DNA of 64,000 nt from Acidobacteriota bacterium (GTDB taxonomy: Bacteria > Acidobacteriota > Thermoanaerobaculia > Multivoradales > UBA5704): contig JBDTZG010000011.1 in NCBI GenBank assembly GCA_040005235.1, positions 32,001-96,000 of the forward strand. Reading direction: 5' to 3'. Position numbers and translations under genes: made by a program. Positions 1 through 64,000 of the stretch are shown in pieces (positions within the stretch are counted from its first letter, which is position 1; the number at the start of each line of letters is the position of its first letter). Under the pieces are notes generated by a model. The model was not told the origin of the DNA and ran no database searches. It worked only from the letters and a program-made list of their open reading frames with translations.

Positions 1-1993
1 CTCCACCAAGCTCAACAGACTGCCTTTCCAGTCCGTCTAGTGCCTTGAGGAAGTCTTCTCGCGCAACAGCGTACTGCGACCTCTTGAGTGATACCTCGGC
101 CAGTCCTATATAGACGCTCGCCTCAACACTGGGAATACCCACTGAATTTGAAACCGCCAGCGCCTTCTTATAAACTTTCTCCGCTTCCGATAGCTTCCCA
201 CTCCGCAATGTAAAGTCACCAAGAGTAACCAGATTACTGGCATAACAAGTTCGACAGGAACCGCTCTTTTCTTGTCTCTCAATGGCGTCAAGGAAATACG
301 TTCTCGCTCGTGCTACATCACCCCGGCGGCCATAGATGTTTCCAAGATTCATTAGTCCGGTAGCGAGTTCCGGGGAGTCGTTATCAAGCAATTGATTTGC
401 CTGATTGATGGTCTTAATAGCCAGGTCGAATTGACCATTTTGCGCCTGAAGGAAGGCGAGGGAGTTGAGCTGGGTAGACAACACTGAGCTTCGAGGCGCG
501 AGCCTTCTTTGTATCTCTATTGCTCGCGTCAGAAGCACCTCACACTCCGCAACTTCTCCCGCTTCGCAGTACAGGTGACTTAAATTGGTCAGCACATCGG
601 CAACTTCCTGACTGCCCGGTTGGACGGCAGTGAACCCAAGCAATGAGCGTCGCCACCGTGACTCAGCGAGTTCGATGTCTCCGCGCTCGCTCGAGACTCC
701 GGCCAAATTGTTGAGAGCGCCAGCGATGTTGGCTTGATTATTGTCTAAACCTTCGAGAACTCCTAGCGCTTGAAGGTAGTAGGTCTCTGCAGTTGCCAAG
801 TCACCTCGCCCGCGAGCAATTTGGCCAATGGAAATCATCAGATTGGCAATTGGACCCTTGGACCCTGGTGGATGTTCTCGCCAGAATGCCAGAGATTCCT
901 CGAGGAATTCTGCCGCCCGCTTGTCATCACCCTTTAAGTGGTAGAGGGTTCCGAGGTTGTATTTGAGGCCTCCGATATGCGGGCTAGTTGGCCATAGGAC
1001 TTCATAAAGACCAAGTGCTCGTTCCCAGAGAGGAGTTGCATCTCGAAAACTGTGTTTCTCGTAATACAGCAGGGCCAGCTGGGCTGCAGAGTCAGCCTCA
1101 GCCAGACTTCCCGGAGCATGCACTCTGGAAACTTGGAGTGAGTCTTTGGCATAGTCGAGAGCTGCGTCTGGCTCATTCGTTTTAGCCAGCGTCATTGCAA
1201 GTTCTCGTTTCAGGCGGGATTCCGCAAGTCCCAGCCGACAGCTCTCAGGGAGCAGAGCAAGGGCTTCAACCAGAAACTCGCGGGCGCCGCTGTAGTCTTC
1301 TTTGAAATATCGGTTCAGCCCCAAGAACTCCACAGCTCTTGAAAGAGGAAACCCCGCCGGACAGGTGTTGCCCAGCTCGGACCTTGAGGAGTAGGCAGCC
1401 GGTCTATGGCCATCTAACGACAATGCAGGAAACAACAAGTAGCATGCTGAGGCCCTATAGCGATCGACAAGCTTGGCCGCGAGTCGGAGCACCCGCACAG
1501 AGTCCCCTTTCAGGAGGTCCGCCCTTGCCTGGCCAAGCTCTTGGAGCGCGCTGGGAGCGAAAACTGGCCTGACGGAAGCACTCCATCGACCAAGCGGCAC
1601 CTGATCCAGCAGGTCCTGTGTCCCTCGCTTTCCACGGAACCGAATCACCCCCCGTGGAGCCTGCTCAACTTCCAACCACATCCAGTCAAACGGGCTCTCA
1701 ATCGTCCCGCTCGCCCCTTCCGGGTTAGCCGGCGGATTGGGCAAGCGCTCCCAACTGAGGATCACGTCTCCCGGCTGCAATCCGGCGCGCTTCAATGCCG
1801 AGTCCTCCGGGATCTCCTCGATCACGACACCCGGCAGCACCAGCGGCTCGCTCTCGTCGAGGTCGAGAGGCGGAAGCGCTTCTGAATCGGCTTTCTGGGT
1901 TTGTCCTATGGCGGGCTGAATCTGGATAAACAGCAGCGGCCAGGTAATGCAGAGTGTCATCGTGCCGCGGGCGATGGAACGGATGAAGGGCAT
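1..1993 (-). CDS. Signal-peptide PDZ-like/TPR protein, paralog of the CHAT protease at 7744-11301 (3' end runs off the window)
   Basis: Absent from the ORF track because there is no stop in the window. Manual translation from ATG 1993 (RBS AAGGAGG about 2001-2008) gives MPFIRSIARG...GVVIEEIPEDSALKRAGLQPGDVILSWERLPNPPANPEGASG...FDW..LEVEQAPRG, which aligns with GVVVESLGGWTLEKAGVQAGDVLLSWKRLPAPPANPEPAEG...FDWEELLIEQAPRG of the 11301 protein. The same frame at the left edge reads AREDFLKALDGLERQSVELGG, matching ARSYFLRALEALDHQLTRLGG. Confidence 0.85.
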   Translation of the reverse strand, partial: MPFIRSIARGTMTLCITWPLLFIQIQPAIGQTQKADSEALPPLDLDESEPLVLPGVVIEEIPEDSALKRAGLQPGDVILSWERLPNPPANPEGASGTIESPFDWMWLEVEQAPRGVIRFRGKRGTQDLLDQVPLGRWSASVRPVFAPSALQELGQARADLLKGDSVRVLRLAAKLVDRYRASACYLLFPALSLDGHRPAAYSSRSELGNTCPAGFPLSRAVEFLGLNRYFKEDYSGAREFLVEALALLPESCRLGLAESRLKRELAMTLAKTNEPDAALDYAKDSLQVSRVHAPGSLAEADSAAQLALLYYEKHSFRDATPLWERALGLYEVLWPTSPHIGGLKYNLGTLYHLKGDDKRAAEFLEESLAFWREHPPGSKGPIANLMISIGQIARGRGDLATAETYYLQALGVLEGLDNNQANIAGALNNLAGVSSERGDIELAESRWRRSLLGFTAVQPGSQEVADVLTNLSHLYCEAGEVAECEVLLTRAIEIQRRLAPRSSVLSTQLNSLAFLQAQNGQFDLAIKTINQANQLLDNDSPELATGLMNLGNIYGRRGDVARARTYFLDAIERQEKSGSCRTCYASNLVTLGDFTLRSGKLSEAEKVYKKALAVSNSVGIPSVEASVYIGLAEVSLKRSQYAVAREDFLKALDGLERQSVELGG

Positions 1994-2049
1994 GGGACGA
2001 TCCTCCTTGGCCAAATAGAACAACAGTTTGCTCCGCGGTGACCCGGACT

Positions 2050-4302
2050 TCAGAGTCCGAGCTTTGCCAAACGCTCTCCCACGTCACGAGCCTCTCGACT
2101 CTCTTCTCCGAAAAACTCTTGTTCGATGTGACGGGCTTCCGTGAGGAGCTTGCGGGCCTCTCCCAAGTCGCCCAGCTCCTCCCGCACGCGCGCCAGATTG
2201 ATCAGGCTCTTTGCGGTGTCCGGGTGGCCGTCTGGATAGAGACTGCGCCGGAGGGCGAGGGCATCGCGTTGGAGGGCCTCAGATTCCTTGAATCGGCGTT
2301 GGTAGAAGAGCAAGGCCGCCAGGTTGTTCATCGTCGCCGCGAGGCCGGGGCTCTTGGGGCCTTCGAGTTTTCGTCGCATGGCGATCGACCGCCGATACAA
2401 TGGCTCAGCCTCGCTTCCTCGTTTCTCGCTCGCCAAGACCAAGGCCAGCGTGTTGAGCGACTGCGCCCCATCGACGGATTCCGGCCCGAGGAGCCGCTCC
2501 TTCATCGCCAGCCCCTCGCGAGCCAACGCCTCCGCCTCGGCGAGGAGTCGCGCGGCATCGGCTTCCATTGGCTTCCCGGCTTGGCTGCGCAGCAGCGAAG
2601 CCAGGTTGTTCAAACCACGGGCGAGATCGCGATGGCCGTCGGGGAACGCGCGGCGCTGGATGGCGATCGCCTGGCGGATCATCGGCTCGGCCCCAGCTTC
2701 ATCTCCCCGGCTACGACGGGCTCCCGCGAGATTGTGGAGGCTCTCCGCCACCAGGAAGTGGTCCGGTCCGAAGGTTGCCCGCCGCAGGCGCAACGCCTCC
2801 TTAAGGAAGGCTTCCGCCTCCGCGAACAACCCCAGGCTTCGATAGCCGACGCCGATCACGTCGAACACCGCGGCGCGGGTGGCCGGGTCCAGAGAGGTGT
2901 CCACCTCCAGCTGGGCCGCCCGCCGCGAGAGCGCCTCTCGCACCGTGGCCTCTTTCCCCTTGGCCGTGCGGGGGTCCACCTCTTCGAGAAAGCTCAGGAA
3001 CACCTCGCGGACGGCCTCGGCGCGGTCGCGCTCGGTGCGGATCTGCCGATTCTGGCGGGCGATCGCTGCCTGCTGCACGGCGTAGGTGGCACCGAGGGCA
3101 AGGCCCAATCCCAGGATCGCGGCGCTCGCGCCCACGCCGACGCGATGCCGGCGAACGAACTTCCCTGCTCGATAGAGGGCCGACTCGCCGCGGGCCAGCA
3201 CCGGGCGCCCGTCGAGGTGGCGGCGCAGATCCTCGGCGAACGCCTCCACCGAGCCATAGCGGCGCTCCGGCTCCTTCCGCAGCGCCTGCAGAAGGATCGT
3301 GTCGAGGTCGCCGCGAAGCTCGCGAAACAGCTTCCGCGACACCTCACCCCCCTCTTCCTTCGGAGCCGCCCGAAGGATCGCAGTGCTCGGTCGGAGCGGC
3401 TTGTCCTCGCAAACGATCCGCCGGATCTCGGACGTGGTCACGTTTTCCGTGGGGTAGGGGCGCTCACCCGTCAGCAACTCGAAGAGCACGACGCCCAGGG
3501 AGTAAACATCCGTGGCCGTGGTGATCGGCCCACCCAGAAACTGCTCCGGGCTGGCGTACCGGTCGGTCTTCGGCGCCGGCCGGCCGAGCGCGGTGTGCGG
3601 ACCTCCCTCGCCGTCGCCAACCAGCTTGGCGATGCCGAAGTCGAGCAACTTCGGCGTGCCGTCGCCGGTGACGAGAATGTTGGCCGGCTTGAGGTCCCGA
3701 TGTACGACGAGGTTGCGATGCGCAAACGCCACGGCCGAGCAGACTCCGAGAAAGAGCTCCAGGCGATCGCGGAGGGAAAGCCGACGCTCCGCGCAGTAGC
3801 GGTCGATCGGCTCGCCCTCGACCGCCTCCATAACGAAGTAAGGCCGCCCCTGGACGGTGCTGCCGCCGTCCGTCAGCCGGGCGATGTTGGGATGGGAGAG
3901 CTGGGCGAGGATCTGCCGTTCGGAGCGAAAGCGGGCGAGGATCTCGTCAGTGTGGAGCCCGGCCTGCAGGAGCTTGATCGCTACGCGCTGTTCGAACTCT
4001 CCCACCCGCTCGGCCAAGAACACGATCCCCATGCCGCCCCTGCCCAGCGGTTCGATCAGCCGGTAGGGCCCGACCTCGCCACCCGCCTTCGGTTCGTCGG
4101 GAGATTCACGGAGCGAGAAGAGGGGCTCGGAGATGAAATCTCCCAGATCCTCCTCGGCGACGAGGTAGGTCAGCACTTCCGCTTCGAGCGCCGCATCACC
4201 CTCGCACTCCGCGCGCAGGAAGGCGGCGCGCTCGGAGGCCGGCCGTTCCAGCGTATCGGCCAGGAGCCTTTTGACCTGCTGCCAACGCTCCGCCTCGGCC
4301 AC
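2050..4302 (-). CDS. Hanks-type Ser/Thr protein kinase with transmembrane segment and C-terminal TPR repeats
   Basis: Motifs GRGGMG, VAIK, HRDLKPAN, DFG, YASPE, DVYSLG; hydrophobic segment; TPR-like repeats (LNNLA, LNTLA). Start re-set to GTG 4302 with AGGAGG at about 4307-4312. Confidence 0.93.
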   Translation of the reverse strand: MAEAERWQQVKRLLADTLERPASERAAFLRAECEGDAALEAEVLTYLVAEEDLGDFISEPLFSLRESPDEPKAGGEVGPYRLIEPLGRGGMGIVFLAERVGEFEQRVAIKLLQAGLHTDEILARFRSERQILAQLSHPNIARLTDGGSTVQGRPYFVMEAVEGEPIDRYCAERRLSLRDRLELFLGVCSAVAFAHRNLVVHRDLKPANILVTGDGTPKLLDFGIAKLVGDGEGGPHTALGRPAPKTDRYASPEQFLGGPITTATDVYSLGVVLFELLTGERPYPTENVTTSEIRRIVCEDKPLRPSTAILRAAPKEEGGEVSRKLFRELRGDLDTILLQALRKEPERRYGSVEAFAEDLRRHLDGRPVLARGESALYRAGKFVRRHRVGVGASAAILGLGLALGATYAVQQAAIARQNRQIRTERDRAEAVREVFLSFLEEVDPRTAKGKEATVREALSRRAAQLEVDTSLDPATRAAVFDVIGVGYRSLGLFAEAEAFLKEALRLRRATFGPDHFLVAESLHNLAGARRSRGDEAGAEPMIRQAIAIQRRAFPDGHRDLARGLNNLASLLRSQAGKPMEADAARLLAEAEALAREGLAMKERLLGPESVDGAQSLNTLALVLASEKRGSEAEPLYRRSIAMRRKLEGPKSPGLAATMNNLAALLFYQRRFKESEALQRDALALRRSLYPDGHPDTAKSLINLARVREELGDLGEARKLLTEARHIEQEFFGEESREARDVGERLAKLGL

Positions 4303-4310
4303 GCTGCCTC

Positions 4311-4880
4311 CTACTTTTTCCCCAGGACCTTGAAGAGCCACAGACGCGCCGTTTCCCACTCCCGTTTGACGGTGGTGATGGAGATGCTCAGGAGTTCCGC
4401 GATCTCGTCGTTCTGGAGTCCGGTGAAGAATCGCAGCTCGACGATGCGCGCCTGACGGGAATCGACCTCGGCCAGTTTTTGGAGAGCGTCATCGAGCGAT
4501 AGCAGATCCAGGTTGCTCTCCCAGCCCATCTCCGGCACCGCTTCGAGCGAAACCGGCCGGGCGCCGCTGCCCCGCTTCAAGCGATCCCGCGTGCGGGCGT
4601 AGTCCACCAGGATGCGGCGCATCAGGGTGGCTGCGGTGCCGAAGAAGTGCGCCCGGTTCTTGAAACGCACCTTCTTGCGACCGGCGAGACGTAGATAGAG
4701 CTCGGAGACCAAGGCGGTGGGCTGAAGGGTGTGGCGGGAGTCCTCGCGCTCAAAGTAGTACGCGGCCATCGACCGCAACCGGTCGAAGACGACGGGGACC
4801 AGCCGGTCAAAGGCGACTGTGTCACCTGCGCTCCAAGCCATCAGAAAATCTGTGATGTCCGGATCTTCCGGGTCGCTCAT
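4311..4880 (-). CDS. ECF sigma factor of the kinase-associated type
   Basis: HTLQPTALVSELYLRL, AHFFGTAATLMRRILVDYAR and region-4 IVELRFFTGL..EIAELL.IS.TTVKREW; ATG 4880 overlaps the upstream stop (ATGA); lies directly upstream of the kinase. Confidence 0.92.
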   Translation of the reverse strand: MSDPEDPDITDFLMAWSAGDTVAFDRLVPVVFDRLRSMAAYYFEREDSRHTLQPTALVSELYLRLAGRKKVRFKNRAHFFGTAATLMRRILVDYARTRDRLKRGSGARPVSLEAVPEMGWESNLDLLSLDDALQKLAEVDSRQARIVELRFFTGLQNDEIAELLSISITTVKREWETARLWLFKVLGKK

Positions 4881-6061
4881 GGCAAAGCCCCTCGCGGTTC
4901 CTTCACTCGCGCCAACTGGAGCCGGTGCTCGCGGATCAACTCTTCCTTGCCGCGTTCGCGGCGGTAGAGACGCAGAACCAGCTCGCCGGTCGGCAGCAAT
5001 GCCGTCGGCACCCCAACCGAGATCTCGTGCCCCTTCTGCCGCTCCAGAGGGTTGCGCTCCCAAAGCACACGACCCGTGGAGCCGTCGACCAGCTCAAGGC
5101 GCAACGTGCCTCCCACCACTTGGTCGACCGGCAAGAAGAGCAATAGGTGGCTCGACTGCGCAGGCAGGGCGATGGCCTCGACCTCGCCTCGGACCGCGGC
5201 TTTCGGTTCAAGCGCGACGAGTACCGGATTGACGATCAGCGCGGCTTCGCGAGCCCGGCGAAGATCTTCCGACGCGGCAGCAAGCTGCTCGTGGGCTTTG
5301 CCCTCCGTGGCCTGTCGCGCCCTCTCGCTCGCGGCGATCTGTCGGGCCAGCTCCTGCTCGCGGGCGGCGAACTCGGCCTCGCGCTCCGAGGCCGCCGCCT
5401 GCTGCCGTTGGGCAGCCTCTTCTAGCTTGGAGACCCGGCCCGTCTGTTGCCACAAGCCGGTGAGCGCCCCGAGACCGACCACGGCGGCAATGCCGGCGGC
5501 CCAGCGGAGTCGCGCATAGGTCGGTTCGGCCCTCTGCGGCAGGGGTACGACCTTCGCGATCCCCAACTCTTGCCATCGCCGGCAGGCGGGCTCCACCACC
5601 TCCGCCAGCCAGTCCTCGTACTCGGGGTCATGATCGGTCTCGATCTCGGTGAATGAGCCCTCCTTCGCGGCGGCCAGGTCGGATCGCCGACGCTCGACGC
5701 GCGCCAGGCTCGCGGTGCTGAGCCGGCCACTGCGTCGCGCTCCCGCGAGCGCCGCCGGGAAGAGCGGTTGCTCGAATCGGCAGCGCGCCGAAAGCCTTCC
5801 GACTCCGGAAGGCTCGGCCAACGCCACGTCCCCTGAGCCCACCATAGAGCCGGCATCCGCCGGAATCACCTTGGGGGCACCGCTAGGCGTAGCGGCGACC
5901 ACGACCCACTGGACGGGAAGCGCTTGTTGGGCCGGGTGAAGGAGAACGTCTCCGGGCTGTGGAGGCTCCTCCGCAAGCGTGGGAACCGCCACACCCTTGC
6001 TGCTCGCGCGGGCGGCGGCCTGAGCCCGATCCAGGGCGCGGGAGAGCAGATCGTCTTTCAT
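4877..6061 (-). CDS. Hypothetical single-pass membrane protein (cytoplasmic domain, TM, coiled coil, beta-rich C-terminus); anti-sigma-like topology
   Basis: Start MKDDLLSRALD at 6061 overlaps the upstream stop (ATGA); TM WAAGIAAVVGLGALTGLW; E/Q/A/R-rich coiled coil. Confidence 0.7.
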   Translation of the reverse strand: MKDDLLSRALDRAQAAARASSKGVAVPTLAEEPPQPGDVLLHPAQQALPVQWVVVAATPSGAPKVIPADAGSMVGSGDVALAEPSGVGRLSARCRFEQPLFPAALAGARRSGRLSTASLARVERRRSDLAAAKEGSFTEIETDHDPEYEDWLAEVVEPACRRWQELGIAKVVPLPQRAEPTYARLRWAAGIAAVVGLGALTGLWQQTGRVSKLEEAAQRQQAAASEREAEFAAREQELARQIAASERARQATEGKAHEQLAAASEDLRRAREAALIVNPVLVALEPKAAVRGEVEAIALPAQSSHLLLFLPVDQVVGGTLRLELVDGSTGRVLWERNPLERQKGHEISVGVPTALLPTGELVLRLYRRERGKEELIREHRLQLARVKEPRGALP

Positions 6062-7239
6062 GGCCGTGCCCCTCCTTCCAGAGCGTCGCCGTGGCGGCAG
6101 TGCGTGAGGAAGCCCCCCAGCGTCGCGAATAGCTCGGCGAAGCGATCCCGGGGCAGGCCGAGCCAGCGCGCGAGGCCGCGGCGGGAGGGCAGGCGCCCGG
6201 CACGCTCCCCGAGAGACTCGTTCGCCCGCTTCCGAGGCAGGGCAGGCGTCTCTTCCGTCGCAAAGGCGCGAAGGAAACCCCACAGGCGGTAGAGATGGTC
6301 GCGAGTCCGCTCGGGAGCTTCCATTTCCTCGATGTGGCGGGCGACACAGTCGATCAGGTGTCGAAAGGAGTCCTCCGCCATCAGCCGTTCCTCCACCTCG
6401 GGCTCGACCGCCCGGCAGAGATTTTCCCATTCCTCCGGTTCCTCTTCGTCCTCCCAAGCGATCTCCCCGAGCTCCGAATCAAAGAGCGCCGTCCACCGCC
6501 GCCGCGTGTCGAAGCGCACCGCGCCGATCAGCTCGCCGAAACTAAAGGACCCCACGCCGGCTGCTCCCAGCTCGGCCAGCAGATCGGCCAACCGAGCCAC
6601 GACTTCGGGGACACGCCGGTTGGGCGCAGCCACCAGGTCACCCAGAATTTCGTCGTTCCAACGCGCCACCTTCTCCACGAGGCGCTCCCGTCGTTCTTCT
6701 TCGGACCCACCGTCAAGTCCTTCCGCGACTCGAACGAGCGTGCCGCCGGTGACTCGGGCGTCTCCGCCCACGACCTCCAGTGCCCCCCGAGTCTCGGCCT
6801 GGCGCACCGCGGCGCGTAGCAGTCGAAAGAGGCGAGTGCCCAAACGATCGTTTCTCGTCTGCGCATCATGAATGAAATTCCGCAGCATGTGGGGAATGAG
6901 CGCATCGATGGCACTGCCCTGATCCAGGTAGCCGCGCAGGGTGGGCAGCCGCTCTAAGAAGAGCGTGGTGAACGCCTCGAGGAGCAATTCGTCCACCGGG
7001 CTGGAACCGCGCGCGCCGGAAGAGTCAGACCAATTGCGGAAACCGTGAATGCCCAGGTACGACGGATTGGAGTGCCAAAGCGAGCGCCGCTGGATTTCCC
7101 GCACCAGGTCGGTCCGGAGCTTCGCGAGCAGGGTTTCGAGCAAGGCCGGATCGGGGTCTCGTCCCGCGGCCAGCTCGGCAGCCAGGCGGGTGTAAATCTC
7201 CGGCTTCGGCACGCCGCCGGCCGCTTTCCAGATCGCCAT
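6058..7239 (-). CDS. Divergent sigma-70/ECF-like protein with a long central insertion and C-terminal HTH
   Basis: Region-2-like DELLLEAF...LIPHMLRNFIHDAQTR; C-terminal HTH-like LPSRRGLARWLGLPRDRFAELF; ATG 7239 with GGAGGGAG RBS. Confidence 0.6.
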   Translation of the reverse strand: MAIWKAAGGVPKPEIYTRLAAELAAGRDPDPALLETLLAKLRTDLVREIQRRSLWHSNPSYLGIHGFRNWSDSSGARGSSPVDELLLEAFTTLFLERLPTLRGYLDQGSAIDALIPHMLRNFIHDAQTRNDRLGTRLFRLLRAAVRQAETRGALEVVGGDARVTGGTLVRVAEGLDGGSEEERRERLVEKVARWNDEILGDLVAAPNRRVPEVVARLADLLAELGAAGVGSFSFGELIGAVRFDTRRRWTALFDSELGEIAWEDEEEPEEWENLCRAVEPEVEERLMAEDSFRHLIDCVARHIEEMEAPERTRDHLYRLWGFLRAFATEETPALPRKRANESLGERAGRLPSRRGLARWLGLPRDRFAELFATLGGFLTHCRHGDALEGGARP

Positions 7240-7358
7240 CGTTAACTCCCTCCATCGCATGCGACGGCCGCCGTGGAGATCGTCTCCCCGGCGGCCCAGG
7301 GGCCCCTTCTTTTCCAACGTTCTTGGCGCGAGCCGACCGCTCGCGGAAGGGGAATGTC

Positions 7359-7571
7359 ATGTCCTTGGCCCAACGTTTTTTCGCTTTGAGCTTCATTCTG
7401 CTCTCGATTGCCACCACCCGCCCAGCCAGCGGCTGCAACAACGTGCCGCTCGCGATCAACGCCACGCACCGAAGTGAGCCCATCACCAACGACGTCGACC
7501 CGTGGGAGGACGACGTCTTAATCGGCCCGAGGCCTCCCGGGATCGTTGCCGTCGCCGCCCTCACGCAGTAG
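7359..7571 (+). CDS. Small putatively exported protein (70 aa)
   Basis: ATG 7359 after AAGGGGA; N-terminus MSLAQRFFALSFILLSIA resembles a signal peptide; fills the intergenic gap. Confidence 0.4.
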   Translation: MSLAQRFFALSFILLSIATTRPASGCNNVPLAINATHRSEPITNDVDPWEDDVLIGPRPPGIVAVAALTQ

Positions 7572-7743
7572 CCACCACGCTCGTCCCCCGGCCCGAGCGA
7601 GGTGCTCGGGCCGGGGCGGGCCACCAGGTCGCTTCGAACGCAACCGCCATGGACGCGAAGGATGCATCCAAAGAAAACGCGATGTTTGAAGGCTCGATGG
7701 CCCAGCGAACGGGAAACAATAGCCGGTTGCAGCCGAGCGCCGT

Positions 7744-10700
7744 TTACTGCCAATCCCCGTAAACCTGAAACGCCGCCCAGTAGTAGGGAGCGGAGGCGTC
7801 GAAGGGGTGCTTCTCGCCCTTCTCGTCCACGATCTCGATAGGGGCTTCGATCAACTCGCGCTGGGCCGCGCGCAGAGCTTCGTCCTTGGTCTTGCCCGCC
7901 CTCAAGTGGCGGTAGAAGCGGATCATCAGCTCGGCCGTAGCCTGGTCGTTGACGTTCCACAGGCTCGCCATCACGCTCCGCGCCCCAGCGTACTGGAAAG
8001 CTCGGGTAAGGCCGATCAGCCCCTCACCGCCGAGTTCCTTGCCCAGGCCGCTCTCGCAGGCGGAAAGCACCACAAGGTCGGCATCGATCCGCACCCGCTC
8101 GACGATCTCCCAGACCTGGAGGAGGCCGTTGTCGTGTGTGGGCTGGCTTTCGACTTCTGGAGTTTCCGCGGGCACGGTCAAGGCGATGAAAGAGCCGGAG
8201 GGCAGGTGCTCATCAATGCCTGCATGCGCCGCGAAGTGGAGGATGCGCGTCTTCGGGTCGAGGGTCTTCACCCGGTCCTCCAGAGCTTCGGCGCCAAGGA
8301 AGGTGCGGGTCGTCCCGGCAGGGAAAAGGCTCGCGATGCCTTCCACCTCGCGGCGGGTGTAGGGCAGGGGCTGGAAATCGAAGAGACCCCGCTCGGCGGC
8401 ACCACGGACGGTGGGATCGATCCGATCACTCTGAGGAGCTGCTGCCGCGAGGACGGTTTCCACGGGGACATCTTTGAGGGCTGCGAGGTGCTGGGGATAG
8501 ACGGGATCACCGAAGGCCGCCAGGAGAGGCGGTGCCTCTGCACCTACCCCGGAATCCGGTGGCCCTCGGCGTCGGTTCTTCAGTTCGGCGAACACGGTGG
8601 CCGAGAGGGCCACATGCAGGGGCTTCCAGGCGGCGAAGAATTGATCCTGCTCGCCTTCGGCAGAGGTAGCACGGTGAATGAGGGCACCGAAGGGCAAGGC
8701 ATGCAGCGGACCATCGGGGAGGATAAGCAGACGTTCGCTCGCGGCGATGCGCTCTGCGGCCGGCGCAAGCAGGAGGTCGAAAAGCTCGCGGCTCGCTGCC
8801 GTCAGCTGGTTCCTCCGCAGGGCCGCGACCGCTGAGTCTCCCCGTGCCTCGGGCAGGATAGTGAGGAGGTGTTGCACCTTGGCGCGAAGAGCCTCTTCGC
8901 CGAGCGGGATGTTGTATACCTCGAGGGCAGCGTCGTGACCGAGGGTGAAGAGAGCGGACTTGTCTTTGCCTACACTCCAGGAGAGAAGCAATGTGCCTGG
9001 GTCGAGGGCCAGGCGGGCGCGCTCGGCGTCGAGCGGCTCGGGGTAGCGCAAGGCAGCAAGACGGGGGGAGGCTTTGCGGATCTCAACCTCAATATCTCCG
9101 GCCTCGTCGTCGAGGCGGCGTAGTTCGATACGGGCCTCCTTGACCTCCTTCTCATGATCGCGGAGGTTGAGGCCGGCGAGCTTTCTTAGTGTGCGGTCGT
9201 AGAGCACCCCCACCCGACGCCGTTCTCGATCGAGTTCTTCCGGGATATCGCCTGAGAAAGCAATGTCTCGCTCGGAGAGCATTCCAAGGAAGGTTTGGGC
9301 TCGATAGCGTTCGAGGGTCTGGAAGGCTTCGACCTTTTGGTTCTGTGTGAGAAGGAGATCAAGGAAGTCGAAGTAGTAGGAACGGTGTTGGCTCTGGAAG
9401 CCCGCCTCGACGCTGTAGGAACCACCGAGACGGGTGAGTTGGTGGTCAAGGGCTTCGAGGGCACGGAGGAAGTATGAGCGGGCGAGTTCGACCCTGCCTT
9501 GAGCTCGCGTTACAACGGCCAGGTTCCTCAAGGTCGGGGCAGTGAGAAGGCTTCTCGGAGCCTCACGTTCCTGGATCTGTAAAGCACGTAAGTAGAGCGC
9601 CTCCGCCCGACTGAGGTTCCCTTGAGCGCTTTCAACCAACCCAAGGTTGAACAGGCTAGGAGCCACATCAAGACTGGAAGGAGCAAGTCGCTCTCTTAGT
9701 TGGAGCGCGCGCTCGTGGAAATCAGCAGCTGTTCGCCACTCCCCGAGCCTCTGCGCGATAATTCCTAAGCTGTCCAGGCATGTGGCTATCTCAAGGCTTT
9801 CCGTAGAGAGATCCTCGAGTCGCAATGCCTGGGCGTAGTAGGCACGTGCGGTAGCCAGGTCGTCCTGAGACAGTGCAATTGAGCCAAGGTTACTAAGGCT
9901 GACAGCGGAGTTTGTACCTTTAGGAGAGATCAGCTCTTCGAGGCGGAGTGCACTCAGAAGATAATCTTGGGCACGGGAAAAGTCCCCACGTTTCCGAGAT
10001 ACAACACCCAGGTTGTTCAAGGTAGTAGCCATCTCGCGGCCCTGGGGAGACAGATCCTGTTCGACCCTTAACGCCTCGCTGTGATAGCGGTGAGCTTGGT
10101 CGAGTTCGCCAAGATCGGACGCCGCAGTTCCTAAGTTATTGAGGAGCCCTGCCAATTGGAGGCTTCTGGGGGCCAACGCGCTTATGATCTCTAGAGCACT
10201 TGCGTAGTAATCTCGGGCCAATGGCAGCTCTCCTCGCGCCCAAGAGATTGCACCTAACCCGATAAAGTTATTGGCGACGCTGAGACTCTTTGGTGCGCGC
10301 TGCTGCTTGATCTCTAGAGAGCGAAGGTAGTAGTTACGCGCACGCTCAAGGTCGCCTTGACTCTGAGACAGAACAGCCAGATTGCCAAGGCTCCCAGCCA
10401 ACTCTAGGCTCCGAGGTGCCAGCTGTTCCTGTATCCGAAGAGCCTCCAGGAAGTAGTATTTGGCGCGATCAAACCTCCCGGTCGCCCACGCCACCACAGC
10501 AAGATTATTCAGGCTATTAGCCACACCTAGGCTACCGCCGGTGACCTCCTGTTGGGTCCTAAGTGCAAAGGAGTAAGCCGCTCGGGCCGCTTCATATTCA
10601 CTCAGCTGTTCCGAAGCTTCGCCTCGAGCCCCCCACCCAACCAACCTCGCTGTCACACTCTCCGCCCGCTCCACCCCCTCCTGCGCCAATTGTGCCGCCT

Positions 10701-11301
10701 TCCCCCACTCCCCCCTCACACCCCAAACCTCCCCGATTCGCAACAGCATCCATGTTTTCAAGTCCCGCGCATCGCTCTCCGGAACGGCATCGACCAGGGA
10801 ACGCCAGGTGGCCGCCGCCGCTTCCAGATCACCACCGTCCAGCTGCGCTTTGCCCCGCTCGTAGATCTCCTCCAACTCTGGCGCCAACACAGGACGCACC
10901 TTGGCCTCCCAGAGCCCCGGCTCGACGGTGAACTCCTTCGCCTCCTCGCCACGTCGTCCGGTGAGCACTACCGTGCCCCGCGGCGCCTGCTCGATCAGTA
11001 GCTCTTCCCAATCGAAGTAGCCCGCAAGAACGCCCTCCGCCGGCTCCGGGTTCGCAGGTGGGGCGGGAAGGCGCTTCCAGGAGAGGAGCACATCTCCGGC
11101 CTGCACACCCGCCTTCTCGAGCGTCCACCCACCCAACGACTCCACAACTACACCGGTGAGTTCCTCCGCCGTCGGGCTAGGTGATGCTTCGGGCGCCGCC
11201 AGTTCCTTCTGAACCGGTTGCGGGCTAGGGAACAGGAGGCAGGGGAAGAGCAGGGATGCAGCCAGGGCACGAGGAGACGAACCGCGGATCAACATGGGCA
11301 T
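7744..11301 (-). CDS. Signal-peptide PDZ-like/TPR/CHAT (caspase-like) protease
   Basis: CHAT motifs LLILPDGPLHALPF, ILHFAAH (His), VVLSACES (Cys), GLTRAFQYAGARSVMASLWNV.D, PYYWAAF; many TPRs. Start re-set to ATG 11301 with AGGAGG RBS, followed by a hydrophobic signal-like segment. Confidence 0.93.
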   Translation of the reverse strand: MPMLIRGSSPRALAASLLFPCLLFPSPQPVQKELAAPEASPSPTAEELTGVVVESLGGWTLEKAGVQAGDVLLSWKRLPAPPANPEPAEGVLAGYFDWEELLIEQAPRGTVVLTGRRGEEAKEFTVEPGLWEAKVRPVLAPELEEIYERGKAQLDGGDLEAAAATWRSLVDAVPESDARDLKTWMLLRIGEVWGVRGEWGKAAQLAQEGVERAESVTARLVGWGARGEASEQLSEYEAARAAYSFALRTQQEVTGGSLGVANSLNNLAVVAWATGRFDRAKYYFLEALRIQEQLAPRSLELAGSLGNLAVLSQSQGDLERARNYYLRSLEIKQQRAPKSLSVANNFIGLGAISWARGELPLARDYYASALEIISALAPRSLQLAGLLNNLGTAASDLGELDQAHRYHSEALRVEQDLSPQGREMATTLNNLGVVSRKRGDFSRAQDYLLSALRLEELISPKGTNSAVSLSNLGSIALSQDDLATARAYYAQALRLEDLSTESLEIATCLDSLGIIAQRLGEWRTAADFHERALQLRERLAPSSLDVAPSLFNLGLVESAQGNLSRAEALYLRALQIQEREAPRSLLTAPTLRNLAVVTRAQGRVELARSYFLRALEALDHQLTRLGGSYSVEAGFQSQHRSYYFDFLDLLLTQNQKVEAFQTLERYRAQTFLGMLSERDIAFSGDIPEELDRERRRVGVLYDRTLRKLAGLNLRDHEKEVKEARIELRRLDDEAGDIEVEIRKASPRLAALRYPEPLDAERARLALDPGTLLLSWSVGKDKSALFTLGHDAALEVYNIPLGEEALRAKVQHLLTILPEARGDSAVAALRRNQLTAASRELFDLLLAPAAERIAASERLLILPDGPLHALPFGALIHRATSAEGEQDQFFAAWKPLHVALSATVFAELKNRRRGPPDSGVGAEAPPLLAAFGDPVYPQHLAALKDVPVETVLAAAAPQSDRIDPTVRGAAERGLFDFQPLPYTRREVEGIASLFPAGTTRTFLGAEALEDRVKTLDPKTRILHFAAHAGIDEHLPSGSFIALTVPAETPEVESQPTHDNGLLQVWEIVERVRIDADLVVLSACESGLGKELGGEGLIGLTRAFQYAGARSVMASLWNVNDQATAELMIRFYRHLRAGKTKDEALRAAQRELIEAPIEIVDEKGEKHPFDASAPYYWAAFQVYGDWQ

Positions 11302-11464
11302 GGTCCTCCTGAGGAACAAAACGCGACGAAGAGCGGCCCCGTGGCCCACACGGTTCGAAATGGTCCACCCGGCCTCGAAAGAGCGCTTTTCCCTACGAGC
11401 CCAGATGACCTGCCGGGCTCGACCGTCAAGCGACGGTTCTTGCAAACTCTCACCGGAGGCTTTC

Positions 11465-12388
11465 ATGAAGCTGCACAAACTCCTCGCCCCTGCTCTCCTG
11501 CTTCTCGCCAGCGCTTCACCGCCCCTTGTCGCCCAAGCCGGCCATTCCCTCGACGCTGTCGATGGCAGCCCGGTCGATGCCGTCTTTGTGGACGCAAATG
11601 GAAACGTCGGTATCGGCACCCTCACCCCGGCACAGCCCCTCACGGTCGCCGGTGCTGTTCAGTCCACGGCGGGTGGGTTCATATTCCCCGACGGCACCAC
11701 GCAGTCCACAGCCTCGAACGGCGCGACAGGGGTGGCCGGTGGCGACCTCACGGGGACTTACCCCTACCCCACGATCCAGCTCAATCGCCACGTTCACAAG
11801 CTGGCGGGCTTCCAGGGGGACGTGCTTCTATATGGGGGAGCCGGCATATCGGTCACCTCAGGCGCGCAGGGGCCGATGATCACCGCGCGGCCGCCGGCCC
11901 TGCGATCTTGGAGCGTGCCCGTCTCCAGCCTCGCGCCCGTCCAGCTCGGAGCCGGGGGCCAGGGCGTCTTCTTGGCGCCCAGCTTTCCCATTCCAGTGCC
12001 CGTGTACTACTTCAATGAAGTCAATCCGGGTAGCACCTGGACCGCGGGCATCACCGCTCTTCCCAAGAACGGAGAGGTCGACAATCCGACCCTGACCATG
12101 GAGCTCTTCTGGATGACCAGCGTGGATGGCGGCGATGTGCGCTGGTGGGTGGACTACTCGGCGCGCGCAGAGCTGGCGAAAATGAATCTCGACGCCAGCG
12201 TGCAAGTCACGACGCCGGTCAGCAGCACCGGCAACGACCGCATCTACAAAACCACCATTCCGATCACAACGGGCTTTACCCCGAGTGATGAGCTTCTCGC
12301 CTTCAGTATCGGGCGCCAGAGTGGCTTCGACACCAATACCGGCAAGGTGGCCTTGCTGCAAATTCGGTTCACGTACAAGGCGCCTTGA
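11465..12388 (+). CDS. Secreted protein with tail-fibre-like GNVGIGT motif
   Basis: ATG 11465 after GGAGG; signal MKLHKLLAPALLLLASA; VFVDANGNVGIGTLTPAQPLTVAG..GFIFPDGTTQSTA and GDLTGTYP motifs typical of fibre/adhesin-like proteins. Confidence 0.7.
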   Translation: MKLHKLLAPALLLLASASPPLVAQAGHSLDAVDGSPVDAVFVDANGNVGIGTLTPAQPLTVAGAVQSTAGGFIFPDGTTQSTASNGATGVAGGDLTGTYPYPTIQLNRHVHKLAGFQGDVLLYGGAGISVTSGAQGPMITARPPALRSWSVPVSSLAPVQLGAGGQGVFLAPSFPIPVPVYYFNEVNPGSTWTAGITALPKNGEVDNPTLTMELFWMTSVDGGDVRWWVDYSARAELAKMNLDASVQVTTPVSSTGNDRIYKTTIPITTGFTPSDELLAFSIGRQSGFDTNTGKVALLQIRFTYKAP

Positions 12389-12511
12389 GTCCAGCACCTC
12401 CAGCGCTCGGCCGGAGAACGACCTTCACCGTGGGAGTCAGCAAATCATCTGGTTCGAATGCCGCGAGCGCCATTCTCGACGCTCGCGGCGGGACTGGAGG
12501 GTGGGCGGTAC

Positions 12512-12913
12512 TTACGCCGCCTTCGGAGCTTCCGCCGCCGCCCGGGCGGTGGTGACCGCCTGGTTGGCTTCGTTGCGTACCTTCAAGGCGGTCCTCTTCC
12601 GGGAGCGCACCTGGGGCCGGACACCGAACTGAATCAACCGTTCGTTGTCAAAACCGTAGTGCGCTTGAAGAATCGCGGCCAACTCGCGACGGATTCTCCG
12701 GCTTTCGTCGGTCAGCTCACGGCGACGTGCGGTTGCATCACGCAACTGACCGCGCAACATCTCCTCGTTGTCGTCGAACTGTTTGGCGCGGAACAGCAGG
12801 TCGGTCAAGGCCGTGTGCTTGTCCTTGCTCTGGGGCAGCTCTTCCAAAACCGACGTGAGGTTTGCGACCAACAGCTCCATGCGGCGAATGTTCTCGGCAA
12901 ACGATGAAGGCAT
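12512..12913 (-). CDS. Hypothetical alpha-helical protein (133 aa) with basic C-terminal tail
   Basis: ATG 12913 with GGAGG at 12919-12923; amphipathic helices; YGFDNERLIQFGVRP followed by RSRKRTALK. The longer track ORF extends into the non-coding repeat array. Confidence 0.75.
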   Translation of the reverse strand: MPSSFAENIRRMELLVANLTSVLEELPQSKDKHTALTDLLFRAKQFDDNEEMLRGQLRDATARRRELTDESRRIRRELAAILQAHYGFDNERLIQFGVRPQVRSRKRTALKVRNEANQAVTTARAAAEAPKAA

Positions 12914-12992
12914 AGGCACCTCCGGGGGGCAACGGCCGACCGGCATGGTCGAGCCGACTAAAAACTGCTGAGCGAGGGGATGCGGCTTAGTA

Positions 12993-13244
12993 GGGAATGC
13001 CTCTTTGAGCCGGCGGGAAGGGCATTCCCGGATGGCGGGAAGGCCCCTCCCTGGGGCAGGGAAGGCCCTTCCCAGCGACGGGGAATGCCCCTCCTTGGGC
13101 AAGGAAGGCCCTCCCGAGAAGCAGGGAAGGGCCTTCCCGAGGGCGAGGAAGGGCCTCCCCGGGTGATGGGAATGGCCTTCCCGCCGCCGGGAATGGCCTT
13201 CCTCGCAGCAGGAATGGCCTTCCTGGCGATAGGAATGGCCCTTA
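12993..13244. repeat. Array of 12 palindromic GGAA(T/G)GGCCTTCC-like cores with 8-9 nt variable spacers, period 21-22 bp
   Basis: GGAA starts at 12994, 13016, 13038, 13060, 13082, 13103, 13125, 13147, 13169, 13190, 13211 and 13232. Confidence 0.9.
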
Positions 13245-13313
13245 GGCTCAAGTTGCGGAGCGCAGAGCACGCCTTTATTGTGTTGGGCTACTTTCCGTGG
13301 TCTCACGCGGCGA

Positions 13314-13342
13314 AGACTAGGCGGAGACCTGCGTCCTGTCAA
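13314..13342 (-). promoter_or_regulatory. Putative sigma70 promoter TTGACA-N17-TAGTCT pointing into the repeat array
   Basis: Minus strand: TTGACA 13342-13337, 17-nt spacer, TAGTCT 13319-13314. Confidence 0.55.
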
Positions 13343-13398
13343 GCCATCGGACAAAAAAGTTGACTGGGGCTGTAGAACGAGGCTTCAGCGCTGCCGAA

Positions 13399-14301
13399 TC
13401 AAGCAAGCCAAAGCGCCGCCACCATCGCCACCCCTATGACGGCGTAAAGCGCCCGATACCGTGTCTGGAGCCGGCAGGTGCTCGCGTAGGTCAGGCCCTC
13501 GGCCAGGGCTTTAAGCGACCAGCGGAGGTGAAAGGGGTACAGGAGCATCAGGGCCGCGAGAGGACGGGGAAGGATGCCCTCGAAGGCCAGGAAGACGAGC
13601 AGCATGTAGGCCAGGGTGAAGAGAGCCAGGCTGGCGACGAAGGTGCGGCGTCGGCCGAAGATCACCGCGTTGGTTCGCACGGCATTGAGGACGTCGCCCT
13701 GGTGGTCGCGGATCTCTTGGATCAGGTGGCCGGCGGCGAAGGTCAGGCCGAAGAAGGCGGCCAGGGCGAGGCCGCGGGAGTCGATCGTTCCTCCCAGAGA
13801 GTAGCCGAGGAGAAAATGGAGCGCGCCGCCGGTCAGGTGGGCCGCGGAGCTCAAGAGCGGTTTGCCCTTCCAATCGAATCGAGGCAGGGAGTAGAGGGCG
13901 CTCAAAGCGGCGATCGCCAGGGACAGGAAGAGGGGAGTCGGTCCAAGCTGGCTGAAGAGGAAGAGACTTGAGCCCAGCAAGATGGCCATCAAAGCGCCGA
14001 TCTCGTGACGGCCGACTCCCCGCGCCGTGAAGACTCCCGCGGCCTTGTTGGGGTCGGCCAGATCGGTGGCGAGGCCGGACCAGTCGTTGAGCAGGAAGAT
14101 ATGCGCCACCAAAAGGAGGTTGGCGACGACGAGAAGGGCCAGGGGCGCCAGGTTTGCCGCCGTCGGGTGCCGGATCGCGAAAGCGGCACCCAGTAGCGGC
14201 GAACCTTGAAGAACGAGGATTTCCGGCAGGCGCAGGCAGGACAGGTAGCGTGCCGCGGAAGCTTTCGGGTTAGGGACGACTTGAGTGGGAATATTGATCA
14301 T
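13399..14301 (-). CDS. UbiA-family prenyltransferase
   Basis: Multi-pass hydrophobic protein with NDWSGLATDLADPNK and QEIRDHQGD acidic motifs and YSLPRFDWK (UbiA YSxP..K-like). Confidence 0.85.
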   Translation of the reverse strand: MINIPTQVVPNPKASAARYLSCLRLPEILVLQGSPLLGAAFAIRHPTAANLAPLALLVVANLLLVAHIFLLNDWSGLATDLADPNKAAGVFTARGVGRHEIGALMAILLGSSLFLFSQLGPTPLFLSLAIAALSALYSLPRFDWKGKPLLSSAAHLTGGALHFLLGYSLGGTIDSRGLALAAFFGLTFAAGHLIQEIRDHQGDVLNAVRTNAVIFGRRRTFVASLALFTLAYMLLVFLAFEGILPRPLAALMLLYPFHLRWSLKALAEGLTYASTCRLQTRYRALYAVIGVAMVAALWLA

Positions 14302-16981
14302 AGAGCCTTAGCCAAAGCGCGTAACCGACGTCTTCCGACCAGTAATAGCGGGAGACCGTCGCGGTGAGATCGTTGTGGTAAAGAAGCGGCGGAGCCTTCC
14401 GCAATAGAGCAAAATCGTCCTTGGAGACCTGACGCAAAATCGACTCGATCCGTGCCGCTTCGGCCGACGGACCGCCAGTTCGTCCGCCGCGCCCCAGAGA
14501 TCGGACGGTAGAAACCCAGATCTCCTGGTCCGGCACCGACGTACGCATCCGGGATTCGGGCAGCTCGATCTTGCAGCCGGCGCGCTCCAGGTCGGTCAAG
14601 CGCAAGATCGGTATCAGCGGCGCCTTTGAATAATAGACCCAGATTCGATCTTGATCAATCACCGTCCGGAGCGCCTTGCAGAGCGCGCGGCCGGCCGGCG
14701 GCTGCGCCTTGGACAGCAGCAGCAGCAAGTGCATCTGAATGGCGATGTCGGCGGGGTTGGGATCCTTGCCCGGATCCAGGCACTGGTAGGCCTCCCGCGG
14801 GGCGAGCCAGGTGCGGTAGAGCCCCTCGGGGGTGCGATATTGGGCGAGGGTGGCGAGAGCGGCCGAAAGACGACGGCGGTCGGAGTCGGGTGCGAGCCTC
14901 CAGACGAGCGCCGTGTCGTCGGAATCCGGCGTGATGGGGCACCCGAGGGTGCCGATTCCCGGGGCGTCCGGCAGGCCGTGGTATCGCACGAGGCCCCCGG
15001 CTTCGATCTGGCGGGTGAGGTGCCGCCGGGCGCGCTCCAAGCTCTCTCCGAGACCACCAGAGGTCGCCAGCGGATCGAGCAGCTCGACCAGGAGAGAGGT
15101 GAGGAAGGTGTTCATCTCGGGGTGCGGGTCTTCGAAGCGGGCCGCCTTCGTGTAGGAGGTCAGCCAGTACCCCGGCTCTTGCTGGTGCTCGCGAACCCTC
15201 GCCGCCGCCGTCTTCGCGAGATCCGCGAGGTCCCCGCCTTCGAGCGGCGTCGCCTTTCCTCCCTCTCGCTGGCCGGAAGGTTGGCCGGAAAGCTGCCCGA
15301 TGCGGCCCGGCGGATTCTTGCCGCCCGGCGCGGCTGCTGCCTGTACGGTCAGCTTGCGCTCTCCCAGGTAATACCCCTCGCCGCTGCCGGAGGCCCAGGC
15401 GAAGGCGGTCAAGTGGTGCTCGCCGGAAGACAGGCCGGACGTATCGAGTGGGATGCGCCAGCCGGCGGGACTTGACGCGCGCTGCGCGGCGCGGAGGTCG
15501 GGCCGGTCGAAGAAGGCGCGGGAGGCGACGAGCGGCTGGCCATCGAACGAGACGGCCACCTGCTTGGGCGTCGCCGAGCCGGCCAGCGCCCAACCGACGG
15601 CGACGATCTCCTGGCCGGCGGTGATGGCGGCCGTCGCCCGGCCTCCCGTCTCGATCGCTTCGAGATCGCCTCCCATTTCGATCCATAGCTCCGCCGGGGC
15701 AGGGCCATGCCGCAAGGCGGCGACGAACGGCGCGTTTCGCCAGTCCCACGCGGAGGCAATCAAACCGTCCGTCGCGCTGATGTACCAGAAGGCCCCAATG
15801 ATTTCGATGGCGACCGCCAAGCCCACCGCGACCCCGAACAAGATCCGGCCGAGTACGCGCAACGAGGTGACGACCGGTACCAGCATCCAAAAGAGCATCG
15901 GCAGGAAGTCGGTGAGATAGCGCGAGCCCCAGTAGATGCCGGTCCGCCAGTCGGTTTTGGCGTAGAGCAGGATCTGGAGGACGACGGCGATTCGGAGCGC
16001 CAGGGCGAGGCCGCGGTCTTCCGGCGGCAGCCGCCAGGCCAGGACGAGGAAGAGCAGGAAGGGCGAGAAGATGAACAGCCCCCGCGTCGGGCTGAACAGC
16101 AATCCGCCGAGACCGGACCCCAGGTCATGGCGAAAAAAGGCGGCCCTGCCCATTCTGCCGTACGCCCCGGCGAAGTTGTGGGCCACGCCGAGGTTATAAA
16201 GAAGCACCAGCCCCATCGGCAGCGCCGCGGCGGCGACGAGCAGCACCGCTTTGCGTCCGGCCCAGAACAGACCGTAAGCACCCAGCGCCGCCGCGAGGAG
16301 GGCGTCGGGAGGGCGGTTTCCGGCGAGGAGCCCGCACAGCAAACCCACCGCCAGCACCCGCGGCCAGGTGGCCGGCCCGGTGAGAAGCAGCAGCGCGCCG
16401 ACCACCAGAAGCTCGGCCATCCCATGCTGCCAGAGGGCCTGGCTGCCGATCATCCAGGTGGTGGTGCCAAAGGCATAGGCCAGGGTGAGGAGCACCGCGA
16501 TCGAAACCGAGGCCCGGCGCCGCAGAAGCAGGTAGAGGAGCGACGCGGAGAGCGCCGCCACGAACGAGGCGCAGAGCTTCTCCATCACCCGGGCCACGTG
16601 GTCCAGACGCGCATCCGTCCAGCCTTTCAGGTTCAGGTAGCCGACCGCGGGAAGGTAGAGCGGCGCAAGAAGCACCGGCAGCACCACAGGATAGAGCGAG
16701 ATCGTAGGGCCTCCGGGCAACGGCACCATCCAGAACGGCGCATCGCCTCGGCCCTGGGCCGTGAGCCGAACGATCGGATCGAGAAGAACGCTGTGATTGC
16801 GCCAGATCGAGAACGGCAGGTAGCGCGCGGGGTAGGTGTCGCCGGCACTGATCGCCCGCCCGTTGGCGTTGTAGACCAGCAGACAGCAGAGCCCGATGAG
16901 CAGGCTCGCCCACAGATCACGAGACCGCTTTGTCGACGTCGGGTCCACCTGGATGCGAGTCAATGCACTACCCCCGGACAT
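14270..16981 (-). CDS. Fusion of a GT-C-like polytopic membrane domain, an Ig-like domain and a C-terminal class II terpene-cyclase-like domain
   Basis: N-terminal TMs with GT-C-like motifs (LFSPTRGLFIFSPF, WGSRYLTDFLP); GWA...GW...LDTSGLSSGEHHL Ig-like segment; C-terminal QQEPGYW and PDSDDTA (DxDDTA). Confidence 0.65.
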   Translation of the reverse strand: MSGGSALTRIQVDPTSTKRSRDLWASLLIGLCCLLVYNANGRAISAGDTYPARYLPFSIWRNHSVLLDPIVRLTAQGRGDAPFWMVPLPGGPTISLYPVVLPVLLAPLYLPAVGYLNLKGWTDARLDHVARVMEKLCASFVAALSASLLYLLLRRRASVSIAVLLTLAYAFGTTTWMIGSQALWQHGMAELLVVGALLLLTGPATWPRVLAVGLLCGLLAGNRPPDALLAAALGAYGLFWAGRKAVLLVAAAALPMGLVLLYNLGVAHNFAGAYGRMGRAAFFRHDLGSGLGGLLFSPTRGLFIFSPFLLFLVLAWRLPPEDRGLALALRIAVVLQILLYAKTDWRTGIYWGSRYLTDFLPMLFWMLVPVVTSLRVLGRILFGVAVGLAVAIEIIGAFWYISATDGLIASAWDWRNAPFVAALRHGPAPAELWIEMGGDLEAIETGGRATAAITAGQEIVAVGWALAGSATPKQVAVSFDGQPLVASRAFFDRPDLRAAQRASSPAGWRIPLDTSGLSSGEHHLTAFAWASGSGEGYYLGERKLTVQAAAAPGGKNPPGRIGQLSGQPSGQREGGKATPLEGGDLADLAKTAAARVREHQQEPGYWLTSYTKAARFEDPHPEMNTFLTSLLVELLDPLATSGGLGESLERARRHLTRQIEAGGLVRYHGLPDAPGIGTLGCPITPDSDDTALVWRLAPDSDRRRLSAALATLAQYRTPEGLYRTWLAPREAYQCLDPGKDPNPADIAIQMHLLLLLSKAQPPAGRALCKALRTVIDQDRIWVYYSKAPLIPILRLTDLERAGCKIELPESRMRTSVPDQEIWVSTVRSLGRGGRTGGPSAEAARIESILRQVSKDDFALLRKAPPLLYHNDLTATVSRYYWSEDVGYALWLRLYDQYSHSSRP

Positions 16982-17088
16982 TCTCGCTCACCTTTTCGCG
17001 GCAGGCAGCGGCCGCGATCAGGTTTGCAAGAGCAGCGCCCGCGAGGGTTCTTGGAAAGCGGCCGGCGGTTCGACGCGGCCGGCCGCGA

Positions 17089-17760
17089 TCAATCCTCGGT
17101 GTCAGGCTCCGATCGCAGGTACTGATAGAGAGCGGCGCCGAGGATGGCTCCGACGATCGGGCCGAGCCAATAGACCCAATGCCCTCGCCAGATCCCCGCG
17201 ACCAGGGCCGGGCCGAAGGAGCGCGCCGGGTTCATCGAGGCTCCCGTCACCGGGCCGCCCCAGAGCGCGTCGAGGCCTACCGTTGCGCCGATGGCGATCG
17301 CCGCGAGCTGGCCGACCGCCCGGGTGTCGGTGGCGACCGAAACGATCACGAACATCAGCACGGCGGTCAAAAGAATTTCGATTCCGAGCGCCTGAAGGTT
17401 GGTTCCGGTGGGCAGCGTGGCACCGAGACCCGCCGTGGTTCCAAAGGCCGCCCGCAGCACCCAGGCTCCAGAGACCGCGCCGACCAGTTGGGCGAAGAGG
17501 TAGGGCAGCACATCGCGCCATTCGAAATGCCGGGTGAGCGCGAAAGCAAGCGTGACCGCCGGGTTGAAATGCGCGCCCGAGAGATGCCCGATCGCGGCGA
17601 TCATGACCAGGATGACCAAGCCGAAGCTCGCGGCGACTCCCTGGTGGCCCAAGGCGCCCGTCATCTGATTCACCACGATCGCGCCGCACCCGACCGTCAC
17701 GAGGACAAAAGTTCCGACGAACTCGGCGACCGCGCGCCGTCCTAGGGGGAGAGTGCTCAT
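17089..17760 (-). CDS. MIP-family aquaporin
   Basis: SGAHFNPAVT and GASMNPARSFGP NPA motifs; AEFVGTF. Confidence 0.95.
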   Translation of the reverse strand: MSTLPLGRRAVAEFVGTFVLVTVGCGAIVVNQMTGALGHQGVAASFGLVILVMIAAIGHLSGAHFNPAVTLAFALTRHFEWRDVLPYLFAQLVGAVSGAWVLRAAFGTTAGLGATLPTGTNLQALGIEILLTAVLMFVIVSVATDTRAVGQLAAIAIGATVGLDALWGGPVTGASMNPARSFGPALVAGIWRGHWVYWLGPIVGAILGAALYQYLRSEPDTED

Positions 17761-17988
17761 CGGTCGAATTCCGGGCGCGGACTAGAAAAAAGCCGAGGGC
17801 GCTGGACTGTATTCATCGCGACAATTTAGATGGAATCCTTCCGCCCCGGACGACCGGAAACGGAATGTCACCCGGTCGTCACCGCGGGCCGCTATCCGCG
17901 GCTCCCCTCTTCCCACGGTGCAATTTTCACCGGTCGGTCACAGATTCGTTGCATCTTCGTCGGAGCCTTCCGAGTAGGGTCCGCCGTC

Positions 17989-20010
17989 ATGGCCAATCTC
18001 GTTTGTCGTCGCCTCCAGCGCGTTCTGTTCGGCGTTCTTCCCTTGTTCCTCTCCGTCGCCAACGCCTCGGCGGCCAGCCCTCCGGCTTCCCCGCCGACCC
18101 CCGTAAAACTCGTCGTCGTGGTGGTGGTCGATGGGCTGTCGTGGCCGCGCCTTGATGGCTACCGCAGCTGGCTCGACGGCGGGCTCGCCCGGCTGCTTTC
18201 CGAGGGGCAGGTCGAGACCGAGTGCCGCTACGCGCATTTGAATACCGAGACCGGCCCGGGGCACGCCAGTCTGGGCACCGGGGCGCCGCCGCGGGTGCAT
18301 GGCATCGTTGCGAACCGGTGGTTCGAGGCGAACCCGAACGGCCAGGGGCTGCGCCGTCTCTATTGCACCGACCAGCCCGACCTCGGGCGGGTTCCGGGGC
18401 AGCCGCCGCTGTTCTACCGCGAGGTGGCGAGCGACGGACGGATCTACGTCTTCGCCCGCCAACGGGCACTCGACCTCTGGCGGCTCTCGGGCGAGATCGG
18501 CAACCAGGCGACGACCCGGATCGGCGAGGGGCCGGCCGGCGAGTCGATCGTCTTCGACAGCGACGACGCGATCGCCCTTTACAACCTCCATCACGGCCGG
18601 CCCGAGGAGAATCTGCCGCCCTCCGGCACTGTCCCCGGCCCGGCGAACCTGCGCGTCGCAACGCTCGGCGACCGGCTGATCGAGTCGAGCCCGGAATCTC
18701 GCGTGGTCGCGTTTTCAGGCAAAGACCGCGGCGCAATCTTTCTTGCCGGCAAGGACCCCCGCCATGCGGTCTATTGGTACGACCGGGACGCCGGCCGCTT
18801 CGTCAGCTCGACCGCGTTCGACCAGGACGGCCTCTGGGGCGGGGCCGTGCGCGACTTGGTCAAGAGGTTCAACGGGGCGAGCGCGGGCGCGATGCTGCCG
18901 GGCCGCTTCGGCCTGCTGTGGAGCCCCCTGCCCGAACCGGCCAACGCGGCGTCGCTGCCTGCGCCGGAGCCCAACCTCGGCCGGTTTCAGACCCCCGACC
19001 TGGGGATCGGTTTCGGTGATTTCGGCCATGACCTGACCGGCGACCCTCGCGGTTATTTCGGCGGCATCTACGACAGCCCGTACCAGGACCAGCTGCTCGC
19101 CGACCTGGCGCTTGCCGCGCTCGCCGATCCGGCGCTTAAAGTAGGGCGTCGCGGCGTGCCGGACCTGTTGGCGCTTTCGTTCTCCGCGCACGACGTGGTG
19201 TCCCACGCCTACGGCAACGAGTCGGCCGAGGAGCTCGACGCGCTTCGCCGGCTGGACCGCCAGCTCGGGCGCCTTCTTTCGGCGCTCGACGCTCTCGCGG
19301 CCGAGGCGCCCGCGGGCCGGGTGGTCCTTGCCCTCTCCGCCGATCACGGCTTCGCTCCGCTTCCCGAAGTCGCGCGGCGCCGGGACGCCCGGCGGTTCGG
19401 CGGCCGGCTGATGAGCGACTCCGCTCCCGAGAGCGTTTTCCCGAGCTTCCAGGAGCGCCTCAACCGGGCGCTCTCCGAAGAGCTCTGCCTCGCCCCGGGG
19501 AGCCAGCCGATCTACGGTTCTGAGGGGTGGATCGTCGCCTACGATCGGCCGACGTTTCCCAAGCTCTCGGTCGACGGCCCGTGCGGGCCGGCCGGGCGAA
19601 CGGTGACGGTGGACGACCTCGATCGGGTATTCCCGGTCGTCGTCCGGCGCCAGTTCGGCGAGGAGATCCAGGAGGTGCTCCTGGCCTCGCAGCGCGACCG
19701 CTGGCCGGCCGACGATCCGGCCGTCGCCTTCGCGCAAAACGACTGGGACCCCTCCCGATCGGGCGACGCTTTTCTGATTCCGCGCGAAAACGTCCTGATG
19801 CATTGGGACCCCGAACGCGGTTCGGGCCATGGCTCGCAATACGACTACGACACCCACGTGCCGCTGATCTTTTGGGGCTCGCCCTTCCGCTCCGGAGCTC
19901 GTTCCGAGCCGAGCGCGCCTTACGATCTCGCGCCGACGCTGGCGGAAATCCTCGGAATCCGCCTTCCCGACGCGACGGGAACCTCTCGTCTCCCTTCGGC
20001 GGGGAAGTAG
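17989..20010 (+). CDS. Alkaline phosphatase-superfamily enzyme (PafA/PhoK-like), exported
   Basis: VVVVDGL, TETGPGHASLGTG (Thr nucleophile), KDRGAI, HDVVSHAYG, SADHG, GHGSQYDYDTHVPL; signal peptide after ATG 17989. Confidence 0.9.
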   Translation: MANLVCRRLQRVLFGVLPLFLSVANASAASPPASPPTPVKLVVVVVVDGLSWPRLDGYRSWLDGGLARLLSEGQVETECRYAHLNTETGPGHASLGTGAPPRVHGIVANRWFEANPNGQGLRRLYCTDQPDLGRVPGQPPLFYREVASDGRIYVFARQRALDLWRLSGEIGNQATTRIGEGPAGESIVFDSDDAIALYNLHHGRPEENLPPSGTVPGPANLRVATLGDRLIESSPESRVVAFSGKDRGAIFLAGKDPRHAVYWYDRDAGRFVSSTAFDQDGLWGGAVRDLVKRFNGASAGAMLPGRFGLLWSPLPEPANAASLPAPEPNLGRFQTPDLGIGFGDFGHDLTGDPRGYFGGIYDSPYQDQLLADLALAALADPALKVGRRGVPDLLALSFSAHDVVSHAYGNESAEELDALRRLDRQLGRLLSALDALAAEAPAGRVVLALSADHGFAPLPEVARRRDARRFGGRLMSDSAPESVFPSFQERLNRALSEELCLAPGSQPIYGSEGWIVAYDRPTFPKLSVDGPCGPAGRTVTVDDLDRVFPVVVRRQFGEEIQEVLLASQRDRWPADDPAVAFAQNDWDPSRSGDAFLIPRENVLMHWDPERGSGHGSQYDYDTHVPLIFWGSPFRSGARSEPSAPYDLAPTLAEILGIRLPDATGTSRLPSAGK

Positions 20011-20073
20011 GGGGAAGTAGAATCTGCGCCTCGCCGGATGGGGGGAGCCCTCCCGTCGGCTGAAAGGTCACCT

Positions 20074-21522
20074 ATGCGGATGACGGGCCTCGGCAAACTT
20101 TTGCTCTTTGTGATCGGCCTCGCGTTGGTGGCGACGGCGATCTTCCGCTTCGGTCCTTCGCTTTGGCGATCGAGCGGTTCCCGCCTCGGCGCTTCGGACG
20201 CCCCGGGATCGACATCGGCCGGATCGACGGCCGGATCGACAACGGCGGCAGGCTCCGGTGCCGTGCCGCGCTTGCGCCTTCATGGTTCGAACACGATCGG
20301 GAGCGATCTCGCGCCGGCATTGGTCGAGAAGTTCCTGAACCGGGAAGGCGCCACGGGCATCCATCGCGTACCCGGCGCGGAGGACGAGGTCGCCGTCGAG
20401 GGTCGGCTGCCCGGCGAAAGCGAACCGGTCGTGGTCGAGATCGCGGCGCACGGCTCCGGCACGGCGTACGAGGACCTGGCGGCAGGCACCGCGGACATCG
20501 GCATGTCGTCGCGCCGCATCAAGCCGGACGAGAAGGTGCGCCTCGCCGCCTTGGGCGACATGACGTCGGCCGCGGCGGAGCATGTGCTCGGCTTGGATGG
20601 CGTGGCAGTCATCGTCTCTCGCGCCAACCGGCTCGAATCGCTGACGCTCGACCAGATCCGCGACCTGTTCTCGGGGCGGATCGCCGACTGGTCGTCGCTG
20701 GGCGGCCCGGCGGGACCCGTGCAGATCTACTCCCGCGACGACCGCTCGGGCACGTTCGACACGTTCAAGAGCCTGGTGCTCCGCGACGCGACGCTCGTAT
20801 CGAGCGCCAAGCGCTACGAGGACAGCCGCAAACTTTCTTCCGATGTCGCTGCCGACCCGCGGGGAATTGGATTCGTCGGCCTGGCCTACGTCGGCGACGC
20901 CAAGGCGCTCAAGGTGTCGGAGGAAGGTTCGGTTCCCTACCGGCCGACCGTGTTCACGGTCCGCACCGAGGACTATCGCCTGTCGCGGCGGCTGTATCTC
21001 TACGTTTCCCCGGCGTCTGCGAACCCTTGGGTCGGCAAGTTCGTCCAGTTTGCGCTTTCCGATGAGGGCCAGGCGGTGGTCGACGCCGTGGGCTTCGTCG
21101 GCCAATCGCTCCTCAATCCGGTCCAAGAGGCCGCACCGGCTCTGCCCACCGAGGTGCCGGCCGAATACGCCCGCCTAACCAAGGGTTCGACCCGGCTGCC
21201 GCTCGTCTTCCGTTTCGAGACCGGTAGCGACCGGCTGGACAACAAGTCCCTGCGCGACATCGGCCGCCTGCTCGAAAGTCTGAGCCAACCCGCCAATCGC
21301 GGCCGGCGGGTACTCCTCTTCGGCTTCGCCGATTCGCTCGGCAGCCCCGAGGCCAACCGCCGGCTGTCCGGCGCCCGGGCCACCGCGGTGGCCGGCGAGC
21401 TGCGCTCCGAAGGAGTGGAGGCCGAAGCGGCGACCGGTTTCGGCTCCGCGCTCCCCGTGGCCTCGAATGAGACCGAGGAGGGGAAGGGGAGAAATCGGCG
21501 CGTGGAGGTCTGGCTCAAGTAG
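20074..21522 (+). CDS. PstS-like phosphate-binding domain fused to an OmpA peptidoglycan-binding domain
   Basis: HGSNTIG, DIGMSSR, SRDDRSGTFDTF, then GFADSLG...NRRLS..RA...NRRVE; N-terminal TM anchor. Confidence 0.9.
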   Translation: MRMTGLGKLLLFVIGLALVATAIFRFGPSLWRSSGSRLGASDAPGSTSAGSTAGSTTAAGSGAVPRLRLHGSNTIGSDLAPALVEKFLNREGATGIHRVPGAEDEVAVEGRLPGESEPVVVEIAAHGSGTAYEDLAAGTADIGMSSRRIKPDEKVRLAALGDMTSAAAEHVLGLDGVAVIVSRANRLESLTLDQIRDLFSGRIADWSSLGGPAGPVQIYSRDDRSGTFDTFKSLVLRDATLVSSAKRYEDSRKLSSDVAADPRGIGFVGLAYVGDAKALKVSEEGSVPYRPTVFTVRTEDYRLSRRLYLYVSPASANPWVGKFVQFALSDEGQAVVDAVGFVGQSLLNPVQEAAPALPTEVPAEYARLTKGSTRLPLVFRFETGSDRLDNKSLRDIGRLLESLSQPANRGRRVLLFGFADSLGSPEANRRLSGARATAVAGELRSEGVEAEAATGFGSALPVASNETEEGKGRNRRVEVWLK

Positions 21523-21540
21523 ACCCAACGGTCAGTCCTC

Positions 21541-22263
21541 TCATCGGGCGGCGACGAAGACCTCCGGAGGACACGACCGGCCGACCACCTGCTCGACGCT
21601 TTTGAGCAGCGCGCTCTTCAAGTCCGGATCGGTCAGCAGACGATCCTCTTCGAACCGCAGGGTGGTGATGCCGTTGCGCTTCAACAGTTGGGGGTCGAGG
21701 CGCACGAAGGCGCGGTAGACATCGAGCTGTCCGGCGTTGGCATCGGGGGCTTGATCGACGACGAAGCGCATCACCGCCTGCAGGCTGAGCGGCGGGGGCA
21801 GTGTGTGGATCGTGGGGATCGTGGGGATAGGAAGGTCGGGAGTCATAACGATCTCCTGTTCGGGAAGGGGAAGCGGTTCGAAGTCGCTGATCGGTTCCAA
21901 GACCGAAACGTCTGGGGCGGCCGAGGCGACCGGCTGGAAGGGCGGACCGGCCAAGCCGGCGGTGAGAAAGCCGGAAAGGGTACGAGGCTCGCCGTTGACG
22001 GTCGAGGCGGCGCGCAGGTATTCCCCCGCAGAAAGCGGCCGCTCGGCCAGCAGGCCGAGCTCGACGAGTCGGGCGAAAGCTTCGTCGCGGTCGGCCGGCC
22101 TGAGGCAGAGGTGCTCGCCGATCTGCGCGACGGTGTGGCGGCCGGTGACCGCGAAGAAGACGCCCCATTCGAGGCTCCGAAGCCGGAGATCCGCGGGCAA
22201 TCGATCGACGGCCAGAGCCAGCTCGAAGACCGCGGCGGCGGGGACTTGGCGGTCGGCGCTCAT
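21541..22263 (-). CDS. Hypothetical protein (winged-helix-like N-terminus) in the Che-like operon
   Basis: ATG 22263 overlaps the upstream stop; EWGVFFAVTGRHTVAQIGEHL...LVELGLL. Confidence 0.65.
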   Translation of the reverse strand: MSADRQVPAAAVFELALAVDRLPADLRLRSLEWGVFFAVTGRHTVAQIGEHLCLRPADRDEAFARLVELGLLAERPLSAGEYLRAASTVNGEPRTLSGFLTAGLAGPPFQPVASAAPDVSVLEPISDFEPLPLPEQEIVMTPDLPIPTIPTIHTLPPPLSLQAVMRFVVDQAPDANAGQLDVYRAFVRLDPQLLKRNGITTLRFEEDRLLTDPDLKSALLKSVEQVVGRSCPPEVFVAAR

Positions 22264-22721
22264 GGGTCCTTCACCGAAGGCTCGAGTCCAACGACCAGGA
22301 GCGCCGTGGCGCCGCTCCAGCGGATCGGCATCACGAAGGCCGACGCGGGAAGCTCCAGCCCGGACAGCTCTCCCGGTCCGAGCGACCGGGGCACGGAGAT
22401 CTCCCAGCCGCCCTGGAATGCCTCGCTCGCGTTGCCGGCGAGCACGTTCGACAGCTCGCGGCACATGTCGCGCAAGGTCCGGTCGCTCACTTCCGTCTCG
22501 CCATGGATTTGCAGCAGCCGGTGGAGCAGCCGGACGGGTGAGGTGAGGTAGAGGCAACCGTCCTGCTCGCCGCGGATGCGGACCAGGCTCGCATAGTCGA
22601 GCAGTGCCGGCGCGCCGAACTGCATGTAGGGCGGTTCGAGCACCGGCTCGTCGGTCGGCGAGAGCTTGGAAAAGTAGTCCACGGTGATCCTCTTGAACAG
22701 CTGAAGCTGCTGCGGGTCCAT
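22260..22721 (-). CDS. cheX: CheX-like phosphatase
   Basis: DMCRELSNVLAGNA (ExxN..G) and EISVP; ATG 22721 with AAGGAGAG RBS. Confidence 0.8.
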   Translation of the reverse strand: MDPQQLQLFKRITVDYFSKLSPTDEPVLEPPYMQFGAPALLDYASLVRIRGEQDGCLYLTSPVRLLHRLLQIHGETEVSDRTLRDMCRELSNVLAGNASEAFQGGWEISVPRSLGPGELSGLELPASAFVMPIRWSGATALLVVGLEPSVKDP

Positions 22722-22746
22722 GAGCGGTCGCTCTCCTTGTCGCCGC

Positions 22747-23472
22747 TCAGCGGCGTTGATGGTCTTCGCGGACATAGAACTCGAGGAGCAGCTTTTGCGC
22801 GCCGCCGGAGAGCGTCGTCTCCTCGTCGCAGCTCTCTTCCAGGGAGATGCCCGGCGCAGGCCAGCCCAGGATCGTAAACAGCGCCTCCCGGCCGGTCAGC
22901 GTTCCCACTTGGGCGTGGATCAGCTCGCCGCCGCGCACCGCGATCCGGCCATGGTTTTCGCCGCCGCCCACGCGGACCGTGCAGGTCTTGCGCTCCAATT
23001 CGATGACCTGCAGCAGGCTCGCGAGGGAGATGCCGCGCACCACGCTCTGGCGGCTGCGGCGCACCAGGCGGTCGGCCTGGGCGAGCAGCTCGTCCATCTC
23101 CGGCGGGCGCCGGACCCGGGCGTCATAAGCTGACGCGTCGACACCGCTCGCCTCGTCGGCGACCAGCAACACGGGGACCGACGGGAACACCTCGCGCAGC
23201 ACTTCGAGAAATCGCAGCAGGTCGGCGGGCGGCGGCGACTCCAGCCCTACGAGCACCAGGTCGTGCTCCACAGCGGAGAGCGCGGCATAGGCCGACAGGG
23301 CTTCGGCTACCGCCGTCGCCCGGTAGCGCCGGTTGTGCAGCTCCAGACCCGAAGCGAGGATCTCGCGCAGCAGCGGGTCGGCCTCGATCAACAGGATCCG
23401 CCCCGGGGATTCGCCGTAAGCAGCACCCTTCGGGCGCACGGCGGGCGGTTCAAGCGACTCGGACAGGGGCAT
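22747..23472 (-). CDS. Atypical receiver domain + DUF4388-like domain protein
   Basis: ILLIEADP receiver-like start; GISLASLLQVIELERKTCTVRV...G.I..RGGELIHA...GREALFTILGW. Confidence 0.75.
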   Translation of the reverse strand: MPLSESLEPPAVRPKGAAYGESPGRILLIEADPLLREILASGLELHNRRYRATAVAEALSAYAALSAVEHDLVLVGLESPPPADLLRFLEVLREVFPSVPVLLVADEASGVDASAYDARVRRPPEMDELLAQADRLVRRSRQSVVRGISLASLLQVIELERKTCTVRVGGGENHGRIAVRGGELIHAQVGTLTGREALFTILGWPAPGISLEESCDEETTLSGGAQKLLLEFYVREDHQRR

Positions 23473-23830
23473 GGCGCACCAACTCCTCCAGAGCTTCGAC
23501 GATTTCACTCTCGGTAAATGGTTTGGTCAGGAAGCCGCAGGCGCCGCGCCGGATGGCGTCGAGCGCGACGCGGTGGCTGTTGAGGGCGGAGATCACCAGG
23601 ATGGAAACCTCTGGCTCGATGGACCGGATCTCGTCGATCGCCGCCAGGCCGTCGAGATTCGGCATCGTGAGATCCATCGTCACCAGCTCGGGCCGGTGCG
23701 CCGCGAACAGCTCGACCGCCTCCCGGCCGTCTTCCGCGCGCAGCACCTCGGTGATCGCTTGAGCGGCGGCGCCGCTCCGGGCGATCGCGTTCCTCACCAC
23801 CAGCGAGTCGTCCACCACCAGAAGCTTCAT
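23450..23830 (-). CDS. Single-domain CheY-like response regulator
   Basis: MKLLVVDDS, VTMDLTMP.LDG, VISA, FLTKPF. Confidence 0.92.
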   Translation of the reverse strand: MKLLVVDDSLVVRNAIARSGAAAQAITEVLRAEDGREAVELFAAHRPELVTMDLTMPNLDGLAAIDEIRSIEPEVSILVISALNSHRVALDAIRRGACGFLTKPFTESEIVEALEELVRHAPVRVA

Positions 23831-25710
23831 CGGCGGGACTCCACGGATTGCCGGGGAAGCCGGATCTGGAAGGCGCAATAGCGGCCCGGCTCGCTGTGTA
23901 CCGCGATCCGCCCGCCCGCCGCTTCGATCCGCTCGCGGACGAGATCGAGGCCGACCCCTCGCCCGGCATGAAGAGTCGTTCGGTCGGCGGTCGAAAATCC
24001 CGGCCGGAAGATCAAGCGCCGCAGCTCGTTCTCGGAGTCCATGACGGAGCCCGCGGCCAGGTCGAGCAGAGCCGCCTTCGCGCGCAGTGCGGCGAGGTCG
24101 AGGCCGGCGCCGTCGTCTTGAAAGATCAGCTCGATCGAGTCCGCTTCCGGCCGGGGGCGCGCCGCGAGTTGGAGCGTCGCCACGGCCGGCTTACCTCGAT
24201 CGCGGCGTACCTCGGCCGACTCGATCCCGTGAACGAGCGAGTTCCTCACCAGTTGCGCCAGAGTCTCGCGAAGGAGCGGGGCGTAGCGTTCCGGCAGCTC
24301 CACCCCTTCCAGGCGCCAAAGAAAACGCGCCGGCTTGCCCAGCTCGGCCGCCAGATCCGACACCCAGCGTTCGATCGAGGTTTCAAGCGACGAACCGATC
24401 GCCGGGCGAGGTTCCGCCGATTCGCGAGGGAGCGTGCGGCCGAAACGGGCGAGCTGTTCGAGCACCGACCGGGTCGCAAGAAGAATCGCATCGACCGAGC
24501 CGATCTTCTCTCGCGCCTCGGCCCGCGCGGCCTCCTCCTCCGGCTCTGCGTCACGGTAGGCCGCGAGCGCTCCTTCGAGGCCATGGATCTCGCGGCCGAG
24601 CGGCGCAAATCCCAAAAACCCCGCCTCCCCTTTGGCCCCATGCAGATCGCGCAAGAGGGGATCGAACGCGGCGGGCGGCGTCGCGGCACGGGGCCGTTCC
24701 AAGATCGACTCGGTGCGGCGGAGCTGCCGGGCCAACCGGTCCAACAGGCCGACCACCGCCTCCGGATCGGCCTGCATGGCGGCCACCGCCAGCTCCAGGT
24801 GCAGCTCGCCGCGCCGACGATGCCCTTCCAGCTCGCGGGCCAGCTCGTCCTCGCGGGTGAGATCCTCGATCCGCACCAGGACGTGCCGGATCGCATCGCC
24901 CACGAAGCCGCGCACGAACCGGAAGGCGAGCACCTTGCGGCGCCCTCCGGCGAAATTCCCGGTCACCCTAAGCAGGGGATTGATCTTGGCGATCAAACTT
25001 TCGATCACCCGCGGATTGAACAGCAGGTCGAGGTACTCCGCGGCGAGCTGCGTCCGCTCCGGGTCGAGGCAGGAGGCGAGAACCTCCGGCAGCGCCCGCC
25101 CGGCGAGCCCGCGCGTCTCGAGAATCGTCTCGGCCGAGCCGGCGTATTCGAGACCGATGCGCTGCTCGCGATCGATCAACAAAAGCCCCTCGCGCACCGT
25201 GGCGAGGATCTGCTTCATCTGCTCGCCGCGCAGCAGCGTCACCCGGGCGTCGGCGGCCAGCAGATCCTCGAAATCGATCAGCCGCACCTTTCCGGGCGCC
25301 CCGCCGTTGGCAAGGTTTACGGCGAGAGGCTCGTAAACCAGGGCTCTCGGCCGCTCCAGGCCCTGGCGGACCGCCAGTTCGATCGGAGTATCTCCGGGCA
25401 GAGTGAGAGCGCCGCCATGCTCCTCCATCCGCTCCATCATGAAACGCAGCGGGCGCGGGTGATATAGGTCCATGCCGCAGTACTGGCCGACGATCTCGTG
25501 GTAGTAACGGCGCGACAGGACGGCGCGGAATCGGCCCTCTTCGGTCAGCAGCAGCCCCGGAGCCTCGCGGTGGGCATGGAAGTAGTCGCCCGCTTTCTTC
25601 GCCCGGTCCGACATTTCGAGCGCCGCCTCGTAGCCTGGCAGGTCGGCCAAGGTGGAACCGGTGTCGATCCGGGTCAGGAACTCGGCGCGTGCGGGGGAGG
25701 TTGGGGCCAT
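23827..25710 (-). CDS. CheA-like histidine kinase (CBS-like/PAS-like input, HPt, HATPase; no CheW domain)
   Basis: HPt LHGAKGEAG; QLVRNSLVHGIES; DDGAGLD; IFRPGFST; GRGVGLD; the protein ends right after FQIRLP. Confidence 0.85.
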   Translation of the reverse strand: MAPTSPARAEFLTRIDTGSTLADLPGYEAALEMSDRAKKAGDYFHAHREAPGLLLTEEGRFRAVLSRRYYHEIVGQYCGMDLYHPRPLRFMMERMEEHGGALTLPGDTPIELAVRQGLERPRALVYEPLAVNLANGGAPGKVRLIDFEDLLAADARVTLLRGEQMKQILATVREGLLLIDREQRIGLEYAGSAETILETRGLAGRALPEVLASCLDPERTQLAAEYLDLLFNPRVIESLIAKINPLLRVTGNFAGGRRKVLAFRFVRGFVGDAIRHVLVRIEDLTREDELARELEGHRRRGELHLELAVAAMQADPEAVVGLLDRLARQLRRTESILERPRAATPPAAFDPLLRDLHGAKGEAGFLGFAPLGREIHGLEGALAAYRDAEPEEEAARAEAREKIGSVDAILLATRSVLEQLARFGRTLPRESAEPRPAIGSSLETSIERWVSDLAAELGKPARFLWRLEGVELPERYAPLLRETLAQLVRNSLVHGIESAEVRRDRGKPAVATLQLAARPRPEADSIELIFQDDGAGLDLAALRAKAALLDLAAGSVMDSENELRRLIFRPGFSTADRTTLHAGRGVGLDLVRERIEAAGGRIAVHSEPGRYCAFQIRLPRQSVESRR

Positions 25711-25900
25711 GGTTGAACGAACCGACAGGCGGTGAGCCCTCGGCAGGCACCCAACCTATCCGGCCCGTGCCACGGCGAAGCGACCGGCGTTTGACGACTG
25801 CGCGGCGACGCGCGGCGCAGTGCCGGTCCGGTCGCTGCCGTAACCCGACCGCGACCGATGCGCCACCTGTCCTTCGCGCCGGCTGCGCACACTCGCGGCC

Positions 25901-26776
25901 GTGGCAGAGGATCGCGTCGTTTCCCATCTCCGACCGGTGGCACGGCTCACCGAGGCGCTGTTCTTCCCCTTGGCCGTCCCGGGCGGCAGGGCGCGCGACG
26001 GCGCACTGCGCGCGCTGCTCGCCGCGTTCGGCAGGATGCTCGAAGTCGAGGGAGCCGAACGGCTCTCCGCTTCAGGCGCGCCGGTCCTCTTCGCGCTCAA
26101 CCATGGCAATGCCGCGGAGGCGCTGCTCGCGCCGGCCGCGCTGATCTGGCTCACCGGCGGCCGGCCGGTCCATTTCCTCGCCGATTGGATGTACCTGGAG
26201 CTGCCGTTGATCGGCCGCCTGCTCCGCCTCTCCCAGCCGATCCCCGTGTTCGGCAAGCCGGCTCGCTGGCGTTGGCGGGAAGAGGTCCGCCGCGCGGGGC
26301 AGGCCCAGCCGGCGCTCGATCGCGCGCTCGCGCTGCTTGCGCGCGGCGAGAGCGTAGGTATTTTCCCCGAAGGGACGCGCAACGGCGATCCCGACCGCCT
26401 CCGTCCGGGGCGCTTGGGTCTGGGCGAGCTGGCTCTCTGTTCCACCTCGACGATCGTGCCGGTTGGGCTCCACTACCCGGCGGCCGCGCGGCTCGGTCGG
26501 ATTCCCCGTCTCGGCCGGACGATCCTCCGCGTCGGCGAGCCGCTCGACTTCGCCGAGGAGCGGGAGCAGCTCCGCGCCGCAGGATTCGAGCGATCCGCCC
26601 GCCGGGCGCTCGCCCGCGCGGTGGTTTCCCGAACGCTCGCGGCGCTCGCCGAGCTGGCGGAAAAGCGCGTAGCCGACGCCGACGAGCGGCCCGCCCGTCG
26701 CCCTCGTTCCGTGACTCCGCGGAAAACCCGCACACCGTTCGATTCCCCATTTCACCCCGGGAGGGACTCCGCATGA
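25901..26776 (+). CDS. PlsC-family lysophospholipid acyltransferase
   Basis: ALNHGNAAE (HX4E variant), VGIFPEGTRN, IVPVGL. Confidence 0.85.
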   Translation: MAEDRVVSHLRPVARLTEALFFPLAVPGGRARDGALRALLAAFGRMLEVEGAERLSASGAPVLFALNHGNAAEALLAPAALIWLTGGRPVHFLADWMYLELPLIGRLLRLSQPIPVFGKPARWRWREEVRRAGQAQPALDRALALLARGESVGIFPEGTRNGDPDRLRPGRLGLGELALCSTSTIVPVGLHYPAAARLGRIPRLGRTILRVGEPLDFAEEREQLRAAGFERSARRALARAVVSRTLAALAELAEKRVADADERPARRPRSVTPRKTRTPFDSPFHPGRDSA

Positions 26777-27444
26777 GAAACCCCGTTGCGATCGACAAAG
26801 TCCTCGACCCCGTTTCCCGAGCCGCCGCGCTCGCGGTGCTCGAACAGGTCTACTGCCAGGAAAAGCGTTGGATCCGCGACGTCGAGAGCGAAATCCCCGC
26901 CGTGTTCGACGAGCTCGACCCCCGATCCTGGTACGTCGCGACGATCGGCGACGAGCCGGCGGGAGCGATCCGCCTGGTGTACGACCCCGACCTGGCGCTG
27001 CCGGCGGATTACGGGGTCACTCTCGAACCGGGGATCGATCTCGACCGCCTGCGCGCAGCCGGCCGGTTCGTCGACATCGGTCGCTTCATGATCGTGCCGC
27101 GCCACCGCAGGAACGTCCGGATCGCCCTCCAGCTGATGCAGGCGGCGATCGCCGAGGTGGTCGAGCGGGGCTATACCCATTTCCTCACCGACGTGTTCGA
27201 GAGCGATCCGCACTCGCCGCTCGGCTTCCACACCCGGGTGCTCGGCTTCGAGCGGATCGGCACCCACCGCCGTGGGGAGCTCGCTTGCGAAAGCGTCCGC
27301 GTGCTGTTGATCCTCGACATTGCCCGCGCCTACCGCCGGCTGAAAATGCGCGGCAACCGGATCTTCCGCCAGGTCGCCTCCGGGCTCGACGAAGCGCGTC
27401 TCGCGCCCGCGCCTTCCGGCTCCGAAGCCTACGTCTCAGGCTAG
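26773..27444 (+). CDS. GNAT-fold N-acyltransferase (N-acyl amino acid synthase/FeeM-like)
   Basis: ATG 26773 overlaps the plsC stop; VYCQEKRW, AGAIRLVYD, FVDIGRFMIVPRHR, LGFERIG. Confidence 0.7.
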   Translation: MRNPVAIDKVLDPVSRAAALAVLEQVYCQEKRWIRDVESEIPAVFDELDPRSWYVATIGDEPAGAIRLVYDPDLALPADYGVTLEPGIDLDRLRAAGRFVDIGRFMIVPRHRRNVRIALQLMQAAIAEVVERGYTHFLTDVFESDPHSPLGFHTRVLGFERIGTHRRGELACESVRVLLILDIARAYRRLKMRGNRIFRQVASGLDEARLAPAPSGSEAYVSG

Positions 27445-27522
27445 AAACCCTTTTGAAAGCTCGCCGCCTCGTCGATCTCCCGTCACGCCCGCGCCATCGG
27501 CGCCTGCCATCCTGATCGGCGT

Positions 27523-28101
27523 ATGAACGCGAAGCCGCTCCTCCACTCTCTTTCCGAGCCGCTGCCCGCAACCGGGATTCGCACCCTGCGCGCCCGGCTC
27601 GATCGGTGGGATCGCCATCTGCTCCTCGGCGTCTGCCGTTTTCATTCGCGGCTGGCGACGCGGATCCTTTCCGCTCTCACCCGCCTCGGCGATCCGGCCA
27701 GCTGGATGGTCGTCTGCCTAGTGCTCGCGGGCTCGGGCGCCGAGGGTCGAAAGAGCGCCGCTCTTCTTGCGGAAGCGGCGATCGGCGCCCTTGCCCTCTC
27801 GCAGATTTTGAAGCGGCTGTGGAACCGGCCGCGTCCGGCGGCCTCGGGGCTCCAAGGGTTCTCGGCCCTGATCGAAAGCCCGGACGCCTTTTCCTTTCCC
27901 TCCGGTCACACCGCCGTGGCGTTCGCGATCGCCGTGGCGCTCGCCGGAGCCGGCCAGGGGCTCGGCGCGCTGATGCTCGGCCTCGCCCCGGCTATCGCCA
28001 TCTCCCGGGTCTATCTCGGCGCCCACTACCCGCTCGACGTCCTCGCGGGCTCTCTGGTCGGAACGGGAGTCGGGTTGGTCGTGCGGGCGCTCGCGGGCTG
28101 A
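27523..28101 (+). CDS. PAP2-family membrane phosphatase
   Basis: K.LWNRPRP, SFPSGH, SRVYLGAHYPLDV. Confidence 0.93.
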   Translation: MNAKPLLHSLSEPLPATGIRTLRARLDRWDRHLLLGVCRFHSRLATRILSALTRLGDPASWMVVCLVLAGSGAEGRKSAALLAEAAIGALALSQILKRLWNRPRPAASGLQGFSALIESPDAFSFPSGHTAVAFAIAVALAGAGQGLGALMLGLAPAIAISRVYLGAHYPLDVLAGSLVGTGVGLVVRALAG

Positions 28102-28145
28102 GGCGCTCGAAGGCCGGAGACTCTGGTCGTTGGAGATCTGGACAG

Positions 28146-29348
28146 CTAGCGTTCGAACGAGAACGTCTCGGCGTTCGGATGATCCCTTCCCGCCACCTTC
28201 GCGGTGAGGATCTCCGCTGCGATTGCGCTGTAGGTGATTCCGTTGCCGCCGAAGCCGAGCGCAAAAAGGATGCGCGGATCGGCTTTCGGGTGGGCGCCTA
28301 TGTAGGCCAAGCCGTCTTCGGTCTCGGCAAAGGTGCCCGCCCAGGAGTAGGCAGGCTTCATCGGGATGGCCGGAAACATTTTGCGCGCCTGTTCGAACAG
28401 TTTCGCCGCGGTTTTCGGCACCAGGGCGTCACGGAGCGCCGGGTTGCGAAACCGCCGGTCCATTCCTCCGATCAGCACGCGGTCGTCCCCGGTCGTTCGC
28501 AGGTAGAAGTAGGGTCGCGCCGATTCCCAGATCAAGCAGCGCTCGGGCCAGCCGGGAAAGGACTCGACCGGCTCGGTCACCAGCGCATACGTACTATGGA
28601 GGCGAGAAACCTTTCTCGGCAGGAAACGGTCCGCTTCATAGCCGGTCGCCACGACCAGGTGTTTGGTCCGGATGCGACCGCGATTCGTGGCGACCTCAAG
28701 GGCGCCTTTCCTCGCGATCACGCCCGAGGCTTCGGTGCGGCCGTAGAGAGCGAAATCGCGACCGGCGCTCCTGGCGAGAAGCGCTTTCGCCAGGCGCCAG
28801 GGATCGACTTCCGCCGCGGCGGAGCTCCAAAGGGCTCCGGGGACGTCGAAGCCAAGGCGTCGGACTTCTTCGGCGTTCAAGAATTCGCAGGGCAAGCCGG
28901 CGTCGCGGCGGGCCTCGGCTTCTCTCTGCAACGAACGAACGTGACGGCGGCGAGAGGCAAGGTAGAGGCTGGGCCTGCGTTTGAACTGGAGACGTTCGGC
29001 TCCCAACTCTCCCGCCAGGCGGCCGATCGTTTCGACGCCGTCGAGGCACGCCCGATACGCCGCGACGGCCCGCGGCCGGCCGAGGGTTTCGATCAGATCC
29101 GCGAGATGGCGGTCGATTTCATATTGCAACAGGGCGGTCGAAGCCGAGGTCGATCCCTCGCAGGGGTGACGCCGGTCGATGACCAGAACCGACAGACCCG
29201 CGGCGGTCATCGCGTCGGCGATCAACGCGCCGGTAATGCCAGCCCCGATGATCAGGACATCGCAACCGGCATCGCCCGGCAGCTGCGGCGGAACGTCGCC
29301 GATGCCGTTCTTCAGCAGCCAGAAGGCGTGAGGAGAGGTTAGATTCAA
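28146..29348 (-). CDS. FAD-dependent oxidoreductase (DadA/PuuB-like)
   Basis: IIGAGITG, GSTSASTA, VVATGY, GFGGNGIT. Confidence 0.9.
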   Translation of the reverse strand: MNLTSPHAFWLLKNGIGDVPPQLPGDAGCDVLIIGAGITGALIADAMTAAGLSVLVIDRRHPCEGSTSASTALLQYEIDRHLADLIETLGRPRAVAAYRACLDGVETIGRLAGELGAERLQFKRRPSLYLASRRRHVRSLQREAEARRDAGLPCEFLNAEEVRRLGFDVPGALWSSAAAEVDPWRLAKALLARSAGRDFALYGRTEASGVIARKGALEVATNRGRIRTKHLVVATGYEADRFLPRKVSRLHSTYALVTEPVESFPGWPERCLIWESARPYFYLRTTGDDRVLIGGMDRRFRNPALRDALVPKTAAKLFEQARKMFPAIPMKPAYSWAGTFAETEDGLAYIGAHPKADPRILFALGFGGNGITYSAIAAEILTAKVAGRDHPNAETFSFER

Positions 29349-29536
29349 AAGTCGCTCGGTCTATAGAGGCTTTAAGAGACGGCGTACCACGGCGGAAAAA
29401 AGAGACGCCCTGACGGCTCACCGGGGAGTACGGTTTTGACGTAGGACGTCTCGCCCTGCTCTGGACTCTTAAGTCTCGGCCGGTCTAACTGGACTCGGCC
29501 GACGGGTGGTCGTCGTGCTTGCGGCTCGAACGGGGC

Positions 29537-30067
29537 TTACTTACCCTTGGCTCCCGTTTTTGCCGCAAGGTCCTGCGCCATTTTCAGGTGCTCCTTGAGA
29601 GTCGGCAGGGTCGAGGCGGCGAATTTCTTGATGTCCGCGTCTTTGGCGTCCACGCTCTCGGTCTGGAATTCGGCGACGTCCTTCACGTGATCTTCCGCCA
29701 TGTGCTTCATGTACTGGCGGTCGAAATCCGCGGCGGACAGGCCCGCCAACTTTTCTTTCATCGACTTCTGCTCGGGGTTGATGTGACCCGGAAGCTTGAA
29801 GGACTTCGAGTTGGCGAGCGCCTTCAGGCGTTCGTTGGCCTTGCCGTGATCGTCGATCATCCTCTGACCAAATGCTTTTACATCCGGGCTCGACGCCTTT
29901 TCGACCGCCAGATGGCCCATCGCCACTTCGGCCATACCACCTTGCGCAGCTGCGCGAAGAAACTTCTGGTCGTCGGCCATCAGGCCGCTCTTGGCGAACG
30001 CTGCACCGGTGAGAACCACAGCCGCCCCGAGGGCGGTCATGATCATTTTCTGAGCTCGATTTCGCAT
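29537..30067 (-). CDS. DUF4142-family exported protein
   Basis: Signal peptide; DQKFLRAAAQGGMAEV...VKAFGQRMIDDHGKAN...FDRQY...DH...LPTLKEHL. Confidence 0.88.
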   Translation of the reverse strand: MRNRAQKMIMTALGAAVVLTGAAFAKSGLMADDQKFLRAAAQGGMAEVAMGHLAVEKASSPDVKAFGQRMIDDHGKANERLKALANSKSFKLPGHINPEQKSMKEKLAGLSAADFDRQYMKHMAEDHVKDVAEFQTESVDAKDADIKKFAASTLPTLKEHLKMAQDLAAKTGAKGK

Positions 30068-30303
30068 GGATGACTTGCCTCCTTAGGAATCCCGGAAACC
30101 GCAAGAAGAATGCCATCGCGAGAGGGGTGAGGAGCGGGCCTCTTCCTCGGAAGATCCTGCGGCGGCGGCGGGACCCTCTCGGCAGGAAATTCCAGGGCCC
30201 CGGCAAGGGTCGATGCAGCGGGTCTCGTCCACAGTCGGCCGATCGGCATGAAGGGTGCAGTCGCCCCCCGTGGATTGTTGCGGATTGTTAAGGAGGCGTG
30301 CGC

Positions 30304-33006
30304 ATGGCACTGGAGGAGTATCGCCGCAAGCGTCGATTCGATCGAACGCCGGAGCCCGGTGGAAAAGTCGGCTCTAAGACTCAAGCGCAAGCGGGGCGAT
30401 TCGTGATTCAGAAGCACGACGCCACCCGGCTGCACTACGACTTCCGCCTCGAAAGCGACGGCGTGCTCAAGAGCTGGGCGGTGCCGAAAGGTCCATCGCT
30501 CGATCCCACGGAGCGCCGGCTGGCGGTCGAGGTGGAGGATCACCCGCTCGAATACGGCTCGTTTGAAGGCATCATTCCCGAGGGCGAATACGGCGGCGGC
30601 ACGGTCGAAGTCTGGGATGAGGGCCGCTGGCAGCCGAGGGGAGATCCGGCCGAAGGGTTTCGCAAAGGGCATCTCAAGTTCCAGCTCGACGGCGAGAAGC
30701 TTCAAGGCGGCTGGAACTTGGTGCGCCTCAAAGGCGACGAGAAGAAACCCAACTGGCTGCTGATCAAGGAAAACGACGCGACGGCCCGGCCGCACGCCGA
30801 AGGCGACATTTTGGAGGAGCGGCCGGAGAGCGTCGCGAGCGGCCGGACGCTCGACCAGATCGCGAAGGACCCGAAGAAGGTCTGGAGCTCCAAGGGCAAA
30901 GCCGAATCGGTCAAAGCGCCGGTCAAAGCCCCGGCCCCCGCTCCGGCCCCAAAGAAGGCCCCGAAAGAATCCTCGAAAGAGCGGGCTCGCCGAGGCAAGC
31001 TGCCTCCGGCCGTCTCGCCGCAGCTCGCGACACTTGTCGCCGAGCCGCCCGAGGGAGAAGGCTGGTTGTTCGAGATCAAGCTCGACGGGTACCGCATCCT
31101 GGCCGCGGCGGGCGGCGGGAAGGTGCAATTGACCTCGCGCAACGGCAAAGATTGGACCGATCGTTTTCCCACGATCGCCGAAGCGGTCGGTCGCCTGGAC
31201 GCCGAGTCCGTCCTGCTCGACGGCGAGGTGGTCGCCCTCGACGACGAAGGGCGCTCGTCGTTTCAACGGCTGCAGAACGCCCTGAGGGCCGACCGCACGG
31301 CGAACCTGGCCTATTTCGTCTTCGACCTGTTGCATCTGAACGGCAAGGATCTGACCGGGCGGCCGCTCGTCGAACGCAAGGAAGCCCTGCGCGGGCTGTT
31401 GACGTCGGCCGGCGAGGAGACCCTCCGCTACAACGATCACGTCGAAGAAAAAGGCGCGGCGTTCTTCAAGCAGGCGTGCGACCTCGGGATCGAAGGCATC
31501 GTGGCGAAACAGGGCGAGGCGCCGTATCGAACCGGACGGGGCGCGGGCTGGCTCAAGATCAAATGCCTCGGCCGTCAAGAGGTGGTGATCGGCGGATTCA
31601 CCGCCCCCAAGGGCTCGCGATCCGATCTAGGGGCGCTGCTGGTCGGCACCTATCGCGAAAAGGAGCTCCAATTCGCCGGCAAGGTAGGGACCGGTTTCAA
31701 TGACGAAACGCTCGCCGACCTGGCCCGACGCCTGAAGCCGTTGATCCGGAAGACCTCCCCCTTCGTCGACCCGCCCAAGGGAGCCGAAGCGCGCGAGGTC
31801 ACCTGGGTCGATCCCAAACTGGTGGCCGAGGTGGCTTTCACCGAATGGACCGACGACGGACGGATGAGACATCCCTCGTTCCAGGGCCTGCGAGAAGACA
31901 AGACGGCCGCCGAGGTCAAGCGGGAGGTGGAGTCGCCGGTCCCGACTCCTGGCAACGCCGCGAAAAAGGCCCCGGCAAAACCCGCTGCGAAGACCGCTGA
32001 GAAACCCGCGGCAAAATCCGTGGCGAAACCCCCGGCGGCCAAGACTCCTGGGGCCAAGGCGCCTGCGAAGAAGACCGCCCCGGCCCCCAAGCCGGCTCCC
32101 GTTTTGGCGAAGGGCGACGCCGACGTGGCCGGAGTCCGTTTGAGTCATCCGGATCGCGTGCTCTACCCGGAGCAGGGGGTGACCAAGCTCGATCTCGCCC
32201 GGTACTACCAGGCGGTCGAGGAGTGGATTCTTCCCCACGTCGCCAAGCGCCCCCTGACGCTCGTTCGCTGTCCCGAGGGCCGCAAGAAGGCGTGCTTTTA
32301 CCAGAAGCATTTCCGCGACGGGATGCCGAGCTCGATCCGCTCCGTGCCGATCCACGAAGAGGGAGGCGCCAAGGAGCCGTACCTCTACGTCGACGATCTG
32401 GCCGGCCTCGTCGGCCTGGTCCAGTTCGGTGTCCTGGAACTGCACGGCTGGGGCGCCTTGATCGACGACGTCGAGCGCCCGGACCGCCTGGTCTTCGATC
32501 TCGACCCCGACCCTGCGGTCGCTTGGGCGCAGGTGGTCGAAACGGCGGAGCTGGTGCGCGGCGGCCTTTCCGACCTGGGCCTCGAAACGTTCGTCCAGAC
32601 CACTGGTGGCAAGGGTCTCCACGTCGTGGCGCCGCTCCAGCGCGGCCGGCCCTGGGCGGAGGTGAAGGATTTCGCCCAAGCCTTCGCGGAGCGGCTGGTC
32701 GGCATCGCCCCCGACCGCTTCGTCAGCAAGGCTTCGAAAGCGGCCCGGACGGGGAAGATCTTCACCGACTGGCTGCGCAACGCGCGCGGCGCCACGGCGA
32801 TTGCTCCCTACTCCAGCCGGGCCCGCGAGGGAGCCACGGTCGCGACACCGCTTAGGTGGAACGAGCTGAAGAAGGTATCCCCGGGCGACTTCACGGTTGC
32901 CACGGTCCCGGGCCGCCTCGCTAAGCTCAAGAAGGACCCGTGGGAAGGATTCTGGAAAACCCGCCAGACGATCCGGGCGGAGGCGTTGCGCGCGCTGGGC
33001 TTGTAG
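30304..33006 (+). CDS. ligD: NHEJ DNA ligase D (phosphoesterase-ligase-polymerase)
   Basis: PE domain QKHDATRLHYDFRLE; ligase EIKLDGYR and EGIVAK; polymerase FDLDP, TTGGKGLH, RNARGAT. Confidence 0.95.
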   Translation: MALEEYRRKRRFDRTPEPGGKVGSKTQAQAGRFVIQKHDATRLHYDFRLESDGVLKSWAVPKGPSLDPTERRLAVEVEDHPLEYGSFEGIIPEGEYGGGTVEVWDEGRWQPRGDPAEGFRKGHLKFQLDGEKLQGGWNLVRLKGDEKKPNWLLIKENDATARPHAEGDILEERPESVASGRTLDQIAKDPKKVWSSKGKAESVKAPVKAPAPAPAPKKAPKESSKERARRGKLPPAVSPQLATLVAEPPEGEGWLFEIKLDGYRILAAAGGGKVQLTSRNGKDWTDRFPTIAEAVGRLDAESVLLDGEVVALDDEGRSSFQRLQNALRADRTANLAYFVFDLLHLNGKDLTGRPLVERKEALRGLLTSAGEETLRYNDHVEEKGAAFFKQACDLGIEGIVAKQGEAPYRTGRGAGWLKIKCLGRQEVVIGGFTAPKGSRSDLGALLVGTYREKELQFAGKVGTGFNDETLADLARRLKPLIRKTSPFVDPPKGAEAREVTWVDPKLVAEVAFTEWTDDGRMRHPSFQGLREDKTAAEVKREVESPVPTPGNAAKKAPAKPAAKTAEKPAAKSVAKPPAAKTPGAKAPAKKTAPAPKPAPVLAKGDADVAGVRLSHPDRVLYPEQGVTKLDLARYYQAVEEWILPHVAKRPLTLVRCPEGRKKACFYQKHFRDGMPSSIRSVPIHEEGGAKEPYLYVDDLAGLVGLVQFGVLELHGWGALIDDVERPDRLVFDLDPDPAVAWAQVVETAELVRGGLSDLGLETFVQTTGGKGLHVVAPLQRGRPWAEVKDFAQAFAERLVGIAPDRFVSKASKAARTGKIFTDWLRNARGATAIAPYSSRAREGATVATPLRWNELKKVSPGDFTVATVPGRLAKLKKDPWEGFWKTRQTIRAEALRALGL

Positions 33007-33041
33007 CGGATTCGCCTGTCAAATCCGATGCTGCTTGACGG

Positions 33042-34718
33042 TCAGTGCTTCGCCTCAGTAGCCTCAACAGTCCCGTCGCCCGCGAGGGCTTGGTCCACGA
33101 TCTCCTGCGCTTCCTCAAGAATGCGGCGCAGGTGATCCGGCCCACGAAAGCTTTCCGCGTAAATCTTGTAGATGTCTTCGGTGCCCGAAGGTCGCGCGGC
33201 GAACCAGCCGCCGTCCGCTACGACTTTCACCCCGCCGATCGGCGCATCGTTGCCAGGGGCACGGCTGAGAACGCTTCGGATCGTCTCGCCGGCGAGCTGG
33301 GTGCAGCTCAGCTGTTCCGGCGAGAGGGCGGCCAGGCGCCGCTTCTGGTCGGGATTGGCGGGCGCCTCGATCCGGTCGAAGAACGGTTCGCCAAGCTCGT
33401 GCGTCAGCTCGACGTAGATCTCGCCGGGATCGCGTCCCGCGCGGGCGGTGATCTCCGCCGCCAACAGCGCCAGGACGATGCCATCCTTTTCCGTCGTCCA
33501 GACCGTGCCGTCGCGGCGCAGGAACGATGCCCCCGCGCTCTCTTCGCCGCCGAAGCCGAGCGATCCGTCGAACAGACCGTCGACGAACCATTTGAATCCG
33601 ACCGGGACCTCGTAGAGCTTGCGGTGTAATTTCGCGGTCACCCGATCGATCAACCCGCTGCTCACCACGGTCTTGCCCACCGCCGCGTGCTCGGGCCATT
33701 GCGACCGATGCGAAAAAAGGTGATCGATTGCGACCGAGAGGTAATGATTGGGCGGCAGCAGCCCTGCGCTTCGGGTGACGATCCCATGCCGGTCGTGGTC
33801 CGTGTCGCAAGCGAAGGCGACATCGAAGCGATCTTTCAGCTCGATCAATGGTTGCATCGCGTAGGCCGACGACGGGTCCATTCGAATACGTCCGTCCCAA
33901 TCCACCGCCATGAAGCCGAACGTCGGATCGACGGTCTCGCGGACCACCGTGAGGTCAAGTCCGTAACGCTCGGCGATCGGAGCCCAATAGTGGACTCCCG
34001 CCCCGCCCAGCGGATCGACGCCCAGCCGCAGGCTCGCGCCGCGGATCGCCTCCATATCGACGACCCCGCCGAGATCGTCCACATAAGGGTGAAGAAAGTC
34101 GTGGCGATGAGTCGTCGCGGCGCGGAGCGCGCGCTCGATGGGTATTCGCTTCACGCCCTCAAGGCGACGCTCTAGAAACTCGTTGGCCCGCGCCTCGATC
34201 CAGCGGGTGACCTCGGCTTCCGCCGGCCCCCCGTTCGGCGGGTTGTACTTGAACCCTCCGTCCTCCGGCGGATTGTGCGAAGGCGTGACGACGATGCCGT
34301 CCGCCCAACCGGTGGTCCGCCCCCGGTTGTAAGCGAGGATCGCATGGGAGACCACGGGAGTCGGCGTGTACTCGTCGTCCTTGGCCAGCATGACATCCAC
34401 GCCGTTGGCGGCCAGCACCTCCAGCGCACTCTGGCCGGCCGGCAAGGACAACGCATGCGTGTCGAGCCCAAGAAACAACGGCCCGTCGATCGCATGCTGC
34501 GCACGGTAAAGGCATATCGCCTGAGCGATCGCCAGGACGTGCCATTCGTTGAAGGTTCCGAGGTACGACGAGCCCCGATGCCCCGAGGTGCCGAACGCGA
34601 CGCGCTGAGCGGCAATCGCGGCATCGGGCACCTCGGTGTAATAGGCATCGACGAGCCGGGGCACGTCGACCCACATCGCGGCCGGAGCCGGCTTGCCGGC
34701 GAGAGGACTGATTTTCAT
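33042..34718 (-). CDS. pgm: Phosphoglucomutase
   Basis: [41 protein letters not shown]. Confidence 0.96.
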
Positions 34719-34766
34719 TGCGCCTGTGGCTGGAACCGGCCGGTCGAGTCTCGATCGGCCGCGGAT

Positions 34767-35027
34767 CTACGCCGACAACTGTTTGACGATCTTGTCCCAG
34801 GTGTCGGCATGCACCGCTTTACGCGTCAGAACATTGCCCAGCGACCCGGTGTCGTCGTTGGCGCTCTGAACGCCTTGGTCGAGGTTCTCCAAGTCCAGGT
34901 ATTCCTCTCCGTACGCGAGGCTCGCGGCCGTTTCCGCGGTACTGACGCTCGCCACCTCGTCGTCGGAGAGCAGCTTCAGGATCGCTTCGCGGGTGATGTA
35001 TGCGGCCTTTAGATCGGTGTCGCTCAT
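34767..35027 (-). CDS. Small acidic hypothetical protein
   Basis: ATG 35027 after GGAGA; fills the gap between xfp and pgm with normal codon usage. Confidence 0.7.
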   Translation of the reverse strand: MSDTDLKAAYITREAILKLLSDDEVASVSTAETAASLAYGEEYLDLENLDQGVQSANDDTGSLGNVLTRKAVHADTWDKIVKQLSA

Positions 35028-35174
35028 GTCGGTCTCCAATCGGTCTAGCGTTCAGAGGCCTTCGGCGCAAGAACAGTGCCACCGCGATGGGTCGGCGGCC
35101 AGCTCACCGCCGGAAGATCGTGCGGCCGAAGGGGGAGGAGCTGCGGCAGGAAGTGCGATCCAGGATCGGCGATC

Positions 35175-37583
35175 TCATTTAGCGGTTCTTTCCCAGACCC
35201 AGTTCCGAACTTCCGGCAGATCCTGGCCGTTCTCGCAGATGAAGGCCCTGTGCTCGGCCAGTTTGGCGCGGAGGCGCTCCTGAAGCGCGACGCCTGGGGC
35301 GCCGGTCTGGGGCAGGCGATCGATGGTGTCGATCACCAGGTGGAAACGGTCGATGTCGTTCATCACCGTCATGTCGAACGGGGTTGTGATCGTCCCCTCT
35401 TCTTTGTAGCCCCGGACGTGGAGGTTGTCGTGGTTGGTGCGCCGATAGGTGAGCCGGTGAACCAGCCAAGGATAGGCGTGGAAGGCGAAGATGACCGGCT
35501 TATCCTTCGTGAACAAGGCATCGAACTTCTCGTCCGAGAGGCCGTGCGGGTGCTCCGAGGGGGGCTGGAGCTTCATCAGGTCGACGACGTTGACCACCCG
35601 AATTTTGAGCTCGGGCAGGTGCTCGCGAAGGATAGAAACGGCGGCGAGGGTTTCGAGCGTCGGCACGTCGCCGCAGCAGGCCATCACCACGTCGGGTTCG
35701 CCGCCTTGATCGCTGCTCGCCCAATCCCAGATGCCGATTCCTTGGGCGCAGTGCTTGTCGGCCGCTTCGATCGACAGCCATTGCGGCGAGGGGTGCTTGC
35801 CCGCGATCACCACGTTCACGTAGTGGCGGCTTCTCAGGCAGTGATCCATCACCGACAGCAGGCAATTGGCGTCGGGCGGAAAATAGACCCGCACCACCTC
35901 GGCTTTCTTGTTGACGACGAGGTCGACGAACCCCGGGTCCTGGTGGGTGAAGCCGTTGTGATCCTGGCGCCAGACGTGCGAGGCGAGCAGGTAGTTGAGC
36001 GAGGCAATTTTCTTGCGCCAGGGCAGGCGAGAGCTCACCGCCAGCCATTTGGCGTGCTGGTTGAACATCGAGTCGACGATGTGGATGAACGCCTCGTAAC
36101 AATTGAATAGACCGTGGCGGCCGGTGAGCAGATAACCTTCGAGCCAGCCCTCGCATTGGTGCTCGCTCAACATTTCCATTACGCGGCCGGTTTTGGCCAG
36201 GTGCTCGTCGTCCGGCACCGTCTCCGCTTCCCACTGCCGTTCGGTCACCTCAAACAGAGCTTCGAGACCGTTGGAAAGGGTTTCGTCCGGACCGAAGACG
36301 CGGAAGTTTCTTTGCGGTTCGTTCAGTTTCGTCACGTCACGCAGGAAGCGCCCCAGAACGTGGGTGTCGCCGATGCCTCGCACCCCCGGCTGGGGAACGT
36401 CGACCGCATAGGCCCGATAGTCCGGCATCGCCAGGTCCTTGAGCAGCAGGCCGCCGTTCGCCTGGGGATTGGCGCCCATCCGCCGGCTGCCCTGGGGCGC
36501 CAGCGCGGCCAGCTCGGGTCTCAAGCGACCTTCCTCGTCGAACAGCTCTTCCGGCCGGTAGCTTTTGAGCCACTCTTCCAGCTGCGCAAGGTGCTCGGGG
36601 TGGACGGCCGGATCGGAGAGCGGCACCTGGTGCGAACGAAACGAGCCTTCGATCTTCTTGCCGTCGATCGTCTTGGGTCCCGTCCACCCCTTGGGCGAGG
36701 CGAGCACGATCATCGGCCAGCAGGGCCGCTTCCGAGCGCCATCGGCGCGCGCTCCCTGTTGAATCGCGTGGATATGCTCGATCGCCTGGTCGAGCGCGGC
36801 GGCCATCGCTTCGTGCATCGGCCCGGGCTCTTCGCCTTCGACGAACAGGGGCGCCCAGCCGTAGCCGCGGAGCAGCTGCTCCAGCTCCTCTCTGGGGATG
36901 CGCGCGAACAGCGTCGGGTTCGCGATCTTGAATCCGTTCAGATGAAGGATCGGCAGAACCGCGCCATCGGTCGCCGGATCGAGAAACTTGTTCGAATGCC
37001 AGGCGGTCGCGAGCGGCCCGGTCTCCGCCTCGCCGTCGCCGATCACGCAGGCGACGACCAGCTCGGGATTGTCGAACGCCGCGCCGAACGCGTGGCTGAG
37101 CGAATAGCCCAGCTCTCCCCCTTCATGGATGGACCCCGGGCACTCGGGCGAAGCGTGGCTAGGGATGCCGCCGGGAAACGAAAACTGCTTGAACAGCTTC
37201 TTCAAGCCCGCCTCGTCCTGGCTGATGTCGGGATAGACCTCGCTGTAGGTGCCTTCGAGATACGTATGGCCGACGACCGCCGGCCCGCCGTGCCCGGGGC
37301 CGCAGATGTAGATCATGTCGAGGTCGTATTTTTGGATCACCCGGTTCAAGTGAACGTAAATGAAGTTCTGCCCTGGGGTCGTCCCCCAATGGCCGATCAA
37401 CATCCGTTTCACGTCGGCGAGCGCCAACGGCCGGCGGAGCAGCGGATTGTCGCGCAGATAGATCTGACCGACCGAAAGATAATTCGCGGCGCGCCAGTAG
37501 GCATCCATTTTGTCGATAAGATCGGGGGCGATAAGATCGGGGGCGGCGATCTGGGGTTCGAGCGTCGGGGTATTGCTGCTCAT
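35175..37583 (-). CDS. xfp: Phosphoketolase (X5P/F6P)
   Basis: [50 protein letters not shown]. Confidence 0.96.
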
Positions 37584-38785
37584 CGGGTCACCTCTTTATC
37601 GGAACCGAAGACCAGGCGCTCGACCGAGCGCGCGATCATCAGCTCCTCGTCCGTATGGATCACGCGGACCTTAACCCACGAATCTTTGACCGAAATCAAA
37701 CCCTCTCCCTCGGCGTTCTTCGCGGGGTCCAATGCGAGCCCCACAAATCCGAGCCGCTCGCAGATCCGGGCACGGATGGGCGGCGCGTTTTCGCCGATCC
37801 CCCCCGCGAACACCAGCGTGTCCAGCCCGCCCAGAGCCGCGGTGAACGCGCCGATCCCTTTGCTCGCCTGATAGCAGAACATCTCGACCGCTTCGGCCGC
37901 CCGCGGGTCCGTCGCCTCCTTGTCGAGCAATTCCCGCATGTCCGAGCTGATCTCCGAAACGCCGAGCAGGCCGGATTCCGCGTTCACCATTCCGTGAAAG
38001 CTCTCGGCATTCATGCCTTCGGTCCGCGCAAGGTAGCCCACGAGCCCGGGGTCCAGATCGCCGGAGCGGGTCCCCATCGGCAGCCCCCCCGTGGGAGTGA
38101 ATCCCATGGTCGTATCGATGCTCTGGCCCTTTCGGACGGCGGCCAAGGAAGCGCCGTTGCCCAAATGGGCCAGGACCACCCGGCCGCCAGTGGCCGCCGG
38201 GTCGCCGAGCCGCGCCAGCTCCTCGATCAAATAGGCGTAGGAGAGCCCGTGAAAACCGTAGCGCTCGACCCCCGCCGCAAAGTAGCGGCGCGGAATGGGA
38301 AGCATCCGCGCGACCGGCGGCAGCGTGCGGTGAAACGCGGTGTCGAAACAGGCGACCTGCACAAGACCCGGAAAACGCTCGCCGAAGATCCGGATCAGCT
38401 CGATCTCGGCCGGCATGTGCTCGGGATCGAACGGGCTGATGCGTTCAAGATCGTCTAACAATCCGTCCGTCACCACCTCGGGCTCGCTGTGGCGCATCCC
38501 GTGGACCACCCGATGCCCGACGGCGCGGAGCGAAGCGAAGGCGCCGCGCTTCTCCAGAGCATCGATCAGAAAAGTCGCCGCGGCGCGGTGATCCGCCCTT
38601 TCGAGGCTCAAGCGCTCCGGCGGAGATCCGGGCCGCCCATCGAATGCGAGCGCGGTACCCGGCAGACCGATCCGGTCGATCTTGCCGGAGAGTTGCCGTT
38701 CCAAGGGGTCGCCGACCTGGTAGAGCGCGAACCGGAGGCTCGACGAGCCGCCGTTCAGGGCGAGGAGGTGGGGTGCAGGCTCCAT
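37580..38785 (-). CDS. ackA: Acetate/propionate kinase
   Basis: [46 protein letters not shown]. Confidence 0.95.
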
Positions 38786-38788
38786 GCG

Positions 38789-39880
38789 TCAGACGGCCTT
38801 CGCCTTGCGATCAGCGCTGAGTGTTGCAAGCCAACGTTCCAGGCTGATCAGGCGACCTCTGTCGATGTGTTCGATCACCTTGCGCATTGACTCCTCCCCG
38901 GCCGGACCGTACGTTGCACTGAGCGCATCGGTGTTGATGTGTACGACATAAGTGAACATAGGTGCGTTGCCGGCCAGCTTTTCACATGCACGCATCAGCC
39001 GTGCGGGATCAAACTCGTTGGTCACGAACACATATTCGAAGGGTTTCCCGTCTGACTCTGCGTTTAAATAGTCACCGAAGTCTGCCGCAAACTGCTTCTC
39101 TCGGTCAGCGCGAACGCTCCACTTGGCGGTTACGAGGGTCCGCATCTGAGGCCGAATCACCGCCACGTCGACCTTGTTCGCCTTTTCACCTCTCTTGGGG
39201 CGGTTGAAGCCAGGAAGTTCGTGCAGGAGGCGCCGTGTGTGGACCTCAAGCGAGGATGCCTGACAGCTAAGGCGAATGACGTGCGCCAGGACGTCTTCGA
39301 AGCCTTCTCCTACCAGGTTCTTCCGCTTGTTCTCAAGAGCAAGGTACTGACGGATACGCTGGACGAGTTGCTGCCACGCCTCAGCGGATGGTTCTTGTTT
39401 CAAGTGCCCGCCCAAGACTTCCTTCACGATCGAAACCAGTTCGGGGTCTTCGCCAGGCTTTGGAAAGCCCTTCTCCTCGTACGGCTGTCGCTGTTTCGAA
39501 GCCGAGGCAGCTATCCTGGAGGCATTCCGCATAACCTCTGTGGCTAGGTCGGCTGTGGCCTTCCGAAATAACCAGTCGATCTCTTCGGCGACCTTGGTTG
39601 GTGCAACATCTAGCGATGTGGAAACCCAATCATGAAATGCCAGGGACCTTGAGTACCAGTTTTTTCCGGGCTGGGCCTTATCGCTTTCGTAGCAGTGTGC
39701 GAGACCCGTGGTTTGGTCTGCCCAAAGAAGCAGTCTGTAGACGTGCGACCACGCTAGCGGCGCAGTGACGCCAGATTCAACTTGCATGGAGAAATAGGCG
39801 TCAATGAGGCGGCTGCGGTTCTTTGCTCCGAATGCCGCCTTAACGAACGCGCCCTCTGAGCTGCCCTGATGAGACGTCAT
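38789..39880 (-). CDS. Putative restriction endonuclease (PD-(D/E)XK-like)
   Basis: Immediately downstream of the C5 methyltransferase; GEGFE...KVDVAV...VTAKWSVRADREKQ resembles REase catalytic cores; GC visibly lower than the flanks. Confidence 0.55.
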   Translation of the reverse strand: MTSHQGSSEGAFVKAAFGAKNRSRLIDAYFSMQVESGVTAPLAWSHVYRLLLWADQTTGLAHCYESDKAQPGKNWYSRSLAFHDWVSTSLDVAPTKVAEEIDWLFRKATADLATEVMRNASRIAASASKQRQPYEEKGFPKPGEDPELVSIVKEVLGGHLKQEPSAEAWQQLVQRIRQYLALENKRKNLVGEGFEDVLAHVIRLSCQASSLEVHTRRLLHELPGFNRPKRGEKANKVDVAVIRPQMRTLVTAKWSVRADREKQFAADFGDYLNAESDGKPFEYVFVTNEFDPARLMRACEKLAGNAPMFTYVVHINTDALSATYGPAGEESMRKVIEHIDRGRLISLERWLATLSADRKAKAV

Positions 39881-39893
39881 ATCGACTCCGCGG

Positions 39894-41288
39894 TCAACCG
39901 GTCCGAGTGCGAAGGGCCTCTCGCTGCCGGGAAGACCGCAGCTCTGCCAGCAAGCTCTGTGCTACAGCTCGTGCGAGGAGGGGGGGCACTGCATTCCCAG
40001 CCTGGCGGTAACGAGAATGAGCGGGTCCCCCGTCATGCCGTCCTGGGATTGGCCCCCGTCTTGGGTCCGTTGTAAAAGTGAATCGATCGGGAAAAGACTG
40101 AAGGCGGGCAAACTCGCGCACCGAAAGGGCTCGCGCTTGTTCGTAGTGGTAGACCGAGTCGGCCTTGGTGTTCAGAGTCCAAGCCCAAATCCCAGGATGA
40201 AGGCGACGGTAAGCGTAAAAGTGTCGCCTTGAGAGCCGCCCGGTTCCGTTGTCCTGCCCCCACCGCTGGCCCGTGATGTACCGGTCGAGAAGGTCTTCGG
40301 CTAGATCTCGGTGGTTGCCACCTTGGGGTATTCCACCAAGCCGTAGTTCGGTGTCGAGAATGATCCGAGGAACTTGGACGTTTGTAAGGAGTTCGCCGGC
40401 ACCAGAACGCATTAGCCGTTGATATTCGCTCCTCGGGCCGGGTAGCTCCGTATATGGGAGCGCATCGTTGCGGTTTCCAACGGAGAGACCGACGAGGTCT
40501 GAAATCGCATCGGCCGCACTGACAACCGAAGAATTCTCTGGATCAGAGAGAGCTTCGCCGATGCGCAGGCTGAACAGGCGTTCTTGAACTACGACCTGAT
40601 ACCGTGATCGACGACTGCCATTGTAACGCACTAACTCCAATGATTCCGTCGCTCCGGTCCCGCTCAGCTTTGGCGGGACCATTCCTAGCGAACTGCGAAC
40701 GCCTATGAAGAGAATGCGTTTCCGTGTTTGAGGAACACCAAAATCCGCCGCATCCACTACTTGAGGTAGCACAGCGTACTCGCCCTCCAGCTCGAGGTCG
40801 GCGAGTATCTGTTCGCGCACGCCCATCTGGTCCATTCCCGTGACGTTTTCGACCACAAATGCCATTGGCAGCGATTGCCGAAGGACACCGACGAATTCCC
40901 GATAAAGGGTGTTGCGCGGGTCTTCGATCAGCCGCGCGTGGTTACGGACCTGAGAGAATGCCTGGCATGGCGGCCCCCCGATGAGCACGCTGGCCGAACG
41001 AGCTGCGTCAAGAATCTGCTCCTTGATCGCGTCGTTTCGGATGTCGCCCGTGATGACTCTCGACTCCGGGAAGTTGAGCCCGTAGGTTGCGGAAGCATCG
41101 GGATCGTTGTCGGACCCGGCGATGATCGAGAAGCCGGCCTGTCGGAAACCCTCCGATAGTCCACCCGCACCTGCAAACAAGTCCACTACGGAAAACGCCG
41201 CTCCGCCTTCGGAGGACCCCACCCCTCGACGGCGCAAGCTCCCTGAGGTGGGTTCGGCGGCTCGCCAATTCGCTCTGTTGATCATCAC
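39894..41288 (-). CDS. DNA (cytosine-5)-methyltransferase
   Basis: DLFAGAGG, GGPPCQ, ENV, FGVPQTRKR, SVREFARLQSFP, GNAVP. Confidence 0.95.
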   Translation of the reverse strand: MMINRANWRAAEPTSGSLRRRGVGSSEGGAAFSVVDLFAGAGGLSEGFRQAGFSIIAGSDNDPDASATYGLNFPESRVITGDIRNDAIKEQILDAARSASVLIGGPPCQAFSQVRNHARLIEDPRNTLYREFVGVLRQSLPMAFVVENVTGMDQMGVREQILADLELEGEYAVLPQVVDAADFGVPQTRKRILFIGVRSSLGMVPPKLSGTGATESLELVRYNGSRRSRYQVVVQERLFSLRIGEALSDPENSSVVSAADAISDLVGLSVGNRNDALPYTELPGPRSEYQRLMRSGAGELLTNVQVPRIILDTELRLGGIPQGGNHRDLAEDLLDRYITGQRWGQDNGTGRLSRRHFYAYRRLHPGIWAWTLNTKADSVYHYEQARALSVREFARLQSFPDRFTFTTDPRRGPIPGRHDGGPAHSRYRQAGNAVPPLLARAVAQSLLAELRSSRQREALRTRTG

Positions 41289-41387
41289 CGTCAGGGAGTA
41301 TCTCAGAATCTCCGCGCGATTGTGCCCAATCTGCGGTCCGAAGCAGCCCCGCCTGTCGCTCCAGGCTCGAACGCTCCGGCGGAGAAG

Positions 41388-41609
41388 CTACCCGATGATC
41401 TCGGACATGCACTTTGATGGCTGGCGTCCCGCTTGGCGTCGGCGCTGGAATTCGCGACGCGCCGTCTCGCGATCAACTCCGTTCGCCTGGGCATAAACCT
41501 CCAAGCCGCGCTCCCCGAGCCGGAGAATCAGCTCAAAGCGCTCCTGGAGCGGAAGATTCTCCATCTCGTCGCGAAGCTCGTCTCTCAAATCGTCGGCTAC
41601 GGACCGCAT
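41388..41609 (-). CDS. Small helical hypothetical protein (73 aa), antitoxin-like
   Basis: MRSVADDLRDE...ERFELILRLGERGLEVYAQANGVDRETARR; coherent small ORF; function is inferred only. Confidence 0.55.
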   Translation of the reverse strand: MRSVADDLRDELRDEMENLPLQERFELILRLGERGLEVYAQANGVDRETARREFQRRRQAGRQPSKCMSEIIG

Positions 41610-41681
41610 AGCGGAAGTATAGCCCTGGCTCGATGGGACTCAGGGCCTCGTCAACGTCGGTGTTCCTGTTGTCACTCGGTT

Positions 41682-42106
41682 GTTGCGATCCAGATCTGGA
41701 AGGTTCGGACCAAGCTCTAGGTCGTCTCGATCCAGGTCCGGACGACTCGGATCCAGGTCTGAACGGTCGGGACCGAGGTCTGAGCCGTGAAATCCAGGTC
41801 CGGGCGACTCAGGACTGGATCCGGACCGTTGCGATCCAGGTCCGAATGGCTCAGACCTAGGTCTGGTGTATCGCGATCCAGGTCTGGACGACTCAGACCA
41901 AAGTCTCGTGTGCCGCGATCCAGGCCGGACGACTCGGTCCCAGGTCTGAACGATCGGGACAGAGGTCTGGACCGTCGCGATCCAGGTCCGGGAGACTCAG
42001 AACTAGATCTCGTGTGTCGCGATCCAGGTCTGGACGACTCAGACCACGTTCTCGTGTGTCGCGATCAGGGTCCGGTCGGCTCGGACCTGGGTCCCGACCG
42101 TTGCGA
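41682..42106. repeat. About 20 degenerate 21-bp tandem units with palindromic GAYCNNGRTC core and a 42-bp higher-order alternation
   Basis: Unit starts at 41687, 41708, 41729, 41750, 41771, 41791, 41812, 41833, 41854, 41875, 41896, 41917, 41937, 41958, 41979, 42000, 42021, 42042, 42063 and 42084; two 1-bp slips. Confidence 0.9.
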
Positions 42107-42151
42107 CGGACTATCAGTATGTTGCAAGGTCCAGACGAGGACGGGATGTAC

Positions 42152-42869
42152 GTCGCAATCCCACCTGACAGATCAGGGACATTCGGACATGATAGTGCGC
42201 CTCCTTGAGCACGGGGGTTAAGCGAGTGTCGCAATCCCACCTGACAGATCAGGGACATTCGGACGTTTTTCGCCGGCCTGGCGGCGTGGGCTGTAATGGT
42301 CTACGTCGCAATCCCACCTGGCAGATCAGGGACATTCGGACCACGGTGGTTTTGACAGCTTCGCCCCACTACACCGAGCGTCGCAATCCCACCTGACAGA
42401 TCAGGGACGTTCGGACACAAAGATGGCTGCGAGCATCGCGGCATAGGCAAGGTGAAGTCGCAATCCCACCTGACAGATCAGGGACGTTCGGACGGAGAGC
42501 TGAAGAAACTCCTCTGTCGCAAGTAGGAAAGATGTCGCAATCCCACCTGACAGATCAGGGACATTCGGACGGCCGGAAGCTGCCTGCGCGCCGAAGGTTA
42601 CGCACCCGTCGCAATCCCACCTGACAGATCAGGGACATTCGGACTACGCGACGACTACGCCGCCTCCCTCGTGTTCCGTACCGTCGCAATCCCACCTGAC
42701 AGATCAGGGACATTCGGACCTGAATGAAGCCCGGGAGACTAGTTCGTTCGCTCCTGTAGTCGCAATCCCACCTGACAGATCAGGGACATTCGGACGGCCA
42801 TGCGATCGAAGTTCCTCTTGATCCTTCTTTCTGTCGCAATCCCACCTGACAGATCAGGGACATTCGGAC
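42152..42869 (-). CRISPR. CRISPR array: 10 x 37-bp repeats, 9 spacers of 37-40 bp (probable 10th spacer at 42112-42151); type III-like repeat; no cas genes in the window
   Basis: Plus-strand repeat GTCGCAATCCCACCTGACAGATCAGGGACATTCGGAC at 42152, 42228, 42305, 42380, 42457, 42534, 42608, 42683, 42759 and 42833; single-base variants in the 42305, 42380 and 42457 copies. The minus-strand repeat ends GGGATTGCGAC, as in Thermus type III repeats. Confidence 0.97.
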
Positions 42870-43035
42870 CCCTGCCTCCGCAACCTCTTCTGAATCAGTG
42901 GGTTGCAAGGGCGATTTCCGGAACCTCGCGACATACGCTTGCCTTACGCTGGTCGATGCTTCGTTTTTACCCGCCGAGGCGGCTCGCAAAGCTTTGATTG
43001 TCAAGGAGCTTACGGCTGTTTCCGGAACCTGGGTG
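42870..43035 (-). promoter_or_regulatory. Probable CRISPR leader
   Basis: Non-coding and less GC-rich; direct repeat TTTCCGGAACCT at 42915-42926 and 43019-43030; the five repeats nearest this side are all consensus. Confidence 0.6.
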
Positions 43036-43159
43036 CCAAATTGGCGAAGAGGTCTCGAAAACTGGTATGACTTTTGCCTGGCTCCGACGATATACACCTT
43101 CGGGTCCTCTGTCCATCCGCTCGCAGATTGGGCGTTTGCGGGGCTTCGGTGGGCGCGGG

Positions 43160-45538
43160 TCAACCGCAGGCGACCCGCACGCGGAGGATTTGCCCCGCCT
43201 CCACCTCTTGTAGCAGCTCTCCTTGCAATCGACGTCCATCGACCTCCACAATCACCTCACCCGCCCGCAGCCCCGTCTGCCGCTCGATTTCGATCTCCAA
43301 CATCGCGCCCCGGTAGGGCCGGCGCATCTTCGCTCGCGGCCAGGTTGGGGGAAGGCAGGGATCGAAGAGGAGGCCGTCCCACGTCGGCCGGACGCCGAGG
43401 ACGTTTTCGGCGAGGATGCGCGGCAGCCAGGCGGCGGAGCCGGTGTACCAGGTCCAGCCGGCTCTTCCGCGGTAGGGGGATTCGGGGCCGTCGACGTTGC
43501 CGGGGAGCACGTACGGCTCGGCCCAGTAGGTGTCGGGATCGTGGAGCGAGGGGTTGATCCAGGTGAGCAGCCGCCCGACCGTTTCGCCGTCGTTCATCGC
43601 CGCCGCGGCCGAGATTGCCCAGGTTGCGGCGTGGGTGTAGACCCCGCCGTTTTCGCGCAGGCCCGGGGCGTAGCGGGTGATGTAGCCGACCGTCTCGTCC
43701 GGCTCGCTCCAGGCGGGCGCGAGCAGCAGGGCGCCCACCCCTTCGCACAGCAGGTGTTCGCGCACGGCGGCCCAGGCTGCCGTGGCGCGCTCGGGGCGGG
43801 CGGCGCCAGAGAGGATCGCCCAGGTTTGGGCGTTGAGAAAGATCCTTCCGAAGCGGTTCTCCTTGGCTCCTATCCAGGTGCCGTCATCGCGCGTCGCGCG
43901 GCGGTACCAGGCGCCGTCCCAGGCGTGCTCTTCAATCGCCGCGAGGTAACCGGCGCGGCGAGCAAGGAGATCGGCCGCTTTCTCCGGCGCGCCGCGTCGG
44001 CGGGCGATCTCGGCCCAGTCTTCTAGCAGGCCGATCAGGAACCAGCCGAGCCAGACCGACTCGCCGCGCTCTTCAAGCCCCACCGCAGACAGGCCGTCGT
44101 TCCAATCGCCCTCGCCGATCAGCGGCAGGCCGCGTGGGCTGGTGCGCGAAAAGACCCGGGCGAACGCTCGCTCGACGTGATCGGAGAGCGGGCTGGGCTG
44201 CGCCTCGTCGAGGAAAGACGATTCGTCGTCGAGCAGCGAGAGGTCGCCGGTCTCTTTCGCATAATTGGCGGTCACGAACCCCAGCCAGAGCAGATCGTCG
44301 GTCATCTTCGTGACGTGTCCCTGCTCGGTGAGCGGATGCCACCAGTGGACGACCGAGCCGTCTTTGAACTGGTGCCCGGCGTGCAGCGCGATCTGCGCGC
44401 GGCAACGCGGCGGATCGATCGTCAGCCAGACTTGCGAATCCTGGAGCTGATCGCGAAAACCGTACGCGCCGCTCTGTTGGTAATAACCGGCCCGGCCCCA
44501 GAGCCGCGCCGAAATCGCCTGATAGCGCAGCCAATCGTTGGCGAGTAGGTTGAGCGACGGCTCGGGCGTTTCGATCCGCTGCGCGGCCAGGAGATCGCGC
44601 CAACCCGCCACCGCGCGGGCGAACGAAGCGGCCATCGCGGAAGGCTGAGCGAAGCGGGTGGCGAGCGCCGTCGCCGATTCCGGATCGGCCGTGGTCGCCA
44701 GCACGAAGCCCCCTTCGAAAACTCCATGCGGGGCGAGGTCGATCTCCGCGCGCAGCGCGGCGACCGGATCGTAATGCCGGCCGAACAGCCCCGCCCAAGG
44801 AGCGTCCGAATCGAGCGCCGCGGGGCGCTTCCAATCGCCGCCGGCCCCTAAGAACGCCGCCTTGTCCCCCTCCGCCCCGGCGAGCGGTTGGGCGGAGGCG
44901 AACGCGCTCCAGAACGGAAACGGCGTGTTCCAATGGCCCCAGCGGGGATTTCCGACGTCCCACATGTGGCTGCCGGCGACGATCCCGGGAAGGTCGGGAA
45001 GCCAGCGCGTTTCCATGAACAACTTTTGGAACTCGCGCCGCGGCGCGGGCGAGGTGCCGCAGTTCCATTCGAGGAACGGCACGAGCACGAGCCTGCGCGC
45101 CCGGCCCTCCTTCTCGGTCAGCGAGACGCGCCAGATCTCGACCGTCTCGTCCGGGTCGACGAATAGCGTCCAGCTCGCCGAAACGCCGTCGTGCTCGGAC
45201 TCGAACGTCGTGTAGCCGAGGCCATGGCGGCAGACGTGGTGCGCTTCGCTTAAACCGCAAGGAGCCGGAGCGAGCGAGGAGACCCGGCCGGCGTCGCGAT
45301 CGCGCAGGTAAAGAAAGCGCCCGGACCGGTCGTCGGCCAGATCCTGCTGCCAGCGCACGATCGCCGCGAGCTGCGAGTTGTCGATCCAAGAAAAACCGCT
45401 GCCGGTCTGCGATACCGCAAGGCCGATCCGCGGATTGGTGATCACGTTCGCCCAAGGACGCGGCGTGTTGGGATCGGTGATCACGTATTCAGAGCCATCG
45501 GCGGAGAAATGGCCGTAGCGATTTTGCCCTGCGCTCAT
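43160..45538 (-). CDS. GH94 glycoside phosphorylase
   Basis: EYVI..PNTPRPWANVI, YQQSGAYGFRDQLQD, HWWHP, GDWNDGL, RENGGVYTHAA, WYTGSAAW; ATG 45538 overlaps the upstream stop. Confidence 0.93.
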   Translation of the reverse strand: MSAGQNRYGHFSADGSEYVITDPNTPRPWANVITNPRIGLAVSQTGSGFSWIDNSQLAAIVRWQQDLADDRSGRFLYLRDRDAGRVSSLAPAPCGLSEAHHVCRHGLGYTTFESEHDGVSASWTLFVDPDETVEIWRVSLTEKEGRARRLVLVPFLEWNCGTSPAPRREFQKLFMETRWLPDLPGIVAGSHMWDVGNPRWGHWNTPFPFWSAFASAQPLAGAEGDKAAFLGAGGDWKRPAALDSDAPWAGLFGRHYDPVAALRAEIDLAPHGVFEGGFVLATTADPESATALATRFAQPSAMAASFARAVAGWRDLLAAQRIETPEPSLNLLANDWLRYQAISARLWGRAGYYQQSGAYGFRDQLQDSQVWLTIDPPRCRAQIALHAGHQFKDGSVVHWWHPLTEQGHVTKMTDDLLWLGFVTANYAKETGDLSLLDDESSFLDEAQPSPLSDHVERAFARVFSRTSPRGLPLIGEGDWNDGLSAVGLEERGESVWLGWFLIGLLEDWAEIARRRGAPEKAADLLARRAGYLAAIEEHAWDGAWYRRATRDDGTWIGAKENRFGRIFLNAQTWAILSGAARPERATAAWAAVREHLLCEGVGALLLAPAWSEPDETVGYITRYAPGLRENGGVYTHAATWAISAAAAMNDGETVGRLLTWINPSLHDPDTYWAEPYVLPGNVDGPESPYRGRAGWTWYTGSAAWLPRILAENVLGVRPTWDGLLFDPCLPPTWPRAKMRRPYRGAMLEIEIERQTGLRAGEVIVEVDGRRLQGELLQEVEAGQILRVRVACG

Positions 45539-48500
45539 CTGTACAACCCCTTCCCTTCCAGCTGTAGATCGACCATCGCGGGCAGCTGTCGTAACGTGAA
45601 CGTTCCGTCCGGTCCGATCGCCGCCGGCTTGCCATCCACCCACACTCCACCCGCCCGCCCTTCGAGCGGCCACGAGAGCACGAGCCCGCCGGGCGGCAGC
45701 TCCAGCCCCTTCTCCGCGATCTCGTAATGGACCCCCGTGCCGCGCCGAGCGAGGCGGTAGGTGAGCGTTCCCCACGGGGTCCGCAGGTCGCGCACCGCGA
45801 TCCCTTCCGGGCGATCGAGCCATGCCGCGGAAACGCCCGCCGCGAGCACCAGCGAGTGATCCCCGCGCCGCTCATAGGCGAACAGGTCGAGCGCGGAGCG
45901 GACGAAGTCCGTCGCCACCCAGCCGTGCGGCAGATCGCCGATGAAATGCGCCTGGCGCGGGTCGCGGCTCACCACCTCCGGCCATTGGTTCCAAGGAACT
46001 GGACGCCGGTCGGCGAGGTAGAAATCGAGCGCGGAGAGCGCCCGCTCCTTCCAACCGAGCCGGAGGAACGCGCCGATGTGGCGAATCTCATAGGGGGTGT
46101 AGATCTCCCACTCTTTGGCGCCCGAACGGCGGGCGGACAGCTCGGCGTAAAACCTTTCGAACGTGGCGTCGAGCGCGGCCTTCGGCAGGTACCCTTCGAG
46201 CCCCGCGGGATCGAGCGCGATCGTAGTTGCGGTCGAATCGAAATCGGCGAGATCTTCCGAGCCGGGGATGTAGGCGATCTTCGCCCGCTCTCGCGTGTGC
46301 TCGATCGAGGCGAGCAGGTCGGCGCGGAACTCGTCGCGGCGCGCGCCCCACTTCGCCGCGAAGTCCTCGTGCCCCAGCGCGTGTGCCAGATCGACCGCGT
46401 CTTCCAAGCCGCGATAGGCGAAGAAATCGTCCCAATAGGAATGAACCGCTTTGGCCGAATACCCCTCGTGGCTGATCGATTCCGGCAGCAGACCGAAGGC
46501 GTCTTTGCCTTTCCAGTCTTCCGTGCGCCGCGACTGGCGGAGCGCTTCGAGGTGATCGACCGCGCGCGCCACGACCGGCAGCATCTTCTCCGCCCACGCG
46601 CGGTCTTTGCCGTAGCGATAGACCTCGGTGATCAAATGGATCAGCTCGCCGTGGCTGTCGTGCTCGGGGACCGAATCGGCGCCCCGCTTGTCGACGCAGC
46701 AAGGCACCGTTCCGTCGGCCGACTGAAAGCCTGAAAACCACTCGACGAACTCGCGCGCCGTATCGACCTCGCCGAGGCGCAGCAGTGCCACCCCGGTCAA
46801 GGCCCCGTCGCGAATCCACGATCTGGCATAGGCGCGTGAACCGGGCTGAAGCGCCGGGCCGTCGCGATGGATCAACACCCAGGCGAGGCTCGATCGGATC
46901 GCCCGGGCGATGGGCGCGGCCGCTGGCGGCAGGTCGAGGCCGACTCGCGACAGCCGCTGCCGCCAGTTGGCGGAAACCTCTCGTTCGAGCGCGGCGAAAC
47001 GTTCTCCTCCACCCGCCGCGATCTTCGCCGCTGCGCCGCGCGCTTCCGGATTCGAGCCGCCCGCCGCGATGACTTCGAGCGAGGCGCCCGGCGCGAGGTC
47101 GAAAGGCCAGGCGAGAATCCCGGTCGCTTGGGCCTCAGGGTCGTTCACTTCGGTGCGGCGGGGGAGCGTGCCGGCGGCGAGACGCTCGAAGGGGCTCCCT
47201 TCGTCGAAAGTCATCGCGCCGAATTTCGCCGCAGGAGAAACGAAGAGGGAGGGCTCCCCTTCGATCGCGAGGCCGTGCTCGTCTCCCGCGAGGTGCGAAA
47301 GGCGCGAGACGCCGCCCGGATCGTTCAGAAACTGCTGGGGCGGGTTGACTTGGAACGGCCGGGCCGCCAGTTGGAGCGTGCCGGTTCGGCGCGTCGTGGA
47401 AAGGTTTGCCAGATGGTAGCGGGCGAGCAGCGCACTTCCACCGGGGACCGGCGTCGCGAGCGCGGTGATCGAGAGACGTAGGGCGGGGTGGTCGGCGGGA
47501 AACTCCCAGGTGACGGTGGGGATCGGAAGGTCGCCTTCCGCGAGCGATTGGGTGATGCTCGAATTCGCCCAGGTGATCAGCCGCCCGTTCGGTTCATTCA
47601 GCCGCACGAACGGTTCGAGCGAATAGCGCTCGGCCAGCTCGGTCAGTTCAATCGTGCCGTCTTCGGAGACGAGCATCTCGACGGGATCTTTGTCGACGCC
47701 GACCACCGTCCAGTAACTCTGCTCGTTGAGGAAGGCGCGTGGATAGGCGCCGCGTGGCACTTCCGAGGCGAGCATCGAGACGAAAGCGTTGCGCGAGGCT
47801 CCGACCGAGAGGGGCCGGATTTCCGCCCCGGCAATGCCGAATCCCTTCGGCCCGGGCTCGCGAAGGTGGAGGCGAAGCGCCCGGGCTTCGGATTCGGGGA
47901 GGTAGAAATCGGTTCGCGCGGCGCCTCGCGGCTCGGCTTCGCGCACAGGGCGGAACGTCGAGCCGTCCTCCGAGATTTCGAGCGCCACCCGTCCCGGCGC
48001 ACGCCCGGGCTCCCAACGAAGGGTCAAACCGCCCAGCTCGGTGAGCCCGCCGAGGTCGATCGCGATCTCCTGCTCGCCCTTTTCATTCGGTGAACTTTTC
48101 GTGAGGTCGAGCGCCTTGGGGCTCGCGCTCGGCTCTTGGCGGGGGACGACTTCGAGGTTGGAAATCCAGACCGTGCCGTGCCCGCCGGTGGCCGCGGTGA
48201 CGGTGAGCTCCAATTCGGCGATCCGCCGCAGGGGAGGCGGCGCGCCGGAGTCCGGCCCCCAGGCGAACGCAACCTGCCGCTCCTTGACCCTCACGGTCTC
48301 GGCCGCTTTGGGCCAGGCGACGTTCCGCAGCACGTGCCAGTAGACGTTCTCGTGGGCATCCAGCAGCTTCACTTCCAGATGGTTCGGCGGCCCTTCGCCG
48401 CGGAGATCGAAGCGCAACTCCCAGGTGGCGGGCAGCTCGATGTCTAAAGATCGCCGCGCCGCCGCCCAGCCCGCCTTGCCGTGAAAGTCGTAATCGAGCC

Positions 48501-48660
48501 GGAGGGCGGGTTGTCCCGGCTGCCCGTCGGCGGCGATCGCGAGGGATACGCCGTCGGAAGGAAGAGCGCGCCAGGCGGCGGGATCGAGGAGGTCCGCGGC
48601 GAAAAGTGCGGAAGAGGCGCCGAGGCACAGCAAGGCTGTGATCAGCAGGTTGCCGCTCAT
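45535..48660 (-). CDS. Exported discoidin/CBM-like domains + six-hairpin glycoside hydrolase-like protein
   Basis: Signal peptide from ATG 48660; IDLGG...ISEDG.TF discoidin-like segment; YARSWIRDGA, EHDSHGE, GLLPESISHEGY, HSYWDDF, DLPHGW. Confidence 0.8.
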   Translation of the reverse strand: MSGNLLITALLCLGASSALFAADLLDPAAWRALPSDGVSLAIAADGQPGQPALRLDYDFHGKAGWAAARRSLDIELPATWELRFDLRGEGPPNHLEVKLLDAHENVYWHVLRNVAWPKAAETVRVKERQVAFAWGPDSGAPPPLRRIAELELTVTAATGGHGTVWISNLEVVPRQEPSASPKALDLTKSSPNEKGEQEIAIDLGGLTELGGLTLRWEPGRAPGRVALEISEDGSTFRPVREAEPRGAARTDFYLPESEARALRLHLREPGPKGFGIAGAEIRPLSVGASRNAFVSMLASEVPRGAYPRAFLNEQSYWTVVGVDKDPVEMLVSEDGTIELTELAERYSLEPFVRLNEPNGRLITWANSSITQSLAEGDLPIPTVTWEFPADHPALRLSITALATPVPGGSALLARYHLANLSTTRRTGTLQLAARPFQVNPPQQFLNDPGGVSRLSHLAGDEHGLAIEGEPSLFVSPAAKFGAMTFDEGSPFERLAAGTLPRRTEVNDPEAQATGILAWPFDLAPGASLEVIAAGGSNPEARGAAAKIAAGGGERFAALEREVSANWRQRLSRVGLDLPPAAAPIARAIRSSLAWVLIHRDGPALQPGSRAYARSWIRDGALTGVALLRLGEVDTAREFVEWFSGFQSADGTVPCCVDKRGADSVPEHDSHGELIHLITEVYRYGKDRAWAEKMLPVVARAVDHLEALRQSRRTEDWKGKDAFGLLPESISHEGYSAKAVHSYWDDFFAYRGLEDAVDLAHALGHEDFAAKWGARRDEFRADLLASIEHTRERAKIAYIPGSEDLADFDSTATTIALDPAGLEGYLPKAALDATFERFYAELSARRSGAKEWEIYTPYEIRHIGAFLRLGWKERALSALDFYLADRRPVPWNQWPEVVSRDPRQAHFIGDLPHGWVATDFVRSALDLFAYERRGDHSLVLAAGVSAAWLDRPEGIAVRDLRTPWGTLTYRLARRGTGVHYEIAEKGLELPPGGLVLSWPLEGRAGGVWVDGKPAAIGPDGTFTLRQLPAMVDLQLEGKGLYR

Positions 48661-49556
48661 TCCTTCACGCTCCCCATCAAAATCCCCTCGACGTAATGCT
48701 TCTGGAGCGCGAAGAACAGCAGCAGCACGGGAAGGACCGTGATCACCGCTCCGGCCATCATCAGCTCGGTGTCCTGGACGTGCTCGCCGGAGAGGTTCGC
48801 GAGCGCCACGGGGAGGGTCTGCTTCGCCTCGTCGGTGAGGACCACGAGCGGCCACATGAAATCGTTCCAGGCGGCGAGAAACGTGAAGACGCCGAGGGTG
48901 ACCAGGATCGGCTTCAAAGACGGCAGGACGATCGAGGTGAAGATCCGCATCTCGGAGGCTCCGTCGACGCGCGCCGCGTCGAGCAGCTCGTCGGGAATCG
49001 ACAGCGCGAACTGGCGGACCAAGAAGATCCCGAACACGGTGGCGATGCCGGCGACCAACACTCCGAGCCGCGAGTTGACCAGACCGAGCGATTTGATCTC
49101 CAGGAAGAGGGGGAGCACCCCCACCTGAGGCGGCACGACGAGGGTCGCGAGCAGGAGGGCAAACAGCCGGTCTCGGCCCTTGAATCGGAGCTTCGCAAAT
49201 GCGTAGCCCGCGGCGGCGTTGCAGAACAATGAGACCGCGGTGATCGAGAGCGAGAGGAACAAACTGTTCAGGAATGCCCGGCCCAGGTGCAGGCGTTGGA
49301 ACAGCGCCACGTAATGTTCGAGCGTCGGCCGGCTCGGGACCCAGCGAAGCGGCAGCGCGAGCGCTTCGCCCGCGGGCATCAGAGACGCCGAGATCATCCA
49401 GAGCAACGGCAGCAGGGTGAATACCGCGCCGAAGATCAGCAGGGCGTTGATGGCGAGCGCGGCAAGCCGCCCCCGCCATCTCGGGGCGGGCCGCCAAGTC
49501 GGCCCCGCCGCGTTTACCGCAAGCGCGGCGAGGCGTCGCTTGATCGTTGCGCTCAC
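48657..49556 (-). CDS. Carbohydrate ABC transporter permease (MalG-like)
   Basis: IPDELLDAARVDGA (EAA loop), WNDFMWPL; GTG 49556 overlaps the upstream stop. Confidence 0.92.
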   Translation of the reverse strand: MSATIKRRLAALAVNAAGPTWRPAPRWRGRLAALAINALLIFGAVFTLLPLLWMISASLMPAGEALALPLRWVPSRPTLEHYVALFQRLHLGRAFLNSLFLSLSITAVSLFCNAAAGYAFAKLRFKGRDRLFALLLATLVVPPQVGVLPLFLEIKSLGLVNSRLGVLVAGIATVFGIFLVRQFALSIPDELLDAARVDGASEMRIFTSIVLPSLKPILVTLGVFTFLAAWNDFMWPLVVLTDEAKQTLPVALANLSGEHVQDTELMMAGAVITVLPVLLLFFALQKHYVEGILMGSVKE

Positions 49557-50467
49557 GATTCCTCCGCCTGGCGCAGGCGGCGGATCGCGAGCTGAATCGC
49601 CGACGCCGCGAGGATCAGCAGGAAGAGCAAAAACGCGATCGCCGCAGCGCGCCCGAGGCTCCACCAGCGGAAGCCCTGGTCGTACATCATCAACGCGAGC
49701 GAGGTCGTTGCTTCGAGCGGCCCGCCGCGGGTGATGACGTAGGGTTCGGCGAAGATTTGAAACAGGCCGACGCTGGTGATCACCGCGACGAAGAAGGTCG
49801 TGGGCCGAAGCAGCGGGAGCGTAATGTCCCTCGTCAGCCGCCAGGTGCCCGCCCCTTCGAGTTTCGCCGCTTCGTAGAGCGAGACCGGAATGCTCTGAAG
49901 GCCGGCGACGAAGATCACCAGGCAATAGCCGAACGTCCGCCAGACCGAGAGCGACACGATCGCGAGCGTCGCCCAGCGCGGATTGCCCAACCAATCGATC
50001 GCGGGAATGCCGACCGCGCCCAAGATCCGATTGACCGGCCCGAACGTCGGGTGAAGAAACGCGCGCCAGACGACCGCGGCGGCCACAAGGGTCGTCACCA
50101 CGGGCGCGAAATAGACGGTGCGGAAAAAACCCCGGAAGCGCGCGAGCTTCGAGTCGACCAATACCGCCCCAAAGAGAGCCGCGACGATCGTCGCCGGCCC
50201 TCCCAGTATCGCGAAGACCAGCGTGTTGCGCACCGCCCGCCAGAAGCGCGGATCGGCGAGCAGGTCGGTGTAGTTGCCGATCCCCACGAAGCGGACCGTC
50301 CCCAGATCGGCGATGCCGTAGAGATCGAAATCGGTGAGCGAAAGAAACAGCGCGGCCAGGAGCGGCACGGCAAAGAACAACCCGATCGCGATCAGCGCGG
50401 GCGACAAAAGCCACCAAGCGGCGCGCGCTTCGGCGCTCGAACCGCCCTCCGTGCGCGGGGAGCTCAT
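49553..50467 (-). CDS. Carbohydrate ABC transporter permease (MalF-like)
   Basis: FVGIGNY, LYEAAKLEGA, ITRGGP; ATG 50467. Confidence 0.92.
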   Translation of the reverse strand: MSSPRTEGGSSAEARAAWWLLSPALIAIGLFFAVPLLAALFLSLTDFDLYGIADLGTVRFVGIGNYTDLLADPRFWRAVRNTLVFAILGGPATIVAALFGAVLVDSKLARFRGFFRTVYFAPVVTTLVAAAVVWRAFLHPTFGPVNRILGAVGIPAIDWLGNPRWATLAIVSLSVWRTFGYCLVIFVAGLQSIPVSLYEAAKLEGAGTWRLTRDITLPLLRPTTFFVAVITSVGLFQIFAEPYVITRGGPLEATTSLALMMYDQGFRWWSLGRAAAIAFLLFLLILAASAIQLAIRRLRQAEES

Positions 50468-51792
50468 CGATTTCTCCCGGTAGCTTTGAGGCTCGCTTCT
50501 CGGTCGAGAAGAAAGCGCCGCTTCTCCAAGATCCGATCGGTATCGGCGTCGAGCGCCGCGAGCGCCGAATCCGCATCGCGTGCTCCCCGCACCACCTGCT
50601 CGGTCGCCACCGCGAGCCGGGCGCCGATCTGCTCCCACTCGGGCACCTTGGGCGACGGCGACACGTAGCCCAGCTGGGTGAGAAACGCCACGGCGCGTGT
50701 GTCGCTCGCCAAGCCGGTCGAGGTCCATGCCGAACGCCGCGAGGGGAGGTCGCCCGCCCGGCGGAAGAACTCCGCCTGCTGCGCCGGCTCGGAAAGGTAT
50801 TCGATCCACCGCCAGGCGCCCTCGGACTGCGTTGCGCCGCTGAAAACCACCAGGCTTGCGCCCCCCGCGAGCGATGTGCCGGGATAGTCCCCACCGGCTT
50901 CAGGAGGAGGCATCGGCGCGGTCGCCCAGCGGTCCTGCATCTCGGGCGGCAGGCGGCGCTCCATCTCGGCGAGGTTCCACGGTCCCGAGATGAACATCGC
51001 GAAATACCCTTCCGCGAACTGCTGGTACAGATTCGCGAGTCCCGACTGGTCGAGCGGCGGCGCCAAGCCATCGCGAAACAGGCCGGAATAGAAATCGAGC
51101 GCGGCGCGGAAACGCGGCTCGGCGAAACCACCCCGCCGGCCGCCGTCCTTCAAAAGCGGAGCGCCGCGCTGCTGGCCGAGCGTCATCACCTGCGCCCATT
51201 CGTCGATCGGCAGCAAGATCGCGAAATGATTGGGGGAGAGCGCCCGCAGCTTCTCCATCGCGCCCCGCCACTCGGCCCAGCTCTTGGGCGGCCAGGGCGC
51301 ATGCGTCTGAGCGAGCAGATCGGTGCGATAGAAGATCACTCGCGTATCGACGTACCAGGGCACGCCCCAGAGCTCGCCGCCGACTTCGTTCGAGTCCCAG
51401 ACTCCGGCGAACGAGTCGGCGCGGTCGAAGCTCTTGGAGCGGGAGATCCGGCTCCCGAGCGGCGCGAGCACCCCCAGCGCCTCCATCTCCGGAATCCAGG
51501 TGTTGCCCATCTGCGCCGCGTCGGGGAGCGCATTGCCCACGTAGGCGGTCAACAGCTTTTCGTGCGCGGCGGACCAGGGGACCTGCTGCACGTCGACGCG
51601 TAGATCGGGATTTCGGCGCTCGAATTCGGGCACCAGGGCGCGCACCTCTTCCCCCTCGCGGCCGAACGCCCAGAAACGCACGGTAGTGCGGTCGCCGTCT
51701 TGGCCCTTGCAGGCGACGATCCCCGTCGCCGCGAGCAGGACGAGCCCGAAACCGAGAGGGCGGGTCCGGCTCAAGGCGCTCCGTCGAGCCAT
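50464..51792 (-). CDS. Sugar ABC transporter substrate-binding lipoprotein
   Basis: Lipobox IVAC; PDAAQMGNTW, GVPWYVDTRV; the true start may be TTG 51774. Confidence 0.9.
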   Translation of the reverse strand: MARRSALSRTRPLGFGLVLLAATGIVACKGQDGDRTTVRFWAFGREGEEVRALVPEFERRNPDLRVDVQQVPWSAAHEKLLTAYVGNALPDAAQMGNTWIPEMEALGVLAPLGSRISRSKSFDRADSFAGVWDSNEVGGELWGVPWYVDTRVIFYRTDLLAQTHAPWPPKSWAEWRGAMEKLRALSPNHFAILLPIDEWAQVMTLGQQRGAPLLKDGGRRGGFAEPRFRAALDFYSGLFRDGLAPPLDQSGLANLYQQFAEGYFAMFISGPWNLAEMERRLPPEMQDRWATAPMPPPEAGGDYPGTSLAGGASLVVFSGATQSEGAWRWIEYLSEPAQQAEFFRRAGDLPSRRSAWTSTGLASDTRAVAFLTQLGYVSPSPKVPEWEQIGARLAVATEQVVRGARDADSALAALDADTDRILEKRRFLLDREASLKATGRNR

Positions 51793-53267
51793 CCGCCGGC
51801 AAAGCCCGCGCGCGTCAAGCCGCGGCGCAGATGAGGGTTCTTACGCATCGTTTTCCAGATCAGGCCCGATCGATAATTCTCGATCATCGCGAGGAGCGGC
51901 CCCTGGTCGATGCCCAGCCAGTCGGTGTCAAACCAGCCGACGCCCGGCACCCGGTGTCCGTGGTGCAGTTTCGCCGAATAGTCCCAAGAGGGGTTGAACG
52001 CATCGACGAAGCCGTAGCGGCCGTAGAGCGGCGCGCCGTAGCGCTCGCTCATCGCGCGGAGCGCGGGGATGGCCACCTCGGGCGCGAAAGGCACCGAGCC
52101 GCCCGCCGCGGTCGGCGCGATCGTGCCGTCGTCGAGCACGAAATCGGCGCCCACGCCCCGGCCGGCGTAGGTCCAGAACCGGCGGGTCTCATTGCCATAG
52201 GGAAGCTCCACGTCCGCCGGACCGTCGCAGGCCGAGACGCCCCAGACGTCGGCTCCCAGGCCCTTCCAGCTGCGCGGATTGCGGATCGCCCAGGCCCGCT
52301 GCGCGAGTGTGGCGCGGCGCGAGTTCTCGAAATAATCGAGGCCGGCATTCCGGATCGCCGGATCTGCGATGCCGCGAAAATCGATCCAGACGTGGCTGTA
52401 GTGATGGCCGAACAACGGCGCGAACTGGAGATATCGCTGCCCCTCGAAGTCGGCCACCTTGTAGCGGCTGGTCCACTCGCCCCAAGCGTCGTCGCCCACC
52501 GGGTGGGTGGTCGAGCCGAGCGCCATCAGGTAGACGAGCATCGCCTCGTTGTAGCCGCGCCAGTCGGAATGGATGAAGCCGCTTTCGGGGTGCCAGCCGA
52601 GGACGATCGAGGGCGGGCGCGGCTGCGCCCAGGTCCAGTCGGCGCCGTCGTAGAGCCGTTCGGCGAGCTGGCGGATCTCCTGTTCTTGGGGATCGGAGCC
52701 GTCGAAATACTCGCCCGCAAACATCACCCCCGCGAGCAGCAGGGCGGTATCGACCGTCGATAGCTCGACCGTCTCGAAGCGGCGGCCGGTCGAGAGATCG
52801 AGGAAGTGGTAGTAGAAACCGTGGTACGCGGTCATCCCCGCGGGGGCATCCCCAACGGGTGCCGCGGCGAGAAAGCGCAGGGTCTTCAAAGTCCGCTCGC
52901 TCGCCGCCTCGCGCGTGATCCAGCCGCGCTCGGCGCCGATCGGGTAGGCGGTGAGGCCGAACCCGGTCGCCGCCACCGAAGCGAACGAGCGGGTCGGCCA
53001 ACGATCGGGAATCAGACCGGTGTGGGGATCCGCCAGCTCCCAAAAGTAGAGGAAGGTGCGATGGGCAACGTCGTCGAGAAATGCCTCGTCGGTGGCGTTC
53101 GGACCGATCGCGCGTAAAACGCCGGCCGCGGGAGGGACGCAAAGAGCCGTCCCCCCGCAGCCGGTCGTAAGGGCAGGAAGGAGGAGGACGAACAGCGCGA
53201 CGAGAGCCGCCCCGGCTCTCCGACTGGATGCGCGGACCCTCCGCGCCCGGGGCGTGCTCTCGCTCAT
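51771..53267 (-). CDS. GH144-like (glucoamylase-family) endo-beta-1,2-glucanase, lipoprotein
   Basis: TFLYFWE, ASVAATGFGL, HGFYYHFLD, ELSTVDTALL, GYNEAM, PLFGHHYSH, GIDQGP; LTTGC lipobox. Confidence 0.85.
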   Translation of the reverse strand: MSESTPRARRVRASSRRAGAALVALFVLLLPALTTGCGGTALCVPPAAGVLRAIGPNATDEAFLDDVAHRTFLYFWELADPHTGLIPDRWPTRSFASVAATGFGLTAYPIGAERGWITREAASERTLKTLRFLAAAPVGDAPAGMTAYHGFYYHFLDLSTGRRFETVELSTVDTALLLAGVMFAGEYFDGSDPQEQEIRQLAERLYDGADWTWAQPRPPSIVLGWHPESGFIHSDWRGYNEAMLVYLMALGSTTHPVGDDAWGEWTSRYKVADFEGQRYLQFAPLFGHHYSHVWIDFRGIADPAIRNAGLDYFENSRRATLAQRAWAIRNPRSWKGLGADVWGVSACDGPADVELPYGNETRRFWTYAGRGVGADFVLDDGTIAPTAAGGSVPFAPEVAIPALRAMSERYGAPLYGRYGFVDAFNPSWDYSAKLHHGHRVPGVGWFDTDWLGIDQGPLLAMIENYRSGLIWKTMRKNPHLRRGLTRAGFAGGWLDGAP

Positions 53268-53270
53268 ATC

Positions 53271-56234
53271 CTAGAAGCCGATCCGCGCGCCGATCTGGAA
53301 GCGGCGGGTGTTGAACTGGCTGTTCGGCTGGCCGAAACGGGCATTGGTGTTCGGCAGCCGGGGCTTGAAGTTCTCGAAGCTGGAGTTGTTGTCGAAGTTG
53401 AAGATGTTGAAGCCTTCGCCGACCAGCGTGACTTTCACGTGCTGGGCGATCACCGGCGCGTCCCATTCGAGGCGCAGATCGACGCTGCGATACGCGAACG
53501 CGTTCGGGACCAGGAAGTCGTCCTTCGCCGGCCGACCCTCGTTCCAGCGGACGGTGAACGGATCGTGCGAGTCGTCGAACACGGTGAACGGTACACCCGA
53601 ACCGAGGGTGATCAAGCTAGACGCCCGGAAGCTCCAGGGCAGGGCGATCGTGCCCGAGACCACCAGGCGGTGGCGCTCGTCGTTGGTGCCCGGGAACTTG
53701 TAGTAGCTGCCCGAATTGAGGTAATCGAACGCGCCGAACGCGATCCCTTCGCCCGGATTGTCGGTGCCGTTCTGGTACGCCTTGGCGTAGGTGTAGGCGA
53801 TATTCAAGGCCCACTTCGAGCCGGCGGTATACGGCTTGTCGAGGGTCAGGAACACGCCGTCATACCAGGTTTTCCGGACCGACGAGGTGACGAACACGCG
53901 GCCATACCCCGGGACCGAGACGTTGCCGCCGAAGCGGTCGTTGAACCTCGTGCCCGGCGGGTTGTCGCCGAAGAAGTACGACAGGCCGTTGTAGCCGCGA
54001 ACTCCGGCGTAGGTCACCGAGGCGAGCCACCGGCCGAGCTGCTGGCGCACGCCCAAGTTCCACTGGTTGGAGCGAGGCGGTTTGAGGTCGTTCGCCACCA
54101 GATAGGCCTCGGGACCGGGGACCTGACCGCTCGCGATCAGGGAGCGCAGCCCCGCGGCGCTCTGGTACTCGGGGCGCCACTTGATCGTAGGGCTACCGCA
54201 GCTCAGGTTCGGGCTGCCGTCGGCCGAGAAGCAGAAGCTGTAAATGCTCCACTGCTGGCGGTAGGCCTCATCGAAGATGTCGTTCAACACGACGCGGTCG
54301 ATGTACTTGCCCCAGCCGCCGAACATCACCGTCTTGGCGTCGCCGCGCACGTCCCAGGCGAAGCCGAGCCGCGGCTGGATCGCGCCGTAATAGGGCTTCC
54401 GGTCGTTGCCGTTGGTCGTGTACTTGTCGAGGTCGAGGAAGTCGCGAATGCACCAGGTCGTCTGGCCTCCGACCGGCTGGCCGTAGGACCGGCAGGCGTT
54501 GTTCAGCGCGTTGACCAACGAGTCGGGCGTCTTGTAGTCGTTGTTCAACATGTTCGACTCGTAATCCCAGCGGACTCCGAGGTTCAACGTCAGGTTCGGC
54601 CGAATCCGCCAGTCGTCCTGGAGGTAGAGGCCGAGCTGGTTGTTGTCGAACTTGAGCCCCGGATCGCCGAAGCCGAGCCGCGCCTGGAACGGGAACTGCC
54701 ACTGCTCGCCGCTCCGGAACTCGAACAGCGGGTTGTCGAACAGCTTCTTGTTCACCTCGTAGTTCTGATGGTTGAGCGAGAGGCCGGTCTTCATCAGATG
54801 ATCGCCGTGCCAGGTGGTCGGCAGCGAGAAGTCGTCGCGCACGGCAAGCTTCTTTTGGGAGAAGTCCTGCGACGCGTCCTTGCCGCCGATGTCCAGAATA
54901 CCGATGTAGTTGAGATGCGGCGTGGCCGGCGTGAGAGCGGTCGGATTCCACTGCAGCTTCTGATACGAGAAGGCCGCCTCGTTGAGCGCGTTGCCAAGGA
55001 TCGCCTGATGCTTGACGACGAACGCGTCGGTTCCCACCTCGAAGCTCTCGGCTCCATCGCGCGTACGCTGGCCGCCGAAGCCGCGAATCTCCTGCTCGTC
55101 CCGCACGTTGCCCGAGAAATCGACCGTCTGCCCGGCGGTCGGTTGCCACGAGAGTTTGCCGAAATAGAGACGCGATTCAAACGGCGCGGTGAGCACGCCG
55201 GTCGCCTGCTGGGAGAGAAGCGCCTGCACGTTGGCGGGGGCGTTGGCGAAATCCGGACCGCGGAAGACGGTCGCGTTGCGGTCCTGGTCGTTGGTTTCGA
55301 GCGACAGGAAGAAGTGGAGCTTGTCCTTGATTAGCGGCCCGCCGAACGACAGCCCGCCCTGCTTGCGCTTGTAGTCGGCTTTCTTCTCGCCGCGCGCCTT
55401 GGCGAAATCATCCTGCGCGACGAGGTTCTTGTCCTGGGTGAAGTAGAACAGATCGCCGTGGAAGGAGTTTCCGCCCGACTTCGTGACCGCGGAGATCACC
55501 GCGGCGGCGGCCTTTTCGTACTCGGCCTTGTAGTTCTGGGTGAGGACCCGGAACTCCTGCACGGCGTTTTGCGGGAACGGGTTGCCGCGCGAGGAATCCT
55601 GCGCGAACGCACCGCCTGAGAGCACGTCGTTCTTGTACGACAGGCCGTCGATGAAGACGTTGACCTGGCGGGAGTCGGCGCCGCCGCTCCGGAACTTCTG
55701 CCCCGCGTCGTCCTGGTTATCGGTCGCCCGGACGCCGGGGGCCAACGCCGCGAAATTGAGGAAGTTGCGGCTCCCCTGCGGCAGCCCCTCGATCTGCTCG
55801 GGAGTGATGCTGGTCGCGATCTCGGAAGTCCGCGTTTCGATCAACAGCTGCACCGAGTCGCCGACCACCGTGATGTCGTCGGCGATCACCTCGCTCGGCG
55901 AGAGGACGAAGTCGACCACCACGTCCTGGCCCAACAGCACCTGCACTTTTTTGCTCTGCTCGGCGTACGCATCCGACGAAACCTTGATCTCATACTTGCC
56001 GGGCCGCAGGCCCTGGAGCGCGAAACTTCCGTCCGGCCCCGCCTTCGACTCGTAGTGGAACCCGCTTTCGGAGTCCTCAGCCGCGACCGTGGCCCCAGCG
56101 AGCGGCCCGCTCGAATCGAGCACGGCACCGCGGATCGAAGCGTTGGTGTCTTGGGCGCGCGCGCCCACCGCGAGCAGCGCCGCAAAAACGAACGCGGCCA
56201 GGGCTCGCCAATTTCTTCCATACATCCCACTCAT
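53271..56234 (-). CDS. TonB-dependent receptor with N-terminal carboxypeptidase-regulatory-like domain
   Basis: Signal peptide; AVQEFRVLT, VTKSGGN.FHG, QDDWRI..NLTLNLGVRW; C-terminal Phe. Confidence 0.93.
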   Translation of the reverse strand: MSGMYGRNWRALAAFVFAALLAVGARAQDTNASIRGAVLDSSGPLAGATVAAEDSESGFHYESKAGPDGSFALQGLRPGKYEIKVSSDAYAEQSKKVQVLLGQDVVVDFVLSPSEVIADDITVVGDSVQLLIETRTSEIATSITPEQIEGLPQGSRNFLNFAALAPGVRATDNQDDAGQKFRSGGADSRQVNVFIDGLSYKNDVLSGGAFAQDSSRGNPFPQNAVQEFRVLTQNYKAEYEKAAAAVISAVTKSGGNSFHGDLFYFTQDKNLVAQDDFAKARGEKKADYKRKQGGLSFGGPLIKDKLHFFLSLETNDQDRNATVFRGPDFANAPANVQALLSQQATGVLTAPFESRLYFGKLSWQPTAGQTVDFSGNVRDEQEIRGFGGQRTRDGAESFEVGTDAFVVKHQAILGNALNEAAFSYQKLQWNPTALTPATPHLNYIGILDIGGKDASQDFSQKKLAVRDDFSLPTTWHGDHLMKTGLSLNHQNYEVNKKLFDNPLFEFRSGEQWQFPFQARLGFGDPGLKFDNNQLGLYLQDDWRIRPNLTLNLGVRWDYESNMLNNDYKTPDSLVNALNNACRSYGQPVGGQTTWCIRDFLDLDKYTTNGNDRKPYYGAIQPRLGFAWDVRGDAKTVMFGGWGKYIDRVVLNDIFDEAYRQQWSIYSFCFSADGSPNLSCGSPTIKWRPEYQSAAGLRSLIASGQVPGPEAYLVANDLKPPRSNQWNLGVRQQLGRWLASVTYAGVRGYNGLSYFFGDNPPGTRFNDRFGGNVSVPGYGRVFVTSSVRKTWYDGVFLTLDKPYTAGSKWALNIAYTYAKAYQNGTDNPGEGIAFGAFDYLNSGSYYKFPGTNDERHRLVVSGTIALPWSFRASSLITLGSGVPFTVFDDSHDPFTVRWNEGRPAKDDFLVPNAFAYRSVDLRLEWDAPVIAQHVKVTLVGEGFNIFNFDNNSSFENFKPRLPNTNARFGQPNSQFNTRRFQIGARIGF

Positions 56235-56273
56235 CGTAGTTTCCTCCTCAGATCCTGCCGTTTCTCTCCCGTT

Positions 56274-57338
56274 TTACTCGGTACCTGGAAGTTCTTTCCG
56301 CCCGGCGGTCGAGGCTCGCACCACGAGCACGGCCGGGATCGTTTCTTCGAGCGGCTCCGCGCCGCGTTCCTCCAAACCGGCGAGCAGCCGCGCCATCGCC
56401 CGCTCGCCCATCTCGGCGATCGCCACCCGGACGGAGGTGAGCGGCGGCGAGAGATAGCGCGCGATCGGCACGTCGTCGAACCCGGCGAGCGCCACGTCTT
56501 CGGGCACCGAAAGCCCCAGCTCTCGAAGCGCCGAAAGGCAGCCGATCGCCATTGCGTCGTTCGCCGCGAAAATTGCCGTCGGCCGCTCTTTCCGCCCGGT
56601 GAGAGCCAAGGCCGCCGCGCGGCCCGACTCCTCGCGAAAATCGCCGGAGACGAGCTGCTCCGGATCGAGCTCGACCCCGCGGGCATCAAGAGCCGCGCGG
56701 AATCCGAGCAGCCGCGCCTCGGCGTCGGAGTTCTCCGAGGGTCCCGAGATCACCGCGATGCGCCGATGCCCGAGGTCGAGCAGATGTTCGGCGACAGCTC
56801 GGGCTCCCCCCGAGTTGTCGATCCGCATCGAGGGGTGACTCCCCCGCGTGGGCGGATCGCCCAGAAAGACGGCGGGAACGCCCGGCGGAATCCGGATCGA
56901 CCCGGCGTTCCGCGTCGAGGCCATGATGATCAAACCGTCGACCCGGCCGTGGAGGGCGCGAATCAACGCGTCGACTTCCGCGGGGTCGCTGTGCGAACCG
57001 GAGACCAGCAGGTGGTACCCCGCGCGCTTCGCGCCCAAGTCGATGCCGCGGATCAGCTCGGAGAAGAATTCGCCGTAGACGTCGGGTAAAATCACCCCGA
57101 CGCTCGAGGTCCGCCGAGTGCTCAAAGATCGGGCGCCGCTGTGCGGCACGTACCCCAGCTCGGCCACCACTTCGAGCACCCGCTGGCGGGTGTCCGGGTG
57201 GATCGGCCCTTTGCCGTTCAAGACGCGCGAGATGGTCGCGACCGACACACGGGCCGCCGCCGCCACCTCTCGAATCGAGATGCTGGGGTTGCTCTTCGGG
57301 TCCAAGACGGAACCTCCCGAGATCAGAGTGCGCGTCAA
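56274..57338 (-). CDS. LacI-family transcriptional regulator
   Basis: SIREVAAAARVSVATISRVLN; ANDAMAIG; VPEDVALAGFDD; PPLTSV. Start codon uncertain. Confidence 0.94.
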   Translation of the reverse strand: MTRTLISGGSVLDPKSNPSISIREVAAAARVSVATISRVLNGKGPIHPDTRQRVLEVVAELGYVPHSGARSLSTRRTSSVGVILPDVYGEFFSELIRGIDLGAKRAGYHLLVSGSHSDPAEVDALIRALHGRVDGLIIMASTRNAGSIRIPPGVPAVFLGDPPTRGSHPSMRIDNSGGARAVAEHLLDLGHRRIAVISGPSENSDAEARLLGFRAALDARGVELDPEQLVSGDFREESGRAAALALTGRKERPTAIFAANDAMAIGCLSALRELGLSVPEDVALAGFDDVPIARYLSPPLTSVRVAIAEMGERAMARLLAGLEERGAEPLEETIPAVLVVRASTAGRKELPGTE

Positions 57339-57348
57339 AACACTTGGG

Positions 57349-57383
57349 GTAAGCGTTTACAGCACGACGTGTAACCGGTTACA
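57349..57383. promoter_or_regulatory. Two LacI-type operator palindromes
   Basis: GTAAGCGTTTAC (57349-57360) and perfect TGTAACCGGTTACA (57370-57383) between the divergent lacI-family and GH1 genes. Confidence 0.7.
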
Positions 57384-57431
57384 GTTGACGGGAATGTAAC
57401 GCCATCGATTCCGCCGCGTCAAGGAGGCAAT

Positions 57432-58772
57432 GTGCCCGACACCTTCCCGCAGGGCTTCTTATGGGGTGCGGCGACCGCCGCCTACCAGATCGAAGGCTCG
57501 CCGCTCGCCGACGGCGCGGGCCCGAGCATCTGGCATCGCTTCGCCCATACGCCCGGCCGGATGGCGAACGGCGACACCGGAGACGTCGCCTGCGACCACT
57601 ACCGCCGCTGGGCTGACGACGTGGCCTTGATGCGCGAGCTGAACTTGAACGCCTACCGCTTCTCGATCTCCTGGTCGCGCATCCTCCCCGAGGGCACCGG
57701 CCAAGTGAACCAGAAAGGCCTCGACTTCTACCGCCGCCTGGTCGAAGCACTCCGAGAGGCCGGAATCGCCCCCTCCGCCACGCTCTACCACTGGGACCTC
57801 CCCGCGGCGCTCGACGACCGGGGAGGCTGGCTCAACCGAGATTCCGCCGCCTGGTTTGGCGACTACGCCGAAGTCTGCTTCAAAGCCCTCGGCGACCAGG
57901 TCGAAATGTGGGCGACGCTCAACGAACCCTGGGTGATCGCCGACGGCGGCTACCTCTACGGAACCCTGGCCCCCGGCCACAGCAACCTGTTCGAAGCCCC
58001 CCGCGTGGCCCACCACCTCCTGCTCGCCCACGCCACCGCGGTAGAAGCCTTCCGAACCCACGGCCCAGGAAAAATCGGCATCGTGGTGAACATCGAGCCC
58101 AAACACTCGGCCTCCGACTCGTCCGATGACCTAGCGGCCACCCAAAGAGCCGACGCCGCCATGAACCGCCACTACCTCGACCCCCTCTTCCTAGGCCGCT
58201 ACCCGGAAGAGCTCGCCCAGGTCTACGGCCCCGCCTGGCCCCACTTCCCGGAAGCCGACCTCGACCGAATCCCCATCCCCTTCGACTGGCTCGGCCTCAA
58301 CTACTACACGAGAGCCGTCGTCCAAGCCGACCCTCGCGCCTGGCCCACCGGAGCCATCAAAGTCCACCAACCCCGCTCGACCTACACCGAGACCCACTGG
58401 GAGGTCTACCCGCAAGGGCTAACCGAAACCCTCCAATGGCTCGCCGACCGCTACGGCCCCATCCCCCTCTACGTCACCGAAAACGGAGCGGCGTTCTACG
58501 ACCCGCCAACCGCGGAGGGTGGAAAGGTGGACGATCCGCTACGGGTCGAGTACCTGCGGGAGCACCTGCGGGCGGTGGGTAGAGCGATTGACGCCGGAGT
58601 GGACGTGCGGGGGTACTTCGCCTGGTCGCTATTCGACAATCTGGAGTGGAGCCTGGGGTACGCGAAACGGTTCGGGATCGTGCATGTCGATTTCGCGACG
58701 TTGGAACGGACGGTGAAGGCTAGCGGGCGGTTTTATGCGGGGGTGGTTCGGGCGGGTGGCTGCAGATTTTAA
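57432..58772 (+). CDS. GH1 beta-glucosidase
   Basis: FLWGAATAAYQIEG, YRFSISWSR, TLNEP, VTENG, DNLEW; AAGGAGG before the GTG start. Confidence 0.96.
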   Translation: MPDTFPQGFLWGAATAAYQIEGSPLADGAGPSIWHRFAHTPGRMANGDTGDVACDHYRRWADDVALMRELNLNAYRFSISWSRILPEGTGQVNQKGLDFYRRLVEALREAGIAPSATLYHWDLPAALDDRGGWLNRDSAAWFGDYAEVCFKALGDQVEMWATLNEPWVIADGGYLYGTLAPGHSNLFEAPRVAHHLLLAHATAVEAFRTHGPGKIGIVVNIEPKHSASDSSDDLAATQRADAAMNRHYLDPLFLGRYPEELAQVYGPAWPHFPEADLDRIPIPFDWLGLNYYTRAVVQADPRAWPTGAIKVHQPRSTYTETHWEVYPQGLTETLQWLADRYGPIPLYVTENGAAFYDPPTAEGGKVDDPLRVEYLREHLRAVGRAIDAGVDVRGYFAWSLFDNLEWSLGYAKRFGIVHVDFATLERTVKASGRFYAGVVRAGGCRF

Positions 58773-58786
58773 GCACCATGCTGATC

Positions 58787-58815
58787 TTGACATCCTATTT
58801 TTCGCAGAATATAAT
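58787..58815 (+). promoter_or_regulatory. Perfect consensus sigma70 promoter
   Basis: TTGACA 58787-58792, 17-nt spacer, TATAAT 58810-58815. Confidence 0.8.
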
Positions 58816-58838
58816 TGGCTCTTTAAAGGAGAACCGCC

Positions 58839-59036
58839 GTGAAAAAGAAGCATCGTACGCTTACCTTGCGCCGAGAAACTGTTCGGGAGCTAGCCGCAGG
58901 AACGACCGGCTTTATAGCAGGCGGCGCTTCCCTTGCGGTGACCGTTTGCACAAGTTGCCGCCAAACCTGCGGGAGATCCTGCTGGTGCAGCGAAGATACT
59001 GCCAATTGCACCGCGGACTGTAGTGCGATTTGCTAA
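58839..59036 (+). CDS. Cys/Ser/Thr-rich RiPP (lanthipeptide-like) precursor peptide, 65 aa
   Basis: AAGGAG RBS at 58826-58831; leader KKKHRTLTLRRETVREL; double-Gly site IAGG|A; core with 8 Cys and 10 Ser/Thr. Confidence 0.75.
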   Translation: MKKKHRTLTLRRETVRELAAGTTGFIAGGASLAVTVCTSCRQTCGRSCWCSEDTANCTADCSAIC

Positions 59037-59111
59037 CACGGTTCCTTCTGGGAGCTGAGTCGGTTCGTCGACCAAGAGCCGGCCTTCGTGAACGTGAGTC
59101 CTTAGAGTCAA
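59034..59111 (-). pseudogene. Truncated AF2212/DUF104-like antitoxin fragment
   Basis: TLRTHVHEGRLLVDEPTQLPEGTV resembles the N-terminus of this small beta-rich antitoxin family; the resemblance ends at the peptide gene's stop codon. Confidence 0.45.
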
Positions 59112-59183
59112 TGATGAAAGGATAACACGAGGACAGAAGGGCCTCGCCGCCCGGAAGGGTTGGTCGCCTCGCGCGGCGAGATC

Positions 59184-59609
59184 TCAACCCAACGAGGGCG
59201 TCTGGAGCGTGACCGACGGAAAATAGGTTCGGAAGCGCCCCCCGTCGGCTGTCGCGAGCGTCCACCCCTTTACCTGGGCATGCGCGCCGATGAAGAAATC
59301 GGGCAACGGCACGGAGGGAGCCTCGCGACCGGATTCAGCGCGTCGACGCTCTCGGTACTCCACATAAGCTTTAGCGCACGGCTCTGCGGCGGCAACCGGG
59401 ACATCAAGGAGGGTGATTCCCCAACTTCGGAGCCGGTCGGCGACGGCAGCCGGTTCGGCTTCGCCAACGCAAACCTCCGCGAGGCAAACTGCATTGACTG
59501 CCGCTCCATCCTCCGACACCGCTTCGGCAATCGTTCGCTGTGCCCATTCGAAAAAGGGCGAAGGTTCGGTGAAAGCGTAGATCAGGACGTTGGTGTCGAT
59601 GAGGATCAT
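59184..59609 (-). CDS. vapC: PIN-domain toxin (VapC)
   Basis: MILIDTNVLI, LAEV, LPDFFIGAHA, LATAD; ATG 59609 overlaps the antitoxin stop. Confidence 0.9.
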   Translation of the reverse strand: MILIDTNVLIYAFTEPSPFFEWAQRTIAEAVSEDGAAVNAVCLAEVCVGEAEPAAVADRLRSWGITLLDVPVAAAEPCAKAYVEYRERRRAESGREAPSVPLPDFFIGAHAQVKGWTLATADGGRFRTYFPSVTLQTPSLG

Positions 59610-59839
59610 GGTTCCCGGGTCATGGCCCTCAAGGCCTCCCAGGTCATTTTGGGTCGCAGGGGAGCTGCGGCCATGGCTTCGAGGCATCGATCCAGAGTCA
59701 TCCTCGGTTCCGGCTTTGGATGCTCAAGGCGCACCAAGAGCAGGCGGCCTTCACCCTGACTCTGGATATCGAAGATGTCTCCGGGATTGACCGCAGGAAG
59801 TACCACTCGCCTTTTCGCATCCGCTGTCGCCGTAGCCAT
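59606..59839 (-). CDS. AbrB/MazE-like antitoxin (VapB)
   Basis: ATADAKRRVVLP...PGD swapped-hairpin-like start; translationally coupled to vapC. Confidence 0.75.
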   Translation of the reverse strand: MATATADAKRRVVLPAVNPGDIFDIQSQGEGRLLLVRLEHPKPEPRMTLDRCLEAMAAAPLRPKMTWEALRAMTREP

Positions 59840-60025
59840 GGTGGGATTATCCCACCGAATCCTTAAGGACGCAACTGGCCGCCGAAAGCAGGATCGCGAA
59901 GCGGGCCGAAAGTCTGCGCATGCCGAATGCTGGCGACGAGAGGGCGGAAGCCGAACTTGAGAGGGTCCCGCTGCCGAATCCGTGCTTCCACTGTTCCAAC
60001 CGTCGATTGCGGTGGATCGGGCCAG

Positions 60026-61570
60026 TTACCCCGGTTGATTCGGGGCAGCGGCCATTTCTTCCCGCAGCTCCTGGATCGCAGCGAACAGGGTTTCTCGATC
60101 CTCTACAGGGAACACCACCACGACCTCCGGGGCGAGAGCATCAAACGCCTCTGGGCCGATCTTCTTTCTGAGGAGTGCCACTCGGACCAAATCGTCCTGC
60201 GGATCGAAGTCGGCGCTCAAGGAAAGTAGAAAGCCGGCCAAGGCTTCCCGCAGAGCTTCTGGGGCTCGACGGCTCGTGCGGTAGAGGTCTGAGAAGCTCT
60301 GGCAACACTTGGTCTGCCCGACTCTTTCTTCGATCGCCACGAAGATCGAACGGGCGGCCTGGAGGTGTTGCTCTCCTTCTTCGGTGCGGTGTTGAAAGGC
60401 GCACAGACGTCCCAAGGCCAGGAGCGTGTTGGCCTCGCCGAGGCGAAACTGATGTGACTGAAACAGCGCCAAGGCCTGCCCGTAGTGCGCCTCCGCCTCC
60501 TCTAGCCGGGAGGTTTGCGCGTACACCTCGCCCAAATTCAGCAGGGTGTTGGCTTCACCGTGACGATCACCGACCGATCGGAGGAGCGGTAGGGCCTCTT
60601 CGTAGTGCGACTCCGCCTCCGGCAGCCGATCCGTATGCCGGTACAGAACGCCCAAAGCTCCCAGGGTGTTCGCCTCGCCTAGGGGTTCTTGGCTCAACCG
60701 ATATAGGGCCAACGCCTGCCGAAACAGCGGCTCCGCCTCCGGCCTTCGAGAGGTGCGCAGGTACAGATCGGCCAAAGACCGTATCGTGTTGGCCTCGCCG
60801 ACAGGCTCCTCGACCGACCGGTACAGTTCCAACGCTTCCTTGAATCGAGGCTCCGCCTCCGACGGCCGAGACATCCGGACATAGAGATCGCCCAGCGACA
60901 GCAGGGTGTTGGCCTCGCCGAGACGATGCTCGACCGACCGGTAGAGCGGCAAGGCCTCCCGGAAGCGCAACTCCGCCTCCGCCAGCCGGTCCGTCTGGGC
61001 GAACAGGACGCCCAGAGACCGGAGGGTGCTGGCTTCGCCCGGTCGATCCCCGGCCGACTGGTACAGCGGCAAGGCATCCTCATAACGCGACTCCGCCTTC
61101 GAAAGATCGAAGGTCCGCGCGTATAGGTCGCCCTGGGCCTTGAGCGTATTGGCTTCGCCGAGAAGAGACTTCACCGACCGATAGATCGGCAGTGCCTCCC
61201 AAAATAGCGACTCCGCTTCCTCCAACCTGGAGGTCCGCAGGTACAGGTCACCTATTGACTTGAGCGTATTGGCCTCACCGACGTGAGATTGGATCGACCG
61301 ATAAAGCGGCAACGCCTCCCCAAAACGAACCTCCGACTCCGCCAGTCGAGAGATCCGCGAATACAGAAGGCCCAGAGCCAGAACCGTATTGGCCTCGCCG
61401 TGTCGATCCTCCATCGACCGATAGAGAGCTAAAGCCTCGATATAAAGCGACTCCGCCTCCGAGGGCCGAGACCTTTGCACGTACTGGTCGCCCTCTAAGA
61501 GCAACGCGTCGGCCTGCCGGCTCGTCGTTCCAGCCCAGCGACGGAGACTCTGGATCCACTTTGTGACCAT
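60026..61570 (-). CDS. Stand-alone TPR protein with about 10 tandem 40-aa repeats
   Basis: Repeat GEANTL..LG.LY..T.R..EAE..F.EALPLYRS; 120-bp periodicity visible in the DNA. Confidence 0.9.
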   Translation of the reverse strand: MVTKWIQSLRRWAGTTSRQADALLLEGDQYVQRSRPSEAESLYIEALALYRSMEDRHGEANTVLALGLLYSRISRLAESEVRFGEALPLYRSIQSHVGEANTLKSIGDLYLRTSRLEEAESLFWEALPIYRSVKSLLGEANTLKAQGDLYARTFDLSKAESRYEDALPLYQSAGDRPGEASTLRSLGVLFAQTDRLAEAELRFREALPLYRSVEHRLGEANTLLSLGDLYVRMSRPSEAEPRFKEALELYRSVEEPVGEANTIRSLADLYLRTSRRPEAEPLFRQALALYRLSQEPLGEANTLGALGVLYRHTDRLPEAESHYEEALPLLRSVGDRHGEANTLLNLGEVYAQTSRLEEAEAHYGQALALFQSHQFRLGEANTLLALGRLCAFQHRTEEGEQHLQAARSIFVAIEERVGQTKCCQSFSDLYRTSRRAPEALREALAGFLLSLSADFDPQDDLVRVALLRKKIGPEAFDALAPEVVVVFPVEDRETLFAAIQELREEMAAAPNQPG

Positions 61571-61694
61571 CGGAGGGACCTCGGGTTAGCTGCTAGTTCG
61601 GTCCCACAGTATGCCGTTTCGGCAATAGGGTGTCCCGCCCCACACCCTTTGCTGATTTGACGGTAGGCCTGGGTTTTCTTAGGCTCCCACTTCC

Positions 61695-62357
61695 GTGGTC
61701 TCCCGTCCGCTTCTCCTCGCCTGCCTTTGGCTCGCCGCGCTACCGGCGCTGGGGGAGAGGTTCGAATTCGTCCAGCCGGTGACGGGATCGACGCTGACGG
61801 CGGGGGACGAGGTGGCCGTCCGGTGGGCGGGTGCCCCCGCGGCGGTCCGGGAGATGGAGCTTTTGCTGTCGGTCGACGGCGGTCGTCGATTCGCGGTGCG
61901 GCTGACCCGCGAACTCGCGGGGGATGCTTCGACCTACCTTTGGCGCGTTCCCCAGCTGCCTTCGGGCGCTGCGCGGCTCGCGTTGCGAGTGAACCTGGAC
62001 GGGCGCGAGGTGGAAGTGGGGACGAGCGCGCCGTTTGCGATCGCAGCCGGTGTCGAAACTGCGGGACCGGCCGGTTCGATCGAGCTGATCCGCGGCGAGC
62101 TCTGGTGGACGGAACGGGCGGTTCCGGGGAGTGAGGGAGAGCACCTGGCGCTCGCCGGGCTCGATGCGCCTCTGCCCGAGCCGCGGGTTCTGCCGGCGGC
62201 GGGCGAATCGATGCTCGCCGATCTTCGATCTCCCGCTTTTGCGCCGCGGCCGGCGGCGCTCTCGACCTACGTTCCCAGGATGCCGGCGGCCTCCGGCCAG
62301 CCCCTTTCGACGCGCCCCGAAGCGCGTGCCCTCCTGCTTTCCCCTCTGCGTATTTGA
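61695..62357 (+). CDS. Exported hypothetical protein with Ig-like domain
   Basis: Signal LLLACLWLAALPALG; P..G.TLTAGDEV.VRW...LLSVDGG...YLWRVP. Confidence 0.7.
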   Translation: MVSRPLLLACLWLAALPALGERFEFVQPVTGSTLTAGDEVAVRWAGAPAAVREMELLLSVDGGRRFAVRLTRELAGDASTYLWRVPQLPSGAARLALRVNLDGREVEVGTSAPFAIAAGVETAGPAGSIELIRGELWWTERAVPGSEGEHLALAGLDAPLPEPRVLPAAGESMLADLRSPAFAPRPAALSTYVPRMPAASGQPLSTRPEARALLLSPLRI

Positions 62358-62389
62358 CGGCGCCGCCGGACCCCGACGGAACCTTTCGC

Positions 62390-62427
62390 GCGACCTCGGA
62401 ATCTTCGAGGTCGTAGAGCTTTTCTTC
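62390..62427 (+). terminator. Possible terminator/attenuator hairpin
   Basis: GCGACCTCG...CGAGGTCGT stem followed by AGAGCTTTTCTTC. Confidence 0.3.
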
Positions 62428-62524
62428 CGGCGGCGTTACCGCCCGGTCGCGCTCCTCCATGAATCGAGACGATTCCATTCGCGCGACGAAGCGGTGGTGC
62501 CGCGGGACAAATAAGGACGCCCTC

Positions 62525-64000
62525 ATGCGTACTCTTCGTTCGACCGGCTCGATGCGCCTTTCGCGCTTCGCGCTCGCATTTCTCCTCTTGCTTGCCCCCC
62601 TTCTTCTCTCCCTGCCGCTCGCGGCGCAGGCCCCGGGCATCGGTGCGCTGCGCGGCCAGGTGGTCGATGCTTCGGGCGCGCCGATTGGCGGCGCCGTGAT
62701 CTCGGTATGGAACGAGGACACCGGCTTTACCCGTACCGTCTCGACCGACGCCCTGGGCACCTATGCCTTCTCCGGTCTGCCGCTCACCGGCCATTACGAG
62801 ATCTCGTTTGCCCACGAAGGGCTCGCTGCCGAGAAGCGTTCGGGTCTGGAGCTGCGCGCCGGAGCGACCGCCACGGCCGATGCGGTGCTTCAGGCGCTGC
62901 CGGTGGAAGATGCGATCACCGTCTACGGCACGACCGAAGGGGTGCACGCGGATTCGCCCCAGATCGGCACGCGGATGGACGCCGAGCGGATCGCGGAGAC
63001 GCCGATCCTCGGCGGCAAGGTGACGGCGTTGCCGCTGCTCAACTCGGCGGTGCGCTCCGCCCGCGGCACGGGCGATCTGTTCTTGAACAACACACTGTTC
63101 GTGATCGAGGGGGGCGGCCGGCGCCAGGCGACCTACGTGATCGACGGCAGCGGTGCCGACGACTCGTGGGGCCGGCAGACGATCTTCACCAACGTTCCGC
63201 TCGCCGCGATCCAGGAGTTCTCGGTCCTGACCAACGCTTTCTCCGCGGAGTACGGCCGGACGACCGGCGGCGCGATTAACCTGGTTACCCGTGCGGGAAC
63301 CCATGACTTGAAGGGCGATTTCAACCTCACCGGGCGGCCGGGCGGCCTCCAGTCGAAGACCCCCGTCACCCAGCAGGACGCGCAGGACGAGCTGTGGCAG
63401 GGAAGCGTGTTCGTCGGCGGGCAGTTGATCCCCGACCGGGCGTATTTCTCGTTCGGCGGCGAGTACAACCGGCAAGATCGCGACTCGGTGATCACCTCGG
63501 CTTTGGCGCCCGGCGTGTTCACCGGCGAATATCGCCAATCGCTCCTGTTCGGCCGCATCGACGCAGACCTGTCGCCCGCACATCACCTGGTGGGGCGCGC
63601 GAACCTCGACCGCTTCACCGACTCGAATCCCGCCGACGCGGTGGGCGGCATCGCTCTGCCGAGCGCCGCGCGCACCTTCAAGCGGGCGGCCGAGGCGGCG
63701 CAGCTCGCGGAGAGCTGGGTGGTGAACGGCTCGACCTCGAACGACGCTCGGCTGGTCTGGCAGAACGGCGATCCGATCACCGAGTTCGAGCCGGCGCATC
63801 CTTCGACTCAGTTCGTCCGTCCGGGCGTTTCGACCGAAGGCGAGTCGCGCGTCGCGCACCTCACCAACCGGCAGGTGCAGTTTGCCGACACGGTCTCGGT
63901 CATCGCGGGCGAGCATCTGATCAAGGCGGGGGGCGATTACGTCCGGTCCCGTTCGGGCGGCGACGGCCAGGAGTTCGGCTCGCCGTTCACCCTCGGCCAG
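62525..64000 (+). CDS. TonB-dependent receptor with carboxypeptidase-regulatory-like N-domain (partial)
   Basis: Absent from the ORF track (no stop). ATG 62525 after AAGGA: MRTLRS...LLLSLPLAAQ...LRGQVVDASGAPIGGA; later AIQEFSVLTNAFSAEYGRTTGGAINLVTRAGT. Confidence 0.9.
   Translation, partial: MRTLRSTGSMRLSRFALAFLLLLAPLLLSLPLAAQAPGIGALRGQVVDASGAPIGGAVISVWNEDTGFTRTVSTDALGTYAFSGLPLTGHYEISFAHEGLAAEKRSGLELRAGATATADAVLQALPVEDAITVYGTTEGVHADSPQIGTRMDAERIAETPILGGKVTALPLLNSAVRSARGTGDLFLNNTLFVIEGGGRRQATYVIDGSGADDSWGRQTIFTNVPLAAIQEFSVLTNAFSAEYGRTTGGAINLVTRAGTHDLKGDFNLTGRPGGLQSKTPVTQQDAQDELWQGSVFVGGQLIPDRAYFSFGGEYNRQDRDSVITSALAPGVFTGEYRQSLLFGRIDADLSPAHHLVGRANLDRFTDSNPADAVGGIALPSAARTFKRAAEAAQLAESWVVNGSTSNDARLVWQNGDPITEFEPAHPSTQFVRPGVSTEGESRVAHLTNRQVQFADTVSVIAGEHLIKAGGDYVRSRSGGDGQEFGSPFTLGQ

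Follow-up and report, generated by a model that had tools for sequence, protein, structure and literature searches.

The locus analysed here lies on the minus strand of a 64,000-nucleotide stretch of Acidobacteriota DNA, referred to as the window, and consists of a candidate promoter, an array of 12 palindromic units, a hairpin, a ribosome-binding site and a gene for a small protein. The gene (12512..12913) encodes a 133-aa, predicted helical protein; its reading frame starts with the ATG at 12913 and ends at 12512, and a GGAGG ribosome-binding site (12919..12923) is located 5 nt 5' of the start codon. The candidate sigma-70-type promoter (13314..13342) is composed of TTGACA (13342-13337), a 17-nt spacer and TAGTCT (13319-13314). 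It was absent from the output of a consensus scanner, because the -10 hexamer agrees with the consensus at only 3 of 6 positions. An ortholog in another Thermoanaerobaculia MAG (L022) retains both hexamers as TTGACA-17-TAATCT and is identical to the window in 36 of 49 promoter columns. Approximately 10 nt 5' of the ribosome-binding site, a hairpin with an 8-bp stem, one bulged U and a 5-nt loop was identified (12933..12956). Its stem is conserved in L022 while its loop is changed, and by eye most paralogs showed an analogous hairpin ahead of the SD sequence. With no T run, this hairpin falls short of a canonical terminator, and a terminator scan of 12300-13500 yielded 0 sites. A second, GC-rich hairpin (12460..12489) with a 12-bp stem follows 23 nt past the stop codon, likewise without a T run and absent from the terminator-scan output. 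It folded with a z-score of -3.0, none of 200 shuffles folding equally well, and is a possible transcript end. The order proposed in the initial annotation, in which a minus-strand promoter reads into the array and is followed by a hairpin, GGAGG and the gene, was thus recovered in full. The genes neighbouring the locus are UbiA, CHAT-TPR and unknowns.

The array (12994..13244, minus strand) was delineated by TRF, repeat search, motif count and unit alignment. TRF reported a period of 21/22, and the repeat search returned 10 copies at a spacing of 21-22. Each unit consists of a dyad-symmetric core of 13 nt with the consensus GGRRnGSCnTTCC, completed by a unique spacer of 8-9 nt. When the invariant TTCC was taken as the end of the unit, the start-to-start spacing from 13244 to 12994 was 21, 21, 21, 22, 22, 22, 21, 22, 22, 22 and 22. 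Units 2-4 are identical (GGAAGGCCATTCC), the final unit is degenerate (AAAGAGGCATTCC) and every one of the spacers between the cores is different. This matches the earlier description of 12 cores with unique spacers and a mixed 21/22 period, of which three near the promoter are identical and which decay toward the gene. The array is far above chance: GGAAKGSCMTTCC, searched with up to 1 mismatch, matched 11 times in the 64-kb window with 10 of the 11 matches inside the array, while 0.49 matches were expected and 11 were reached in 0 of 100 shuffles. The exact motif has 7 occurrences in the 6.2-Mb genome; this array accounts for 6 of them and a second array on contig C24 for the seventh, and the core is therefore almost unique to this locus within the genome. 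A search of Rfam over 11500-14500 (E up to 1) gave sub-threshold, miRNA-like chance matches on the array only. No polymorphism in the number of units was seen, as the contigs of two DNA runs, a possible source of this DNA, were identical over 12400-13450.

Given that 21 nt correspond to 7 codons, the array might code for a heptad-repeat extension at the N-terminus of the protein. An ORF spanning 12512-13354 is open across the array, so that a 280-aa frame beginning at 13354 runs through it into the gene, and six 22-nt steps restore the reading frame. However, open frames are common at 66% GC, and all homologs, which are ~120-150 aa long, keep the GGAGG-ATG start at residue 1. Moreover, the mix of 21- and 22-nt steps alters the peptide repeat along the array and many sister arrays have a period of 20, on which grounds a heptad-coding array was rejected, in line with the initial annotation, which had argued from the mixed period against a protein repeat. 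A coding function is hardly credible.

The arrays of the window and of L022 could be aligned unit by unit (12 vs 14 units). Identical columns amounted to 133/156 (85%) in the cores and 49/95 (52%) in the spacers (Fisher p = 1.4e-8). The core identity of 85% is about that of third codon positions in the gene (84%), with the spacers and the leader far lower. Uniform cores combined with unique spacers argue for probable selection on the core, whereas part of the contrast between core and spacer may be due to turnover of units rather than to site-by-site constraint. The encoded protein is 92% identical between the two loci, and identities of 94, 98 and 84% at codon positions 1, 2 and 3 indicate purifying selection on the gene.

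Structure prediction of the protein with AlphaFold2 (70 homologs) yielded an all-helical model (pLDDT 88) with helices at residues 5-22, 27-86 and 91-96 followed by a basic tail, which agrees with the initial annotation of a helical protein with such a tail. The best-conserved residues, P27, L36, G87, L93, G97 and P100, define a GFxxExLxxFGxxPR motif where the long helix ends. For a model of two copies an ipSAE of 0.59 was obtained, a mark that was reached by 20/30 proteins solved as pairs and by 1/23 solved as single chains, while the best control gave 0.00. The runs shared at least 95% of the contacts, the pLDDT of the partner was at least 84, and contacts such as those of residue 78 with 32/36 and of residue 53 with 53 correspond to antiparallel packing. 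The modelling supports an antiparallel homodimer.

Searches of Pfam, NCBIfam, PHROGs and PADLOC with the protein gave no match beyond coiled-coil noise. Foldseek against the PDB returned no match at E up to 0.001, a wide VIA-align search returned generic helical hairpins only (best Z 7.0), a PDB profile search coiled-coil chains only, and the ESM Atlas only unnamed clusters of Acidobacteriota. The predicted fold is a helical hairpin or coiled coil of a generic kind, in which a DNA-binding domain could not be recognised, and the protein is without a known family or fold relative.

Among 1.84 billion representative proteins, 225 clusters matched at E up to 0.001 and 23 at E up to 1e-10. Nearly all of the clusters have lengths of 105-200 aa, and the named relatives are hypothetical proteins of Thermoanaerobaculia or Acidobacteriota. 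In a survey of 401 sampled genomes of the phylum, in which 10 candidates were scored per genome, this genome and one genome of the same family matched and no other. Iterated HMM searches on 66,250 six-frame ORFs revealed 27 members in this genome (G000); 32 members were counted in a genome of the same genus (G511), and 25 and 7 in genomes assigned to other genera (G455 and G357, respectively). The paralogs have diverged to 25-35% identity. The family is lineage-specific, expanded and unannotated, and in one soil bacterial family its pairing with an array is repeated about thirty times per genome.

The initial annotation had suggested looking for arrays of 21-22-bp palindromes beside homologs of the gene, and palindromic arrays with a period of 20-22 nt were found at 17 of the 27 paralogs and at 22 of 30 loci in relatives. 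In G000, these 17 members carry a TRF array (period 20-22 or a multiple thereof) at most 1.5 kb upstream. TRF misses degenerate arrays, several array labels being assigned by eye, and degenerate arrays were also visible by eye upstream of C8:99736, C69 and C99; 5-10 of the 27 paralogs are without an array. With a more stringent criterion (20 or more repeated 9-mers per 560 nt), 10/27 members were positive vs 3.6% of 3000 random windows. The 30 loci from three related genomes were divided by TRF into 11 with an array upstream, 11 with an array downstream and 8 with none, and by the 9-mer measure into 10, 12 and 8, so that 22/30 have an array on one side. The core differs from one gene-linked array to the next, and each of these arrays has its own unit; related units were found in the close paralog pairs C56/C106, C118/C18:24284, C107/C126 and C8:55803/C8:99736.

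The side on which the array lies follows the clades of the protein, lying upstream in the genus of this genome (G000/G511 clades), whereas loci of the G357 clade and of one G455 clade have it downstream. On a maximum-likelihood tree of 54 members, from which the partial G000 rows C4, C35 and C67 were left out and in which six upstream labels stem from weak TRF rows or from inspection by eye, the array position required 4 changes; shuffled labels needed 11.4 on average, and 0/500 shuffles were as low. In 10/13 downstream-type loci, a canonical intrinsic terminator (GC stem of 9-11 bp plus T run) is situated between the stop codon and the array, and at these loci the array is thus not the leader of the gene. 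The locus L005 is an example, in which a DCoH-like ORF is followed by the family gene, a terminator, an array of period 20 and a convergent gene. Among ortholog pairs of G511 and G000 with at least 78% identity, 3/5 keep the array type. The linkage of gene and array was seen in four genomes and several MAGs and survives the move from upstream to downstream.

Two alternatives for the array had been left side by side in the initial annotation, namely a leader of ~390 nt that is processed or bound unit by unit by the protein, and a DNA array of palindromic sites placed two helical turns apart. If the array acted as RNA, it would form either such a leader of mini-hairpins, comparable to type III toxin-antitoxin (TA) loci, or a separate multi-hairpin RNA that titrates the protein in the manner of a CsrB-like sponge. 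The conserved promoter upstream of the array, present here and in the ortholog, implies that the array should be transcribed together with the gene, and the long helix of the protein is arginine-rich. In addition, the layout of promoter, repeats, hairpin and gene fits the criteria for type III loci given in PMC3401426, which also reports one toxIN locus with repeats downstream.

A preference of the arrays for one strand was not observed. In 13 gene-linked arrays the sense strand folded better in 6 (global folding) or 7 (local folding) cases (Wilcoxon p 0.59 and 0.31), and the core arms contained 18 G.U-type vs 22 A.C-type mismatches (p = 0.64), hence no excess of G.U; both tests are of low power as the units within one array are not independent. 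The centres of the cores were more informative. In 74 odd-centred periodic cores, which had been picked by their outer four pairs alone, the innermost two pairs were complementary in 78% and 77% of the cases, compared with 28% and 30% in 957 random palindromes. Palindromy hence continues through the position of the would-be loop and, as pairs beside a single central base are impossible in a hairpin, this result favours double-stranded dyad sites. Through-centre palindromy was not detected in the 60 even-centred cores (innermost pairs 38% and 30%), and a looser picking of centres was uninformative, since random DNA yielded as many. An RNA function is further opposed by the all-helical model of the protein, which has no match to ToxN/AbiQ, by units of 21-22 nt with stems of 4-6 bp as against the 36-nt pseudoknots of ToxI (PMC3401426), by the absence of a T run from the hairpin ahead of the gene, and by the terminators that part gene and array in most downstream-type loci. 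Core palindromy, strand tests and terminator-separated downstream arrays make a cis-acting leader RNA unlikely as the mechanism of the whole family, and a separately transcribed array RNA is still conceivable; overall, we regard an RNA function of the array as improbable. Of the two alternatives, the phased DNA sites are thus favoured, as the linkage persists beyond a terminator and no sense-strand RNA signature was found. The leader processed unit by unit is unsupported across the family, whose protein does not resemble ToxN and whose arrays are not in every case upstream of the gene or transcribed with it.

Arrays of this kind are spread over the genome. In the TRF output, period 21 accounted for 212 rows and period 20 for 71, against 10, 14 and 8 rows for periods 19, 22 and 23. 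The rows merged into 259 loci, of which 127 are at least 80 nt long. Many of the arrays lie at contig ends of this draft assembly. The 127 arrays are intergenic, with 1 that might lie inside a gene. Flanking genes could be classified for 57 of them and are convergent in 19, tandem in 25 and divergent in 13 cases, the other 70 being unclassified. A member of the family is missing from the vicinity of 113-114 of the 127. Core 11-mers in common with a gene-linked array were detected in 32/114 gene-less arrays, and 8 members have such sisters; for example, 41/21-bp arrays elsewhere in the genome share 11-mers with the array of member C8:55803. This leaves ~80 of the 114 gene-less arrays without a cognate family gene in the draft assembly, and other factors must therefore read many arrays. 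One core family (GATAGCSGCTATC, period 20) was confined, among 151 genomes of the class, to G000 and its congener G511. A literature search did not find a description of this class of phased intergenic palindromic arrays of these Acidobacteriota.

The sister array of the present locus (C24:76282-76479) has a period of 22, with GGGAAGGCCCTTCCC alternating with GGGAACCCCCTTCCC, and is flanked by a gene for a YHS-like secreted protein and a formate-dehydrogenase-like gene. The initial annotation had named the occurrence of the same cores beside unrelated genes throughout the genome as an argument against a dedicated system. What was found agrees with this in part, in that the class of arrays is genome-wide and unrelated genes flank the one sister array that has the same core. 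The sister array is possibly a target in trans rather than a refutation.

The main rival to a function of the protein on its array holds that gene and array are simply inherited together and that the arrays have other readers or none. They would then be intergenic palindromic repeats of the whole genome, either REP/BIME-like, minisatellite-like or sites of other regulators such as HTH-TPR proteins, and the small protein would not be their reader; gene and array would have been duplicated as a unit, or the gene would be a regulated target. The many arrays beside ordinary genes fit this explanation, as does the lack of a DNA-binding domain in the protein. Furthermore, eight arrays follow genes of HTH-TPR regulators, and an HTH-like ORF of ~180 aa is located beside 5/27 members. 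On the other hand, the family provides the only gene that repeatedly adjoins the 127 arrays with a ribosome-binding site pointing away from the array, and no other regulator was consistently adjacent when the ORFs within 3 kb of the 27 members were inspected. The linkage also holds in four genomes although paralogs have only 25-35% identity and the array has moved from one side of the gene to the other. Of the 11 matches to Y1-transposases (RAYT-type, PF01797) in the genome, only 2 have an array within 3 kb. Arrays that are unrelated to the function of the protein therefore appear unlikely, with a share of the probability that is nevertheless considerable.

Taken together, these results led us to tentatively propose a family of dimeric DNA-binding proteins of no known family, each encoded beside its own array of phased sites, and iteron- or centromere-like in organisation; we hold this to be a little short of an even chance. 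According to this proposal, a small coiled-coil homodimer would be encoded beside dyad-symmetric sites of ~13 bp that are spaced by two helical turns (20-22 bp). The protein would bind its own array as double-stranded DNA, one site after another, presumably in a cooperative manner and on one face of the helix. At the present locus, where the array is placed between promoter and gene, an occupied array might act as a graded, autoregulatory roadblock, and the same protein may also occupy the same-core sister array on C24. The array, the gene family, the linkage and the differing cores are observations and the dimer is a model, whereas DNA binding, cooperativity, autoregulation and targets in trans are what we infer from them. 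The 19 of 57 classified arrays that lie between convergent genes are a poor fit to simple promoter control and count against array binding. Besides, common descent could by itself keep gene and array linked, and cores can come to differ through concerted evolution within arrays, with no co-evolution of the protein.

A more far-reaching possibility, which we consider doubtful but worth stating, is a modular address system, not seen before, that would have evolved in one family of Thermoanaerobaculia and in which dozens of paralogous coiled-coil dimers, lacking any known DNA-binding domain, would each recognise a private core and polymerise on phased arrays. The cognate array would always lie beside the gene and arrays with the same core would be scattered, so that a new class of sequence-specific nucleoprotein filaments might serve as marks, insulators or bridges at more than 100 intergenic sites. 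Binding of the arrays by the proteins, if real, would make the coiled-coil dimer, with its GFxxExLxxFGxxPR head and basic tail, a new scaffold for DNA recognition. Single genomes would then show an approximately thirty-fold diversification of its specificity, providing natural orthogonal pairs of protein and site array, and binding would explain more than 100 strictly phased palindromic arrays in the intergenic DNA of these soil Acidobacteriota. Even without binding, an unannotated family of 225 clusters that is linked to arrays which switch sides is a robust regularity and calls for an explanation.

The locus was finally compared with known systems in which repeats adjoin a gene. In CRISPR arrays, repeats of ~23-50 nt are separated by spacers that are about as long, and cas genes accompany them. 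The array studied here does not match CRISPR, as it has cores of 13 nt and spacers of 8-9 nt, gave no Rfam CRISPR match in 11500-14500, and has UbiA, CHAT-TPR and unknowns as neighbours. In TIGR-Tas systems a Tas protein with a Nop domain is encoded beside the array. The locus does not match these either, given that no Pfam domain was found in the 133-aa protein or its neighbours; one TasR chain was among the generic helical matches (Z 6.5).

With ToxIN, CptIN and TenpIN the locus shares the order of promoter, tandem repeats, palindromic hairpin and gene, as described in PMC3401426, where type III TA loci combine a Kid/MazF-like endoribonuclease toxin with pseudoknot RNA repeats of 36 nt. Here, Pfam, NCBIfam and PADLOC gave no match to a toxin and the predicted structure is all-helical, and in place of pseudoknots there are units of 21-22 nt with palindromic cores and no strand bias. 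A further difference from type III TA is that the array is downstream in 11-12 of the 30 loci of relatives, and behind a terminator in most downstream-type loci. REP/BIME elements comprise many families of short, GC-rich intergenic palindromes that are often clustered (PMC3333891). In contrast, the arrays described here are strict head-to-tail tandems of a fixed 20-22-bp period, and the family linked to them is not a transposase; a REP/BIME-RAYT relationship is unsupported, with only 2/11 PF01797 matches having a repeat of period 20-22 within 3 kb.

At plasmid origins, a Rep protein binds iterons of 17-22 bp that adjoin its gene and are spaced by about two helical turns. Rep proteins have a winged-helix fold and SopB is an HTH protein of the ParB type. 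No HTH or winged-helix domain was found in the 133-aa protein, and its surroundings contain no genes for replication or partition. In sopC of the F plasmid, direct repeats that each contain a short inverted repeat are bound by SopB, the product of the adjacent gene (PMC5016525).

Omega and ParR are ribbon-helix-helix (RHH) proteins that work with a ParA or ParM NTPase on plasmids. For the protein described here, the models show antiparallel coiled-coil packing and no beta strand; no RHH or HTH family was matched, and the fold searches gave only generic helical matches (Z at most 7). A partner NTPase (ParA/ParM/TubZ) was not recurrent among the clustered ORFs within 3 kb of the 27 members, five neighbour ORFs having been scanned with Pfam. 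The modules are chromosomal and amount to ~7-32 per genome, and the units of 20-22 bp with a 13-bp palindrome differ from 7-bp heptads. According to PMC5016525, the omega repressor of pSM19035 is a small dimeric protein encoded beside tandem arrays of its own sites (parS1-3); it occupies several arrays, which overlap promoters, with an affinity that depends on the number of iterons, and the tandem repeats of parC in ParR-parC are located just upstream of the operon. What the present locus has in common with both systems is the adjacency itself, as tandem putative sites adjoin the gene of a protein that would be their binder.

A short hairpin lies 10-20 nt 5' of the ribosome-binding site of the family gene, which encodes the small helical coiled-coil protein, in the window (12915-12990) and at the same place in most paralogs. 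It is retained among these paralogs with differing stems (e.g. GACCGG...CCGGTC, GGGCCGCATTTCGCGGyCC), and family members without an array of palindromic cores have it as well.

On the 3' side of the window family gene, a gene for a large protein that combines a CHAT domain with numerous TPR repeats (7744-11643, minus strand) and a gene for a 364-aa secreted-looking protein without a Pfam match (11294-12388, plus strand) are convergent. Since the two ORFs overlap as listed, the true CHAT start probably lies further inside than the listed ORF. At another member of the same genome (C69:24263-24652), a fragment of a Y1 (IS200/RAYT-type) transposase was observed ~700 nt 3' (C69:25325-25570), which is one of 11 such matches in this genome.

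The window harbors a second tandem array at 41831-42075 (period 42/104, unit GTCGCGATCCAGGTCCGGAAGACTCAGAACAAGATCTCGTGT) without an adjoining family gene, which is a member of the 'GACCTGGATCGCGAC' array family with further copies on contigs C126, C99, C131 and C33. Eight arrays of the window genome, mostly of the GCTGGCCCAGC type with a period of 21, are located directly 3' of genes for HTH(XRE)-TPR regulators of ~450 aa, among others at C137:2614-4180, C18:145589-147431, C124:4-1565 and C85:12018-13634. In the related genome G455, the downstream array within the family locus L052 (contig C426, oriented 1963-2545) extends over slightly under 600 nt with a period of 21. Its halves are mutually reverse-complementary (CGATGGACACACACATCG... 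followed by GTGTCCATCGAGCCGATGTGA...), and the array as a whole is a large inverted repeat.

An unannotated HTH-like ORF of ~180 aa was detected within 3 kb of five of the 27 family members in the window genome (C139:~19320-19865, C52, C132, C20 and C67); at C139, the nearest paralog, it is positioned directly 3' of the family gene. In three loci it is accompanied by an uncharacterised ORF of ~190 aa, and no Pfam matches were obtained for either ORF.

Immediately 5' of the family gene, an ORF resembling DCoH/pterin-4a-carbinolamine dehydratase was observed in four loci of the window genome (C10:~20600-21060, C123:~12210-12560, C69 and C52) and in one locus of the related genome G357 (L005:980-1351), either in place of the array or ahead of it. 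Both of the DCoH-like ORFs examined matched PF01329 (28.5 and 36.3 bits, cut-off 26). The DCoH-like protein may be a partner of the family protein, because eukaryotic DCoH binds to a helical dimerisation domain.

What the first reader, a model, noticed from the sequence alone, without database searches (positions are those of the whole stretch)
41682..42188. A 21-bp tandem array replaces the terminal CRISPR repeat and resembles it
Seen: 40 bp (one spacer length) left of the last full repeat lies CGGAC (42107-42111), the last five bases of the plus-strand repeat. The rest of that repeat is missing and the 21-bp array occupies its place. The far end of the array, GTTGCGATCCAGATCTGGAAGGTTCGGAC (41682-41710), matches the CRISPR repeat with 8 nt removed (GTCGCAATC-CAGATCAGGGACATTCGGAC) at 23/29 positions by manual count, and several units contain GTCGCGATCC versus the repeat's GTCGCAATCC. 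Inference: the tandem array arose by amplification of a collapsed CRISPR repeat, or the CRISPR array recombined or was seeded at a look-alike sequence. Either way a minus-strand pre-crRNA would read into about 20 small palindromes.
Basis: partly seen in the sequence, partly recalled or inferred. Interest (0 to 1): 0.72.

Follow-up and report, generated by a model that had tools for sequence, protein, structure and literature searches.

The report
Dispersed repeat array beside orphan CRISPR
The 21/42-bp repeat block next to this CRISPR array is one copy of a non-coding repeat family scattered through the genomes of this soil bacterial genus, so it was not made from the CRISPR repeat and only loosely resembles it.

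Summary
The interpretation mostly fails. The 430-bp array (41682-42111) belongs to a 42-bp (2x21) tandem family. That family also occurs at 7 other loci of this genome, none with a CRISPR, and in 5 of 7 other genomes of the genus. The CRISPR repeat family is far wider: 19 of 201 genomes of the order. The CRISPR array ends in a complete repeat. The slot where a further repeat would lie matches 12/37, and 86 of 394 offsets do as well. CGGAC at a spacer distance has about 5.5% chance. Likeness of the repeat to the adjacent array is nominally p 0.002-0.04, but the best unit is inverted and lies about 270 bp from the nearest CRISPR repeat. Against the family consensus p is 0.10-0.17. Two things remain of interest. 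In this genome 59 of 69 long tandem arrays have a period of 20-22 or 40-42 bp. Such arrays also recur at the edges of CRISPR modules. This scan had already noted arrays of this kind on other Thermoanaerobaculia DNA.

The parts
41682..42111 (.). Tandem array of about 10 units of 42 bp (20 half-units of about 21 bp). It is one copy of a dispersed, genus-restricted, non-coding repeat family.
   Evidence: TRF and register print. Homologous arrays at 7 other loci. Stops in all six frames. No Pfam match for the three overlapping ORFs that were scanned. No Rfam match.
41840..41878 (+). The unit most like the CRISPR repeat: 29 of 37 repeat bases matched over 40 columns, starting with GTCCGAATG. It is in inverted orientation relative to the CRISPR array.
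   Evidence: Semi-global alignment score 15, reached by 2 of 1000 random 37-mers. This 9-mer occurs in 1 of the 11 family arrays examined.
41682..41710 (+).
   Evidence: Recount. It scores 12.25 under the long-gap scheme, where shuffled repeats average 6.86 (sd 1.84).
42112..42151 (-). 40-nt segment between the array and the last CRISPR repeat. It is either trailer DNA or a relic spacer. It holds a 17-mer 88% like one in the leader (42113-42129 against 42894-42910).
   Evidence: (family D4).
42152..42869 (-). Orphan CRISPR array: 10 repeats of 37 nt and 9 spacers of 37-40 nt. The repeat belongs to a family found next to type III (RAMP) genes on another contig.
   Evidence: Related repeat and RAMP genes on contig C18. 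No cas domain among the nine flanking ORFs scanned; three of them had no Pfam match.
42870..43115 (-). CRISPR leader, which fixes the direction of transcription (right to left in window coordinates).
   Evidence: Alignment with the leaders of G002:C3 and of both C18 arrays, mean column identity 73%.
41388..41609 (-). 73-aa gene whose start lies 72 nt left of the array. It is conserved next to the GH94 gene in congeners that lack both the array and the CRISPR.
   Evidence: ORF list, no Pfam match, synteny in G002, G003 and G007.
39894..41288 (-). C-5 cytosine DNA methylase (context). Together with the 363-aa ORF at 38789-39880 it is absent from the syntenic stretch of G003.
   Evidence: Pfam PF00145, E 1.1e-56. 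Synteny.
43160..45823 (-). GH94 glycoside phosphorylase-like gene (context). Its stop lies about 45 nt from the end of the leader.
   Evidence: Pfam PF17167 and PF06165. Orthologues in 7 of 7 congeners.

Best explanation
The array is one copy of a non-coding, genus-restricted tandem-repeat family with a 42-bp unit made of two 21-bp half-units. In the consensus each half-unit starts with the 8-bp perfect palindrome GTCCGGAC. The family is spread over at least eight intergenic loci of this Thermoanaerobaculia genome. At this locus it lies at the left edge of a variable insertion hot spot between a GH94 gene and a 73-aa gene. An orphan type III-style CRISPR array with its own leader fills the rest of the insert. 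The two are neighbours in plastic DNA: the CRISPR array ends with a complete repeat and nothing has been replaced. Shown: family membership, non-coding nature, orientation, and the insertion hot spot. Inferred: the family spreads by recombination or by travelling with accessory cassettes, and grows or shrinks by slippage or unequal exchange. For function I commit to the following, at about 40%. The palindromes sit every two turns of the DNA helix, which makes the array a phased docking platform for a dimeric DNA-binding protein. This fits the fact that nearly all long tandem arrays of this genome share the 20-22 or 40-42 bp period but not the sequence. A by-product would be that read-through pre-crRNA meets a run of G+C-rich hairpins before the 73-aa gene.
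For: Family: BLAST of the array against its own genome finds arrays at C99, C126, C33, C131, the end of C111, C32 and C7. The genome search gives 13 matches in G000 at 66-88% identity, and matches in 5 of 7 other genomes of the genus, 1 of 17 genomes of other genera of the family (weak, E 4.4e-4) and 0 of 16 genomes of other families. No CRISPR there: the window's repeat, with up to 7 mismatches, occurs only at this locus. A k-mer CRISPR finder reports true arrays only on C18 (two), C45, C68 and C111. Non-coding: stops in all six frames, no Pfam, no Rfam. Hot spot: the spacer between the 73-aa gene and GH94 is about 30 nt in G007. In G002 it is 1.6 kb of visibly A+T-richer DNA, and in G003 it is 3.3 kb of other genes, and neither insert has a CRISPR or this repeat. 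In G000 it is 1.5 kb. Complete last repeat and ordinary slot. Orientation. Phasing: consensus and core spacings. GTCCGGAC occurs 12 times in 2365 nt of family arrays against 165 in the whole 6.2-Mb genome. Of 69 long tandem arrays in the genome, 59 have a period of 20-22 or 40-42 bp. By crude gene of 122 such arrays are intergenic. Folding z-scores are -6.0 and -5.0.
Against: The repeat resembles this copy of the array more than random 37-mers do: 2 to 39 of 1000 score as high, depending on the statistic. One unit carries the repeat's first nine bases exactly, which none of the 10 other family arrays examined does. In G002 all three CRISPR loci of this repeat family have the same tandem family 0.4-1.7 kb away. 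So the neighbourhood is not purely accidental, although two of those three loci are paralogous modules. No binding protein is identified: neighbours differ between loci, and the 73-aa gene's orthologues lack the array. No bias in the orientation of flanking genes was seen, which fits neither a promoter nor a terminator role. There are no expression data.
Confidence: 0.7

Rival explanations
1. The whole tandem family descends from a CRISPR repeat of this type. A spacerless, collapsed repeat was amplified once in an ancestor of the genus and then spread to other loci.
For: The 42-bp consensus unit is collinear with the 37-nt repeat from its GTCC start to its GCGAC end, with 26-28 matches. The repeat variant of G002:C3 starts with GTCCGGACG, the commonest start of family units. 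The family lies near CRISPR modules in G002 (3 of 3 loci) and here. The repeat family is older and wider (19 of 201 genomes, 8 of 70 genera) than the tandem family, so the direction is possible.
Against: Consensus against repeat scores 8. That score is reached by 506 of 3000 random genomic 37-mers and 291 of 3000 shuffles. The related C18 repeat scores 5, reached by more than half. Against the 7 non-adjacent loci the window's repeat is unremarkable (200-551 of 1000). The alignment needs 4 gaps.
Confidence: 0.1
2. Local recombination or gene conversion between the trailer-end CRISPR repeats and a look-alike array removed or overwrote one or more terminal repeat-spacer units. This left CGGAC and a relic spacer, and copied repeat-like patches into the array.
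For: CGGAC lies exactly one spacer length from the last repeat. The adjacent copy is more repeat-like than the seven others. The GTCCGAATG unit occurs only in this copy. On contig C18 the last repeat of another array is cut 2 nt short and runs straight into a different 41-bp tandem family.
Against: The CGGAC coincidence has a probability of about 0.055, and the rest of the slot is at background (12/37; 86 of 394 offsets as good). The repeat-like units are far from the junction, and the best one is inverted. The last repeat is an intact consensus copy.
Confidence: 0.12
3. The array acts at the RNA level. It would be a hairpin-rich terminator, insulator or 3'-end stabiliser (REP/BIME-like) that stops pre-crRNA read-through into the co-directional 73-aa gene.
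For: It lies between the CRISPR trailer and a gene on the same strand. Both strands fold far better than shuffles. Arrays of about 20-21 nt from other families follow the trailers of related arrays within 0 to about 180 nt in G000:C18, G121, G095 and G002:C44. With this locus that makes 5 of about 24 trailer ends inspected.
Against: Genome-wide the arrays show no preference for convergent or tandem gene pairs: 31% convergent, 50% tandem and 19% divergent, against 27/53/20% for gaps of like size. In G002 the same family lies upstream of leaders, not downstream of trailers. No T-run terminators were noted. With so many arrays in intergenic DNA, 5 of 24 is only about 2 to 5 times my rough background estimate.
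Confidence: 0.12

Closest known systems
REP / BIME clusters of Enterobacteria and Pseudomonas (repetitive extragenic palindromes in mosaic arrays)
   Same: Short G+C-rich palindrome-bearing units. Extragenic. Several dispersed loci per genome. Clustered head to tail. Strong single-strand folding. Lineage-specific sequence.
   Different: Here the units abut in long strict tandem arrays with a two-turn (21-bp) period. Copy number is low (8 loci). Alternating orientation is not evident. None of the 11 Y1-transposase matches lies at a family locus. The definition of REP/BIME is taken from the abstract of PMC2817692 as listed. I did not read the paper.
Degenerate terminal repeat of CRISPR arrays
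   Same: Position at the trailer end, one spacer length beyond the last good repeat. The last five bases are shared.
   Different: Terminal repeats decay by point changes but stay recognisable. The terminal repeat of G002:C3 differs from its neighbours by about five changes as I read, and those on C18 and G006 end in GCGAG. Here the slot has 12/37 identity, which is background.
Phased binding-site arrays such as plasmid iterons or the F-plasmid sopC centromere (recalled from own knowledge; also named in earlier scan note e1-1260292)
   Same: Tandem units carrying a palindromic core, repeated in phase with the DNA helix.
   Different: No cognate binding-protein gene is conserved next to the arrays. 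The loci are chromosomal and dispersed. Binding is untested.
Bacterial minisatellites (for example mycobacterial MIRU/VNTR loci; recalled from own knowledge)
   Same: Intergenic tandem repeats of tens of bp, present at several loci, and presumably variable in copy number.
   Different: A strict 20-22 or 40-42 bp period is shared by many unrelated sequence families in one genome, and the units have palindromic cores.

Membership tests
CRISPR array (is the 21/42-bp block itself a CRISPR remnant?) | Direct repeats separated by unique spacers of similar length | tested here: not met
   Units abut head to tail with periods of 21 and 42 and no unique spacers.
CRISPR array (is the 21/42-bp block itself a CRISPR remnant?) | A recognisable, if degenerate, terminal repeat at one spacer distance | tested here: not met
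   Slot 42075-42111 has 12/37 identity, and 86 of 394 other offsets in the array do as well or better.
CRISPR array (is the 21/42-bp block itself a CRISPR remnant?) | Units significantly similar to the neighbouring repeat | tested here: inconclusive
   Adjacent copy: 2-39 of 1000 random 37-mers score as high. Other seven loci: 200-551 of 1000. Family consensus: 506 of 3000 random 37-mers and 291 of 3000 shuffles.
REP / BIME | Short imperfect palindromes in extragenic DNA | tested here: met
   The 8-bp palindrome GTCCGGAC starts each half-unit of the consensus. There are stops in all six frames. By crude gene of 122 arrays of this period class are intergenic.
REP / BIME | High copy number (more than 100 per genome, per the abstract of PMC2817692 listed) | tested here: inconclusive
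   There are 8 loci in G000. 93 units could be cut from 11 arrays of G000 and G002 together.
REP / BIME | REPs in alternating orientation within clusters | tested here: inconclusive
   Adjacent half-units are about as alike directly (7-14 of 21) as inverted (6-13 of 21).
REP / BIME | Association with a REP-associated Y1 (RAYT) transposase gene | tested here: not met
   There are 11 Y1_Tnp matches in the genome and none is at the eight family loci. One weak match lies near arrays of another family on C35.
Phased protein-binding array (iteron or centromere-like) | Palindromic cores repeated in helical phase | tested here: met
   Core spacings of 21, 41 and 42 bp are the commonest in the window array (9 of 17 intervals), alongside shorter and 32-33 bp intervals. 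59 of 69 long arrays in the genome have a period of 20-22 or 40-42 bp.
Phased protein-binding array (iteron or centromere-like) | Cognate DNA-binding protein encoded beside the array | tested here: not met
   Neighbours differ between loci: PhdYeFM, Unstab_antitox, a weak ParD/Omega-repressor-like hit beside a PIN gene, a BrnA-like hit below the Pfam cut-off, and SocA/Panacea. Orthologues of the 73-aa gene in G002, G003 and G007 have no array.
Phased protein-binding array (iteron or centromere-like) | Demonstrated binding | not testable with these tools
   Needs EMSA, DAP-seq or pull-down.
Protein-coding heptad repeat (21 nt = 7 codons) | One open frame through the array with unit lengths that keep the frame | tested here: not met
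   Stops: 3, 3 and 1 in the plus frames and 4, 3 and 2 in the minus frames. Unit lengths vary (periods 41, 42 and 104). No Pfam match for the ORFs scanned.

The most novel reading that the evidence does not exclude
In this Thermoanaerobaculia lineage, tandem arrays of palindromes with a period of two helical turns act as boundary or docking elements of mobile defence cassettes (CRISPR-leader-cas1/cas2 modules and toxin-antitoxin pairs). They would provide the homology or protein platform by which such cassettes are copied between loci. On this reading the block beside this CRISPR is the edge of the inserted module. Its partial likeness to the repeat would reflect sequence exchange with, or descent from, CRISPR repeats.
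Probability: 0.12. Interest if true: 0.7.

Novelty: new member of a known kind. Interest (0 to 1): 0.3.

Why it matters
For the finding as written, it matters little. It removes an attractive but unsupported story of a CRISPR repeat turning into a satellite. It also shows that CRISPR finders and readers should expect unrelated tandem arrays at array ends in these genomes. The wider pattern is worth a dedicated study. One genome holds about 120 intergenic arrays from many sequence families that nearly all keep a 20-22 or 40-42 bp period. Several of them sit at the edges of CRISPR modules and toxin-antitoxin genes. A shared period without a shared sequence points to a structural or protein-imposed rule. 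Four literature searches returned no description of it.

Tried and rejected
- RNA evidence: no RNA holder was listed for the stretch, so expression and read-through remain untested.
- Rfam: no match at E up to 1 in 41000-43400.
- RAYT link: looked for and not found.
- Toxin-antitoxin neighbourhood, genome-wide. 13 of 122 arrays lie within 1 kb of a PIN, ParE, Phd or Unstab_antitox match. Random genome positions give 3.9 and random crude-intergenic positions give 8.1 (maximum 16), so there is no clear enrichment. The crude-intergenic null is itself biased towards uncalled small genes.
- Orientation of flanking genes: no bias. The gene calls were a rough GC3 heuristic covering 74% of the genome.
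- Cas6: no PF01881 match in the genome. Other Cas6 families were not searched.
- A-unit/B-unit alternating inversion: considered from eye alignment, not borne out.
- Coding reading: rejected.
- The 17-mer shared by the 40-nt segment and the leader (family D4): by my rough estimate about 0.4-1 such pair is expected by chance in 1.5 kb, so I left it as a note.
- Earlier scan notes by sequence and by place gave nothing.
- Literature: four full-text searches listed no paper describing such arrays in Acidobacteriota or tandem arrays at CRISPR trailers. I saw only listings and the starts of abstracts. Supplements were not consulted.
- The script stopped with an indexing slip after printing its statistics. 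The alignment was redone.

Full report
**What is there.** The window is part of contig C111 of a 6.2-Mb, 66% G+C genome. The closest relatives of its GH94 gene are Thermoanaerobaculia (Acidobacteriota) MAGs.

Positions 42152-42869 hold a CRISPR array of ten 37-nt repeats and nine spacers of 37-40 nt. To its left, after 40 nt, lies a 430-bp tandem array (41682-42111). TRF reports it with periods of 42 and 104, and it prints cleanly in a 21-nt register.

- CGGAC lies at 42107-42111, 40 nt from the last repeat.
- 41682-41710 matches the repeat with 8 nt removed at 23/29.
- GTCGCGATCC occurs in two units and GTTGCGATCC in two more.

In each of two public runs (two samples of one study, possibly the assembly's own source) a single contig covers 41300-42181 without a difference. 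Short-read data therefore reproduce the junction. Long reads were not available.

**Orientation and nature of the CRISPR array.** The 245 nt right of the array align with the leaders of three other arrays of the same repeat family: one in a congener (G002:C3) and two on contig C18 of this genome. Mean column identity is 73%.

None of the nine flanking ORFs scanned has a cas domain. Recognisable neighbours are a C5 methylase, acetate kinase and phosphoketolase on one side and a GH94 gene on the other. Three of the nine ORFs, including the 73-aa ORF next to the array, have no Pfam match. The genome has RAMP (type III) genes next to the related arrays on C18 and a Cas1 next to an unrelated array on C68/C45.

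The repeat family is old and widespread: 19 of 201 genomes of the order and 8 of 70 genera.

**The tandem array is a member of a dispersed family.** BLAST of the array against its own genome finds arrays of the same 42-bp unit at seven further loci: C99, C126, C33, C131, the end of C111, C32 and C7. The genome search confirms 13 matches in G000. It also finds the family in:
- 5 of 7 other genomes of the genus (24 matches in G002);
- 1 of 17 genomes of other genera of the family, a weak match (E 4.4e-4);
- 0 of 16 genomes of other families.

None of the seven other loci has a CRISPR. The window's repeat, allowing 7 mismatches, occurs only here, and a k-mer CRISPR finder reports true arrays only on C18, C45, C68 and C111.

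It rules out an origin by local amplification of this array's terminal repeat.

The block is also non-coding:
- there are stops in all six frames;
- unit lengths vary;
- the three overlapping ORFs scanned have no Pfam match;
- there is no Rfam match.

At four of the other loci the flanking small genes are toxin-antitoxin components:
- PhdYeFM (above the Pfam cut-off);
- Unstab_antitox, twice (above the cut-off);
- a PIN gene next to a weak ParD/Omega-repressor-like antitoxin hit;
- SocA/Panacea;
- a BrnA-like hit below the cut-off.

**Is a terminal repeat missing?** No evidence says so.
- The array ends in an intact consensus repeat.
- The slot where one more repeat would lie (42075-42111) matches the repeat at 12 of 37 positions. 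The mean over all offsets in the array is 9.5, and 86 of 394 offsets do as well or better.
- CGGAC occurs six times in the array, so finding one at one of four spacer-length offsets has a probability of about 0.055.

**Does the array resemble the repeat?** Somewhat, and only this copy. I scored the repeat under four statistics against 1000 random genomic 37-mers. The statistics were shared 6-mers, ungapped local alignment, and semi-global alignment with a long or a standard gap.

| Target | Random 37-mers scoring as high (of 1000) |
|---|---|
| Adjacent array | 39, 22, 3, 2 |
| Seven other loci | 284, 551, 200, 250 |

Against a consensus unit built from 93 units of 11 arrays, the repeat scores 8. 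That score is reached by 506 of 3000 random 37-mers and 291 of 3000 shuffles.

The best hit is the unit at 41840-41878: 29 of 37 repeat bases, including the first nine, GTCCGAATG. It lies in inverted orientation, about 270 bp from the nearest CRISPR repeat. That 9-mer is in none of the 10 other family arrays I hold. It is, however, two transitions from common unit variants.

Local sequence exchange is possible but not shown.

**Context: an insertion hot spot.** The 73-aa gene and the GH94 gene are neighbours in congeners.
- G007: about 30 nt separate them.
- G002: 1.6 kb of visibly A+T-richer DNA (composition not computed).
- G003: 3.3 kb of other genes.

Neither the G002 nor the G003 insert has a CRISPR or this repeat. 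In this genome the 1.5-kb insert reads, from left to right: 38 nt, tandem array, 40 nt, CRISPR, leader, about 45 nt. The array thus sits at the edge of the inserted block.

**Association with CRISPR modules.** In G002 all three CRISPR loci of this repeat family have the same tandem family 0.4-1.7 kb away. There it lies upstream of the leader or of cas1-cas2, not at the trailer. Two of those loci are paralogous, so these are not three independent events.

On C18 of this genome the last repeat of array 1 is cut 2 nt short and runs straight into a different 41-bp tandem family. That family precedes cas2 remnants and the leader of array 2.

Arrays of about 20-21 nt from yet other families follow the trailers of related arrays in G121 (35 nt away), G095 and G002:C44. 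Together with this locus and C18, that makes 5 of about 24 trailer ends that I inspected by eye. My rough background estimate is 4-9%. The excess is modest, and the count was made after the fact.

**The wider phenomenon.** TRF finds 122 arrays of at least 80 nt with periods near multiples of 21 in this genome, totalling 26 kb. By a crude GC3 gene of them are intergenic. Of the 69 tandem arrays with at least 150 nt and 4 copies, 59 have a smallest period of 20-22 or 40-42 bp, although their sequences belong to many unrelated families.

In the present family each half-unit of the consensus begins with the perfect palindrome GTCCGGAC. That 8-mer occurs 12 times in 2365 nt of family arrays and 165 times in the whole genome. 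Both strands fold far better than shuffles, with z of -6.0 and -5.0.

Three tests for a general role were negative:
- none of the 11 Y1-transposase matches lies at a family locus;
- flanking-gene orientation shows no bias;
- toxin-antitoxin genes show no clear genome-wide enrichment.

A period kept across unrelated sequences argues for a rule tied to the DNA helix. I therefore favour, at about 40%, a phased protein-docking array. Neutral or selfish minisatellite behaviour is the fallback. An RNA-level barrier to read-through is a possible by-product at this locus.

**Relation to known things and to this scan.** The closest described kind is the REP/BIME cluster. Palindromes and an extragenic position are met. 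The transposase link is not met. Copy number and alternating orientation are inconclusive.

The block is not a CRISPR array and not a degenerate terminal repeat.

This scan had already noted arrays of the same plan:
- in this genome (e1-1426719);
- on other Thermoanaerobaculia DNA (e1-1251781, e1-930016);
- one reading of them as a docking platform (e1-1260292).

I treated these as leads. My genome-wide counts agree with them. Here the small-gene partnership of e1-1260292 does not hold, because orthologues of the 73-aa gene lack the array.

Four literature searches listed no description of such arrays. I saw listings and abstract starts only.

**Verdict.** 'Replaces the terminal repeat' and 'derived from it' are not supported, and the resemblance is weak and copy-specific. 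The thing itself is a new member of a known kind of bacterial repeat. The period rule and the cassette-edge position are the parts worth following up.

Noticed in passing
G000 contig C18:198500-198870 (locus L059 about 10500-10870): The last repeat of a type III-associated CRISPR array is cut 2 nt short. It runs directly into a 41-bp tandem array of a different sequence family, which precedes cas2 remnants and the leader of a second array.
   Followed up: partly
whole genome G000 (TRF census): There are about 122 mostly intergenic tandem arrays from many unrelated sequence families. 59 of the 69 long ones have a period of 20-22 or 40-42 bp. Several contigs begin or end in such arrays (C4, C124, C127, C111).
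   Followed up: partly
window 41645-43154 compared with L070, L072, L075: The spacer between the GH94 gene and the 73-aa gene is an insertion hot spot with different cargo in each congener: about 30 nt in G007, 1.6 kb of visibly A+T-richer DNA in G002, 3.3 kb of other genes in G003, and CRISPR plus tandem array here.
   Followed up: yes
window 38789-41288: A C5 cytosine methylase and a 363-aa ORF with no Pfam match (possibly its restriction partner) lie between the acetate kinase gene and the 73-aa gene. The syntenic stretch of G003 has only 556 nt there. In congeners the 73-aa gene appears to overlap a downstream small gene by ATGA, which seems lost or truncated here. I read this by eye and did not scan it.
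   Followed up: no
G000 C99:4566-4965 and C126:89486-89885 (flanks of two family arrays): A shared element of about 270 nt (85% identity) with long terminal inverted repeats, MITE-like, lies directly beside the tandem arrays at both loci.
   Followed up: no
L032 (G121) about 1655-1880 and L028 (G095), reverse strand about 1600-1920: In two genomes of another genus the trailer-end repeat of a related CRISPR array is split by a palindromic MITE-like insert of about 190-300 nt. The two halves of the repeat are still recognisable on either side.
   Followed up: no
window 42113-42129 and 42894-42910: A 17-mer in the 40-nt segment left of the array is 88% identical to a 17-mer in the leader (family D4). 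It may be chance or a trace of leader-derived sequence at the trailer.
   Followed up: partly
window 41682-42111: The array is dense in short palindromes that are typical targets of C5 methylases and restriction enzymes (CCWGG, GGWCC, CCGG, GATC; target assignment recalled from own knowledge). It lies 400 nt from a C5 methylase gene. The other family loci were not checked for methylase genes.
   Followed up: no
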